Assembly: GCA_001661245.1 (NCBI GenBank)
Contig: KV454016.1
Coordinates: 730,648-794,647 of the forward strand
Origin: Pachysolen tannophilus NRRL Y-2460
Taxonomy: Eukaryota
Reading direction: 5' to 3'
DNA length: 64,000 nucleotides
The notes under the pieces are model-generated. The model ran no database searches. It was not told the origin of the DNA and saw nothing but the letters and a program-made list of their open reading frames with translations. The position numbers and the translations under genes were made by a program. This document shows positions 1 to 64,000 of this stretch, piece after piece (the first letter of the stretch is position 1; every line of letters starts with the position of its first letter).

Positions 1-69
1 AAATACATTTTGTAGCGTTCATCTTTTATTTTAATTTTATCTTATCTTATTTTAATTGATAAGATAGCG

Positions 70-2178
70 ATGGCAGTATGGGAACAGCTATCTGTCGATA
101 AAGCACATGTAGCTTATGCTATTATTGGATTTTTCGCAACTTTATTTGCAATTGTATCATTATTTTTAAAAGAGAAGTTATTCATTGGTGAACTGACTGT
201 TTCCACTGTTGTAGGCATTATTACAGGTCCCAAAGTATTGAATTGGTTTTCACCTAGTTCATGGACAAGTAATTCTAAATATTTGACTCAAGAGGTTTCG
301 AGGATTATATTAATTATTCAGCTTTTTGCTGTTAGTGTTGAATTACCAAAGAAATATTTAAAGCATCATTTTAGATCTGTTGCTTTATGTTTATTTTTCG
401 CCATGACATTTGGTTGGTTAATTACAGCGTTATTTATCTTTATTATATTCAATAAGAATTTGAATTTTAATGATGCGTTGTTGATAAGTGCTTGTATTAC
501 GGCAACTGATCCTGTATTAGCTGCCGCTATAGTTGGTAAGGGAAAATTTGGTCAAAGAATACCTGCTCATATTAGAAATTTGTTATCTGCCGAAAGTGGT
601 GCTAATGATGGGATGGCATTTCCCTTTGTATTATTATCAACAAACTTGGTTGTAAGATATGGTCATCCAGGAGAAATTATAAAAGATTGGATTTGTGTTA
701 GCATATTGTATGAAGTTGTCTTTGGTATATTATTGGGATGTATTATTGGAATTGTTGGTAGAAAATTAATCAAATTTTGTGAAAAGAAAAATTTAATTGA
801 TAGAGAATCTTTTCTTTGTTTTTATATCTTACTTTCGCTTATGTGTACAGGTTTTGGATCAATTTTAGGAGTTGATGATTTATTGGTTTCTTTTGCTGCT
901 GGAACAGCATTTGCATGGGATGGTTGGTTTCAAAGACAAACTGAAGAAAGTAATTTATCAAATATCATTGATATCTTGTTAAACATGGTTTATTTTCTTT
1001 ATTTTGGTTCAATAGTTCCTTGGGATTATTTCAATGATGCTAGTTTAAATTTGGAGATTTGGAGATTGATATTATTAGGAATTGTAGTTATATTTTTAAG
1101 AAGAATTCCTATTTTTCTTATGTTAAAACCATTTACTCCTGATTTAAGAACATGGAAAGAAGCCTTTTTTTGTGGTCATTTTGGTCCTATTGGAGTAGGT
1201 GCAGTATTTTGTTCAATGGTTGCTACTAGTTCTGTTGAAAAAATATACTTGAAAACCCAAACAATACTTCCGGTAGGTTCAATTGATAATGATGTTTCTT
1301 CTACTATTCCTCATTCTTATTTATTAACAGTTCTTTGGCCAATTGTTTCATTTTTAGTTATGACTTCTATTATTATTCATGGGAGTTCAGTGACAGCTAT
1401 GGTCTTATGCAGTAATGTTAAAAAGATGAATTTTACTATCAGAAACCCTCAAGAAAGTAGTTCTTCTTCAGAAGATGAAGAAGAAAGTGAAAGACAAGTA
1501 TCTGTACCAAATCAAGAAACCCACGGTGAACGTAAAGATCATAATAATAAATTGACCAAAAGGATTAATAATAATACAATGCATTTAACAAGTTTTGCTT
1601 CCAGTTCTAAAAATGACCTGAAACCCAGTGAAGAGATTGAATTAGAAGCTATTCCAATCACTTATGACGAAAATGGGAAAATTAGGAAACCTGAAGTGGT
1701 ATTCATTCAAGGAAACCACTCCATAGTTGAAGACAATAACGGTGAAGTTATAGATGAGTTTATTTATAATCACCACCATAATAACCAACAAGATCAGAGG
1801 AATCATGATTATGATGATGATTCTCCAACTTTTAGGCAAAAGATTTACAAATTTTTCACTAGAACTGATAGCTTTCCTAATTATAATATCAATATTGATG
1901 AAAAAAATAAAAAACAAAACCCTTCATTATCTTTCGATAAACAGACTTTAAACGTATATCAAGTTAACAATGAAATCTATATAGAAAATGACGACGGTAA
2001 GATCATCAGAAAATACATTATTGACGAGCAAGATAAACTGAATCAAGATATAGAAACAGGTCAAAGCAGTTCATTAAGACCAACGAGAAATCTGTTTAAT
2101 AACCATAATAATAGTGAGTTCGATGAACTGGAAATCAGAGAGAAATTAAATAAAGTCATAACTTCAAAATCCAACTAG
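70..2178 (+). CDS. NHA1: Plasma-membrane Na+(K+)/H+ antiporter (CPA1 family)
   Basis: 702 aa. N-terminus MAVWEQLSVDKAHVAY, motifs ATDPVLA, ESGANDGMAFPF, GVDDLL, GHFGPIGVGA, IIHGSSV; hydrophilic C-terminal tail. Confidence 0.93.
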   Translation: MAVWEQLSVDKAHVAYAIIGFFATLFAIVSLFLKEKLFIGELTVSTVVGIITGPKVLNWFSPSSWTSNSKYLTQEVSRIILIIQLFAVSVELPKKYLKHHFRSVALCLFFAMTFGWLITALFIFIIFNKNLNFNDALLISACITATDPVLAAAIVGKGKFGQRIPAHIRNLLSAESGANDGMAFPFVLLSTNLVVRYGHPGEIIKDWICVSILYEVVFGILLGCIIGIVGRKLIKFCEKKNLIDRESFLCFYILLSLMCTGFGSILGVDDLLVSFAAGTAFAWDGWFQRQTEESNLSNIIDILLNMVYFLYFGSIVPWDYFNDASLNLEIWRLILLGIVVIFLRRIPIFLMLKPFTPDLRTWKEAFFCGHFGPIGVGAVFCSMVATSSVEKIYLKTQTILPVGSIDNDVSSTIPHSYLLTVLWPIVSFLVMTSIIIHGSSVTAMVLCSNVKKMNFTIRNPQESSSSSEDEEESERQVSVPNQETHGERKDHNNKLTKRINNNTMHLTSFASSSKNDLKPSEEIELEAIPITYDENGKIRKPEVVFIQGNHSIVEDNNGEVIDEFIYNHHHNNQQDQRNHDYDDDSPTFRQKIYKFFTRTDSFPNYNINIDEKNKKQNPSLSFDKQTLNVYQVNNEIYIENDDGKIIRKYIIDEQDKLNQDIETGQSSSLRPTRNLFNNHNNSEFDELEIREKLNKVITSKSN

Positions 2179-2486
2179 ACGCTCGACCAAGTATCATACT
2201 GTTATATATATTAGTTATAGGCACAGAAGGATCCATATATAGACATCTTTTACATCTTTTACATCTTTTATAATGACAATATAATTCTTTGAAACTGCTT
2301 AAAAAATGCTGAAATTTTTCAATTAAATTTTTTTCTCGTTTAATTTTTCAATTTTTCAATTTTTCAATTTTTCACGATGGTTCAAAGAGAAGAGTCATCA
2401 TCATTACCTTATTTTAATTATAGAATTTGTTTGATTTCGAATATAATACAACGATTAGTTGTAATTGAATAGGAAGAGCAATTAAA

Positions 2487-4072
2487 ATGTTTTCAAGATC
2501 GTTTCGTTCTACCGTTCCTTCTGTTGTTAGAGCATCTTGGCCTTTAAAAGTATGTTTTAATTCTAGCGTTTTGTTTTCTTTTTTTTTTTGGTCTTTGGTT
2601 TTTGGTTTTTGATGGATTTATACTAACCGTTACAATTACTATTTTTTTTATTTTAACAGAGAACTTATGCTCTTTCTCCAAAAGCTCAGGCTTTGATATC
2701 CAAAAATGTTCAAGAGGTTGATCCTGAAATGGCTGAAATTCTTTCCAAGGAAAGAAATAGACAAAAGACTTCAGTGACTTTGATTCCTTCAGAAAATTTT
2801 ACCTCAAGGGCAGTTATGGATTTATTAGGTTCTGAAATGCAAAACAAGTACTCAGAAGGTTATCCAGGGGAAAGATATTATGGTGGTAATGAATTCATTG
2901 ATCAAGCCGAGAAATTATGTCAGAAGAGAGCTTTGGAAGCTTTCAGGTTAGATCCAAAAGAATGGGGTGTCAATGTTCAATCTTTATCAGGTGCACCAGC
3001 AAATTTGTATACTTATTCTGCAATTTTAGAAGTAGGTGAAAGATTGATGGGTCTTGATTTACCTCATGGTGGACATTTATCACATGGTTATCAAACAGCA
3101 ACTACCAAAATTTCTTATGTCTCGAAATATTTCCAAACAATGCCGTATAGATTGGATGAATCAACAGGATTAATCGATTATGAAATGTTGGAAAAAACAG
3201 CAGAATTATTCAGACCTAAAATCATTGTTGCTGGTGCTTCTGCTTATGCAAGAGTTATTGATTATGCCAGAATGAAGAAAATAGCTGAAAAGGTTGGAGC
3301 TTATTTAATGTCAGATATGGCTCATATTTCTGGTTTAGTTGCAGCTAATGTTACCGAATCACCATTCCCATATTCGGATATTGTTACCACTACGACACAT
3401 AAATCGTTAAGAGGGCCAAGAGGTGCAATGATTTTTTATAGAAAGGGTATCAGAAAAGTTACAAAGAAAGGTAAAGAAATACCATACGAATTAGAGAAGA
3501 AGATAAATTTTTCTGTCTTCCCAGCTCATCAAGGTGGACCACATAACCATACTATTTCAGCTTTGGCTGTTGCTTTGAAACAGGCAATGACCTCTGAATT
3601 TGTTGAATACCAACAAAATATTATACAAAACGCTAAAGCATTTGCAAAGTCCTTAAATGAAAAGAAATTTGATTTAGTCTCAAATGGTACTGATACCCAT
3701 TTAATATTAATTGATTTGAGATCAAAGGGAATTGACGGTGCCAGAGTAGAAGCTGTCTTGGAAAGAATCAATATTGCTGCTAACAAAAATACAGTTCCAG
3801 GAGATAAGTCTGCATTGTTTCCTTCTGGATTAAGAGTTGGTACACCAGCAATGACAACAAGAGGTTTCTTGGCTCCTGAATTTGAACAAGTTTCTTCTTA
3901 CATTGAACAAGCTGTTGATATTGCACTTGAGTTAAAGGCAAAAGAAGAAGGTAGCACCCCTAAAGATAAGTTGTCAAATTTCAAAAAACAAGCCGATGAA
4001 AGTGAAAAAGTCAAACAATTAGCAAAAGAAGTAGCAACATGGGTTTCTACTTTCCCAGTTCCTGGAGAGTAA
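2487..4072 (+). CDS. SHM1: Mitochondrial serine hydroxymethyltransferase, two exons (2487-2549, 2660-4072), ~491 aa
   Basis: SHMT motifs [29 protein letters not shown] (PLP lysine). Exon 1 [21 protein letters not shown] is presequence-like. Intron has GTATGT at 2550, TACTAAC at 2621, CAG ending 2659; the splice is in frame with the ORF-track protein. Confidence 0.95.
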
Positions 4073-4257
4073 TTGACTAGTGCATATACTTATATCTACT
4101 GTCTGTCTTATTTTTTTTTTTTGTTAACAGCAAATAAAGATTGATACTATATTTTAAGAATATCTACAAAACTTTTTTTAAAGAAGTAAGAAATTACAAA
4201 CTTTTCTTTATGCTAATATATAATGTTCTTTATTTACAGGTAATTTTTTTTAATAAA

Positions 4258-6657
4258 TTAACTAGCCGATTTTGGATGATAATATGCCCCAGCATTTCTC
4301 TTCAATTTATACGAATTTTCTTGCAAGACTTCTCTGATAGTTTCCTTACAAGTTTCATCCCCAAGTTTCTCAGCTGCGACAAAGGTTGACCTTAAGTGAA
4401 GCCATTTCCAGTTAAACGAAGATTTTGTAGACAATATAATCTTTCTGGCATCTTCTAGCAATCCTAATTCAGCAAAAGTAGAAATTATGTATTGTGCGAA
4501 TTCAAAATCTTTCAGATATTTCTCATCGGCTGATAACGATTTATAATTAAGTGTGTTACGGAATTTTCCTCTTTCAACCCAGATTTTGTTGGCAAACTCT
4601 ATGTCTTTGAAAAATTTTGCAGCGTCTATCGCTAAGTTGTAAATATCATGGGTTCTTGGGAATTTTAATGAGATTGAATTACCAATTCTAATCAGTGGAG
4701 GTTGTTCTTTGAGCTCTTCAAAAGTAGAGGTATTATATATTTCCTCTTCATTTTCTATTATCACATGTTTTCCTTCTTCCTTCTGAAGCCCAGTTTCATC
4801 CAAATACGTTACATTTTCAAATCTTTTCTTGAACTCTGATATAGATTCACCTTTTCTTGCAGATATAAACAAGAAACTTCCGATAACTCTCTTATTTATC
4901 ACATCAGGCGATTTCATCAAATTATAAGCCCAGATCGCATTTGATTCGGCAAGAATTGCTTTGTCGTTCTTAATTTCTTCCATTGGTAAAAATGGCGGAG
5001 CATTTGAATCAAAATTATAGTTTGTAGAGTTAATAGTTCTCTTCCTCAATAATTGAATCTGGGGATGCCTTAAAGTGACCGGATCACGATCAACTTTAAA
5101 CCTAGCATAAGCAACAAATAACAAAGTCAATGGTGTAGATCCGGGATTCGAAAGTTTCTTATTTTCTGAATCCCATCTTGCTTCAAACAAAGTATTATAT
5201 AATGCCCTAGTGAACGTCAAGTCGCCATCATAAGCAGCTAAATACATCATGCTCTCAATAACTTGTGAATTTAGAGGGTGATTTTTTTCATGATATTCAA
5301 ATATGAATTCCCAACCTTTCAAAAGCAATTCTTCTCTTTTTGCGCAACCCTTAGCTAAAACTAACAATGTCAATCCTGTAGGAATCAACGGTTTGGGATG
5401 ATTAGTGACCATCTCATCATAAAGATCCAAAGCTTTTTCAATGTTATCATTTAGCACATGAGCAATAACTATCGACTGATAAGCTTTTGAATCAGGTTGT
5501 GTAGATAAAGATTGGAACTTCATAGTGTCAAAAATTTCAACTGCTTCTTTATAATCATTTAATTTAACACAAATTTGCAAAATATTAGTATATATTTTCA
5601 AAGTTGGCAGGATCTTGTAAACTAATTTCATTTCTTGAAGCATTTTATTTATACTCTTAATATCATTTCTTTTCCCAAAAGATTTAATCAAGTTTCCAAA
5701 AGTATAAACTGTTGGTTGAAAATTATGTTGTTTCATCTCTTGGAAAAAAGAATCCACCAATAATCCATATTTCAGGTCGTTTGAATATGAACTTATAAAT
5801 AAATCATACAAATATCTATCTTTTTCAATATTGGCTTGAAAAAGCATTTCATCGATTAGTTCCATATTTTTAGGTTTTTGACGGTTGGGTATATTCTGTA
5901 TTAATCTTGTAACTTCAAATTGATCAAAACCTTTAAATCCATTTTTATTATAATACAAATCTTTTATAACTGATTCCCAGTCTTCAAACTCCACTGTATT
6001 AACATGAGATATGCTATCCCCAATTCTCTTTATAACTTTCTCAGGTAAAAAAATTTGTTTTTCAGTTGTTTTTAAACCTGAAAACAATGATTTTTTCTTT
6101 TCTTCTGACATTATCTCATTTGTTTTCTTTTTCTCTTTTAATGATAATATGCCTTGAGCTTCTAAAAGAAACTTTTCGTTTCTTTCTTCTTTTTTATTCT
6201 CATCTAGTAAAAGATCATTGACTAAATTATCCACATCATCTTCTAAAAACCTATCATCACTAGATATAATGTCCAATTCTTTCTCGATTTGTTTTCTCTT
6301 TGTGAGTTCATTTTGTTGTAAAATTTCCTTTGTTAGCCTCTCTTTTAAATTCTCCAACTCTTTAAGTTTGCGGCCTAGTTCTGCTTCTTCTTGTTTCAGT
6401 TTTCTTTCCCTTTCTCTTTTCAACCATATACTAGCAGCTGTTTCTCTTGGTTGAGGTTTCTCATCATGTATTTCAGAAACTTCCTTTTCCAAAAATAACG
6501 ATGCCGGTCTCTTTTTATATGAAGAGTTGTATTTTCTTCTAACATTAACAATATTCCTCGCTAGTATCAAGTTAACCGCTCGTAATCTATTGCCACTGTT
6601 CAATATTCGAAATAAATTTTGGTTATGTCCAACATTAAGATAAGACATCTCAATCAT
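4258..6657 (-). CDS. CCM1: Mitochondrial pentatricopeptide-repeat (PPR) RNA-binding protein, Ccm1-like
   Basis: 799 aa. Basic N-terminal presequence; PPR-type repeats (PTVYTFGNLIKSFG, PTLKIYTNILQICV, PDSKAYQSIVIAH); C-terminal WVERGKFR segment as remembered from yeast Ccm1. Confidence 0.75.
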   Translation of the reverse strand: MIEMSYLNVGHNQNLFRILNSGNRLRAVNLILARNIVNVRRKYNSSYKKRPASLFLEKEVSEIHDEKPQPRETAASIWLKRERERKLKQEEAELGRKLKELENLKERLTKEILQQNELTKRKQIEKELDIISSDDRFLEDDVDNLVNDLLLDENKKEERNEKFLLEAQGILSLKEKKKTNEIMSEEKKKSLFSGLKTTEKQIFLPEKVIKRIGDSISHVNTVEFEDWESVIKDLYYNKNGFKGFDQFEVTRLIQNIPNRQKPKNMELIDEMLFQANIEKDRYLYDLFISSYSNDLKYGLLVDSFFQEMKQHNFQPTVYTFGNLIKSFGKRNDIKSINKMLQEMKLVYKILPTLKIYTNILQICVKLNDYKEAVEIFDTMKFQSLSTQPDSKAYQSIVIAHVLNDNIEKALDLYDEMVTNHPKPLIPTGLTLLVLAKGCAKREELLLKGWEFIFEYHEKNHPLNSQVIESMMYLAAYDGDLTFTRALYNTLFEARWDSENKKLSNPGSTPLTLLFVAYARFKVDRDPVTLRHPQIQLLRKRTINSTNYNFDSNAPPFLPMEEIKNDKAILAESNAIWAYNLMKSPDVINKRVIGSFLFISARKGESISEFKKRFENVTYLDETGLQKEEGKHVIIENEEEIYNTSTFEELKEQPPLIRIGNSISLKFPRTHDIYNLAIDAAKFFKDIEFANKIWVERGKFRNTLNYKSLSADEKYLKDFEFAQYIISTFAELGLLEDARKIILSTKSSFNWKWLHLRSTFVAAEKLGDETCKETIREVLQENSYKLKRNAGAYYHPKSAS

Positions 6658-7052
6658 ACTTTCGAGCGCATACGAATATATTTCTCAACCCAAATACACA
6701 AACGATAAGAAGAGGTTAAATAAACCAAAAAAAAATAAACCAAAAAAAAAAAAAAAATCAATAAAGTCTCTATATACAAGTCACTTGGATTTTATTTATC
6801 TGATCAGTTTTACGCCCTTATTAATGATCCAAATTCTTATAGTTCTATTATTATAAAAGTTTTATCTTCTGTTGTCAATAGAATCTGAAAAGTTTTGATT
6901 TAAACTCATCTCTTTACATTAAAAAAAATTTTCAAAATTGCCCTCTTTGGGAAATTGTGGTTTTTATACACGCCAAAAATTATCTATCTACATAGAATCG
7001 ACAACGACAACCGACAACCGACAGCCGACGACGAAGATGACGATGAAGGAGT

Positions 7053-8567
7053 TTATTGCTTGTCCTCTTTGCCGCACACTTCGGAATCAAATATGTACAA
7101 ATGATCAACAACTCTTTGATCAGCGTTCAAATCGGCGACCCATAAACTTTGTTTCTCGTGACCTTGTTCTACCCATTTCTTTGGCCAGTCAGTCTCTTCT
7201 TCTTTACACAAGTCAACATCTTTCAAATCCATTGGTCTCTTGCATTCATAGATAACTGAGGAAATCTCCTTGCAGTATTCTTGTGTCTGATATCTTTTTT
7301 GGAAAAATCTTTTAATTCTTTCAGGGGTGTTTAAGAATCCCAATAAATTATATGATCTCACTACTAATATTGGTTGTTGGAAATATGCTGGCTCATTCTT
7401 GAAATTTTTAAGTTGTACTGAGAGATCTAGTTCTGGGGCTAATTCAGCGGAAGCATATTGAGATGGAGTTATATAAGGTTTTGGTATAGGTGAAATTTTT
7501 TTCTCGTCTTCATCATTTTTTTCTTTTTCAATTTCCTTTTCAATCTTAGAAGGAGTAGCAATATCTGAGTCCAGTATTTCCGTGGGTACTTCTTCAATTT
7601 TTGCTGTCGTCTTAATTTGAGGTTCTTCCAAAGGTCCCAATAATCCTTCGTGTAAACCAGTTAAATATTCTTTATAAGCACCTCTCCCAATACATATTAC
7701 ACCACCGGCATCCTGAGGCCTAGAAACAAGTTCATCCTCACCAACAATCCCACCATGGACATCTTGCTCTATATTCATTTTTTTAGAAAAGACTCCTAAA
7801 AGATCTCTTGGTGTTAATATTGTAGATAATTTAGCAATAGGTTCAAGTGTTTCATGATCGTATACTGGTGGACCAGAACTTTTAATGTTATCAGACCAAT
7901 GAAATACAGAAGTTGGTTTTATAAATGATTCATCTTTTTGAGTTGCATCAAGAGCTGTAATAGCTTTCTCTTGAGGCAATTTCAGGTTCCCTCCTTGTCT
8001 TGCCAAATATTCCTTTCTCAATTGTCTAATATCTTGAGCAACTTTATACCTAATATCACCTTGTCTTTCTTCAGTGAAAACTTCAAAATCAACAGCAGCT
8101 GAATTTATAATAGGCTTTAAATATTTTCTAAAAATCCTCAAACTTTCCTCCAAATAATCTGATGGTGGTGGTGCAATGAAAATAGTTAATTTTCTTGGAA
8201 TTCTATCTATATCAAAAGGTTTCCCTGTAGCACCTACTTGAGAATCAAGTGAAATTTTTGTCATGTACTCTTCTCTAATTTTCTTTTGTTGATGTTTATC
8301 ATAAAGAATCGCACCACCCACTAATGAAAGTGTAGCCCAAAATATAGACCAATTACGAGATGGAAGCTTCAAACGCGGAAGTCCCATTGCCTCAAATGCT
8401 GGATTTGTATAACCCAAGTTTGCTTTCTTCAAAGGCTCTTGTAATTTTGGAGCGCTATTTAAAGATGATGATGCTGATTTGGAATCCAACGCTTTGGAAT
8501 CCAACTTTTTGGAATCCGCATCAATTTTCCCAGCTTTATCTGAATCCTTTGAAGAGGTTTCCGACAT
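7053..8567 (-). CDS. TIM54: TIM22 complex subunit Tim54 (likely start MSETSSK at 8567; frame open to 8636)
   Basis: GYTNPAFEAMGLPRLKLPSRNWSIFW, APPPSDYLE, GGVICIGRGAYKEYLTGLHEGLLGPLE, EETDWPKKW. Confidence 0.93.
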   Translation of the reverse strand: MSETSSKDSDKAGKIDADSKKLDSKALDSKSASSSLNSAPKLQEPLKKANLGYTNPAFEAMGLPRLKLPSRNWSIFWATLSLVGGAILYDKHQQKKIREEYMTKISLDSQVGATGKPFDIDRIPRKLTIFIAPPPSDYLEESLRIFRKYLKPIINSAAVDFEVFTEERQGDIRYKVAQDIRQLRKEYLARQGGNLKLPQEKAITALDATQKDESFIKPTSVFHWSDNIKSSGPPVYDHETLEPIAKLSTILTPRDLLGVFSKKMNIEQDVHGGIVGEDELVSRPQDAGGVICIGRGAYKEYLTGLHEGLLGPLEEPQIKTTAKIEEVPTEILDSDIATPSKIEKEIEKEKNDEDEKKISPIPKPYITPSQYASAELAPELDLSVQLKNFKNEPAYFQQPILVVRSYNLLGFLNTPERIKRFFQKRYQTQEYCKEISSVIYECKRPMDLKDVDLCKEEETDWPKKWVEQGHEKQSLWVADLNADQRVVDHLYIFDSEVCGKEDKQ

Positions 8568-8960
8568 TGCTAATATATATAATTCACCACTTCTCAAATT
8601 TATAGATCGGTCTTTTAATCCAATTTTTATGTTCAATTTTTCAAAAATGGCTACAATTTTTATGTGAAGAATTTTTCACTCATATTTAACATAGTTTAAT
8701 TGACTTCAATTACACTACAATGTTTTGAATATTTATAAACAATTATCAATCATTATCGTTATCAAGGTCATCTTAAAAATTGAAAAGAATATAAGATAAA
8801 GTAAATGGTGAATAACATAAAAGAAAAAAAATAAACCATATGTATATGTAAATAATTTATATTAACACTGTAACTAAAGCTGATGTGATTTTTTTTTTTT
8901 GAAACCAATAGGAGCAGAAATACAAATACAAAAATTAAAGCAAAGCAATTGCCGACCTAC

Positions 8961-9008
8961 TAACTGGATAACTGAATAACTGGATAACTGGATAACTGGA
9001 TAACTGAA
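8961..9008 (+). repeat. Tandem 8-bp repeat (TAACTGGA) x~6
   Basis: taactgga taactgaa taactgga taactgga taactgga taactgaa, between PBS2 3' end and TIM54 promoter; followed by an (AAT)n tract at ~9036-9081. Confidence 0.85.
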
Positions 9009-9044
9009 AACTGAAAACAAAAACGATAAAGATAATGATAATAA

Positions 9045-9075
<31 letters not shown>

Positions 9076-9211
9076 AATAATAGTAAAAGAACGTTAAAAG
9101 ACATCAAAAAAAAAAACAACCATATTCCTATTTTCCCAATTTGTGCTGATTCTAGTTTATGATAATATATATTTACATACAACATCAATATGTATTTAAG
9201 TTTCTCTCTCT

Positions 9212-11233
9212 CTACTCCTCTTCCTCATCTTTTATCACATTTGACAAGTACTGTCTCATTGCATTTCTTCCTTGTTCCTCATCATTATATTTCACCAACC
9301 AAGGGTGTTGTAACAATTCTGCATATGTAGGTCTTAAATTTGGGTTTTTCCTTAAACAACATTTGACAAAATCTATTGCTTCTTTAGAAAATCTCTTTGA
9401 ATCCAATGAAGGTGCTTCATCTTCCACAATTTGTTTCAACTGTGAAAAAATATTCTCCGAAACCAATGGATAAGAACCCTTTGCAACTTCTAATAAGGAT
9501 AATCCAAGAGACCAAACATCTGACTGAACGGAATATGATACATCATCAGGGTTCGTTGATTTAATTCTTTCTGGGGCCATATATGATTGACATCCAATGT
9601 TTGTTCTGGCCATTGAAGCAACCAAATTTCCTGATACTCCAAAATCACAAAGTTTAATTTTGCCTTCTTTATTACAAAGTATATTTGTTGGTTTCACATC
9701 TCGATGTATAATGTTTTGATCATCTTTTAATCTTTTCAATCCTTTTATAACACAAATGGTAATATATGCGAGTTGTGGTTCTGGAATACCATCACCATAA
9801 ACCTTATCCAAGGAGCCACAATCCATGTACTCCATACACATGTATACAGCACCTTCAACGAAAAATGCACCATAAAAATCTATTATATATTCGGATTCAC
9901 AATTATGTAAAACTTCCAATTCCATTATAATTTGACGGAATTTTGAATCATCCAATTCTAATCTAACTTCTTTCATTGCCATTATAATATTTGTTGGTTT
10001 ATGTAACACTTTACTAACGGTACCATAATTTCCTCGACCTAATTCTCCTATAAATTCTAATTCATCAATAGATATTCTAAAAGAAGAACCAGATGAAAAA
10101 TCAACACCTTTTGAATGTAAAGATGCTTTACCAGAAAAATTTAAAGATCCAGATTTTATATCAATATATTTTGAATAATTTGTAAATAAACCTTGCAACT
10201 TTTGTGGTTGATGCTGTTGACGTTGAATCAGTTGTTGATTCAACTGACCTCTTCTACCTATTAACTCTGTTACAGATGAAGTTTCCTGTCCTATCCCACT
10301 ATCTGGCGAATCTATAGAGGTTGAAGTAACAGTTTTTGCAGGCTTTTTGTTGAAATCGCCAGTGCCACTGGTGGTACCACCGGTAGTACCACTTGTACCA
10401 CTAGTGCCTGTATTCCCACCGTTACTACCTTCTGTTAGTTCGTTAACATTTAATTTCATACCTCTTCTTTGAGACAACGACGGCCTACTTCTCGGGAGTC
10501 TTGCAGCTGCTTGTGGTGAAACTTTATTTAACATGGGTGATGGTCCCAACGACGGTCCCAATGAGGGTCCCAATGAGGGTCCCAACGACGGAACAGTTGG
10601 AGGTAACCTTAATGGAGGCAGAATAGATGAAGACGAGGACGATGATGACAGCAGTCCCTTTGGTTGTTTCTTTGTCTGTATACTTTTCACTGTTATACGC
10701 TCTTCATCAAATCTATGTGGTCTAGGGGACGATGAGTTGCTACTATTGCAACTACTATCACCACTACTACCACTCTCACTATTGCTTCCATTATTTATAC
10801 AAGTGTTAGCATTAGAGCCACTGGCATCACTTTGCAGATTCAGAGTCTGTACATTTGTTGCTGGCAATGTTTGTAACGTTTGTAATGTTTGTAAGGTTTG
10901 TAACGGTGGTAACGGTGGTAACGGTTTATCTTTAAAAGATTCCGGGCTTTCACAATTGTTATCAATTGGAGTTTGACTTGGGGTGTTTTTATAAGCATTC
11001 GCAGCTTGCCTCTTTTCTTGAAAAGCCAAGACTCTTGCTTGTATATCGGCGCTTAAATTTGGTAAACCATGATATGATGAACCTGAAGAAGTTGATGAAG
11101 CAGACACTATCTGACCTTGTTGATGTTCTTCAGCAGTCTTCTCTGCAATATGAAGCGTTTCAATATTGGGCAAAGTTGAATATTTTTTCCGAAGCGAGTC
11201 TGACGACGTATCATCGTCAAACGACATGATCAA
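9212..11233 (-). CDS. PBS2: HOG-pathway MAP kinase kinase Pbs2
   Basis: Kinase domain GRGNYG, HRDVKPTN, DFGVSGNLVASMARTNIGCQSYMAPE; N-terminal ARVLAFQEKR, Sho1-SH3-binding KPLPPLP, SLSQRRGMKL; low-complexity repeats (LQT)4 and (PSLG)4. Confidence 0.95.
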   Translation of the reverse strand: MIMSFDDDTSSDSLRKKYSTLPNIETLHIAEKTAEEHQQGQIVSASSTSSGSSYHGLPNLSADIQARVLAFQEKRQAANAYKNTPSQTPIDNNCESPESFKDKPLPPLPPLQTLQTLQTLQTLPATNVQTLNLQSDASGSNANTCINNGSNSESGSSGDSSCNSSNSSSPRPHRFDEERITVKSIQTKKQPKGLLSSSSSSSSILPPLRLPPTVPSLGPSLGPSLGPSLGPSPMLNKVSPQAAARLPRSRPSLSQRRGMKLNVNELTEGSNGGNTGTSGTSGTTGGTTSGTGDFNKKPAKTVTSTSIDSPDSGIGQETSSVTELIGRRGQLNQQLIQRQQHQPQKLQGLFTNYSKYIDIKSGSLNFSGKASLHSKGVDFSSGSSFRISIDELEFIGELGRGNYGTVSKVLHKPTNIIMAMKEVRLELDDSKFRQIIMELEVLHNCESEYIIDFYGAFFVEGAVYMCMEYMDCGSLDKVYGDGIPEPQLAYITICVIKGLKRLKDDQNIIHRDVKPTNILCNKEGKIKLCDFGVSGNLVASMARTNIGCQSYMAPERIKSTNPDDVSYSVQSDVWSLGLSLLEVAKGSYPLVSENIFSQLKQIVEDEAPSLDSKRFSKEAIDFVKCCLRKNPNLRPTYAELLQHPWLVKYNDEEQGRNAMRQYLSNVIKDEEEE

Positions 11234-13226
11234 AAATTATAAAACAAAAAATTTAATATAATAATAATATGAAAAAAAAAGTCCTCTTTTATGGTCAAAA
11301 AAAAAATTAATAAAAACAACAAAACAAAACAAATGAAAAAACCTTAAGATAATTTAAACTTGATTAAGCAGTATGATGAATGATTATGATAATAAATGAT
11401 GAAAAAAAAAAAAAAAAAAAATTCTCCAGCAACAATACAGTACAATAATAATAACCTTGATATTAAAAAAATGTTCTTTTAAATGGTTTCCTTCCCACTA
11501 ACCAAGGATATGAAGGAAAATAAAAAGAAAATAAAAAAAAAAAAAAAGTTAAATCTTAAAAGCAATAACGTATAATGATTAATAAAGTCTTTTTTGTTTT
11601 TCAAATAATAAATATATCTATCTATATTTTTTATCTTTTATGAGAATCACTTCAAAAATTTAAAAATTTAAAAATTAAAAAAAAAAAAAAAACAAATAAA
11701 GGAATGATATGATTTCGTTTTATGAAAGGAAAGGACTGATACTTTTTTCAAAAGAAAAACAATTAATGAAGTGTTAATTGATGGATAAATTATTGATTAT
11801 TTTTAAATATATATATAAATATATATATATATATTTATATATATATTTATTATTAAAGCGATCTCGTGAAATTGCTTTGTACCTTAAATTTTTCTTCTTT
11901 TTTTTTTAAATTTTTTTTTTTTGATTTTTTCTAAACTTCTGGCAGTTTCTCCGCTGTCGACTAAAGAAAATACAGTAAAACAGTTAAAACTGATATAATA
12001 TATATATATATATATATAAAGATATATAAAGATATAAATATATAGAAATATTGATTAATATTATTACTAAGACTTAATTACAGTTTGAATATAAATAAAA
12101 TAACAGATCTATCTATCTAAGTTCAAATAAAACGTAAAATAGTTAAAAATTATTTATTTTATCTACAACAAGTATACATTTTAAAATCCGTTTATTAATA
12201 ATTATTACTACTTACTTCATCAGGTAACTGTTTGCCCATTTTATTGCTTGCAGCTTCTGCAAAGACGGACAAAATATTAATACAACAAATATGAAAATGG
12301 ACATGAAAAGGGGCCATTTTGGATTTATAATATATATATATATATTTATATGAGAAAAGAGATAAGAAAGTAAAATGATCTTCCTTTTTTTTTCTTTTTA
12401 ACTCATTTAACATGATTTTAGTAAATAAACAGTGGTAATTATGATGTTTTTGGAAGATTGACATAATAATGGTATTATTAATAATAAAATGTATGCAGTA
12501 AATAAAGTTAGTACTTGCACCAAAATTGTAACCTTTTTTTTTATATATATATATTTCTTTATTTATTTTTATTTTATTTAAATTTAATTTCTATCCACGG
12601 TTATTGGTTATTAACGGTTTACTTGGTTTATTTGGTTTATTAATCCATTGCTATTTTAACATTCTTGGCTTTTTAATCTGTAATACCATGCAGCAATTAT
12701 TTCCTGTCTTGGTTTTTTTTTTTTTTTTTTTTTTTTCTCTTATATCACTCTATTGGATAAATCCTAATTTTCTTATTTTATATCGTAAATCAGATTGATC
12801 TTCAATTACTTTAACTAGGTTGTTTTATTTTTTTTAAAAAAAAAAAGAAGAGTTTTTAATTGATACCGCTAATGCAGTTTTTTAAATAAAAAAAAAGAAT
12901 AGTACAAAGAGACTCATACTTTAAATGAAAAAATGAGTTAGTGTTTGTCAATCAACTTTGTTAAGTCTTTTCCATTCATAATCATCATCACAAGGTGAAT
13001 GGTTTTTTTTTTCTTTTTTTTTTTTTTTTTTTTTTAGAAATATGATTTTCAGTTATATGCAGGAACTCTTTTTATGTCTTTTATTTCTTATTAATTTGTC
13101 CTTTTTTTTTGTCTTAGCCAAAAGATGTTTCAAAGTCAAAGTTTATCAGTAGAGAAAATAAAAATAAAAAAAGAAAAAAAAAAATTTTATATAATAATAA
13201 TCATGGCAATGGCTATTGATGATTAA

Positions 13227-14255
13227 TTAAAAGATTATCGTTTTTAAAATACTTGATAAATTATTAGAAATTTGTAATGATAAATCAATTTTTTCATTTT
13301 CATTTTCAATTTTATTTTCATTAAAGAACCGATAAATTTTTTTAAAAAAATTTTGTCTTTTAATCATTACAATTGGATAATATCTTGCTGTTGAACCAGT
13401 TAAACTATCTCTTAAATCCAATTCATCTATTTTAATCCATTGAAATTTTTTAATCAAATAATCTTGTAAAATTTTATTATTATTTAAATTACCAATTGAA
13501 GGAATAATTATAATTTTTAATTCATCTTGTAATTGTTTTAAATTTATTTCTTCAATTAAATGTATTCCAAATTCAGGATTATAATTTTCTTGTCTAGTAT
13601 CAAAAATTGAAGTACCAGAATTTGTAATATATATATGAATATACAATTTTTCATTATTATTATTAATTTTTTCAATTTTTTCAAATTTTTGTAAATTATT
13701 AATTTCAATAGTTTTAGTAAATGTAATATTTAATAATTCAAAATCTGGTGTAGATTCAATTAATGATTGAGGTTCAAAATCTTGAGATTCATTATTTATA
13801 TAAATTCTAACATCAACATAACTTGAACTTGAATTCTCATTTATAGGCCATCTTGGTACTAAATATTTTGGTTCAATTATAGAATTATTATAAATCCATC
13901 CTTGAACATTGAAAACTTCTTTATTTAATAATTTTTCATTTCCTTGATCATCATAATCAGTTAATGTTAAAATTCTATTACAAAGTTTTTCTGGTTTTAC
14001 AATCTTTATAAATTTTTGATCTTCAATATTACCAGCTTGAATAAAACTTGTTGGATCTTGAAAATTTAAATTATTAGCTTCACCACCAATCATTAAATCT
14101 TCTGGTTTAACGAAAAAATATCCAACCATAAAATTAACTCCTAAAAACAGGAAAAGAAATAAAATTGTTGGCTTTAATGAAGCAATTAAAGCGGGAAATG
14201 TCTCCGTCCCCGCTGATTGCTGTTGTTGTTGTTGATGATGATGATTGCCTGACAT
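13227..14255 (-). CDS. Membrane protein resembling the N-terminal lumenal half of CLPTM1-family proteins (~342 aa)
   Basis: One N-terminal TM (ILFLFLFLGVNFMVGYFF); segments PRWP..VDVRIYI, KLYIHIYITNSG and RDSLTGSTARYYPIV resemble fungal CLPTM1-like sequences; no C-terminal TM bundle. Confidence 0.5.
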   Translation of the reverse strand: MSGNHHHQQQQQQSAGTETFPALIASLKPTILFLFLFLGVNFMVGYFFVKPEDLMIGGEANNLNFQDPTSFIQAGNIEDQKFIKIVKPEKLCNRILTLTDYDDQGNEKLLNKEVFNVQGWIYNNSIIEPKYLVPRWPINENSSSSYVDVRIYINNESQDFEPQSLIESTPDFELLNITFTKTIEINNLQKFEKIEKINNNNEKLYIHIYITNSGTSIFDTRQENYNPEFGIHLIEEINLKQLQDELKIIIIPSIGNLNNNKILQDYLIKKFQWIKIDELDLRDSLTGSTARYYPIVMIKRQNFFKKIYRFFNENKIENENEKIDLSLQISNNLSSILKTIIF

Positions 14256-14611
14256 CTTTAAGATAATCAAATTAATAAATATAATTATCTAAAATTTATA
14301 TATTTATATATATATATATAAATAAATAAATATATAAATTGGTGGTTGCTTTTAGTGGGTTCCTCGGAGCTCGGTCTTTTCCTATTTTTTTGGGTTTTTT
14401 TTGGGGTTTTTTTTTCGTTCAAAATCTCTAATGTGTAAATGAAAATAAAGTAATATATTACACGATGGCTATTCATAAATTATTTATTTAATTATCCATT
14501 TATTGATTTATTATAATTTTGAATTCTTATTCTTACTTATTATTATTATTATTATTATTAGTATTATCAAGTTTTCTTTTTTTTCTTTTTTTTTGAATTG
14601 ACGTCGGCGAT

Positions 14612-15295
14612 ATGAGTACTCCAGATCCTCCTGATAAAAGAGTTTGTGTATTTTGTGGATCTTCATTTGGTACTAAACAAATATTTCAAGATCTGACTTC
14701 TGAATTAGGTGCAAAATTAGCTGAAAAAGGGTATGGTATTGTGTATGGAGGTGGTACTACAGGATTAATGGGAGTTTTGGCCAAGAGTGCAGTATCAAAC
14801 AATGGTTATGTTCATGGTATTATACCAGATGCTCTTATTAGTAGAGAAAGAGCACCAAGTGAAGAAGAAGAAGTTAATGAAAAATTAAAACAATCTGTGG
14901 AAAATCATAATGGAACTACTCCTGTACCTGATGAGACAAAATATGGTACAACAACAATTGTATCGGATATGCATTCGAGAAAGCGTATGATGGGTAAAGA
15001 AGCAAATTGTGGATTTATCGCATTACCAGGTGGTTATGGTACTTTTGAAGAATTATTGGAAGTTACAACTTGGAATCAATTGGGTATCCATCAAAAGCCA
15101 ATTATTATTTTCAACATTGATGGTTTCTATGATGGCTTTGTAAAATTCATTCAAAATTCAATTGAAAATGGGTTTATCTCAAAAAGTAATGGTAGTATAA
15201 TTGTCGTTGCTAACACTGTTGACGAAGTTATCTTTGGTATCGAAAATTATGTCGTTGCAGATGGAAGATTCGGGTTAAACTGGACTAACCAATAA
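14612..15295 (+). CDS. LOG1: LOG-family nucleotide phosphoribohydrolase (YJL055W/Log1-like)
   Basis: VCVFCGSS, VYGGGTTGLMG, MHSRKRMM, PGGYGTFEE (PGGxGTxxE), WNQLGIHQKP. Confidence 0.9.
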   Translation: MSTPDPPDKRVCVFCGSSFGTKQIFQDLTSELGAKLAEKGYGIVYGGGTTGLMGVLAKSAVSNNGYVHGIIPDALISRERAPSEEEEVNEKLKQSVENHNGTTPVPDETKYGTTTIVSDMHSRKRMMGKEANCGFIALPGGYGTFEELLEVTTWNQLGIHQKPIIIFNIDGFYDGFVKFIQNSIENGFISKSNGSIIVVANTVDEVIFGIENYVVADGRFGLNWTNQ

Positions 15296-15815
15296 AATGG
15301 CTGTATTCTTTTTTTTTTTTTTTTTGGTTATTGTTTTTTTTTATTACCTTCTCTGTTGAGTGTTTTTATATAAAAACTTATATAAATATATATATATCTG
15401 TTTACAAAATGTTGATAAAAATAAATAAATACATGCGTAAACTTAAAACTGATATAAAATTATAATGAAATCAAGAACCTCATTAATCGACTTGAATAAA
15501 GCTACGAGTTACTCAACATCTTAATATTTTTTTAGCACATATTTTCCAATATTTCTCTCTTATCAACCATTACTCAACTTGAAAACTTGAGTAAGTTGAA
15601 GATATTTCCTTTTTAGGAAAAGGTAATGAGTTTCTGTAATTATGTATGTACTACTTGCAGAATACAAATTTTTTAGTTATCTAGACTCAGGATCAGGACT
15701 TTGGACTGTTTGTAGTTAGTTATTTATTTGAACTGACTTAACCACTTTTTATTCTATAAAATTACTGCCTGGTTTATTGAATTTTGTCTTGGTTTAGTGG
15801 GTTGTATTGTTTTCT

Positions 15816-18284
15816 ATGAAGTTTTCACATTCTTTGCAATTTAACGCTGTTCCCGAATGGAAAGAACATTATTTGAACTATCCAAGTTTGAAAAAACTTA
15901 TTTATTCTTTGGCAAATGGTAACCCACAATCACAAACAGATTCAAACCCAAGATCAAAATATAAAAATTTTAAATTAAAAAATTGTAAGGACATAGTTCC
16001 AAGCAAAAATTTAAACTTGAAAGATGGAAATAGTTTTGTAATTCAATCATTTCTAGAGGAACTAAAAAATGAGTTATTTAAAATTGATAATTTTTACAAA
16101 ACAAACGAACAGAAGATATATGATCAATTTAATTGTTTACTACATGATTTAGAAAGAACTGAAGAAACAATCTTTGAAAAAGAGACAAATTTTAAAAATA
16201 AGGAAGATGAATCGTCTTTTTCCAAATCATTTCTAGAATCAACAAGTAATTGTGAAGTTGAAATTGAAATTGAAAATCAAAATGAAAATGAAAATCCAGA
16301 AGTGGTTAAAATACAACAGTTTTTATCAGAAACAACGTTATTAGACGATTCTGATTTACATGTTAATACTCAAGAAAAAATTAAATTAAAGAAAACAACA
16401 ACTTATTTATTTATCTTATTGTCAGAAGTTAAATCTTTCATTGAATTGAATAGGATTGGCTTCAATAAAATTGCTAAAAAATTTGATAAGGTTTTCAAAA
16501 GTTCTGTTAAAGTTGATTTCATTGATAACGGTTTATTTTTCGAAAAATGTTATATTTTCCAGGATTCTACTTTACAATTTTTAGAAAAAAAGCTTGAACA
16601 AGTATGCGAAATATATTGGAAGTTGACTGATAAACAAGGAAATTTGGATGATTGTAGGATAGAATTGAAAAAAAATTTAAAAGAACATATAATTTGGGAA
16701 AGAAATACTGTTTGGAAAAACATTATTTCTTTGGAAAGACAAAAAAATGATTTCAATATTAGAGGACAGCCTATATTGATAGGTGATGAAGTTAAATTAA
16801 ATGAATTGAATAATTTAGAAACTCTTGTATTAACATTACCATTTCCTATTTTCATAATCGACCAAATAAAAATTCCAAAGTTTTTATATGGATGGAAGGC
16901 ATTAAAATTAGTAATTATAATAATTATCACTAGTTTATTGTTGGCAATTGAAACAGTTAAAGATCAAGAACAACGTAGATGTATTGCACTTTTAACATGT
17001 GTTGTACTAATGTGGATTACCGAAGTTTTACCATTATTTGTCACAGCTATTTTAGTTCCGTTTTTGGTTGTTGTTTTTGGTGTGTTGAAAGATGATGAAA
17101 ATGGGAATGCAATGCCAGCATTTGCTGCATCTCGTTTTATTTTTGGAACTATGTGGTCCTCAACGATTATGTTACTTTTAGGTGGGTTTACACTTGCTGC
17201 TGCATTATCAAAATATGACATTACTAAGATTCTAAGCTCTAACGTTTTAGCCCTTGCAGGTACAAACCCCAAGAATGTAATCTTTGCTATCATGTTTGTT
17301 GCTGCATTTTTATCAATGTGGATTTCAAATGTAGCTGCACCTGTTTTATGTTTTTCATTTTGTGAAGATTTAATAAAAAGTCAACCAGCTAATTCCCCAT
17401 TTATTAAAGCTATGATACTTGGTGTGGCATTTGCTTCAAATATAGGTGGCATGATTTCACCTATAGCTTCACCACAAAATATGATTGCTATGGAGTATAT
17501 GGATCCAAATCCAGGATGGGGGAAATGGTTCAGTATAGCAATTCCTGTATCTTTATTATCACTTTTAGCAAATTGGTTATTAATTATTTATACTTTTAAA
17601 ATTTCAACAGATAGGATTAAACCATATAAGTATATTAGTTGCAATTTTAATTTCAATCAATGGTTAGTATGTTTGGTAACAGTGACTACAATTTTGTTAT
17701 GGTGTCTTATGACAAAGATACAAACATCGTTAGGTGAATCTGGACAAGTTTCAATCATTCCAATTGTAATTTTTTATGGATTAGGTATTTTAAAACCTGA
17801 AGATATTTGTAATTACCCTTGGCCAATTGTTATTTTAGCAATGGGTGGAATTGCATTGGGTAAAGCTGTTTCTTCTTCAGGATTATTAAAATCAATTGCT
17901 GTTAGTTTACAACCAAATCTTGTTGGATTTAATATTTATTTAATTACTTTAATACTTTGTCTAATGATATTGGTAATGGCTACATTTATATCTCATACGG
18001 TTGCCGTATTAATAACAGCACCATTATTTAAAGAGATTGGAAATTCTTTACCTAAAAAACATTCATCATTATTGTTAATGGGAGCTGCATTAATTGCGTC
18101 TGCTGCAATGGCATTACCGACTTCAGGGTTCCCAAATATAACTGCAATTTCAATGACAGATGAAGTTGGAAGGCCAATATTGAGTGTGAATACATTTATA
18201 ACTAGAGGAATTCCTGCAAGTTTAATTTGTTTTATATGCATAATAACAGTTGGATATGGTATTATGATTGGTATTGGATTTTAA
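15816..18284 (+). CDS. SPX-domain low-affinity phosphate transporter (Pho87/Pho90/Pho91 family)
   Basis: Starts MKFSHSLQFNAVPEW (SPX), KIAKKFDK; SLC13-type permease motifs SMWISNVAAPVL, ASNIGGMISPIASPQN, LPTSGFPN. Paralogue not resolved. Confidence 0.9.
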   Translation: MKFSHSLQFNAVPEWKEHYLNYPSLKKLIYSLANGNPQSQTDSNPRSKYKNFKLKNCKDIVPSKNLNLKDGNSFVIQSFLEELKNELFKIDNFYKTNEQKIYDQFNCLLHDLERTEETIFEKETNFKNKEDESSFSKSFLESTSNCEVEIEIENQNENENPEVVKIQQFLSETTLLDDSDLHVNTQEKIKLKKTTTYLFILLSEVKSFIELNRIGFNKIAKKFDKVFKSSVKVDFIDNGLFFEKCYIFQDSTLQFLEKKLEQVCEIYWKLTDKQGNLDDCRIELKKNLKEHIIWERNTVWKNIISLERQKNDFNIRGQPILIGDEVKLNELNNLETLVLTLPFPIFIIDQIKIPKFLYGWKALKLVIIIIITSLLLAIETVKDQEQRRCIALLTCVVLMWITEVLPLFVTAILVPFLVVVFGVLKDDENGNAMPAFAASRFIFGTMWSSTIMLLLGGFTLAAALSKYDITKILSSNVLALAGTNPKNVIFAIMFVAAFLSMWISNVAAPVLCFSFCEDLIKSQPANSPFIKAMILGVAFASNIGGMISPIASPQNMIAMEYMDPNPGWGKWFSIAIPVSLLSLLANWLLIIYTFKISTDRIKPYKYISCNFNFNQWLVCLVTVTTILLWCLMTKIQTSLGESGQVSIIPIVIFYGLGILKPEDICNYPWPIVILAMGGIALGKAVSSSGLLKSIAVSLQPNLVGFNIYLITLILCLMILVMATFISHTVAVLITAPLFKEIGNSLPKKHSSLLLMGAALIASAAMALPTSGFPNITAISMTDEVGRPILSVNTFITRGIPASLICFICIITVGYGIMIGIGF

Positions 18285-18389
18285 ATTTAATCAAAAACAA
18301 ACAAAATAAAATGAAATAAAATCAAATAAAAAAAAAGTAAATGGAATAAAATCAATTATATTTTTATATAAATATTATGTATTTTTATT

Positions 18390-19445
18390 TTAAAAATAAT
18401 CTTCAGCTTCATAAACTTTAATATAATCGATACTATCAACGCATTGAGAAACTGTTAATTGATCATCACCAATAACTTTATTAACTTCAATTGCAGCATT
18501 AACAGTTTTTATAGCACCATCATGTTCCAAAATCAAACCTTTTGGTGGATTTGATCTTGATTTCCATCTTTTAACATCATTAATAATATCTTGTTCTGTT
18601 CTTTCCTTTGGATTAGATTCCAATTTCCAATCAAATGAATCATAATCCCATAATACTGCTTGCATACCAAATTGTCTTGTAATTGCTCTAACTCTATTAT
18701 CAATACCACCATATGGTGGTCTATACCATTTTGGTAAATGATGACCAGTTGCATTCATTGCCCAAATTGACCATTCAAATTGAGCAACTAATTGTTCATT
18801 AGTTAAAGATGGTAAAAAAGGATGAGACCAAGTATGTGACAGTAAAAGATGACCTCTTGCTTGAATCATTTTATAAATTTCAGGAAATCTAACAACATTA
18901 ATACCTAAAGTGAAAAAAGTTGTTTTATGATTTAAATTTTCTAATAATTTAGGTGTTGCAGGTGAAGGACCATCATCAAAAGTTTGAGACATTTTTGGAC
19001 AAGTATAAGCATCATCAAAACTAACACATTTATAACAATCAAATGAACATGATGATCTATCTTGAGGACAAACACCTTGTTGATGTGGCGGAATATCTTT
19101 TGGAACCAGATTCATATCTATAAAATCTAATGGAATATAAGGTGGATCCATTCCTGGCCACAGAGTAAGACCAGTAAATTCAGTTAACCATGTTGGGAAA
19201 GGTTCTTGTGCTAATAAATGTGGTTGGAAACCAACTGCATCAGAAACCCCATTATTAAAAGAAAAATCATTATAATTATTATTATTAGTAGTAGTAGTTG
19301 TACTATCACTAAAACCAGGTCTTAAATATTCTTGAATAAATTCATTTTCTTCTTGCACTTGAGGTTGTGCTTGTACTTGTGCATGTACTCGAATTTTTAA
19401 TAATACAATTGATAAAATTGTACATAATATTAACATTTTTAACAT
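18390..19445 (-). CDS. Secreted chitin deacetylase (CE4; Cda1/Cda2-like)
   Basis: Signal peptide; CE4 motifs TFDDGP, SHTWSHP, RPPYG, DSFDW, LEHD. Confidence 0.93.
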   Translation of the reverse strand: MLKMLILCTILSIVLLKIRVHAQVQAQPQVQEENEFIQEYLRPGFSDSTTTTTNNNNYNDFSFNNGVSDAVGFQPHLLAQEPFPTWLTEFTGLTLWPGMDPPYIPLDFIDMNLVPKDIPPHQQGVCPQDRSSCSFDCYKCVSFDDAYTCPKMSQTFDDGPSPATPKLLENLNHKTTFFTLGINVVRFPEIYKMIQARGHLLLSHTWSHPFLPSLTNEQLVAQFEWSIWAMNATGHHLPKWYRPPYGGIDNRVRAITRQFGMQAVLWDYDSFDWKLESNPKERTEQDIINDVKRWKSRSNPPKGLILEHDGAIKTVNAAIEVNKVIGDDQLTVSQCVDSIDYIKVYEAEDYF

Positions 19446-19487
19446 ATTGTTTGCTCTATATGCACTAATGGTAAAATAATCTTTCTA

Positions 19488-19533
<46 letters not shown>

Positions 19534-19998
19534 GGCTTTAAAAAGATGCAAACTTCAAAGAGTCCAGATCCGGGTCTTGATCTTAACCTATGATTAAAAA
19601 GAGGTAAGGTAAAAAGAAGAAAGAAAAAACAAAAAAAACAAAAAAAGGGAAAACAAAAAAGTAAATGTTAAAGATATCGCAGCAAAAGGTGGGGATGAAG
19701 CATAAACTGGTTTAAAAACATTTCAATAAATTTTTCTTTTATTTTCTTTGTTTTTTTTTTCTTGTTTTTGTGGTTTGTTTGTTTGATTGTTTGTTACTAT
19801 ATTAAATAAAACCAATATTTTAACTCTGCGAGAATATGCAAGTTTTTTTTTTTAAACATATTTTCAATGCTCATTGCCCAGCCGCATACCAAAATAAAAA
19901 AATAAAACCAAAAAAAATAGATTACGTAATCACTGAGCGCTTATTAAAAAGAGAAAGAGAGATGAGGAGCGCTTACATAAGAGGAAAAAAAAACACAC

Positions 19999-20054
19999 GA
20001 TAAAAAGATAGATAGATAGATAGATAGATAAAGAGATAAAGAGATAAAGAGATA
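19999..20054 (+). promoter_or_regulatory. (GATA)6 microsatellite plus (AAGAGATA)3; possible GATA-factor site array upstream of RTS3
   Basis: gata gata gata gata gata gata aagagata aagagata aagagata, giving multiple WGATAR matches ~750 bp upstream of the RTS3 ATG. Confidence 0.45.
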
Positions 20055-20794
20055 GAGGGTAACCTATTATTAGCAGAGCCATGATGTAACAGAGCCAACA
20101 AAGAGGTATTAAAACTTAGAATAATCATTTTAAATAAGTGTGTTTATTTAGCAGTACAGTATGTGTTTAACTATGAGTTAACTATGTATGCTATGAGTTA
20201 ACTATGCTATGGGTTCATTACGTGACACTATACTGTTGCCTCTTTTTTTTTCTTTTTCTTTTTCTTTTTTAATCTCTATACAGCGTTTTGCGGGGCTAAG
20301 CAGCGATTTTTGTTCCATTTTTTGAGTTTCTGGTCTTTTGCATCGCATCATTTTTTTTTTTATTTTTTTCTTTTGTTTTTGTTGTCTTTTTTTGTTCCCT
20401 CGTGCACCTGCAAACCTTGTCATCTCTTGCTAAAGCTAATTTATTATATTGCGCAATAATTTACAACAAAATGTGTGTTGTATTTAATAATAATAAATAT
20501 AATAATAATAATAATAATAAAAATAATAAGAAGAATGTTTACGAATTAAAAAAGAGGATTCTAGAACTAAAATACCTCATATTTGAAGGTTAAAAAAACA
20601 AAGTAAATAAAAGATCTTATCTTTTGTTTTTATTATACTTGTAATAAATTATTAATATTATTTATATATATATAATTATAATTATAAATATAATATATAT
20701 AATATATATATATAATTATATATAATTTATATTTATTTATAATAGTTTTGCTTTAATTTATATATGTATTTTGTTTTGTTTTGTTTTGTTTAGA

Positions 20795-22069
20795 ATGAGT
20801 TCAAGTATATCAAATTATGACCTGAATTGTCCTATGTCGCCGCAGCAAAGAACAAACAGACACAAGAGATCTTCTTCTTCGTTATCTACACCAGTAGTTA
20901 GTCAAAATGTTTCTACAATTTGTTCAGAAATTAGAACAGGCAAGAATCCATCACTTCCTTCATCATCAATTATACCGGCACGTTCGCCAGTAAGGTCTGG
21001 CGCTGGAAGCGCCGTTGGTTCGAATATTGGTGGTTCAAATATTAGTGGTACCAACTCCACTAATGCCAATGCTAACGCCACATTGAATTCAATGGGAAGT
21101 ATGGGTCCAAGTATGGCCCCAAGTACTGGCTTTGGCCCAAATTCTAACAATTGTACCAATAATTGTGCAATTACAGCGGCTGCTTCAACAGGTAATTCGG
21201 TTAATGCTGGTGTTTCAAATTATGGCAATGGCGCTATAAGTTCTAGAACACCTTTATCTTCAAACGCGTCAAGGCGATTATCAACATCATCGTCATTAGT
21301 AATTGACCCAGATAGTATGGCTCTTTCCAGTTATGGTTATAGAGTTCCGTCCTCATCTGCTGCTGCAACTCCAAATGCAATGGCACCGGTCTCTAGTACA
21401 ACTGCATCTGCAATGGATCCTGTAAGCTTGAAAGTTCCAAATAATATTAATAATAACAGTAATAACAATAACAATAATAACAATAATAACAATACCAGTA
21501 GTAATATTCCATCGTCATCGTCTACAGGTAATTTACTTTCACCACAAAAACATTCCTCTTTGGATAGAAGATTAAGTAATGAAGAATTGATCGATATTAT
21601 GGAAAAAGAACAAGATGCAATCGTACTTCGGTTGATGAAAGAAATAACTTCATTAAGAGAAGAAAATAAATCTTTGAAACAACAATTGAGTTCGAATTGT
21701 AATGGCAGTACTACTGTAGTCAATGGTGGTAGTGGGGCTGGTGGTTCTGGAACTCCAAGAGGATCTTTTTCAAGAGAACCTTCCAGTAGATCACATTCAA
21801 GAACTTCAACTTCTTCAACCTCAATCAGGTTTAATAACGTTAGCTATGGTGATATCGATTTCAATCAATTTCAAAGAGGTGGTTTAGCAAAAAGATCAAA
21901 TAATAATTCAAAAATTTTATTCAATGATAATTATAATTTGAATCCAGATTCTGGTGGAGGTCTCTCAAGTAATACAGACTCACCGCTATTAGCTTTGGAT
22001 ATTGGCGAATCAGCTACAACAGATGGCAATTCATCGGTACCAAGATCATTATTAACTACAGGCAATTGA
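20795..22069 (+). CDS. RTS3: Rts3-like PP2A/Sit4-associated protein, low-complexity S/N-rich (~424 aa)
   Basis: RRLSNEELIDIMEKEQDAIVLRLMKEITSLREENKSLKQQL closely matches the helix remembered from S. cerevisiae Rts3 (RRLSREEIINEMEKEQDAIVVRLLREIETLKEENSRLKNQL); also RRLSTSSS. Confidence 0.8.
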   Translation: MSSSISNYDLNCPMSPQQRTNRHKRSSSSLSTPVVSQNVSTICSEIRTGKNPSLPSSSIIPARSPVRSGAGSAVGSNIGGSNISGTNSTNANANATLNSMGSMGPSMAPSTGFGPNSNNCTNNCAITAAASTGNSVNAGVSNYGNGAISSRTPLSSNASRRLSTSSSLVIDPDSMALSSYGYRVPSSSAAATPNAMAPVSSTTASAMDPVSLKVPNNINNNSNNNNNNNNNNNTSSNIPSSSSTGNLLSPQKHSSLDRRLSNEELIDIMEKEQDAIVLRLMKEITSLREENKSLKQQLSSNCNGSTTVVNGGSGAGGSGTPRGSFSREPSSRSHSRTSTSSTSIRFNNVSYGDIDFNQFQRGGLAKRSNNNSKILFNDNYNLNPDSGGGLSSNTDSPLLALDIGESATTDGNSSVPRSLLTTGN

Positions 22070-22640
22070 AAAATCATTAAAAAACAAAAAAAATATATAT
22101 ATATAATTATCTTCAACAAAACAAAACAAAACAAAACAAAATTGAAAAAAAAAAATTACCTAAAAAAATGCTGCCTTTTTTTTTTTTTATTTTCATTTAT
22201 ATATTTTTTATATTTAACTTTCTTGCTACTTGCTTAGATTAATCAAGTGAACAAAATATTAATTTTTTGTTTCAATTTTTCTAGCATTTTTTGTCTATAT
22301 TATATTTGGGGTTTATAATCAGTTATACGGAGTTTGGAAAATAGGAAATTATTTCATAATTATTTTCTTATCAGAAGAAACATATAAAACATACTTTTTT
22401 TTTATTTTATTTATCATTTAGGTTTAGGATGCTTTTTTAATTATATTATATCTTTTATACCTTTTTTTTTTTCATATCTTCATTTAATACATATGTTTTT
22501 TCCACAATAGGAGAACCAGGAATAGATGAATGTAGAAGGTAAGAAATTAATTACAATTTTTATTAATTGTTTTTTCTGATATTAAATTTGAATTTCTAGT
22601 AGAGCGACTTTATAAACCAAAACTATAACTATAAATAAAA

Positions 22641-24410
22641 TTAAACTTCAATGCTACCATAACTCCCAAAACCGTTCCTATCATAATTTTTACTACCATT
22701 GCCATTTTGAATTATATTCTCAGCATCAATTATTTGTCTTTCTAAAGCATCTTTCTTCATTTTTTGAAACCTTTTACTATACATATATGAATCAATTTCT
22801 ATTTCAACTGGGTAGTGCTTATCTCCAAATGGTAAGTGTCTTTTACAATATTCATATAATTTATCATCTTTTTTCATTTCTTGTTCACTTAATTCGAAAA
22901 AATGATCTTGTTCGTAATCTTCTACTTCATCTTCTTCTTCTTCTTGTTGATCTTTGATTGTTGCTCCATCTATACCTTCATTAGTAATATTATTATTATT
23001 ATTATTATTTTTATTGTCGCTATTACTGAATTTACTGATATTAGTCTTGTAAGATAATGATAGTAAAGATTGCTCATAAATTGCCCTTGTTGATGCTTTA
23101 GATGATGCTATTGATGGGGCCCTATTACCAATCCCATTTTTATTCATTACCAGCAATAAAGGTGTCTTGGAATTATAATTACTATTGTTATTATTTGCAT
23201 TCAGTTGTTGAATTAATATTGCCTCAGATGATGAAGGTAACCAGTATTTTTTAGAACCTCCTTCTGAATATCTCATTCCTTGATTAATTCTAGCCATACG
23301 TGATTGTGATAATGGATGTGCAATTAACGCTTCAACACTATCGAAATTTCTATATGTGAAGCCTTCTCCTTTAAATGTAACTTGAAAATCATATACCAAA
23401 TCCCCTATTCCAAAACAATCTTTTAAAGCATTTTTAAATTTTAAACGTGAGCAATTTGGAAGATGTTTTACATCAAATTCTTTATAATTAAAAGAATACC
23501 AATGTCCTAAGGCAAAACCTATTAATTCAACACATAACATTGCATTTTGAATTGCAATAGCAGCATTATTTTCATTATTTTTTAATGATCCCTTTTCTGG
23601 TTCAAAATCAAACAAACCAAGCCAATTCATCATTGCTAACAATACACCTTGCCAATAAGATACAAATATAATAAATTTAACACAAAGAAATTTCCCCCAT
23701 GGATTGAATGGTTTTAAATCATTATACAAGCATTTCCAAAAAATAGCTAATGCATATAACGACATCGTAGCACTCATGTTATATATGATACCTGTCCAGA
23801 TATAAACATTGAACAACCCAACATCATTAACATTATAAGTCCCTAACATTTGTGATATTGATATTATGAGACATAAAAATGGTTTGATCCAAACATATTG
23901 TAAAATTTCCCTTTTTAAAGTTAAAAAAGTCAATGGATCACTAATATCTATCAGAGGTAACAAATAGCTTAAAGGTTTTGGATGATATACAGGCATCCTC
24001 CCAGATGTCTTGAAGATAATAGCTCTCTCACCTCCTAACATCATTGTTAATAAACTGAAAAAAGTATAAATAACAAACGCTTCATATATCTCTCTTATCG
24101 GATCAACAAATTTTGAATAATTTGGAGAAGTCAACGCTATATAACAAGTTGTAGCATATAAAGGTACCATTATCTGTATCCTCACAATAAGTCTCTGCTC
24201 AAATGGTTTCCTATAGTTGATAAACTGTAAATAAATCGCATAGATTGAGATCAAAATCGAAGCAAGACTAGAGAAACCACATATTAACATTATATAACTT
24301 TTTTTAAAAAAACCCCTTGCTAGTTAGTATTTATATATATATATATTACAACAATACTTCAATAGATCAATCATCAGTTAAATCACTTACTCCGGCAATA
24401 TATATTCCAT
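22641..24410 (-). CDS. HFL1: TMEM184/OSTalpha-family vacuolar membrane protein Hfl1, two exons (24410-24391, 24297-22641)
   Basis: NYRKPFEQRLIVRIQIMVPLY, REIYEAFVIYTFF, KFLCVKFIIFVSYWQG, GMRYSEGGSKKYWLP. Upstream exon ATG GAA TAT ATA TTG CCG GA; GTAAGT donor at 24390; TACTAAC at 24329-24323; AAG acceptor ending 24298; gives MEYILPDYIMLICG. Confidence 0.88.
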
Positions 24411-24441
24411 TGTTTCCGTCTGTTTGTTGTTTTTTCAAGAA

Positions 24442-26796
24442 ATGTTGTTGTTTGATTTCATAAAATGTTTGTTAATGATAATTAACTTATCTTTAGGAGC
24501 AGGCATATCAACGCATTTAGCAATATCATCAAGAATTTTAAATATTAATAACAACAACGAATTACATAGAGAATACTTGTTGAGTGGATCATTCTTCCCA
24601 GATTGTTTTTATAATTGCTTAGAACTATCAAATATAAGTGAGTTAATCCATTGGCCCCCTTTTCTTTATGAGTTGGTCAAGTATTATCATAAGAACAATA
24701 CCAAGGTTGAACCTGATGAGTTTAAGAGTTTTTGTTATGGTGTGTTATCTCATCAAATTGCTGATAATTCATGGCATTCTATAAGGTTGAATCAAGGGTT
24801 GTTGAAGTATATGGCAAATGTTGAATTCAATAATAATATGAATGTGGCGCATCAGTTTATTGATTCAGGAGGTGATTTTATATTATTGCACAAGTTGTTT
24901 CAAAATAATGACTCTGATGGAGAGGAACGTTTAAAAGATTTTTTTAAGACAAATTGGGTTTATCCAATTGATGATATAGTTGAAATTTTTGCTAATTTGG
25001 GGTACGGTAATGTCATTAATAAAGACAACTTACAATATTGTATGATGAGTGGTTATTCTGCTTTACAGATTGAATTGAGTTCTTCTTTAAATTCAATATC
25101 AAGTCCTGTCAATTATTATCTAGCAGAATCACCAATTTTTCAAGAACTTTACGATGATTATTATCTTGGTGGTACCCAGGAAATCATGAATACCATTAAC
25201 AAGTGTGTTTCCAATCTTAAAAATTGGTTTGATAATATTGATGAAATTAAAGATCCATGGACTATTTGTGATAGTTTTATTAAACCAAGAGCAGAGTTGA
25301 AAGAACCTCAAGTTTATAATAATTCTCTCAAGATTGAGCACATTGAGGATTCCATACATATCTCACCTTTTGTGCCAATGTCATACTTTGGTTCATCGAT
25401 AACTACAGGGAAATTTTTAAGCGACAAAGACGGTGAATGCATTGCTATAGGATCTCCATTTGAAGAAAATTCAGGATCAGTTTATGTTATACCTATAAAG
25501 GAGTTATTGATGTCTAAAGACTTTGGATCAGTAGTGAAATTGTCATCTCCTTTATTTTTAGAAAATACTGAAAACAGCGATTCTAATCAATTACAATCGT
25601 TCCCGTCTAGGTACGGTTATAAATCTTTAAGATTTATGGAGAAATTTTTAATTGTATCTTCTCCAGGGTTATCAAAATTAGATTTTTATTTTAAAAACAA
25701 ACTTCTCTTGACATTGATAAATAAGAAAAGCTCAATTTTTTATGGGGCAAAAGGATTAAAACAAATAGGAGTAAATTTATTCTCTAAAGAGAATGGCGAT
25801 GTTATAGTTAGCTCAAAATACAGTGATAATTATGATGAAGGTGGAAATCGTGGTAAACAAAGAGGTTTTGTAAGTGTGTTGAATGGTAAGTTACTTTTAG
25901 AAAAATTATTACAAAATTTGCAAACTAGAAATGGTGCTGTAGCTCAAGAGATGAGTGATTTTGAAACTGAAGGGAGTGATTTCCATTTACCAACATCGTT
26001 ATCTCAATTCACAGAGTATGAAAACTTTGGAAGTGTAATTGCATCATCATCATCCAAGACATTCATTGGTGTTGGTAGTTTAGGAATTGTTGTTGTATTT
26101 GAAAACAGTTGGCCAATTGCAATTATTAAAAAGGATAGCATTTATTATGGCATAGATAAATTTGTTAATGATAATATTAGACAAAATTGGGGTAGCAATT
26201 TTGTTAAATTAAATTCTAAAAACTCTGGAAGTTTTGCTAATGGTAATATTGCAACACTTAATATTTTAAATGAAGATTTTTTAGTTGTTGGTGCGCATAC
26301 TGAAACTATTCAAGGTTGTATCAATTGTGGGGTTGGTTATTTGTACAAATTTGAAGGGATTAGAATAAAATTAGTTTCTAAAATTTTCTTGAAGTCAACA
26401 TTTTCAAATTCGAATTCAAATTTTTTTTACAATTTTAAAGTCCAAGGTGATAAACTTTACGTATCAGCGTTAGGATATCACAAAGTAGGAGCTATATTCA
26501 GTATAAATTTGAATCAAGTAATAAACAATTATTACCAAGAATATCAATTCAATTTACCAGACTACATATTAGATTACCAAATCAATGATGCTTTGGATCT
26601 TAAGATATTAGGTCCTTCAAATGTTGGATTCACAGGATTTGGAAGAGAATTTGAATTAGTTACAATTGATAATAGTGAAGAAGATGATACGGAGACACAA
26701 CAAATGGTTATTGTTGGAATGCAATATTTTGGGTACGGAGAGCTTTATGATGATAGCATGAAATTAGTTGGGAAAGTGGGTCTTTATTGGGTATAG
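24442..26796 (+). CDS. GPI-specific phospholipase D-like secreted protein (YJL132W-like): Zn-dependent phospholipase domain plus FG-GAP-like repeats
   Basis: Signal peptide, then GISTHLAI, GSFFPDCFY, IHWPPFL, GVLSHQIADNSWHS, HQFIDSGGD, matching GPLD1 catalytic motifs; FG-GAP-like IAIGSPF..GSVYV and LVVGAH..GVGYLY. Confidence 0.85.
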   Translation: MLLFDFIKCLLMIINLSLGAGISTHLAISSRILNINNNNELHREYLLSGSFFPDCFYNCLELSNISELIHWPPFLYELVKYYHKNNTKVEPDEFKSFCYGVLSHQIADNSWHSIRLNQGLLKYMANVEFNNNMNVAHQFIDSGGDFILLHKLFQNNDSDGEERLKDFFKTNWVYPIDDIVEIFANLGYGNVINKDNLQYCMMSGYSALQIELSSSLNSISSPVNYYLAESPIFQELYDDYYLGGTQEIMNTINKCVSNLKNWFDNIDEIKDPWTICDSFIKPRAELKEPQVYNNSLKIEHIEDSIHISPFVPMSYFGSSITTGKFLSDKDGECIAIGSPFEENSGSVYVIPIKELLMSKDFGSVVKLSSPLFLENTENSDSNQLQSFPSRYGYKSLRFMEKFLIVSSPGLSKLDFYFKNKLLLTLINKKSSIFYGAKGLKQIGVNLFSKENGDVIVSSKYSDNYDEGGNRGKQRGFVSVLNGKLLLEKLLQNLQTRNGAVAQEMSDFETEGSDFHLPTSLSQFTEYENFGSVIASSSSKTFIGVGSLGIVVVFENSWPIAIIKKDSIYYGIDKFVNDNIRQNWGSNFVKLNSKNSGSFANGNIATLNILNEDFLVVGAHTETIQGCINCGVGYLYKFEGIRIKLVSKIFLKSTFSNSNSNFFYNFKVQGDKLYVSALGYHKVGAIFSINLNQVINNYYQEYQFNLPDYILDYQINDALDLKILGPSNVGFTGFGREFELVTIDNSEEDDTETQQMVIVGMQYFGYGELYDDSMKLVGKVGLYWV

Positions 26797-26842
26797 AACA
26801 TAAATAACATAGATTTTAAAATAAATATATACAGAGGGATTT

Positions 26843-28080
26843 TTAGACTGTTATTTCTTTTTGTGCTTCAAATAATTTTTGCTTTTTCAATTCTGTCTTT
26901 AACCTTAATTTTTCCAGTCTTTCTTGTTTTTTCTTATTTTTCAATTCTTTCAATTCTTCTTTATTAATTTCTTTTTCTTTACCTTTTAATTTTAAAACAA
27001 ATTTATCATTTATATCTCCTTCAATTGATAAATTGTTTTTAATAGAATATTCTTCAACAAAGATTTTAACTGTTTCAATTAATTTTTCTCTTCTAATTAT
27101 TTCCAAATCGGATAATTTTTTAGAAAAATTAATAGGTATTTCATTATCATTATCATCATTTTCTTCATCTTTATTATTTTGATCAAAATTTTCCTTTTCC
27201 AGTTTAGTTAACAATTTTTCAAAACTTTCAGATTTTCTTAAATCTCTTCTATTACCAATAAAGATATTTACTTTAAAACCTTTTTCTAAATGAGATAAAA
27301 TTTCATTTTTTTTTGACCTTCTAAATCATTTGTAGAAATATTCCAATTAATTTTAATAATTTTTATAGAATGATCTTTTGTTAAATTTTGTTTATTACTA
27401 TATTGGTTAGGCTTTGATAGGGCCATTTCTTTTGTTCTTAATTCATGTAAATAATCAGAATAAACTTTTAAAGCAGCTTCTTGATCAATTTTTTTAATTA
27501 AAGGTAATAGTTCTCCATTATGTTCTCTCTTATCAACAATTTGTAAACCTTCTTCATCAAGATTTAAAGTTTGAACTAATTTTAAAATTGTTGATTGTTG
27601 AATACCTTTACCAGGAACTATAGTCAAGATTTTTCCTCTTGAGTTAACTCGTCTAACTGCTTTAATAATCACTTTGACTGCTTCAATAGCTCTTTCTGAA
27701 CCTGTAGTAAATTGAAATATTTCTTTTTTATTTAATTTATTATTATTACGTTTACCATAATATTCAGTATTATCTGCAAACCTAGAACTACTCTTAACAT
27801 AACTGTCCTTTGTCGGATGAAACTTCTTCCTAGTATCCAAATGAAGCAGATTTAACGAAGGAGGCTGCTGTGGAAACTGTTGTTGTTGTTGTTTTTGTTG
27901 TTGTTGCTGCTGTTTTGGTGTATTAATCTTTCTTTTTTCAATCTGTGAGATGATATCTTCCAATGAGTTAATATCAAATAATACTCTAGTGGAAGAAACT
28001 AATCGTTTATTCAAACTAAATCGACAAAGCCCAACACATGAAACTCTGCTATACCCAAGAACTGATGACTTCAAAATCAT
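26843..28080 (-). CDS. AIM23: Mitochondrial translation initiation factor 3 (Aim23), interrupted by a 1-nt frameshift at the A9 run 27314-27306
   Basis: Presequence; FTTGSERA, GLQIV..LPLIK, IKIIKINWNISTNDLEGQK. Adding one A continues KNEILSHLEKGFKVNIFI into the 26843-27214 ORF (~412 aa). Adjacent to the YJL132W-like gene as in S. cerevisiae. Confidence 0.82.
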
Positions 28081-28104
28081 AGCCACCTCTTCCAATAAAT
28101 AAAT

Positions 28105-28139
<35 letters not shown>

Positions 28140-28962
28140 CATAGATCAAGATGTACCTTTTGAAACTTTTTTTCTTATATATTTAATACTGTGATTCTCG
28201 TTAAATCTCCAAATAGGAGAAGTTTAAAAATAAACTTCCAAGTAGGAGAAGATATATTTTTAAAAAAAATTTTTTTTTCCAAAAAATCTTCTCCGACAAC
28301 TTATTTACTTCTTTTGGAAATTTTTCTTTTTCTTTTTTTTCTTTATTTTTTCTTCGGAATTGTTTCCGTTTTAGGAAAATCAGCAAAAGGGCAAAAAAAA
28401 AGGAAAGAAAACAAAATTCCCGAGTCTTGCCCGAGTCTTATTGTTCAGTCTTAGTTCTGGAACGAGTCAAAATTGATAAAAAGATAAGAAAATATGTGTG
28501 TACATCCATCCCACTTTAACCATCAATGTGAAAGGAAAGGAAAAGAGTCAAAAAGAAAGAAAGTACCGTTCCGCGTCGGCCAAGAATGCAAAAAAAATGA
28601 GCAACCACGGGGCAGAGCTCCTTTGAAAAAATGGAACTGTAGGCCTTTCCAAGATACTTGATCCTGATTACCTAGTGAGTGAATGGTGTGAGTATGGGTG
28701 AATGGGTGGGATGGATACAGGTATCGGCAGCAGCTAATTGCAGTAGTGTCTGCCGCTTCTACTGCTACTGCCTGCTATCTGCTGCCTGCCACTATTACTG
28801 CCGTTTCTTCTTTTTGGCTTATCCCACCAAATCTAATACAATTTTACTGTTTAAATTTTCCAAAGATAGTAAAGAAGTTTTTAGATATCAATAATCCTTT
28901 AAATTAATTATTTTATAAGTAATTTTTAATTTCATTATTAAATTTTTTTTTATAAAATAGTT

Positions 28963-30035
28963 ATGTTTAAAGGATTAATCAATTGTAATAGATTAATCAA
29001 TCGTAATAGATTTTTTACAACAATGTCGAAACCAAAAGTATTACAATTACCACCAGTTAGATTTGCTCAAGAGAAATGGCAAGAATTAGCTGATTTAGGA
29101 GTTGAAGTTATTACTACTGATGTTAATAATAGACAAGATTTTTTAAAAGAATTAACTAGTGATAAATATAATAATCTTATTGGTATTGCTAGAACTTTTG
29201 AAAGTGTTAAAATTACTGGTAGGTTTGATGAAGAATTAATTGAGAAATTACCATCATCTGTTAAAGTTATTGCACATAATGGTGCTGGATATGATCAAGT
29301 TGATGTTGAACCATTAATTAAAAAAAAATACAATTATCAAATGTTCCAAGTTTAGTTGATGGTCCAACAGCAGATACAAATGTTTTTTTAATTCTTTCAT
29401 GTTTAAGAAATTTTCAAGAAAGTCATGATCATTTAATTGCAGGAGAATGGTTAACTAAAAAATGTGGTGGTACACCAATTGGTAATGATCCAACAGGTAA
29501 AATTGTTGGAATATTTGGTATGGGAGGTATTGGTAGAGCTGTAAGAGATAGATTAAAACCTTTTGGATTTAAAGAAATTATTTATCATAATAGGAAAAAA
29601 CTTTCACCTGATTTAGAAAATGGTGCTAATTATGTTTCATTTGAAGAATTATTAACTAAATCTGATATAATTTCAATTAATATTCCATTAAATCCAAATA
29701 CAAAACATATTATTAATCAACAAGCTATTGATAAAATGAAAAAAGGTGTTATTATAGTAAATACTGCTCGTGGTGCAGTTATAGATGAATCAATTTTACC
29801 TAAAAATATTAAATCTGGTAAAATTAAAGCTTTTGGAAGTGATGTTTTCGAAAATGAACCAAAAATTTCTTCTGATTTAATTAATTTACCAAATGTTATA
29901 AGTCTTCCACATATGGGTACACATACTTTTGAAACTATGAAAGCTATGGAAGAATTTGTTGTTGAAAATATTGAATCTTATTTAAATTCAGGTAAAGTTA
30001 AAGCAATAGTTCCAGAACAATCATCTCTCTTCTAA
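28963..30035 (+). CDS. GOR1: D-2-hydroxyacid dehydrogenase / glyoxylate reductase (Gor1-like), interrupted by a 1-nt frameshift at A9 29320-29328
   Basis: TGRFDEEL, HNGAGYDQVD; after +1 A: IQLSNVPSLVDGPTADT, VGIFGMGGIG, VNTARGAVIDE, DVFENEP, LPHMGT. About 357 aa when joined. Confidence 0.85.
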
Positions 30036-30879
30036 CATATATATATATTTTTTTTAAAACAATAATCAATTCTATATAATCACATAAGATTGATAAAAAA
30101 AAAATTAAAAATTTTTTAAACAAAACTTATTATATAATTATTTTAACTAATCAATTACAACATTAATCATTAAAAGAATCTAATCTATCTTTACATCTTT
30201 TTATCGGCTTAAACTACTTCATTTAAATCAGATCCAATTCGTCATCATTTCTTTTTATAATATTAAACGATCCGGGTAAAAATTTTTTTTTTTTTTTGCT
30301 TCAAAGCAAAAATTTTCTTTTCCTTATTAAATTCATTCAAATTTCTCTTATTATCATTTGTACAAATTGTTGATGGTAAATGGAAGGGTTTATCGTACTT
30401 AAAAAAAAAAATTAAAAAAAATTAATCTTTACAATCTTTAATACAGTCATCCATTATATCAATTATACATATCAATTATACATATATAAATATATATAAA
30501 TATATATTAAATAAAATTGTAACAATTTACGATTTACAATTAATATAATTCCATCTATATATATATATATATATATATTCAAATTTGATATTGGCTTCAA
30601 CAATTTTTCAGTATTAGAAAATTAACGTTATAATTACAATTACACCATTTATATTCCTATTATTTCTACCATTTGTTTTTCTTTCGGATGGATTATGACC
30701 ACAATAAGATAACAAGTATAATTATTAAACAAGACAAAAGATAAGTAATTTCCAATTTTCTTTTCAACTTTTTTCAACTTTTCAATTTTTTCAATTTTTC
30801 AACTTTTCAGTCTTTTTTTTTAACTAAAAATTTTTTACTTTTTTTATTTTTTTCTAGGTGTTGAAATTTTTTGAAAAAT

Positions 30880-32070
30880 ATGCCTTTTCAAATATTTAAA
30901 GATAAATCAGAGATAAGATCAGATATAATGGCGAAACCTGCTGTTGTGATAGATAACGATTCATTTCACGAGAATAATAATAATAACAATATTAAGAATA
31001 ATGATAATAATAGCAGCAGCACAGTAGTAGATGATGAAAATTCTCCTATAGAAATTGATTATGAGGCTCTCCCTGAAAATTCATCACTTTTGGCTCAATT
31101 ATTGGCTGGAGCATTTGCAGGTATATCGGAACATGCTATAATGTTTCCAATAGATGCTATAAAGACAAGGATGCAAATTTCAAAAACAAGTTTACCAAAA
31201 GGTATAATAGCTTCTGTATCAAAAATTTCATCAACTGAAGGAGCAACTGTATTATGGAGAGGTATAAGTTCAATGATATTAGGTGCTGGACCTGCTCATG
31301 CAGTATATTTTTCAGTTTTTGAATCTACAAAGACATTGATGGTCAATTATATGTATCATGCAAATAATAAAAGTTATATCACGGATGGTAATCATCCTTT
31401 AATTGCTTCGTTTTCAGGAGTAGCAGCCACCACTGCATCAGATGCATTGATGACTCCATTTGATACTTTAAAACAGCGAATGCAACTGTTACAACCGACA
31501 AAAGATCCACCACCACCTTTGGGTCTGGGTCTGGGTCTGGGTCTGGCATCTTCTTCTTCTACTACTACTACTACTACTGCATCATCTTCAATCCAATCTT
31601 TGGAGCAAAAGACAAAATCAATGAATTTATTCAAATTGGCAAGTTATATGTATAAACATGAAGGTTTTAGTACTTTTTATGTTTCTTATCCAACAACTTT
31701 ATCAATGAATATTCCATTTGCTGCTTTAAATTTTGGAGTTTATGAATGGTCATCATCAATCTTAAACCCAGAAAATAAATATAACCCTTTATTACATTGT
31801 GTAAGTGGAGGTATATCAGGAGCAATTGCTGCTGCAATAACAACTCCTTTGGATTGTATAAAAACTGCTTTACAAACAAGAGGTATATCATCAGATCCAA
31901 ACTTGAGAAAGGCAAGAGGATTTAAAGATGCTACCATCGCCTTATATAAACAGAACGGATACCTGGCTTTTATGAGAGGTTTAAGGCCAAGAGTGGTTTT
32001 TAATGTCCCTTCAACTGCAATTTGTTGGACAGCTTATGAAATGGCAAAAGCATACTTGATCAAAGACTAG
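30880..32070 (+). CDS. MRS3: Mitochondrial iron carrier (mitoferrin, Mrs3/Mrs4)
   Basis: IDYEALP, AGAFAGISEHAIMFPIDAIKTRMQ, GAGPAHAVYF, three PxDxxKxR/K carrier motifs, PSTAICWTAYEMAK. Confidence 0.9.
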   Translation: MPFQIFKDKSEIRSDIMAKPAVVIDNDSFHENNNNNNIKNNDNNSSSTVVDDENSPIEIDYEALPENSSLLAQLLAGAFAGISEHAIMFPIDAIKTRMQISKTSLPKGIIASVSKISSTEGATVLWRGISSMILGAGPAHAVYFSVFESTKTLMVNYMYHANNKSYITDGNHPLIASFSGVAATTASDALMTPFDTLKQRMQLLQPTKDPPPPLGLGLGLGLASSSSTTTTTTASSSIQSLEQKTKSMNLFKLASYMYKHEGFSTFYVSYPTTLSMNIPFAALNFGVYEWSSSILNPENKYNPLLHCVSGGISGAIAAAITTPLDCIKTALQTRGISSDPNLRKARGFKDATIALYKQNGYLAFMRGLRPRVVFNVPSTAICWTAYEMAKAYLIKD

Positions 32071-32165
32071 AAGTTTTTTTTAAAAAAAAAAGAAATAAGA
32101 AAAAAAAAGAAAATAAAAAAAAAAAAAAAAAACTAAACAACAACAAATAATATATATATATATAT

Positions 32166-32507
32166 NNNNNNNNNNNNNNNNNNNNNNNNNNNNNNNNNNN
32201 NNNNNNNNNNNNNNNNNNNNNNNNNNNNNNNNNNNNNNNNNNNNNNNNNNNNNNNNNNNNNNNNNNNNNNNNNNNNNNNNNNNNNNNNNNNNNNNNNNNN
32301 NNNNNNNNNNNNNNNNNNNNNNNNNNNNNNNNNNNNNNNNNNNNNNNNNNNNNNNNNNNNNNNNNNNNNNNNNNNNNNNNNNNNNNNNNNNNNNNNNNNN
32401 NNNNNNNNNNNNNNNNNNNNNNNNNNNNNNNNNNNNNNNNNNNNNNNNNNNNNNNNNNNNNNNNNNNNNNNNNNNNNNNNNNNNNNNNNNNNNNNNNNNN
32501 NNNNNNN
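32166..32507. other. Assembly gap (N run)
   Basis: 342 N; both flanks carry near-identical poly-A/ACAA/(AT)n sequence. Confidence 0.99.
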
Positions 32508-32521
32508 AAAAAAAACTACAC

Positions 32522-32557
<36 letters not shown>

Positions 32558-32809
32558 CTGTTTTTCTTCTTCTATCATCCAACAATGATATCTTCATTCA
32601 TCCATCACCATTATCTTGTAAAATTGTGTTTTAATGTTTTATGTTTTACGCTTTCTTGTTAGTGTTGCTTTTTTTTCTTTTATTTGCAATTTTTTATTTT
32701 TCGGTATATATTTAAGTAACGCGCGTATATATAATAAAAAAAACCCAAAAAAATAAATAAATAAAATAAATAAACAAATAAGTTTGATATTGGATTAGTT
32801 GTAGATAAG

Positions 32810-33388
32810 ATGGATAATGTTGATAGTGGAGCTGGCGGTCAGCTGGAGCATCAGAATCAGTATCAGCAGCAGCAGCAACAACAACAACAGTCATCGTATA
32901 CTCCGCAGACAAATAATATAATACATTCGTTAAACGATTTACAATTGGGGTTGACTGAATCTCAAAAGATTTTAAATAATACAAAGAAGCTTTCATTAGA
33001 AAATGAGTTAAGTAATTTAATCAATATAAATAATACTGTATCGAATTTGTTTGAAAGTGTGGATCAGTCATCGACTTCGTTGAAGAATTTTATCAATCAT
33101 ACTGAACAATCGAATGAATTGTTAAATTTATATATAAAGATTTTGTCTCAAAATAGTTATACTTTGGATTTGATTAAAAATAATAAAAGTTGGAAAGGTA
33201 TTAATGAACATAACTATTACTATGATATGAAACTGCAAAAAGTTCATGAATTAAGTGAAAGGTTAAATCATTTGAAACTGAGGAAACTGGAAAGACATAG
33301 AAAGAAAAATAATAAAACAGGTAGTATCAATACTACTACTACAAGTGGTGCTACTAGTATTAATAAGATTACAACCAAAAAAAGGTAA
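32810..33388 (+). CDS. DUO1: DASH/Dam1 kinetochore complex subunit Duo1
   Basis: LENELSNLININNTVSNL...SNELLNLYIKILSQNSYTLDLIKNNKSWKG matches the Duo1 core (L..W.xILSQ...LI....W.G); Q-rich N-terminus, basic C-terminus. Confidence 0.75.
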   Translation: MDNVDSGAGGQLEHQNQYQQQQQQQQQSSYTPQTNNIIHSLNDLQLGLTESQKILNNTKKLSLENELSNLININNTVSNLFESVDQSSTSLKNFINHTEQSNELLNLYIKILSQNSYTLDLIKNNKSWKGINEHNYYYDMKLQKVHELSERLNHLKLRKLERHRKKNNKTGSINTTTTSGATSINKITTKKR

Positions 33389-33505
33389 AATTATAATTAA
33401 AGAGTGTATATGTAATATATAATAATTGTTCACAATTAATATTAAGATGAAAGGTAGGTGATAAAGAAAATAAAAAAAAGGGAAAAAAGATTCTGTGTTT
33501 TGTTA

Positions 33506-35998
33506 TTAATTTATTTGAAATAAATGTCCACTAAACTCTTTTATTAACCCATCATCAACTGAATTTAAATCATTTTCTTTTACTATTTCTGTTTCTTGTT
33601 TCACATTATCAAGCCCAGTAATTAACATATTGTAAAAAAAATTTTTTAATTCAAAAGATACAAGACCATATTCATACAATTTTTCAACATGACTAAGACT
33701 TGATTTGAAAATCAAATCTTTATCGTCTTGTTCTGAAATAGTATTAGTCATTGTAGTTAAATATATGTCTTTTTTACCAAAATTGTTTTCAAATTGTTCT
33801 TCAATAACTTCATCTTTTATTACCGTACCATTAACAGCCAATACGTGCCTTTTATAATCATATGGTTTCTTTGCTGGAGATCTAAATTCCAGCTTTAGCT
33901 TCTGCTCTGTACTTCCAAACCCATGATTACCCTTTGAACTTAAATGATACTTAGAAGTCCCATTTTGTACCGTTCCCATTTTAAAAGAAGTTTCTATGTT
34001 GTAATTTTGGAAATTTACATGTGAACTTTTTGCTCGTACAATATCAACGGTAAAATCAATTTCATCCAGATTAGTTTTCGAATCAAGCTTCATCACTATT
34101 GGAGATTTATGTGAAACATTTGTCTGAGATAGTATTAATCCCGGATTTAATGCATCCACCACTGAAAATGAATTATGTGATGATATATCTGAAATTAAAT
34201 GTTGAGTATCTCCATAATTTTGATATATTTGAATATTTGAAGACTGTGACAGAGTAGATGCATCAGAAATAACTTCAATAGTAGATCCATTATTTAATGT
34301 ATATTTTAAAAAACCTTGAATATAATTTTTATAGTGAGTATTTGTTATTTGAATCAAACCAGAAGAGAAAGGTTTCTGTAAAGCAACAACGTTGGAACTA
34401 TTAGTAAAAGATGAATTCAAGAATTCTCCCTCAGCATGTACAACATCTTGTGATTCCCATGTTAATATATTTGCAGTTGTTATCCAATTTTGTCCTATAG
34501 AAGATTTTTTAAGTGTTTTTGGATTATCATCTAAGCAGTTGGAAATTTGAAATTGTAATTTCGAACTAGACTTTGACCAAAGTAATGGTAAAATGGGAGT
34601 TAACTCTATTTCCAAAGCTTTTAAATCAAATGCATCAAAGGAAACCAAAGGTGACCATAATGCAGGTGAGAATCCACCAGTAAATATTACAGGTTCAGGC
34701 AGTATTGTTGCTATTTTCAAATTATCCAAATATACATTGACAACTCTACAAGGACCATGACCCACTAATTCATGATGATTATCTTTAAAAATGTCTTTAT
34801 ACTCATCCAACACATTTGAATACCAAAATTCTTCTCCAGCATTACCAGATGTGAAAAGATGAATTTTGGCTCTTGTTGTATTTTGATGAAATTTAGGTAA
34901 AATACTTATTAATTTATCTGTTGGTTCATATACTAATGGTGGTCTTGATGGATCTGATGGTTTAACAACTGACCAAATCTTATCTGCTGGTTGATTAATT
35001 GTGAAAAAATCCAGTTTATCATCAATTTTACTATCTTCAACTTTATAATAATTTGCTGACAATGAAATATCAAATGATCCATTTAATCTATCAGTTAATA
35101 AATTATCCAATTGAAACATCAACTTGTTACCATTTTTTTTAAATAAATTTGAATATTCGGATAAATCTTTTAAACTTTGACTATTCAGAGATCGTCCACC
35201 AGGTTCAATAGTTGATGTTCTCCAAATTGAAACACCATCCAAGAATATATGAGCCAATCTATCATATTGTACTCCTGAAACAGAAGTATTTAAATATAAT
35301 ATGACTTTATTAAAATCCAAATTTGATGGTAAATTGTAATCGACAATTGCAGGTTTCCCCCAAGAATTACCAAAAGTATGTTGAAGTAAAAATTGTGAAT
35401 ATACAGGTTCTCCAAAATCTTGTACTGGTAATGAAACATCGAAAACTTTTCTCGGAGGTTGATTTAAAATCAATTCTGGATCTTCCCCTTCTTTTAAAAA
35501 TGACAATAAAGGATTAAAATTATGTTTTTTCAAAAAAAAATTATCATCTATTGTTATAGCAGCACGTCCAGTTCTATCTTGTCCAATACTAGTTTCCAGT
35601 AAATAATTAAGATAGGTAAACCCATAAAATATTAAAAAAAATGATATTATTAAAATCTTACAAACTAATAATAATTTTTTCCAAATCTTACAATGATTAT
35701 TTAGTATCAATTCATAGTCACTATCACCAATTTTTTCCAAATCTTTATCTAAATTGAATTCATTGTCAAAATCACCAATACTAGAATTGATACTATAATC
35801 ATTTGCAGCATTCTCCGAGCTTACAGCGCTTTCGGCGCTGTAAGCGCTATAAGCGCTGAAAGCTTCAAAAGCAGCTCTATTTTCAACAAAGTTTCCATCT
35901 TCCATCACCTTATCATTAGTGGAATAATTCTTGAACCTATTTAAACCAAATGATAATTGGTTCCAAATATCCCACTCACGGGTCAATCCAGCTCTCAT
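33506..35998 (-). CDS. Peptide:N-glycanase A (acidic PNGase A family) with N-terminal membrane anchor; start uncertain (35998 or 35905)
   Basis: HTFGNSWGKP, GVQYDRLAHIFLDGVSIWRTSTIEP, SGNAGEEFWYSNV, GHGPCRVVNVYLD, PVIFTGGFSPALWSP..AFDL; TM at LLLVCKILIISFFLIFYGF. Confidence 0.88.
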   Translation of the reverse strand: MRAGLTREWDIWNQLSFGLNRFKNYSTNDKVMEDGNFVENRAAFEAFSAYSAYSAESAVSSENAANDYSINSSIGDFDNEFNLDKDLEKIGDSDYELILNNHCKIWKKLLLVCKILIISFFLIFYGFTYLNYLLETSIGQDRTGRAAITIDDNFFLKKHNFNPLLSFLKEGEDPELILNQPPRKVFDVSLPVQDFGEPVYSQFLLQHTFGNSWGKPAIVDYNLPSNLDFNKVILYLNTSVSGVQYDRLAHIFLDGVSIWRTSTIEPGGRSLNSQSLKDLSEYSNLFKKNGNKLMFQLDNLLTDRLNGSFDISLSANYYKVEDSKIDDKLDFFTINQPADKIWSVVKPSDPSRPPLVYEPTDKLISILPKFHQNTTRAKIHLFTSGNAGEEFWYSNVLDEYKDIFKDNHHELVGHGPCRVVNVYLDNLKIATILPEPVIFTGGFSPALWSPLVSFDAFDLKALEIELTPILPLLWSKSSSKLQFQISNCLDDNPKTLKKSSIGQNWITTANILTWESQDVVHAEGEFLNSSFTNSSNVVALQKPFSSGLIQITNTHYKNYIQGFLKYTLNNGSTIEVISDASTLSQSSNIQIYQNYGDTQHLISDISSHNSFSVVDALNPGLILSQTNVSHKSPIVMKLDSKTNLDEIDFTVDIVRAKSSHVNFQNYNIETSFKMGTVQNGTSKYHLSSKGNHGFGSTEQKLKLEFRSPAKKPYDYKRHVLAVNGTVIKDEVIEEQFENNFGKKDIYLTTMTNTISEQDDKDLIFKSSLSHVEKLYEYGLVSFELKNFFYNMLITGLDNVKQETEIVKENDLNSVDDGLIKEFSGHLFQIN

Positions 35999-36120
35999 TA
36001 TGACCCAATAAGAAAAAAGTAAAAAAAAAAAGTTCTTTAAAAGCAAATAAATAACAAAATCTTTAAAACCCCTCTCTTATCTTTATTTCCCATTCACTCA
36101 ACAATATAATTGAAATAAAT

Positions 36121-36151
<31 letters not shown>

Positions 36152-36422
36152 TTCAATTCAATGGTATTAATGATAGTAATTTGGGACCTAAATACAAAAC
36201 GGCTTTAAATTCCAAAATAGTTAAATAAATAAATAGATTATTAATTAATTAATTATAAATGTCTTTATTTAGTGGTATTAAATATTTTATTATTATATTT
36301 TAAGCCATAATAAATCAAAAGGGGAAACCCCAAAAAACAAAATAAAAACAAAAACAAAAAAATTTAACCGCCGCCCGATAAGATTCAAACTCGTGCGTTG
36401 CTTAATTTACTATAAGGCTGTT

Positions 36423-36433
36423 TGGCCAAGTGG
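36423..36433 (+). promoter_or_regulatory. Pol III A-box in the RNase P RNA leader
   Basis: TGGCCAAGTGG = TRGCNNAGYGG consensus, inside GGCTGTTTGGCCAAGTGGTTTAA, which looks like a tRNA 5' end. Confidence 0.8.
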
Positions 36434-36456
36434 TTTAATTTTGAAAAAAATAAAAA

Positions 36457-36975
36457 AATTGTGACGTTTCGCGCTTACTCGTTAACAAAAGGATTAAGAA
36501 ATTAATCATTAGGATCCGGTCAATTTCTTTCAAGAAATAGGCCGAAGAAAAAAAAAAACGAGTGGGAAATTCGGTGATACTCTCCATCTAATAGTAGGAA
36601 GTATAATTTTATTCCTATTCTTTATTCGATTCAATTCTTTCTACCATGGTAGGAAACTTCCCTGGTAAAAGGAAAGGAAAGAAAAAAGAAAAAGAATTAA
36701 ATAAATACTTTCTATTGGGAAAAGATCTATTTTAATTTATAAAATAGTTTGATGCTCTTGAGAGCTTCCTTGGCGTGTAAACGCTGGGCGACTGTCATCA
36801 GTAAATATAAAAGATAAATTTTACAATTTAATAAAAATTGTAAAAATTGTCTTATGGGAGACGTCGCAGATGGTTGGCCTTCTAATAATTAATAATTAGA
36901 AGTAGCTGTTGAGTGCAATGCGCGAACTAAACAGTTAAATTTGTTTGGCACTCGATACCGATTATCGTCATAATT
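36457..36975 (+). ncRNA. RPR1: Nuclear RNase P RNA (~515 nt)
   Basis: Conserved regions in order: GGGAAATTCGGTG (36564), TGCTCTTGAGAG (~36753), TCAGTAAAT, ATGGGAGACG, CTGTTGAGTGCAAT (~36906), CTCGATACCGATT (~36951). P1 aattgtgacg/cgtcataatt, P2 ttcgcgc/gcgcgaa, P3 ttactcgtt/aacgagtgg. No internal T-run longer than 4; ends in T13. Confidence 0.93.
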
Positions 36976-36986
36976 TTTTTTTTTTT
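36974..36986 (+). terminator. Pol III oligo(dT) terminator of RPR1
   Basis: 13 consecutive T immediately after the P1 3' strand. Confidence 0.8.
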
Positions 36987-37012
36987 CTTAAAAAAAATTG
37001 AAGAAGTTCCCT

Positions 37013-37023
37013 GGTTCGAATCC
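37013..37023 (+). promoter_or_regulatory. Pol III B-box (TFIIIC site) downstream of the RPR1 terminator
   Basis: GGTTCGAATCC, a perfect consensus, in a T-arm-like context CCTGG-TTCGAAT-CCAAG. Confidence 0.7.
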
Positions 37024-37117
37024 AAGAATTAAATAAATTGAATAACGGTATTAATTAAATTAATGAATTAAATCAAATATATATATATATATTTATTTAT
37101 TTATTTATTATATGAAT

Positions 37118-37422
37118 ATGTTGCCTAATATAAGGCGTCTTTTTGCTTCGTTTAGAACAGAAGAAGAAGAAAAAATTTATTCAAGAAAAGCTGTAAGTTT
37201 GATTAAATTAAATTAATAGTAATACTTTTTTTCTTTCTTTATAAATAATCTATACTAATTGATTTTTTTTTTTTTTTTTTAATTCAGTTTTATAATTTTT
37301 TAGGGTTTTTAGCTTCATGTGTAGCATTTTCATTTGTTGCTCAGCAATTGGCAAGACAACCAAGGGAATTAATTCATGCTGCTAGAGTTAATGCTTTACT
37401 ATCTGCTATTCAAAGAAGTTGA
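37118..37422 (+). CDS. MCO6: Small mitochondrial outer-membrane protein Mco6 (YJL127C-B-like), two exons (37118-37192, 37288-37422), 69 aa
   Basis: MLPNIRRLFASFRTEEEEKIYSRKA|FYNFLGFLASCVAFSFVAQQ...; the SRxAF..FLG.L.SCV..S..AQ pattern matches Mco6. Intron GTAAGT 37193, TACTAAT 37253, CAG ending 37287; phase-0 splice keeps the frame. Alternative in-frame ATG at 37112. Confidence 0.82.
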
Positions 37423-37532
37423 ATGAAAATATTAGAATTTAAGTTCAAACTATATTTATATATATATATATATAAAAAATAAAAAAAATTGGGAGTTCTT
37501 TTTTTTTTAATTTCTTTTCTTAATGATAGTTT

Positions 37533-38027
37533 TCAATTTCCTGTAGTTTCTGTAGCTTCAGCATTTGCATTTGCGTTTGCATTTGGATCTACTGGCTCTG
37601 TTCTTTGGTCTGTGCCCATTCCAGTGCCAGTACCACCACTACTACTACCATTATCTAATACACCAGTATCTTCTTTCCACCTGTCCACCATATCATTCAT
37701 AATTAAACTTGCTATATCCTGTCTTAATATCGAATCTCTAAAACTTTTGTCCTTCAATAACATTAAAATATGTAAACAATTGGGATAAACCAAGTATTTA
37801 GCAAAACTAGGTTGTCTCCAATATTCTAAATAATTTAAATAATTTAGAAAACTTTCATCTTCAAGGTACTTATTTTGTGCTAAATAATTTAAATATTGTA
37901 AATTCGATAAAGACTGAACAAATTCTAATTCTATTTCCCATCTCGTGGGCACATCGTCATTTACTGGCTCTTCTCGTTGTTGTTGCTGCTGCTGCTGTTG
38001 CTGCTGTTGTTGTTGTTCAACTTCCAT
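37533..38027 (-). CDS. SOH1: Mediator subunit Med31/Soh1
   Basis: [47 protein letters not shown]; poly-Q N-terminus. Confidence 0.95.
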
Positions 38028-38161
38028 ATTCCTATACCCTTAATAACAATTAAATATATATAGTGCAAAAAAAAATATATATATATATATATATGTATAA
38101 TATAATCTTACATATATTTTTCCAAATAATAATAATAAATACCTTTAAGAAATTAAATATA

Positions 38162-39049
38162 ATGAATAATCAAGTGATATATGCAAACCATATAAAAAAA
38201 TTATCAAATGTCATATTTCGAATATCAAGTCTGGTTTATTTGAAACCTGTTGAGTTTTTAATTTTACTTGTGCCGCCACTTATCATAATATTAGGTCAAC
38301 TTATTCATATCTTTTCTGTACAAGAAGAGATTAATAATTTCTTTACAGATAAGAAAAATTTTATAAATCAAATATTTGTTAAGAAAGGTTGGTTTTGGAC
38401 AATCTTAGTATACTTGATTATATGTTTTGAAAAATTTATTTCTAATAAAAATGATTTAAAACCAATTTTAAAATCAATAGGTAGAATTTTAATATTAACA
38501 CTTTGGTGGGTTTTTTTTACTCAATGGTTCTTTGGATTACCTATAATGGATAAAGTTTTCTTAAATACAGGTGGAGAATGTTCAAATATACCTGGATATA
38601 ATATATTAGGTAAAAAAGGTAATATAGATTCTAATATTTTTATGAAAATCGAACAAAGATTGTTTGCAAAAAATGATAAATTAAATGAGGAACAAGATTT
38701 TTACAGGACGAATGTATTGGGATCTAAAAGTTGTAGGTATTATGGAGGTCAATGGTCAGGTGGTCATGATCCAAGTGGACATATATTTTTATTGGTTTTA
38801 GGTTCAATATTATTACTGTTTGAATATTTGTTATTATTTTCACAAAAAAAAACTTTACAAAAAATGAAACATCATTTAACAATAGGAAAAATTTCTACTA
38901 TTACATTGATTTCATTATGGTTATGGATGCTTTTAATGACAAGTGTTTATTTCCATTCATTTGTAGAAAAACTTTTTGGGTTGGTTTGGTGTTATTCTAT
39001 TATAGGTGTTGTTTACTGTTTGTTTAGGAAGTTTAAAATATTGAATTAA
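38162..39049 (+). CDS. SCS3: FIT-family acyl-CoA diphosphatase Scs3 (likely start 38162)
   Basis: NFINQIFVKKGWFWT, WVFFTQWFFGLPIMDKVF..TGGEC, GGHDPSGHIFLL, TSVYFHSFVEKLFG; divergent from SOH1 as in S. cerevisiae. Confidence 0.9.
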   Translation: MNNQVIYANHIKKLSNVIFRISSLVYLKPVEFLILLVPPLIIILGQLIHIFSVQEEINNFFTDKKNFINQIFVKKGWFWTILVYLIICFEKFISNKNDLKPILKSIGRILILTLWWVFFTQWFFGLPIMDKVFLNTGGECSNIPGYNILGKKGNIDSNIFMKIEQRLFAKNDKLNEEQDFYRTNVLGSKSCRYYGGQWSGGHDPSGHIFLLVLGSILLLFEYLLLFSQKKTLQKMKHHLTIGKISTITLISLWLWMLLMTSVYFHSFVEKLFGLVWCYSIIGVVYCLFRKFKILN

Positions 39050-39140
39050 AACCCCAATATAAATGTATAATAAAGTTCTATTTATTTATTTATTTATTTT
39101 TAAATTTATTAATTTATTAATTTCCAAACTAATTAAACTC

Positions 39141-40988
39141 TTATTTTTTAACTCTCCAAGCTGAAGCAGGTAATTTTTCTAAATATTTTGCTGTTTTCTT
39201 GATCCAAAGAAAATAAGTTAAAATTCCAATACAAACACATAACATATTAGTGAAATAATAACCATCCCTTAAACTAATACAATCCCCACCATTATCAACA
39301 CATTGTTTCTTTAAAGTGGCTGTATTACAATTATAATATGGTTCATTGATAAAAGGATTTGTGGTTTGAACCAGAGAAACATCCAGTGATATACATTCAC
39401 CTTTTGTTAATTTATCAATCATGTACAATACAACAAGTTTTGGCCATTGACCACCTAAATTTGATAAAGTATTTAAAGTGGTCATATAAGTACCACCAAT
39501 TAAAGGATCTGCAATTCTCGTATGGAAAGCACATATGGAAACAAATTGAATTGTTGACATGAATGATCCCAATAAATGTTGTAAGATAACAAGTATGAAA
39601 TAAACACCATTAATCTCACCAGATTTAGGGAACAGTATGATTAAGAATTGTCCCAGAAATGCAGCTATTAATCTTCCCAAGAAGGCTAAAAGCCATGGTT
39701 TTAAAGGTTCAACTCCTGAAGACCAATGACCTGCATAATATCCAAATATGATTTCAAATGGGAAATCAATTAAAACTGTAATTGCTAAATCTTCTTTTGA
39801 AAAACCTTTTTCTAATAATTTTAAATTTGTTGCTGCTTCATTTGCTTGAAATCCAATTTTACTAATAAGATGTAATATTATAAATATTTTAACATTGTGT
39901 AATTTAACTACATTATACATTTTTTTGTAAACTGCTTTTAAAGATTCAATTGGACTAAGTTCTTCATGTCCAATTGTTGAATTTATATTTGTACCATCTG
40001 TATTATTTGCTGTTGTTATAGGAACAATATTCATATCCATTGTATTTAATTCTATGTCATCATTTCTTTTATTTGAATCATCATTTTTTAAATTAATATT
40101 TTCTTTTAATGGATTTTCAGGAACAAATAATGTAATTATTATTGTTATTAAAATGAAAAAAAATCCCCAAAATATTAAATATTGTTTTAAAGAAATTAAA
40201 CCATAATCTTTTGGAATTTTTCTTAAATATTTATTTGCAAATTCTGGAGAATTAAAAGTTAAAAAAATTGTAAATGATAAGAAATATCCAATATTTAATC
40301 CAACAGTTTGAGCTGTTGATGCATATGATAATGCATTTTTGGATAATATAGTTAAGGCCCAGCCATCAACTGCAATATCTTGAGTAGCACATAATAAAAT
40401 TAAAGTGAAAAATGCAAAAGTTATATCGTATAAATTTTTTTCAATATCATCAAATAATTTTTCAATTCTTAATCCCAATAAGATTAATGTTATACCACTT
40501 AAAAATTGTACTGGAATAATCCAAGATTTTCTTCTTCCAATTTTTTTAGAAAAAATTGAATCTACTATAGGTGAATAAATTAATTTAAAAGAATATGGAT
40601 AACTAGCAAGAGTGAAAATACCAATTTGTGAATATGATAAATTTGAACTTTTCAAAATATATGGAATTGATCCAAAACTTAATCCAATTGGAATACCTTG
40701 TATTAAATATAATAATACCAATATTAAAAATTGAGGTCTATCCTTCCGCGGTAAAGACATTGCCTTCTTTGTTTGATTCTTATTATTAAACATATCCGCT
40801 GAAGATGAAGATAAAGATGAAGCTGAACCATCCAAACTATTAACAATAACATTGCCATCTCCAATCAATGGAGAATTCAACCGCGATTTAGTAGAACTTA
40901 AACCATCACCGTACGGTGAAACATTATGTTCATTATATTCTTTACTATTTGTATTTGTTGAACTTGAATTGACATTATAATTTGCCAT
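39141..40988 (-). CDS. ER acetyl-CoA transporter (AT-1/SLC33A1, YBR219C-YBR220C-like)
   Basis: LYLIQGIPIGL, YPYSFKLIYSPIVDS, GRRKSWIIP, ATQDIAVDGWAL, IGGTYMTTLNTLSNLGGQWP, RDGYY. Confidence 0.92.
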   Translation of the reverse strand: MANYNVNSSSTNTNSKEYNEHNVSPYGDGLSSTKSRLNSPLIGDGNVIVNSLDGSASSLSSSSADMFNNKNQTKKAMSLPRKDRPQFLILVLLYLIQGIPIGLSFGSIPYILKSSNLSYSQIGIFTLASYPYSFKLIYSPIVDSIFSKKIGRRKSWIIPVQFLSGITLILLGLRIEKLFDDIEKNLYDITFAFFTLILLCATQDIAVDGWALTILSKNALSYASTAQTVGLNIGYFLSFTIFLTFNSPEFANKYLRKIPKDYGLISLKQYLIFWGFFFILITIIITLFVPENPLKENINLKNDDSNKRNDDIELNTMDMNIVPITTANNTDGTNINSTIGHEELSPIESLKAVYKKMYNVVKLHNVKIFIILHLISKIGFQANEAATNLKLLEKGFSKEDLAITVLIDFPFEIIFGYYAGHWSSGVEPLKPWLLAFLGRLIAAFLGQFLIILFPKSGEINGVYFILVILQHLLGSFMSTIQFVSICAFHTRIADPLIGGTYMTTLNTLSNLGGQWPKLVVLYMIDKLTKGECISLDVSLVQTTNPFINEPYYNCNTATLKKQCVDNGGDCISLRDGYYFTNMLCVCIGILTYFLWIKKTAKYLEKLPASAWRVKK

Positions 40989-41370
40989 GATGAAAATTCA
41001 AGAAATAACAAAAAGCAACCAATTAAAATAAATAAATTCCAAACTAACAATTAAAAACTACTATAATTGATGATAACTTAATAGTTCCTTTCCTCTACCT
41101 TCTTTAATTAAATTTTAAATTTCTTCTATTTTGATATATTTTATTCGGTGTTCACTTCTTTAGTTTTAGTTTTAGTTTTAAGATACACGCGGAGCTCTCC
41201 CAGACAGCCCCCGGACAAATTCACCCGTTAAAATAAAGGTATTAAACCATTAATACCGAAGAAATTAAGGGCCGTTAAGCATCTGGGTGAGACAGGTATT
41301 AAAGATGAATCCATGAACAAAACACTAGTCACTTGTAATTCTAATTCAATCCAGAATAACTTATATATAC

Positions 41371-41402
<32 letters not shown>

Positions 41403-41597
41403 ATGTGAATGTGAATAAATATTTTTATAAATTTATATATTCTGTATAATGTACTTGCTAAAACGTTATCTCTCTTTTTAGGCGGAATAAAGAAACCCGT
41501 TTTCTTCAATAAATTTATGGAAATATTGAAGGGTGAAAAGAAGTACCACCCGAGAAAAAACCGTAGAGTAAAAGGCTAGAGCAAAAAAAAAAATTTG

Positions 41598-41629
<32 letters not shown>

Positions 41630-41660
41630 ATATTATATGATATATATAATAAAATAATAA

Positions 41661-42076
41661 NNNNNNNNNNNNNNNNNNNNNNNNNNNNNNNNNNNNNNNN
41701 NNNNNNNNNNNNNNNNNNNNNNNNNNNNNNNNNNNNNNNNNNNNNNNNNNNNNNNNNNNNNNNNNNNNNNNNNNNNNNNNNNNNNNNNNNNNNNNNNNNN
41801 NNNNNNNNNNNNNNNNNNNNNNNNNNNNNNNNNNNNNNNNNNNNNNNNNNNNNNNNNNNNNNNNNNNNNNNNNNNNNNNNNNNNNNNNNNNNNNNNNNNN
41901 NNNNNNNNNNNNNNNNNNNNNNNNNNNNNNNNNNNNNNNNNNNNNNNNNNNNNNNNNNNNNNNNNNNNNNNNNNNNNNNNNNNNNNNNNNNNNNNNNNNN
42001 NNNNNNNNNNNNNNNNNNNNNNNNNNNNNNNNNNNNNNNNNNNNNNNNNNNNNNNNNNNNNNNNNNNNNNNNNNNN
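41661..42076. other. Assembly gap (N run)
   Basis: 416 N; both flanks repeat aaaaattt(a)gatatata...ataatataatatt(t)atatga. Confidence 0.99.
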
Positions 42077-42087
42077 AAAAAATTTAG

Positions 42088-42119
<32 letters not shown>

Positions 42120-42265
42120 ATATTTATATGAATATATATATAAAAATATAAGATCATATAGTATAAATTGATTCTTATTTCAAATCAATTAGGAAGCAGT
42201 GATATAGTTGTTGTTTTTCATTTCATTTCTTTTTGTTTCCGACTTGCCTAGTGTTATACTATACG

Positions 42266-43357
42266 ATGCCTGTATCAAATATTGCAAAGACAGCTAATTT
42301 AGCTGCAAGAACTCTTCAAAAATCTGCTCTGGCTACGAGACTTGCGTCGTCTCAATCTGGACCTGTTAAGATGACAGTTAGAGATGCTTTGAATGCTGCA
42401 ATGGTTGAAGAATTGGATCGAGATGATAAAGTTTACTTGATTGGTGAAGAAGTTGCTCAATATAATGGTGCTTATAAGATTTCAAGAGGGTTATTGGATA
42501 AATTTGGTCCTAGAAGAATTGTAGATACACCAATTACAGAAATGGGATTTACTGGTCTTGCTGTTGGTTCAGCATTGGCAGGGTTGAAACCAATTGTTGA
42601 ATTTATGACTTTTAATTTTGCAATGCAAGCTATAGATCAAATTATTAATTCTGCTGCAAAGACTTATTATATGAGTGGTGGTAAACAAACTTGTAGTATT
42701 GTATTTAGAGGTCCAAATGGTGCTGCTGCAGGTGTTGCTGCTCAACATTCGCAAGATTACTCTGCATGGTATGGATCAATTCCAGGTTTAAAAGTTGTTT
42801 CTCCATATTCTGCGGAAGATTATAAAGGTTTACTTAAATCTGCTATTAGAGATCCTAACCCAGTAATTATCTTGGAAAATGAAATCTTGTATAATGCAAC
42901 TTTTGAAATGTCAGAAGAAGCAATGTCACCAGATTTTCTTATTCCAATTGGTAAAGCTAAAATTGAAAAAAAAGGTAAAGATATTACAATTGCTGCACAT
43001 ACAAGAAATGTTGAATATTCTTTACAAGCTGCACAAATTTTAAAAGAAAAATTTGGTGTAGAAGCAGAAGTTATCAATTTACGTTCCATAAAACCATTGG
43101 ATGTTCCATGTATAGTCGAATCTGTTATGAAAACTAATCACTTGATAACAGTCGAAGCTGGGTTCCCATCCTTTGGTGTTGGTTCTGAAATCATTGCTCA
43201 AATCATGGAAAGTGAAGCATTCGATTACCTTGACGCTCCAATTGAAAGAGTCACAGGTTGTGAAGTTCCAACTCCATACGCTAAAGAATTAGAAGATTTC
43301 GCCTTCCCAGATGCACCAACTATCGTTAGAGCAGCACAAAAAGTCTTAAGTTTATAA
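42266..43357 (+). CDS. PDB1: Pyruvate dehydrogenase E1 beta subunit
   Basis: Presequence; [56 protein letters not shown]. Confidence 0.97.
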
Positions 43358-43657
43358 AATAACTAAATTTCTTTAAAAAATTTATTAATTTTACAAATCT
43401 CACCTCAATCATATATTTTTAAACTAATTCTAGTCTGCTTTTACAAAAATCCCGCTTTCAATCTCTTTTCTTTACTTTTTACTCTTTTTTATTTCTGTTT
43501 TTTTTGTTTTTTCTTTTCTTTTCTTATCTTTATCTATCTTATACTCTTATTCTCCTTTTTTTTTGAACCCTTTTATCTGGCTTTCTAGATTATCAAGTAA
43601 TTGTTTAGATTGAGTATATTTAATTGTTAAAATTAAAAATAAAAAAAGCACAAAATT

Positions 43658-43665
43658 TCACGTGA
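43658..43665. promoter_or_regulatory. E-box TCACGTGA (Cbf1/Tye7-type) upstream of PCS60
   Basis: Perfect 8-bp palindrome ~130 bp before the ATG at 43797. Confidence 0.4.
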
Positions 43666-43796
43666 AGAATTGATGGTTTGTGTGATAAAAAGCACCTTAT
43701 AATATATAATATAATAAAATATAATATATAATATAAGAGCAACCAATATTACCAATAATATAATAAGATAGGTTTTATTTCATAAGACTAGATAAT

Positions 43797-45386
43797 ATGT
43801 CTACTTTTACTAATTCAATTGCGTTGTCATCGAATGATGCTGTTGTAGTTCCAAATGGGCCTTCGATTACTTATAGGCACTTATCATCAATTGTGGGACA
43901 TTTACAAACTTTTTTAAATAATCCAACTTCTCCATTGTACAAGACTGCATTACCACAAAATGCTATTGCTATATCTTTACCAAATGGGTTAGAATTTGTT
44001 TCAGTTTTTTTAGCTATTACCACTGCTGCAAGAATTGCTGCTCCTTTGAACCCTGCTTATAAGAAATCTGAGTTGGATTTTTATCTTGGTGATTTAAATG
44101 CAAGGGCAATTATTGTTTCTAAAGGTGTTGTTACTCAAAATTTGAATAATGAATTATTATTATCAGCAAAGGAAAATAAAGTTAAGTTGATAGAAGTTTG
44201 GTATGATGATCAAAGAAAACGTGTTGAGTATGAAATTTTTGATGAAAATTCTTTGAAATCGTTGTATAAGTCATTGAATCAACCTGTCTTGATCAATTAT
44301 TCTTCATTGATTCCAGGAACCGCAAAGTCAGGTGATATTGCTTTAATTATTCATACTTCAGGTACTACAGGTAGACCAAAGGCTGTTCCATTGACTCATA
44401 AAAATATAACTAAATCAATGGCAAACATTAGTAAAACTTTCAAATTGACTTCTGCTGATAAGACTTATCTTGTGATGCCTCTTTTCCATGTCCATGGTCT
44501 CATAGGTGCATTATTATCTACTTTATCAACTGGTGGTACAGCAATTATTCCTCCTAGATTTTCTGCAAAAGTCTTTTGGTCGGATTTTGTCAAATATGGT
44601 GCAAATTGGTATACCGCTGTTCCAACAATTCATTTAATTTTATTAAATGTTGCAAAACCAGATCCTCTACCTAAATTAAGGTTTATTAGATCTTGTTCAT
44701 CTGCATTGGCACCAGATACATTTTCTCAATTGGAAAAAGTTTTCCATGCTCCTGTCATTGAAAGTTATGGTTCAAGTGAATCTTCACATTGTATGACTGC
44801 AAATAATTTGCCTCCAGGTGATAGAAGACCAGGTACAGTTGGTGTTGGTCAAGGAGTTGAAGTAGCCATATTAGACGATCTGGGTAATAAATTGTCACCA
44901 GGTAGTATTGGTGAAGTTGGTGTTAGAGGTGAAAATATTATGAATGGTTATTTGAACAATGAAAAGGCAAACAAGGAAAGTTTTACTTCCGATGGATTTT
45001 TCAGAACTGGTGACCAAGGTTATCAGGATAAGAAAGATGGATTTTTAACATTAACAGGAAGAATCAAAGAGCTCATCAATAGAGGTGGTGAAAAGATTTC
45101 CCCAATTGAATTGGATGGTGTTATGCATTCGCATCCTGAAGTCAGTGAAGCTGTTGCGTTTGGGGTTCCTGATAAGAAATATGGTGAAGCGGTTAATGCT
45201 GCTGTTGTCTTGAAACTGGGTAGTCATTTGACTGAAAAGGAACTACAGGCCTGGTTAAGTGACAAATTAGCAAAGATGAAAGTTCCTGAAAAGATATTCA
45301 TTACTGATAAGTTACCAAAGACTGCTACCGGTAAGATTCAAAGAAGAATTATTGCTAAAGTATTTACATCTAAAAGTAAATTGTAA
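43797..45386 (+). CDS. PCS60: Peroxisomal acyl-/oxalyl-CoA synthetase Pcs60
   Basis: HTSGTTGRPK, MPLFHVHGL, FIRSCSSAL, FFRTGDQG, GRIKELINRGGEKISP, LPKTATGKIQR; C-terminal PTS1 SKL; adjacent to PDB1. Confidence 0.92.
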   Translation: MSTFTNSIALSSNDAVVVPNGPSITYRHLSSIVGHLQTFLNNPTSPLYKTALPQNAIAISLPNGLEFVSVFLAITTAARIAAPLNPAYKKSELDFYLGDLNARAIIVSKGVVTQNLNNELLLSAKENKVKLIEVWYDDQRKRVEYEIFDENSLKSLYKSLNQPVLINYSSLIPGTAKSGDIALIIHTSGTTGRPKAVPLTHKNITKSMANISKTFKLTSADKTYLVMPLFHVHGLIGALLSTLSTGGTAIIPPRFSAKVFWSDFVKYGANWYTAVPTIHLILLNVAKPDPLPKLRFIRSCSSALAPDTFSQLEKVFHAPVIESYGSSESSHCMTANNLPPGDRRPGTVGVGQGVEVAILDDLGNKLSPGSIGEVGVRGENIMNGYLNNEKANKESFTSDGFFRTGDQGYQDKKDGFLTLTGRIKELINRGGEKISPIELDGVMHSHPEVSEAVAFGVPDKKYGEAVNAAVVLKLGSHLTEKELQAWLSDKLAKMKVPEKIFITDKLPKTATGKIQRRIIAKVFTSKSKL

Positions 45387-45670
45387 ATGGATAAATATTT
45401 CATATATATATATATATGTATATATATTTTTGTCATCTTCCTTTTTGTGAAAGAGCATCTACCTAATTTTTTAAATCGTTATATATATATATTATTAACT
45501 TTTCTCATGATAAAATAAAATAAATGAAACTCTCAGAAACTCTCAGTTCTTCTTGATTGGAAAATAATTTTGAAATAAATAAAATAAAATAAAATAAAAG
45601 TTGAAGTTTTATTTACAGACAATAAAAAAAAAAAAAAAAAAAAATTTAAATCATTCAGATCATTGATTGG

Positions 45671-47497
45671 CTATTGGATTTCGGTACCTATTACATCCTT
45701 AAAGATTTGTTCTCCTGGGATCTTGGCCTTTAATCTTGCGCATAACAAATAAACACCACTTAACTTTCTATGCAAACTATATGTCTCTTCAGGCGGAGGG
45801 GTCAATCTTTCATTCAACATGGTTCCAATATTGGATCTTACTCGATCTGTAACAGTTTGGTTTCCAAAATCAAAGTTTTTACCGTGATTATCAGCTGGTG
45901 AGAAAGGTTCCCCTAAAACCAATATGGAGTCTATATGTGCTTGAGTCATTGCAGCACTTTCTAAACCTGTTAAATAACCCAATTTTTTGGAATAAAGTTC
46001 AACAAGATCACGATCTTTTAAAATTGAAGCTCTTAAACAATTGAGGTAATTTTTAATAAATTCATCGCCATAGTCTCTAGTAGCTCCAAAATCTAATAGT
46101 TCAATTTTATTTGTCTTTTCGTTGTACAAAAAATTTGCCCAATTTGGATCTGTTTGCATGAATTTGAATTTTGCAATCTCCGTCAATGATAATCTCATTA
46201 TTTGAGTAGCAATCCAATTAGCAGTATCTTGATTCCAATTACCCTTGATGACTTCTGTACCTTTCATTTCTTCCATAGTTAATACATGTTGACCACTTAA
46301 TTCATTATAAACTTTTGGAACTTTAAATACATCATCATCTTTTAACAATTCTCTAAATCTAATTAAACTTTGCGCTTCTCTTATATAATCACATTCCCAT
46401 TTTAATTCTAATCTTGCATTATCAATAGTTTTATCTAAAAATAAACCAGCAGGTAATATTCTTGAAGCAGTCAATAATAATGCCAAATTACTCAAATCAG
46501 AGTCAATACTATCGGCGACTCCTGGATATTGAACTTTAATAACTACAGGCTCTAAATTTTTAGTCACAGCTCTATGAACTTGACCTATTGAAGCTGCTGC
46601 AATTGGTACATCTTGGAAAGATGCAAAATAATTTGATCTCCAATTGTCTCCCAATTGATCTCTCATAACTTTTTCTAGTTGACCTGGAAGCATATAATGA
46701 GCACTATTTTGAACTCTTAACAAGACTTCTCTAATCCCTGGAGGTAAAACTGTAGAATCTTGGAAGGATAATAATTGTCCAATTTTTAAAGCGGCACCTC
46801 TCATTCTAGAAAATTTTTTAGCCATTCTTTCAATATTTTTTGGTGATAATATTAAAGATTGAGCCGACTCTGGTTTTGTACCAGCAGCATAGTGTTTCAA
46901 GCTTTGTTGAGCCATACCAATTCCTACACCAGCAGCTAAGGCACCATAATGGAACAATCTCTCCAACCTTGAACTTGGAACAGAAGACGATGTCATTTGA
47001 ATTTTTGTACTATTATTACTCTGATTATTATTAGAAGCATCATAATCATCATTCTTATCCCTACCATTACTACTAGTAGAATATTCTCTAACATTATCAA
47101 GATTAGAATTCTTATTCAAAGTTGGTCTCTTGGGATTATTTATTATAATACCGCTATTAGAATTAATATTCTTATCATCTTTACTTGGTACAACATTATC
47201 ATGTTTTTCAACATTTAATCTAGCAGCTTCCGATTTCACTTTAGCAGCACCAAAAATATCATCCTCCTCACCACTAACATCAAAATTCAACTTCTCATTG
47301 TCATTTCTAGCCTTTTGCGATTGAAATTGAACTTCTTCCCATAACTTATTACTCCTCTCTTCATTACGTAAAAAAGAAGAAGCCCCATAAACACCATTTA
47401 CATCTCTACTTATAACATTGCAAGCCTCGCCCATAACTTTCAATGAAGACGAGGCCAAAACCATCAAGTCATAAAATCTCCTAGAACCACCACCCAT
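45671..47497 (-). CDS. COQ8: Atypical ABC1/UbiB kinase Coq8
   Basis: VPSSRLERLFHYG, MRGAALKIGQ (KxGQ), AAASIGQVH, KVQYPGV, MQTDPNWANF, LLDFGA, PPPEETYSLHRKLSG. Confidence 0.95.
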   Translation of the reverse strand: MGGGSRRFYDLMVLASSSLKVMGEACNVISRDVNGVYGASSFLRNEERSNKLWEEVQFQSQKARNDNEKLNFDVSGEEDDIFGAAKVKSEAARLNVEKHDNVVPSKDDKNINSNSGIIINNPKRPTLNKNSNLDNVREYSTSSNGRDKNDDYDASNNNQSNNSTKIQMTSSSVPSSRLERLFHYGALAAGVGIGMAQQSLKHYAAGTKPESAQSLILSPKNIERMAKKFSRMRGAALKIGQLLSFQDSTVLPPGIREVLLRVQNSAHYMLPGQLEKVMRDQLGDNWRSNYFASFQDVPIAAASIGQVHRAVTKNLEPVVIKVQYPGVADSIDSDLSNLALLLTASRILPAGLFLDKTIDNARLELKWECDYIREAQSLIRFRELLKDDDVFKVPKVYNELSGQHVLTMEEMKGTEVIKGNWNQDTANWIATQIMRLSLTEIAKFKFMQTDPNWANFLYNEKTNKIELLDFGATRDYGDEFIKNYLNCLRASILKDRDLVELYSKKLGYLTGLESAAMTQAHIDSILVLGEPFSPADNHGKNFDFGNQTVTDRVRSNIGTMLNERLTPPPEETYSLHRKLSGVYLLCARLKAKIPGEQIFKDVIGTEIQ

Positions 47498-47627
47498 TTC
47501 TTTCAATGATATATGGTTTACCTACCCTCTTGATTAAATGATTCAAATTCAATAAAAGCTTCATCTTTTAAAACTTCAATTTTTAACTTGTATTTTTGGA
47601 AAACCTTCCGTCGTGTAAAGGGTATAT

Positions 47628-47670
47628 TGAAATTTTCACCTTTTTTTAAGAAAATTTTTAAAAGCTCATC
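47628..47670 (+). promoter_or_regulatory. RRPE- and PAC-like ribosome-biogenesis motifs upstream of PRP43
   Basis: TGAAATTTTC and GAAAATTTTT followed by GCTCATC (47664-47670), ~125 bp before the ATG. Confidence 0.55.
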
Positions 47671-47746
47671 AAGTATTCTTTAAGACAATTTGTTCAATTA
47701 TAAGTGAAAGATTGAGTTTTTTTCTTTTTGTTTTTCTAGTAGGTGA

Positions 47747-50089
<2,343 letters not shown>

Positions 50090-50797
50090 CTTTTAAGTAA
50101 CCTTTATGTATCACAAATATATATATATATATATAAAACTAATTTTTATTGTTTACATGATAACACTTTTAATCTCTACAACCTTTCTAGAGCAAGAGCT
50201 ACAGCTACAGCTACAGCCAACTAGAACTAGAACCGGTGCTCAAAAGGTCACCAAAGATCACCTAACTATTATCCATCATTATATAGTCAAAACCTCTTAT
50301 AATAATAGAAACCTCGATTTCCGTTTTAAGTAAAATTCCATCACTTACTAAATTAGGAAATTTTGTGTTTTTTTTTGCCAATTGTAGTGGCAATTAAAAC
50401 CATCATAAAAAAAGTTTTAAAAACCAAATTTAAGCGCTGATTGCAATAATATATATAAATATACAAATAAATATAAATATATATATATATTTAATTATAA
50501 TAAATTATTAATAATAAGTGATTTAGATTTGATCTTGAAAAAGTGGATATATATTTATTTTATTATCCGAAACAACTGATCATTTTAAAAAATTTTTTTT
50601 TTCTTTTTCTTTTTTTTTTGTTTTGTTTCAAGGGGAGGATCGAAAAAGAGAAGTACAAATAGACACTTTAAATAAAAAAATTTTTTTTTCATCTTGTGTT
50701 CATTAGTATATATATAATATTACTGTTAATTTTTTATTTTTTTTTTGGTTTTTCAACAAGTCATTAGGGTCATTGAAAAGTTATATACAAATAGGTG

Positions 50798-52258
50798 ATG
50801 ACAGATTTTTCTCCAGAGAGTGAACTTGGTCAGCAGTTGAAACAGATAATATGTGAAAAATTATCTCAGATAAATTTGGCAGATGATGCTTCAGATGTTG
50901 CTGATTTTGTTTTAGTTTTGATTTCGAATAATAGAACACCATCAGAGATTGTTCAAGAACTTTCAAATTTGTTTGGTGATATTATCAATGAAGAGTTTGT
51001 TCAATCTATTTTCAATGACATTATAAAATTGAAGAACGGGGCTCAGCAGCAGCAACAACTTCAGCAACAACAACAAGAGCAACAGCAGAATCAGCAGAAT
51101 CAGCAGTTGAATGAGTATATGGGAGGAGAACAACATCAACAACAGCAGAGACAACAGAAGCAGGTGGGGTTTGAGGCACAAACAGTAGATCTTCCTTCAT
51201 CGATTCCTACCCAGCCGAGAATATATTCAAATAAACAAGCGCAAGGTATTGGGAAATCATTTAATTCAAATAAGAAAAATCCAAACTTTGCTTTAAAAAA
51301 TGAAGAAAATTTCAAAAGAGCATTTGATCTATCCCTTAATGGTAACATGAATGGTCTTCCAAATGCTCCATTAAATTTTGATAGCCAAAAACTTTTCCAA
51401 CAAAAGAGAAATAATGGTAGATGTCATAAATTCCCATATTGTACTAATAAAGATTGTAAATTTAGTCACCCAACTAAACTTTGTTTTGCATTCCAAAAAG
51501 GTAATTGTCCAAATCAACCTGGAACTTGTAATTACTTACATCCAGGGGAAGATGATCTTTTAATTTCTGAAGTTCAAAATATTAAACAATTAAGTCATTT
51601 AAGAAAAGAACAAAGTGCTCAGTTTCAGGCACTGCTGCAACAGAAAATGTTGGCACAAGTTCAAAAACAAGTTCAAAAACAAATCCAAAGACAACTTCAA
51701 AATGTTACACAAAATAATGGTACAATTGGTCTTTGTAAATTTGGATCACTTTGTCAGAAAGAATTATGTCCCTTTGGACATCCAACACCTGCAAATTCAT
51801 CAGCAAAGGTTTTAGTTTTAGAATGGTGTCCAGAAAGTAAATCTTGTGTTAATGAAAATTGTGATAAAGCTCATCCTTCGCCAAATTATAAACCATCGCC
51901 AGAGGAAACTGCATCATTACAACAGCAACAGCAACAAAAATCATTAGAACAATGTAAATATGGTGCACATTGTACAAATTATAAATGTCCAAGAAGACAT
52001 GCAACTTCTCCTGTATTGTGTCGTGAAGGATCCAATTGTTCAAGGATTGATTGTTATTTTACACATCCAATAGATGAAGACTGTCGTTTTGGTACAGGAT
52101 GTAAAAATGTTAATTGTCCATATCGCCATCCTGAAGGTAGAGAAATTAACACTGGAAGTAATAAATGGGTTGCTGGACATGAAGAATCCACAAGTGAAAG
52201 ACAATTTGCTGTTCCTGATGATCAAGTCATGGAACAGGCTCCTCCACAAGAAGTTTAA
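50798..52258 (+). CDS. NAB2: Nuclear poly(A)-binding CCCH zinc-finger protein Nab2
   Basis: N-terminal PWI-like domain (VADFVLVLISN..IVQELSNLF), Q-rich linker, seven CCCH fingers (e.g. SLEQCKYGAHCTNYKCPRRH, CREGSNCSRIDCYFTHP). Confidence 0.93.
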   Translation: MTDFSPESELGQQLKQIICEKLSQINLADDASDVADFVLVLISNNRTPSEIVQELSNLFGDIINEEFVQSIFNDIIKLKNGAQQQQQLQQQQQEQQQNQQNQQLNEYMGGEQHQQQQRQQKQVGFEAQTVDLPSSIPTQPRIYSNKQAQGIGKSFNSNKKNPNFALKNEENFKRAFDLSLNGNMNGLPNAPLNFDSQKLFQQKRNNGRCHKFPYCTNKDCKFSHPTKLCFAFQKGNCPNQPGTCNYLHPGEDDLLISEVQNIKQLSHLRKEQSAQFQALLQQKMLAQVQKQVQKQIQRQLQNVTQNNGTIGLCKFGSLCQKELCPFGHPTPANSSAKVLVLEWCPESKSCVNENCDKAHPSPNYKPSPEETASLQQQQQQKSLEQCKYGAHCTNYKCPRRHATSPVLCREGSNCSRIDCYFTHPIDEDCRFGTGCKNVNCPYRHPEGREINTGSNKWVAGHEESTSERQFAVPDDQVMEQAPPQEV

Positions 52259-52555
52259 TGTTTAAAAACTGATTTTACAATTGGTTATTAATTCTTGCAA
52301 CAAGGCAAAAAGGTAAAAAAAGATTTTATTTTAATTTTACTGTGTATAGTTTAGTTTAGTTCTATATGTTTATTTCAGTTTAATTCAAATTTTTTTCTTA
52401 TCAAGGATGCTTTCCTTGATATTTAGAGGCTATACTTTTTTTTTTGCCCATGATTTGTTTTTAATAAATTGGTAAGAGACCAAATGTAGAATAATAATTA
52501 TAAATATCTTTTACTTTTTTTATGAATAATAAGAAATATATATATATATTATAAG

Positions 52556-52558
<3 letters not shown>

Positions 52559-52589
<31 letters not shown>
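52559..52589 (+). promoter_or_regulatory. A31 tract downstream of NAB2 (putative autoregulatory element)
   Basis: 31 consecutive A on the NAB2 sense strand, 301 nt after its stop; longest homopolymer I found in the window. Confidence 0.6.
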
Positions 52590-52591
<2 letters not shown>

Positions 52592-52641
52592 AAACAAAAT
52601 AAAACTGAAAGAAATTTAATTCCACAATTTTAATTTACTAT

Positions 52642-53409
52642 TTAATATCTTTTCTTACCAGCTAAAGCTTCATCAGCGTAGACATCCAATGGGTTTTGGG
52701 TTAATTCAAAATCTTTCCACAAGTTTGGAGTCAAGAAACCGTAAGTGTTACCAATAGCAACAAAAGCAGCTTTTAAAGTGTTTTCTAAAGTTCTAGTAGA
52801 ACCTGAAGAAGAAGTATAAACATCTTCAACACCAGCTAATTGCATTAATTTCTTAACAGCTGGAGAAGCAACAATACCTGAACCTCTTGGAGCTGGAATT
52901 AATCTAACAGCAACGGAACCACACTTACCGGTAACTTTAACTGGTAAAGAATGTGGAGCACCTAAACTGGAACCCCAGTAACCTCTACGGATTGGGATAA
53001 TAGATAATTTAGCAATAATGATGGCTGCTCTGATGGCGGTAGCAACTTCCTTAGCAGTCTTGATACCTAAACCAACATGACCATTTGAGTCACCAATAAC
53101 AACAATAGCCTTAAATCTAGTTCTTTGACCAGCTCTAGTTTGTTTTTGAACAGGCTTAATCTTCATAACTTGATCTTTTAATTCTGGTAAGATAGTATCA
53201 ATGATTTGGTATTCCTTGACAGGTAAAGCATGCAAGTAAATCTCTTCCATGGTGGTGATCTTACCAGCCTTAACTAATCTACCTAATTTGGTGACTGGAG
53301 TCCAACCTTTTTCTTCATTGTCTCTTCTACCACCTCTTCTGTTACCACCTCTTGGACGGCCAAAAGCTCTCTTTTGTGGAGCTGCTGCTGCTGCTTGTTC
53401 GGTTGACAT
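52642..53409 (-). CDS. RPS2: 40S ribosomal protein uS5 (S2)
   Basis: RGG-rich N-terminus; [44 protein letters not shown]. Confidence 0.98.
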
Positions 53410-53761
53410 TTTTTTTACTTTTTCAATAAAACTTGTTGATTGCGTCGGAATGTACGTGGAAAAACGATGGTGGTGTTTTTCAATCGACGTAATATAATTA
53501 TTGACTTTTTAAAAAAAAAAAAAAAAAAAAAAAATTAGATTGATTAATTATAGCAATTTTTTAAAGGTTTTCTTTATTCACTCCTGCTGCCTGAAGGTGA
53601 AAAAAAAAAAAAATTTTCGAAAAAAAACCAAAGTAGTTAATGAAAAATCAAATTTCCTTTTTCAGACAACAAAAGACAGTCACTCTCACAGACAGTTTGT
53701 TGTAGTATTTGAAAGAACAAATAAATGTTTCGAAAAATATGGTTAAATAGCAGCAAGCCGA

Positions 53762-53780
53762 TTAGGGTTACAAGCCCTAA
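53762..53780. promoter_or_regulatory. Inverted TTAGGG pair (Tbf1-type ribosomal-protein gene element)
   Basis: TTAGGG-TTACAAG-CCCTAA ~360 bp upstream of the RPS2 ATG; a further AGCCCTAA at ~54027. Confidence 0.65.
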
Positions 53781-55102
53781 ATCCTAAGAATTTTATTATT
53801 ATACTACCATACTATTAATATTAAGAACTTTACTTCGCTATACTTAATTATTTACAAACGGTAAGTAAATACGTAAGTACACATCATAGGATAGAAGTTT
53901 AAACCATTTCCCCTCTTCTTAACTATAACTGCGAACTAAATTACAAAGTGATCCAGTTATTATTATTATTATTATTCTTAGTAGTAGTAAATAAGTAAAT
54001 AAGTGTCTTTATAAGGGTATAGTGCGAGCCCTAAACAAGAAAAGTATACAAGATCGACCCGTTTATACTATTACTTTATTGATCAGCGTCAAATAGATTA
54101 ATAAATAGATCAAGATCAACAACGTGTTTTGTATTCTATTTATCTGGTAATATATACAAATTTGGATAAATGTCACTCTATACGCTAATAAAAAAAAAAA
54201 ATAAATATAAATTTGTGTACGCTCTTCTCCACAACAAGCGTGCAACATCAAAAATCAGTACGTCAAATTAAATTTAAGAAATAAAGCGCGTCAACATAAA
54301 GTAAGTCTAAATTACAATTAAGTCATACTCTTAATCTTAATTGCCTAACCGAGCCGAAGAGTGGTTTTTTTTTCTTCTTCCTCTTCTTTTTCTTTTTTCA
54401 GCAATTAAGAAAATGTAAATATGTAAGTAAATACAAATTACTATACTACTTGTTAAACTTGTAAATTCAACCTACAAAAAAAAAAAAAAGTATTGATTGA
54501 TTTGTTACTTCTTTCTTTATCAAGAGACTTTTTTTTTTTTCTTTGACGCCTTATCGTACGATGAGCTTAGGTGCTATTGACACGATAAATTTGAATGATG
54601 AACTGATCTTCTAGTTAATTCAATACAACAAACTATAAAGCAAGTAGCGCCTAAGATAACAAGTATATATAATTAACAGTCATTCATATTTAACATAAAA
54701 TGATCATATTGATGTTTAATACAGTTATAAGAATAACTATAAATCTTTTGATTTAAATATAATTAATTCATACAACTTAAATCCCTCTTTTTTTTTTTGT
54801 TTTTTTTTTGTTTTTTTTTTCTTAAATTGCTGCAATCGCAATCTTATCATTCTTTTTTTTTTTCTCTTTCTGTCTTACGAAAAGTCTTTTGTACATTCTA
54901 ATTGGCAGTGGCAAACTTACTTAAATAGTTTAGAAAATCATCCTTTTTTATTTTAATTATTTAAATAAATAGTGAATTCAGGAGTAATTTTTTATTATTT
55001 TTTTTTAAATTGTTTAAATTTTAAAAATTGGTTCCCAAATTCATTTAAGTCTGTTCTTTTGAATTAGTGAATATTTATTTATAATTTCTTATATATACCA
55101 AG

Positions 55103-55713
55103 ATGTCATCGTAAGTTATTTCAAATATATATATATATATGTATTATGAGTGTATTGCTCTTCTATTATTAAAGGTTCAGCTTTATTAACTAATTTTTGA
55201 TAATTTTTTTTTTTTTTTTTTTTTAGATATGCCGATGCTGCAGCAAATACAAACCGTAAACTTGATTCGGCTGCTTCGAATGCTGAAGGTAACGCCAAAG
55301 TTGATCTGGATAAATTAAAAAAGAAAGCAGGTGAAACTGCTTCAGATGCAAAAAAGAAACTTTCTGATTTAGAAAAAGATGGGAAAAGTAAATTAGACGA
55401 AACTGAAGATTTTCTCAAGAAATATTACAACATATTTAGTTCTTATGTTTCTGATTTTGGTGGTAAAGTTTCAGCTAAGAGTAGTGATGTTTCTTCGAAA
55501 GCCTATAAGGAATTACAGAATCCAGCAGTCATTGGTCAAATAATTGCTACATTTGGTGCATTGGGAGCATTTTATGTGGGTTATATTGAAAGATCAAAGA
55601 TTTTTAATAGCAATCACAAATGCGTAGTTAGTGCTCACGTTGCAGTTGTTACAGGTTTCGTCTTGTTGGATGGTTTTTTATTTAACAAATATTACAACAA
55701 ATACAAGAAATAA
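55103..55713 (+). CDS. OM14: Mitochondrial outer-membrane protein Om14, two exons (55103-55110, 55227-55713), ~164 aa
   Basis: ATG TCA TC|GTAAGT...poly-T TAG|A TAT GCC; protein MSSYADAAA...AYKELQNPAVIGQ...LLDGFLFNKYYNKYKK matches the Om14 ELQNPVV and LDG....KYY..Y motifs. Branch point non-canonical (TATTAAC or AACTAAT, 55184-55194). Confidence 0.87.
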
Positions 55714-56255
55714 GATCTTGGTTTTATTTGTTTATCTAATTTTTTACGTCTATATTATTATATTTCCAATTTTTTAATGTTTTTGTTAATTGACATAAAT
55801 GGTTTTTTTTTTTTTTTTTTTTTTTATCAAGTAAAAAAAAAGAAAGATAAAGTTTACTAAAGTAGCAAGAAAGAAGTACTTATTAAGAAGTAGCAAGAAG
55901 ATTATGTATAGAATATATGTACATCTTTTTTTTTTTATATATTTTTTTCTTTTTCTCTTCATAGTTAGTTGATTCAATACATCTTCTTTATATTTTGGTT
56001 ACACTTGACAATTCAATTTTAAAAAAAAGTAATTGAAATTTTGTTTAATGAATTATTTTGGTGAAAACGGTAATTACCGTTCAGCCGATTTACTACTTTT
56101 AATTAAAAAGAACTGGGGGAACTTGGGGAACTGGGGAAAGCACAAGTATAAGTGTGAGATCCATCAGCGCACCATAATATTTACGGTTTCGCAATAAAGA
56201 TCAAAAGATAAAAAAAAATAAAAAAATATAATAATGTTTATTATTATTATGTTTT

Positions 56256-56328
56256 TGCGTGAACCGGGATTCGAACCCGAGTCCCCAGCTTGGAAGGCTA
56301 GAATGCTAAACCACTACACTATCCACGC
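56256..56328 (-). tRNA. tRNA-Gly (anticodon TCC), intronless
   Basis: GCGTGGA TA GTGT AGTGGTTTA GCAT T CTAGC CTTCCAA GCTGG GGAC TCGGG TTCGAAT CCCGG TTCACGC A forms a complete cloverleaf with A- and B-boxes. Confidence 0.96.
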
Positions 56329-59300
56329 GGTTTAGATACCAAGTGAACCAAAAAACCAAAATTTATTGTTTCATCTTTTGATCCGCCTTGAATTCAAAAT
56401 TTAATTTAAAAAAGAAATTGTTAAATTTAAATAAATATAATAAATAATGCCGCTAAAACAAAAACCCCCCAAAAAAAAACATTCTTTACAGTGGTTCCTC
56501 TCGGAAAGTACTCGCTCGATCTTATTAAATTTCTTTAGTCTTGAAGTATTTTGTTTTCTTTGAATTGTTGCTTCCAAATCTGCCAATTAGTTAAAAAATA
56601 CAGAGTTTTTAGTTTCTCTAAACTAAAAAATAACCTAAACTGGAAAAGTTTTTTATTTTTTTTTTTTTAACTTCTCGCGCACAGAGTTAAATCAATAGTA
56701 TCAATTTACCGAAATAACGTTGAATTAAAATAGAGTTGAAAATAAGAAGCTTAGCAGCTAAGACAAACCAACGTCGTTAACCAACACCACATATTAATCA
56801 ATTGTAGTTTTATATAATGTATATTTTGAATTCTTATTTATTATTATTGTAACCAATAATACCATTTATATCTTATTAGGCTTTATTTGGCGACTTGCGT
56901 TTTAACCGTTCAGTCAACTTTAAGAGCTCAAAGAAAAACTTCTAACCACGTTTTTAGATAAAAAAAAAAAAAAAAATAGATTTAGTTAGAATGCTTGCAT
57001 TTTAGTTTTTACACTAAAATTATTACAAACTCGATTCTGTACTCATGGAAGCTCTTAGTGCTATTCTTCTTCAGTTTTAGAATTAAATCTTTTGATACAT
57101 AAATCAATTATGCTGTATGTTAGCGTATGTTTTCCGAGTAAAAAATTATGACTACGTAATTTTTTAAATTAAGTAAGAAATGAATAGTCAATTTGTGCAT
57201 GCATCACTAAAATATTACTAGCGAAGTTCAAATTTGAATTAGTAATGAAGCACTAGTATATCAAAAACATAGATGTATCATGGCGTTTCTCCTGTAATAC
57301 AAATTGTCTTCTTTTTTTTTTTATTTTATTTTTATTTTTTATTTTTTACCGCTACAAAACTATTAATAAAAGACATAATTTAATAATTTTTTAAATTACC
57401 TACTTGATTTATGAATTGATTTTTTTTTTTCGCAAAATTACTTAGAGGCATCGATCGATCATCCGAATATGGAAAATTCATTCAATTATATTTTTCTCGG
57501 AAAAAATGTTATTGTCAAGTTGTACCGATTTGCACTTTGATTATCCTACAGTATAATAAAGTTTCGTAAATACTAATACGACTAAGAAAAGTGTACGAAG
57601 CTGGGATAATTACTTTCTTCACAATTTTGACACCATGATGATGAATCAAGTAATTTCCTTCTTAATTTAGAATCGAACTAATTGCTTGTAATTTTTTTTA
57701 ACTAAAAATACATCACCTAGCATGTTAGTTAGAAAGCATTCTTTTAGGCAACTGGGCTGTCAGAAAAAAAAAAAAAAAAAAGATGCTACATTAGTTATTT
57801 AAGGAACTATAGGCCTATTCATCTTTTTAAAAAGGCGTTTTCAATGATGTAGTTAGTGATTTTGTTACTTTCAACTACTAGGTCGATTGAAGAGCAACTT
57901 GAAGCAACGTAAATTACTATAAACTTTCCTGCAGAAGTTTAAAGTTCAAAGATAAATTGTAGACTGTGCATAGAACAATACAAATTGAGCAGATATTATG
58001 CATTCCTTACCAGCAAGGGTGTAACTAGAGTTAATTTAGTAACATTTTTACTACATAAATCTAAGACTCTTCTTTTTTCATTTATTTAACCGGCAGTTTT
58101 TCTAACTGAATCCCGAACTTTTTAAATAAAATAAAAGTCCTGATATAGGGCCGCTTACAGGAGTATTACTTCAAAAGTTTCCAATTCTAGAAATCCAATT
58201 AAAAAATGATACCGATAAATTCAGGTTTCAATTTTTACCTCTATTTGAAAATAAAACTGTATTGGGTGAATGGGATTTAGAAACAAATTAACATAGCATA
58301 GTCAAAGGTATAAGCCTACCGTTAAAATAAAAGCCTTGAGAAAAGTTAAGATTCAAAGATTTTTTTTATTCTGCCAAATAATCCATAAAACAACTCTATG
58401 TACCACTTTGGGGATTACAATACAGCTCAAATGCCGCAGCTTACGTGTTGATTGTTAGGTACCTGGATCATACATCAACATTGGTTTCATAATTGCTTCT
58501 TGCATTCCTTAAAAGAAGTAGCCTACTTTTTGTGCTCATGTATAAAATGCAGCTGTGTAAATAAATAAAAATAAAAAAAAATAGGCTGTACTATTTTTCC
58601 TTGATAAATCGGGTATACTTGAACCGCGAAGAAAAAATTTACAAGAAAAAAATGCTCATTGAATTTTCAAAAAACGTAAATACGATTACGAGTTAAATCT
58701 GATATCATCAGTCTTGCTGCTTTCTTTGACATGGTATAGTAACAACCCTTCCACAAAATGCTAGAATCAATTAAAATCACTAACTTTTGGGCTCTTTTAT
58801 AGGATTCAATCTTAAAACATTATTCAACATGTAAAATGTACAATTCTTTCATCATTATTAAAATGAATCAATCAATTCTCCTTTGATAATAATTTAGTTA
58901 TAAAATTACTATCCTTGAAAAGTTTTTGGCTCTTTTGACACATGACTAAATTATTTTTTTATAATTAGAGAGACTGAGAGACAGACTGACAGACTGACAG
59001 ACAGAGAGAGCAAAAAAAAAAAAAAAAATTAATGGTGTATAAAACATTAGTATTTTTTGCTACCATTATAGGAAACCGAATCATTAAAACTACACATATC
59101 TAATTGATGGATTTCAAGGCTGATTGATAAATGAGAATTTTAAAATGATTTTATATGAAAAACTAGCATAAAAGATGTACCTATACTTATACCTGTACCT
59201 ATACCTATTCAGTTAGGAGTATATAGTACACACTTAAAAATCACCAAAAAGAAAAGAGGAAAATTAACTTTATATGTATGCATGTTTTGCTTAAATCTCT

Positions 59301-62300
59301 TCCAAATTTAGACTTGTACGTGAACTTGCATGTCTGGATGAAGGATCGCCACCACATATTAGAATACTCTGTGAGAAAGTAAACTACCTTTTTGATCTCG
59401 AAAGCATTTTTATTATCAATTAGTGAGTTGATTTTCTACGCTCGCTGATCAATTGAAGCTTTCTTTTTTGATGTGAAAGGCTTTTTAACAAAGCATTTAA
59501 CAAAACAAATCTCTCATTCCTGTCAAATTACCTATTCCAGCTGTATCTTTAAAATCGTTGAAATTGTATCGTTTTTGATCTCCTATTGGAATTTTTTCAC
59601 AAATCAAAAAAAAAAATGGACAGTTCTAATTTTCCATAATTTCCAATTGTGCAATAGAATTAAACTTCTCTCTCCATAAGTTGTGAATTGTATCTAGAAG
59701 CATGGTTCCTGAACGAACAAATTATCAAATCGTACCTAACTAACCCTGAAAAATGGGACTAAATATTAAATAAAAAACCCTTGTAAAGCTCACATGGGTT
59801 ACGCAGAATTTGCTAAACAACCGGAAAAAATGGTATTATTGAAAAAAAAAAAAAAATTCTCGAAACTCTTTGACTCTGATACTAATAATCCGAATTTCGG
59901 GGGTGGACCAAGTTTCCCATTAAGAAGATCTTCTAAATGTTTTTTTTTTTTTTTTCCTGTACTAAATCAATTGATCCGAATATCGATCTACGAAACTACG
60001 GTAATAACTCCAAGATTTAGAACAACTTTAAGACTTCATGTAACCGAGCCCATAATAGAGTTCTTTTTTTTTAATTAGCTTTTTCTATTTCATTTTTTAC
60101 TTGCCACACTAAAATGTAGAATTTAGCTATTAACCATAACACCCGTAATTCTAATGTTGTGGTTTTTGGAGAAAGATTTGTACCGAAAGTCTATCTCATC
60201 AAGATTAGACTGATTATAACTATGCGGAGATAAATATACAATAACAATAACATAAGAACATCATATCCGGACAGGCATATGATGAATTGGCAGATACCAA
60301 AGCAACTATTGTTCAGAGACAGTTTATACCATGTTGGACCAGGTATATCGATCAATATTATGTTTGCTCATTTTACACTATCTGTAAGCAAAACGATTTA
60401 GTAACAAGGATTTTATCTTAATATATAGTTATATAGAAACCCTAATTATATATTTTTTCTATCAATAGATAGCTATTATCTAATTAAATGCATTAAGCGT
60501 TCGATCATAAAGAATAAGCTAACTAGGTTAAAAAAAAAAAAAAAAGTACTTTAGTCAAATTCTACAAATAAATAAATATTTTTTTTCTAAAATTGTCTAA
60601 TATTTGTTAAAGAGCGATATCTTTGATAAATTACAAACAATAATGAATGTAATAAAAAAAAATCTGCTTTTTTTTTTATGTAGGGTACTACTACTCCATC
60701 GAGGTACTCATTAAATAGAACAGCCAAAAAAAATTAATTGGTCTTCAAATCGGATATTCTAAGATTTCAGTTAACTATTTACTCCCTAATTAAAATTTTA
60801 TTAATACCGAAAGCAGGTGGAAACTACAAAAGCATTGATCAACTATAAATATTTATTATTTAACATATTTCAATTATTGGGTATGATTAATTTAAAATGT
60901 GTGTATGAGTGTGTGTGTGGCCTCTGTAGCTTTGCATATGTTGCTATTAATTAGTATATAAAGTAATTCAAAATAATTACCATTATTGGAATTGTACCGA
61001 AGAAGTTAACTTATATTAGTACATTTAATCATCTACTTGTAGACACACCTATTATTTATTTGATTCAATTAACTAATGTAGTGTCAATATTGGCATACTT
61101 GATAAGATATATATTTAGTATGATGTATGTGTCTGTTTGTCTATCTTTTATCACCCTTCAGTTAGAAATAAATTCTCAATAATTATGCTTGGCCTTGATT
61201 TGAGAAATTGAGCAGGAAAATTGAGATATGCAAGTATGATTGAAGTCTAAGTTTTATGCAAAATGCAGCCAGTATTGAGTCTAAGTCTCCTACTATGCAG
61301 GTGCATGAAACTCTCTCTCTTTTTTTATTTTTTGTTTTTTTTGTTTTTTTTTTTGCTACCTTACTATTTTGCTGATGTTGAAATATCAGTATTAATGATG
61401 CTTTTCTTTTTTGTCCCAAAAAAAAAAAAATAGAAAGGAAAAGCCCAGAAATACAAAAATTGAATTTAATATTTTCAGTCTAACGTTCAAATCTTGTTTA
61501 ATTCTCTTTTCTGAGGTATATAATTTGGAAAAGGGTTAATTTTGAACAGTTGTAAAAGTTTGAAGTTTGATTCTTAAAAATTTCCATATTTTGAGTACAT
61601 GTAAGTTGTGTAATAAAAATGGTACAATTGATAATAGCTAATTTATTGAAAAAAAAAAAAATCCTCAAGGAGCGATCGGCTGTCAACCTGTTAATGATTA
61701 CCGTAGAAATACTGCATATAAAAATTTCTTTTTGCATAAACTTTAATGCCTATTCTTTAGTATTTGTACCTTTTTCGATTTCTAGGTAGAATCAATCGAG
61801 TATAATACATTAATATATAAACAAATTTATCATAATTACAACGTAATCGAAATTTCATGGTATATTCTATATATAATATATAATATATATTTATATATAT
61901 ATATATATCAGACCTACCTTGATAAATTTTTTTTTTTTTTTTTTTAGTTCATATTCTTTGAACATTGGTATTATTCATTTTTTTTTTTATATTGTTTCCA
62001 ATTATCAGTTAGAATTTAAGTTTAGATTATTTTTTTCTTGAATTTTTAATACCACTAGAGTTAAATTATAATTTTTTTTTGTTGAATTGATTTCATTTTA
62101 ATTTCAATCTTTATATTATTGTTCTGCTTATTTTTTCTTTATTTTTTTGACGGGGAAAATCTTGATTACCCACAGTCGTTGAATAAGAAGAGTTTAGGAC
62201 TTTAATTATATATATTGTTTTCATTTTTTTTACTTTTTAAGATAGGATCTGTTGTATTACAACGTTATTGCTGTTGTAATACATCAAATTTTAAACTTGG

Positions 62301-62330
62301 AAATCAATTACAACTGTTAATAGGAGGAAT

Positions 62331-64000
62331 ATGTTTTCTAGCGGAATTCCATCATCTCCAGTTTTCGAGATTGAAAACTTTATGAACTATAACAGTAACA
62401 AGAATAACAATGGAGATTTCTTTGACTATGATAATAGCTTTACATTTAACGGTTCAGACTATGGCTTGAATGTCATGATGAACCAGGTTTATGTGAATCC
62501 TAGTTCTATCCCATCGAAACTTTCCACAGCTACTACAACAGTTGCATCAACACAACAAGGTGATTATTTTACTGAGAATTCAATTTTTTTTGATCTGCCA
62601 CCATCTATAGATGAGATTCCAGGAACATCGATTTCTTCTGCTTCATCTTCAACAGAGCTTGAATCGTTAAATTTCAAGTTCATCCAACCACAGGATATAG
62701 TCAATGCTTTCCCATCAGCATCTGCTTGTACACCACCACTTGGTGGTCAATCGAGTAGTTCTCCTAGAAAATTGAGTGTTCCAAATTTTTCATTTAAAGA
62801 ATTGACTGAATTCGAACTTGCACATCACCATAACCAAATACAACAACATCAGCAACAGCTCCAACAACAACTGCAACAATTGCAACAAAAATTCTCTTCT
62901 TCAGTTGAATCCACACCTGTACTGTCGGAATTGGGTCGTTCAATAAGTTCTTTGGTTGATTTGGATGAGGCGCAGTTGTTGTTTTCAAATGAAGACTTGA
63001 TGAAGTCTGAATCATTTGGTGACGAACAAGAAGATATAGATAGCCAACAATGCAGTAGTGGTCTTGATGATCATGAACAAAACGAAGTTGTTGATGCTGA
63101 TGATGAAGGCGAGATCCCAGACATTGTTGAAATTAAAAAATATAGAGTTGTTAGAGGTGTTAGTTCAGGTGGTTGTGCTACTAGACCACCAAAGGAAGCA
63201 AAAAATTCTACTTCTAAATTTGTTAAAGTTAAATTACATTTATCAAACGCTGATGGTAATGAATTATGTTTACCTGAATGGAATCTTTTAGAAAGAGAAG
63301 ATGGTAGAAGAATCATTAGAGTTGAAAGAAGACAAAATAGAGAAAATATAGTTGCAAGTTTCTCTGTTGTTGGTTCTGCTATTGATCATCCAGCCCCTGT
63401 ACCTGCACCTGAAGGTGTTGACGTTGTTGAGGTTTCATGTTTGGAATGCATTGTTGATGAAAACTATGATGATTTCGAAGATGTTTCTTCCGAGCTTGGA
63501 TTATTGTCTGATAATGGCAGTGATCTTATCAACCACAATAATAATCATCACAACAACAGCAACAGCAACATTAATCAAGAAAACTTACTGATGGAAGACT
63601 TTGGAATGGACAAGGAGATAAAGCCATTGGAATCACAAATTCAGCAGCAACCACAACAACATTTAAAAACCGCTAAAAAACTTGCAGGCAAGAAAAACGG
63701 ATCAAAGACAGAATATTACATAACCAGTGTTGAAGTTATTAAAATTGTTGAATTATTAATAGGATCTCAAAAAGCTGATGGTCCAAATAAACGTCGTGAA
63801 AGAGGTAGAATTAGATCAAATTTAGTACCATTTTGGTCAAGAAAACCAGTTTCATCCAAAAAAGGATTATCACCATCAGCTTCACCAATTGAAGTTAGAG
63901 ATTTTAGAATTGAATTGGCTCAAAGAATTATGGGTTACGAAACCAGAAAACCTAGAGGATTTGATAAAGAAGTTAGAATTTTGAAATGGGATAAACTTGT
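62331..64000 (+). CDS. MedA/Medusa-like putative transcriptional regulator, 3'-incomplete (>556 aa)
   Basis: Open frame from ATG 62331 to the window end. S/Q/acidic N-terminus, then PEWNLLEREDGRRIIRVER, VEVSCLEC, YYITSVEVIKIVELLIG, RERGRIRSNL, RIMGYETRKPRGFDKEVRILKW, paralleling the MedA domain (FVTSVD..., RIRRNL, IMGF..PKPRNIEKDVKVF.W). Confidence 0.72.
   Translation, partial: MFSSGIPSSPVFEIENFMNYNSNKNNNGDFFDYDNSFTFNGSDYGLNVMMNQVYVNPSSIPSKLSTATTTVASTQQGDYFTENSIFFDLPPSIDEIPGTSISSASSSTELESLNFKFIQPQDIVNAFPSASACTPPLGGQSSSSPRKLSVPNFSFKELTEFELAHHHNQIQQHQQQLQQQLQQLQQKFSSSVESTPVLSELGRSISSLVDLDEAQLLFSNEDLMKSESFGDEQEDIDSQQCSSGLDDHEQNEVVDADDEGEIPDIVEIKKYRVVRGVSSGGCATRPPKEAKNSTSKFVKVKLHLSNADGNELCLPEWNLLEREDGRRIIRVERRQNRENIVASFSVVGSAIDHPAPVPAPEGVDVVEVSCLECIVDENYDDFEDVSSELGLLSDNGSDLINHNNNHHNNSNSNINQENLLMEDFGMDKEIKPLESQIQQQPQQHLKTAKKLAGKKNGSKTEYYITSVEVIKIVELLIGSQKADGPNKRRERGRIRSNLVPFWSRKPVSSKKGLSPSASPIEVRDFRIELAQRIMGYETRKPRGFDKEVRILKWDKL

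What the first reader, a model, noticed from the sequence alone, without database searches (positions are those of the whole stretch)
36416..37026. RNase P RNA gene bracketed by two halves of a tRNA-like Pol III promoter, with the B-box beyond the terminator
Seen: 5' of the mature RNA is GGCTGTTTGGCCAAGTGGTTTAA, very like the first ~23 nt of a yeast tRNA-Leu and containing a perfect A-box. The ~45-nt leader has no B-box. A perfect B-box in a 4/5-paired T-arm (CCTGG TTCGAAT CCAAG) lies 26 nt after the T13 terminator, ~580 bp from the A-box. The transcribed part has no T-run above 4 although A-runs reach 11, as expected for Pol III. Known: S. cerevisiae RPR1 has both boxes in its leader, while a downstream B-box is the SNR6 (U6) arrangement with much shorter spacing. 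Inferred: a U6-like long-range A/B architecture for RPR1, possibly a relic of the RNase P gene sitting inside a split tRNA gene. Alternatives are a stand-alone TFIIIC boundary site before MCO6, or use of a degenerate B-box (GATTCAAACTC, 36382) upstream of the A-box.
Basis: partly seen in the sequence, partly recalled or inferred. Interest (0 to 1): 0.72.

Follow-up and report, generated by a model that had tools for sequence, protein, structure and literature searches.

The report
RNase P gene with downstream B-box
A yeast gene for the RNA of RNase P has one half of its usual polymerase III promoter in front of it and the only good copy of the other half just behind its terminator, an arrangement so far known mainly from the yeast U6 RNA gene.

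Summary
A nuclear RNase P RNA gene of about 515 nt (36459-36973, + strand) is real. It is preceded by a leader with an exact A-box (36423-36433) and ends in a T13 run (36974-36986). An exact B-box, GGTTCGAATCC, lies at 37013-37023: 26 nt behind the T-run, 579 nt behind the A-box, same orientation.

No other B-box within two mismatches exists between 34675 and 39706. The window's only other exact copy is inside its single tRNA gene. Chance is excluded (about 6e-6 expected in that spacer).

Best reading (0.45): the leader lost or never had a B-box, and TFIIIC anchors behind the terminator and reaches the A-box by DNA looping, as at S. cerevisiae SNR6 but with about three times the spacing.

Main rival (0.3): a TFIIIC-only site acting as a roadblock or insulator before EMR1/MCO6, whose ATG is 88 nt away. 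The two are compatible.

The "split tRNA relic" idea is not supported.

No relatives, RNA reads or whole genome could be obtained, so function is inferred. Marck et al. 2006, which surveyed yeast RPR1 promoters, was not readable, so novelty is provisional.

The parts
36368..36399 (+). G+C-rich block where TFIIIB would sit (about -40 to -5 of the inferred start). It contains no TATA box.
   Evidence: Read. The window is 28.7% G+C. Its function is unknown.
36404..36458 (+). Inferred 5' leader of the primary transcript. The start near 36404 is inferred from the usual position of an A-box about 19-20 nt after a Pol III start; it was not mapped.
   Evidence: Inference from recalled tRNA gene geometry. 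The leader has no significant fold (z -0.86) and gives no tRNA hit.
36416..36438 (+). Segment that looks like the first 23 nt of a tRNA (acceptor-like 7 nt, then A-box / D-loop-like).
   Evidence: The likeness to tRNA-Leu is recalled, not tested.
36423..36433 (+). A-box, TGGCCAAGTGG.
   Evidence: The only match in the window to TRGCNNAGTGG.
36459..36973 (+). Mature RNase P RNA (RPR1), about 515 nt. The ends are set by the P1 helix, 36459-36466 with 36966-36973.
   Evidence: Fold z-score -9.9. Rfam RF00009 partial match at 36717-36958. P1 strands shown. Blocks shared with the published Issatchenkia orientalis RPR1.
36564..36576 (+). CR-I, GGGAAATTCGGTG. UCGGU at 36571-36575 can pair with ACCGA at 36957-36961 (helix P4).
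   Evidence: CGAGTGGGAAATTCGGTG is identical over 18 nt to the I. orientalis RPR1 sequence in the supplement of PMC6595149 (compared by eye).
36592..36717 (+). A+T-rich expansion hairpin between CR-I and CR-II, absent from the Rfam model. It contains the one-mismatch B-box-like string ATTCGATTC (36624-36632).
   Evidence: Fold z-score -4.5. The Rfam alignment starts at 36717. B-like string found.
36912..36920 (+). CR-IV, AGTGCAATG.
   Evidence: Identical to the RF00009 consensus AGUgCAAUG.
36950..36964 (+). CR-V, ACTCGATACCGATTA.
   Evidence: Fits the recalled consensus ACNNNAUNCNGNNUA. The same consensus fitted a bona fide bacterial RNase P RNA.
36974..36986 (+). T13 run, the Pol III terminator, directly behind P1.
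37013..37023 (+). Exact B-box, GGTTCGAATCC, inside a T-arm-like 17-mer (37010-37026). C56 of tRNA numbering is 37017.
37112..37422 (+). EMR1/MCO6, two exons (37112-37192 and 37288-37422) with a GTAAGT...TACTAAT...CAG intron. The ATG is 88 nt after the B-box.
   Evidence: Sequence. Pfam Emr1 on exon 2. Distance.

Best explanation
This is a yeast RPR1 gene transcribed by RNA polymerase III from a split type-2 promoter.

Proposed mechanism:
- The tauB module of TFIIIC binds the exact B-box at 37013-37023, 26 nt behind the T13 terminator.
- The tauA module reaches the A-box in the 5' leader (36423-36433), with the 579 bp in between looped out or compacted.
- tauA then places TFIIIB upstream, so that transcription starts near 36404 and ends in the T13 run.
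- The leader of about 55 nt is cut off to give the 515-nt ribozyme RNA.

Consequences, all inferred:
- TFIIIC is never in the polymerase's path.
- The terminator is held next to the start site.
- The bound TFIIIC also shields the EMR1/MCO6 promoter from read-through.

Shown: the gene, both boxes, the terminator, and the absence of any other B-box. Inferred: the binding, the looping, the start site, and the dependence of RPR1 on the B-box.
For: (1) Gene identity.
- Fold z-score -9.9.
- RF00009 alignment on the right strand with an exact CR-IV.
- An 18-nt CR-I block and further blocks (TACTCGT, ACAAAAGGATT, TCTAATAG, CTCTTGAGAG) shared with the I. orientalis RPR1 sequence in the supplement of PMC6595149 (by eye).
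- P1 and P4 pairings.

(2) Pol III signs.
- Exact A-box 36 nt before the mature 5' end, unique in 64 kb.
- T13 directly after P1.
- 0 T-runs of 5 or more against 7 such A-runs in the transcribed strand.

(3) Elimination.
- There is no B-box within two mismatches anywhere in the intergenic region except 37013-37023.
- Only 25 nt of A-rich leader follow the A-box, less than the 31-93 bp A-B spacing of tRNA genes (PMC11724288, passages).

(4) The B-box is not chance (6e-6 expected in the spacer), and it points the same way as the A-box.

(5) TFIIIC is anchored by high-affinity B-box binding and only then finds the low-affinity A-box (PMC11811891, abstract and passages). An A-box alone is therefore an unlikely promoter.

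(6) Precedent. S. cerevisiae SNR6 has its B-box behind the terminator, about 200 bp from the A-box, and it is essential in vivo (PMC5855946; PMC11346459; PMC13475603).
Against: - There is no direct evidence of TFIIIC binding or of dependence. No RNA run held the stretch, and no relative could be compared.
- A 579-bp spacing is about three times that of SNR6 and far beyond tRNA genes. The yeast tau138 linker is only about 100 residues (PMC11811891), so looping must be assumed.
- SNR6 has a TATA box at -30 that helps TFIIIB; here that region is G+C-rich and has none.
- The I. orientalis 250-nt RPR1 fragment, which by my eye also lacks an exact B-box (it has only GTTCCAAGC and TTTCGAAGC, one mismatch each), drove sgRNA expression on a plasmid without any downstream sequence (PMC6595149, passages and supplement file 5). 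Yeast RPR1 leaders may therefore work with degenerate B-boxes, or with none.
- One-mismatch B-like strings exist inside the gene, for example ATTCGATTC at 36624.
- The B-box lies 88 nt before the EMR1/MCO6 ATG, where a TFIIIC-only site would also make sense.
Confidence: 0.45

Rival explanations
1. The B-box is a TFIIIC-only site (like an ETC site) that does not drive RPR1. Bound TFIIIC would stop polymerase III that reads through T13 and would insulate or organise the very short EMR1/MCO6 promoter. RPR1 itself would be driven by the leader A-box plus a degenerate internal B-like element or an unrecognised upstream element.
For: - The B-box sits 88 nt before the EMR1/MCO6 ATG and 26 nt after a strong Pol III terminator.
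- TFIIIC at the SNR6 B-box obstructs Pol III (PMC13475603, passages).
- ETC sites are established TFIIIC-only sites (PMC11724288).
- The I. orientalis RPR1 upstream fragment works without downstream sequence and, by eye, without an exact B-box.
Against: - If TFIIIC sits there, tauA is tethered close to the only A-box in the region, so a promoter role is hard to avoid.
- No candidate internal B-box is better than one mismatch at the near-invariant G53, and such strings are common in this A+T-rich DNA (5 on the + strand in 850 nt).
- The orientation matches the A-box.
Confidence: 0.3
2. The two boxes are the remains of one tRNA gene (tRNA-Leu-like) into which the RNase P RNA gene became inserted, or of a tRNA gene that once followed RPR1. 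The B-box would be a decaying relic without present function.
For: - The leader's first 23 nt look like the 5' end of a class II tRNA (recalled likeness).
- The B-box has a 4-of-5 T-stem.
- The S. cerevisiae RPR1 leader is described as a tRNA-like promoter (PMC2566860, passages).
Against: - The acceptor strands pair at only 3 of 7 positions.
- There is no D-stem 3' strand and no anticodon or variable arm.
- No tRNA hit by ARAGORN or Rfam.
- The 52 nt that a tRNA body would need in front of the B-box are occupied by the ribozyme's 3' end, T13 and an A8 run.
- A perfect 11-mer with 6 G/C, kept in 29% G+C DNA while everything around it is gone, argues for selection on the box itself.
Confidence: 0.1
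3. RPR1 here is made by RNA polymerase II or from a TATA-type upstream promoter, and both boxes are irrelevant.
For: - TATAAG lies at 36411-36416.
Against: - T13 lies directly at the 3' end of P1.
- T-runs are avoided on the sense strand only.
- An exact A-box is at the expected place.
- There is no 5' splice site motif behind the gene before the EMR1 intron at 37193.
Confidence: 0.04
4. The B-box is a chance match.
For: None beyond the fact that short motifs can recur by chance.
Against: Expected 0.006 exact copies in the whole window and 6e-6 in the 125-nt spacer. The only other copy is in a tRNA gene.
Confidence: 0.01

Closest known systems
S. cerevisiae RPR1 (RNase P RNA gene with an 84-nt leader promoter)
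   Same: Same gene. It is Pol III transcribed, has a tRNA-like promoter element in a 5' leader that is removed from the mature RNA, and ends in a T-run terminator (PMC2566860; PMC5095917).
   Different: There, both A- and B-boxes lie in the leader. Here the leader (about 55 nt inferred, 25 nt after the A-box) has no B-box, and the only one lies behind the terminator. The RNA here is about 515 nt, with a 125-nt expansion hairpin.
S. cerevisiae SNR6 (U6 snRNA gene)
   Same: A-box early in the transcribed region and a B-box downstream of the terminator in the same orientation. At SNR6 the B-box is essential in vivo and TFIIIC-bound (PMC5855946; PMC13475603).
   Different: SNR6 has a TATA box at -30 and an A-B spacing of about 200 bp that fits one nucleosome. 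Here there is no TATA at -30 and the spacing is 579 bp. The B-box is 26 nt after the T-run, against about 120 nt at SNR6 (that figure is recalled).
Extra TFIIIC (ETC) sites
   Same: A consensus B-box without a tRNA body, lying in a Pol II promoter region.
   Different: ETC sites are defined by TFIIIC without TFIIIB or Pol III (PMC11724288). This one abuts a Pol III gene that lacks a B-box of its own.
Issatchenkia orientalis (Pichia kudriavzevii) RPR1 promoter fragment used for sgRNA expression
   Same: Homologous RNA: an 18-nt CR-I block and several other blocks are identical. Its leader has an A-box (TAGCCTAGCGG) and, by eye, no exact B-box (supplement file 5 of PMC6595149).
   Different: Its leader after the A-box is about 14 nt longer, G+C-rich, and has two one-mismatch B-like strings. 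It works on a plasmid without its own 3' flank. Its 3' flank is not in the paper.
Schizosaccharomyces pombe U6 gene
   Same: Another case where the B-box sits away from its usual place.
   Different: There it is inside an intron of the gene, so it is transcribed (PMC5855946).

Membership tests
Nuclear RNase P RNA (Rfam RF00009) | Reaches the Rfam gathering score | tested here: not met
   14 bits against 28. The match is partial (model positions 75-283 of 301), E 0.024-0.14 depending on the stretch searched. The shortfall is explained by the expansion hairpin at 36592-36717 and the A+T-rich helices.
Nuclear RNase P RNA (Rfam RF00009) | Conserved regions CR-I, CR-IV and CR-V in the right order | tested here: met
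   CR-IV AGUGCAAUG equals the model consensus. CR-I is identical over 18 nt to the I. orientalis RPR1. CR-V fits the recalled consensus, which also retrieved a true bacterial RNase P RNA.
Nuclear RNase P RNA (Rfam RF00009) | P1 pairing of the two ends and P4 pairing between CR-I and CR-V | tested here: met
   36459-36466 pairs with 36966-36973 (8 pairs, one of them G-U). UCGGU at 36571-36575 pairs with ACCGA at 36957-36961. No covariation test was possible.
RPR1-type leader promoter (A- and B-box both in the 5' leader) | A-box in the leader | tested here: met
   TGGCCAAGTGG at 36423-36433, 25 nt before the mature 5' end.
RPR1-type leader promoter (A- and B-box both in the 5' leader) | B-box in the leader, some 30-90 bp after the A-box | tested here: not met
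   No match to GWTCRANNC between 36434 and 36986, and none within two mismatches of GGTTCGANTCC.
SNR6-type promoter | B-box downstream of the terminator, same orientation as the A-box | tested here: met
   37013-37023, + strand, 26 nt after T13.
SNR6-type promoter | TATA box about 30 bp before the start | tested here: not met
   36368-36399 is G+C-rich without a TATA. TATAAG at 36411 lies after the inferred start.
SNR6-type promoter | A-B spacing of about 200 bp | tested here: not met
   579 bp between the boxes.
SNR6-type promoter | Transcription in vivo depends on TFIIIC bound at the B-box | not testable with these tools
   Needs ChIP and mutation.
ETC (extra TFIIIC) site | TFIIIC bound without TFIIIB and Pol III | not testable with these tools
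   Only the sequence is known: a consensus B-box with no A-box within 100 nt upstream.
Split or disrupted tRNA gene | The 5' and 3' pieces form an acceptor stem and a cloverleaf | tested here: not met
   3 of 7 acceptor pairs. No D-stem 3' strand. No ARAGORN or Rfam tRNA hit.

The most novel reading that the evidence does not exclude
TFIIIC anchored behind the terminator loops out the entire 570-nt RPR1 transcription unit to reach an A-box 579 bp away. This would be the longest natural A-B spacing known and a second natural gene of the SNR6 class. The arrangement would keep TFIIIC off the transcribed DNA, hold the terminator beside the start site for polymerase recycling, and at the same time wall off the neighbouring Pol II gene.
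Probability: 0.4. Interest if true: 0.65.

Novelty: new variant of a known kind. Interest (0 to 1): 0.55.

Why it matters
[quoted passage not shown] A second, unrelated gene with the same layout and a three-fold longer spacing would show three things:
- The extragenic B-box is a reusable solution rather than a U6 oddity.
- It would give a natural test of how far TFIIIC can bridge, and of whether looping or nucleosome wrapping does the bridging.
- Pol III promoter halves can move during evolution while the RNA stays the same.

It also matters in practice. Upstream fragments of RPR1 are widely used as sgRNA promoters in non-conventional yeasts, and they would be incomplete in species built like this one.

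Tried and rejected
- **Whole genome.** None is held. I therefore could not count stand-alone B-boxes, compare the leader with this yeast's own tRNA-Leu genes, or look at its SNR6, SCR1 and SNR52.
- **Earlier findings of the scan.** Nothing for this place or sequence. Word searches gave only unrelated notes.
- **Sequencing runs.** No RNA holder was listed.
- **Laid contigs.** One contig of run X5 covers 36168-36960 with no other letters and one extra A at 36547, so it is the same species. No contig was laid over 36969-37274, so nothing is learned about the B-box. Runs X6, X7 and X8 matched only low-complexity stretches.
- **Metagenome scan** for 'CR-V, T-run, B-box'. There was 1 hit, a bacterial class A RNase P RNA (170.9 bits) with a chance GGTTCGAATCC behind a T7 run. 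It is irrelevant to Pol III.
- **Genome-contig scan** for CR-IV...CR-V. All 29 loci are bacterial or archaeal by title. 1 of 29 had a loose CR-I-like string upstream and none looked like a yeast RPR1.
- **Protein atlas** on the neighbouring acetyl-CoA transporter gave only 'Ascomycota'.
- **Rfam on the leader alone** gave no tRNA or RNase P hit. The leader fold is not significant.
- **Papers not held.** Marck et al. 2006, Kaiser et al. 2004, the id I recalled for Lee et al. 1991, and Kachouri et al. 2005.
- **Literature searches for a downstream B-box at RPR1** found none. This covers only the held open-access library.
- **Degenerate B-box at 36382.** Rejected: poor match and upstream of the A-box.
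- **T-arm as evidence of a tRNA.** Rejected: the pairs beyond the B-box itself are within chance.

Full report
**What is there**

The window is 28.7% G+C. Between a PNGase A-like gene on the minus strand (33506-35998) and the small intron-containing gene EMR1/MCO6 (37112-37422; Pfam Emr1 28.5 bits against a cut-off of 25) lies an intergenic region of about 1.1 kb.

The stretch 36460-36974 folds far better than shuffled sequence (-156.9 kcal/mol, z -9.9, 0 of 100 shuffles as good).

**Is it RNase P RNA?**

Rfam's nuclear RNase P model does not reach its gathering score. It gives a partial match at 36717-36958 on the + strand: 14 bits against 28, model positions 75-283 of 301, and E 0.14, 0.048 and 0.024 as the searched stretch shrinks.

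The alignment nevertheless places AGUGCAAUG (36912-36920) on the identical model consensus, and it places the P10/11-P12 helices sensibly.

- The 5' half carries GGGAAATTCGGTG (36564-36576).
- CR-V is ACTCGATACCGATTA (36950-36964).
- UCGGU can pair with ACCGA to form P4.
- The ends pair as P1 (36459-36466 with 36966-36973).

The CR-V consensus is recalled. When used as a search pattern it retrieved a genuine bacterial RNase P RNA, which shows the consensus is sound.

Independent support comes from a published sequence. The Issatchenkia orientalis RPR1 and RPR1' promoter fragments are printed in supplement file 5 of PMC6595149. Compared by eye, they share with the window an identical 18-mer, CGAGTGGGAAATTCGGTG, and the blocks TACTCGT, ACAAAAGGATT, TCTAATAG and CTCTTGAGAG in the same order.

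The low Rfam score is explained by a 125-nt A+T-rich expansion hairpin between CR-I and CR-II (36592-36717, z -4.5). I take the gene as real, about 515 nt long.

**Polymerase III signs**

- P1 is followed at once by T13 (36974-36986).
- In 36404-36973 there is no T-run of 5 or more but there are seven such A-runs, up to A11.
- Lack of T5+ alone is weak evidence: 502 of 5076 windows of 570 nt lack one, as do 29% of mononucleotide shuffles. The strand asymmetry is the better sign.
- TGGCCAAGTGG at 36423-36433 is the only match to the strict A-box consensus in 64 kb.
- It sits inside GGCTGTTTGGCCAAGTGGTTTAA (36416-36438), which resembles the start of a class II tRNA. That likeness is recalled, not tested.
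- From the usual geometry, transcription should start near 36404. This is inferred.

**The B-box**

GGTTCGAATCC occurs twice in the window: in tRNA-Gly (56256-56328, minus strand) and at 37013-37023 on the + strand.

- The second copy is 26 nt after T13, 579 nt after the A-box, and 88 nt before the EMR1/MCO6 ATG.
- From composition, 0.006 copies are expected in the window and 6e-6 in the spacer.
[quoted passage not shown] The one-mismatch strings on the + strand are 36624, 36629, 36747 and 36913, and five such strings occur on that strand in 850 nt, so they are background.
- Within two mismatches of the 11-mer consensus there is nothing else from 34675 to 39706.
- After the A-box only 25 nt of A-rich leader remain before the mature RNA. 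That is shorter than the 31-93 bp A-B spacing of tRNA genes (PMC11724288, passages).

**What it most likely does**

TFIIIC is anchored by high-affinity B-box binding through tauB and then finds the weak A-box through tauA (PMC11811891, abstract and passages). A Pol III gene with an A-box, no TATA at -30 (36368-36399 is G+C-rich) and no B-box of its own is therefore expected to use the one consensus B-box beside it.

The precedent is S. cerevisiae SNR6. There the B-box lies behind the terminator, about 200 bp from the A-box. It is essential in vivo, and bound TFIIIC also blocks polymerase that runs past the terminator (PMC5855946; PMC11346459; PMC13475603).

Here the spacing is three times longer. 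The yeast tau138 linker is only about 100 residues, so the gene body must be looped or compacted.

A loop would bring T13 next to the start site, which would suit terminator-dependent recycling. This last step is my inference.

I put this reading at 0.45.

**Rivals**

*TFIIIC-only site (0.3).* The same B-box could act only as a TFIIIC roadblock and insulator for EMR1/MCO6. The strongest argument for it, and against need of the B-box for RPR1, is the I. orientalis experiment:
- A 250-nt upstream fragment drove sgRNA expression on a plasmid (PMC6595149, passages).
- By my eye that fragment has an A-box but only one-mismatch B-like strings (GTTCCAAGC, TTTCGAAGC).

The two readings are compatible, because TFIIIC bound there for one purpose is tethered near the only A-box.

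*Split-tRNA relic (0.1).* This is not supported:
- The acceptor strands pair at 3 of 7 positions.
- The D-stem 3' strand is missing.
- No tRNA finder responds.
- The space in front of the B-box is filled by the ribozyme's 3' end and terminator.
- A perfect G/C-containing 11-mer, kept while all else decayed in 29% G+C DNA, points to selection on the box.

*Pol II transcription (0.04) and chance (0.01)* are unlikely.

**What could not be done**

- No whole genome is held.
- No RNA run held the stretch.
- Two collection scans returned only prokaryote DNA.
- The key survey of yeast Pol III promoters, Marck et al. 2006, is not held.
- Five searches of the open library found no report of a downstream B-box at RPR1.

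Novelty is therefore provisional: a new variant of a known kind of promoter, resting on sequence logic rather than on conservation or experiment.

**Verdict**

- Observation: confirmed.
- Interpretation: partly supported.
- Interest: 0.55.

Noticed in passing
window 36592-36717: RPR1 carries a 125-nt A+T-rich expansion hairpin between CR-I and CR-II (z -4.5). This makes the RNA about 515 nt long and pushes the Rfam RF00009 score below its gathering threshold. Genome annotation by Rfam would miss this gene.
   Followed up: partly
window 36368-36399: A G+C-rich block (AACCGCCGCCCGATAAG...CTCGTGCGTTGC) lies in 29% G+C DNA exactly where TFIIIB should sit upstream of RPR1. It has no TATA box. It may be a binding site for another factor.
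   Followed up: no
window 36126-36151: An uninterrupted run of 26 A lies in the intergenic region between the PNGase A-like gene and RPR1.
   Followed up: no
window 37112-37422: EMR1/MCO6 (ERMES regulator) is a two-exon gene with a 95-nt intron (GTAAGT...TACTAAT...CAG). Its whole promoter must fit into the 125 nt after the RPR1 terminator.
   Followed up: partly
supplement file 5 of PMC6595149: The published Issatchenkia orientalis RPR1 promoter fragments (250 and 370 nt) contain an A-box but, by eye, no exact B-box. The location of that species' B-box is also open, and it would be worth checking behind its terminator.
   Followed up: partly
L001 1512-1570 (minus strand as shown): In a metagenome contig, a bacterial class A RNase P RNA gene is followed by a T7 run and then an exact GGTTCGAATCC. 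This is a coincidence with no Pol III meaning, and a reminder that such patterns do arise by chance in very large collections.
   Followed up: yes
window 56180-56420: The window's single tRNA gene (tRNA-Gly TCC, minus strand) carries the same B-box 11-mer. It has no TATA box upstream, and its first T-run lies about 35 nt behind the gene.
   Followed up: partly
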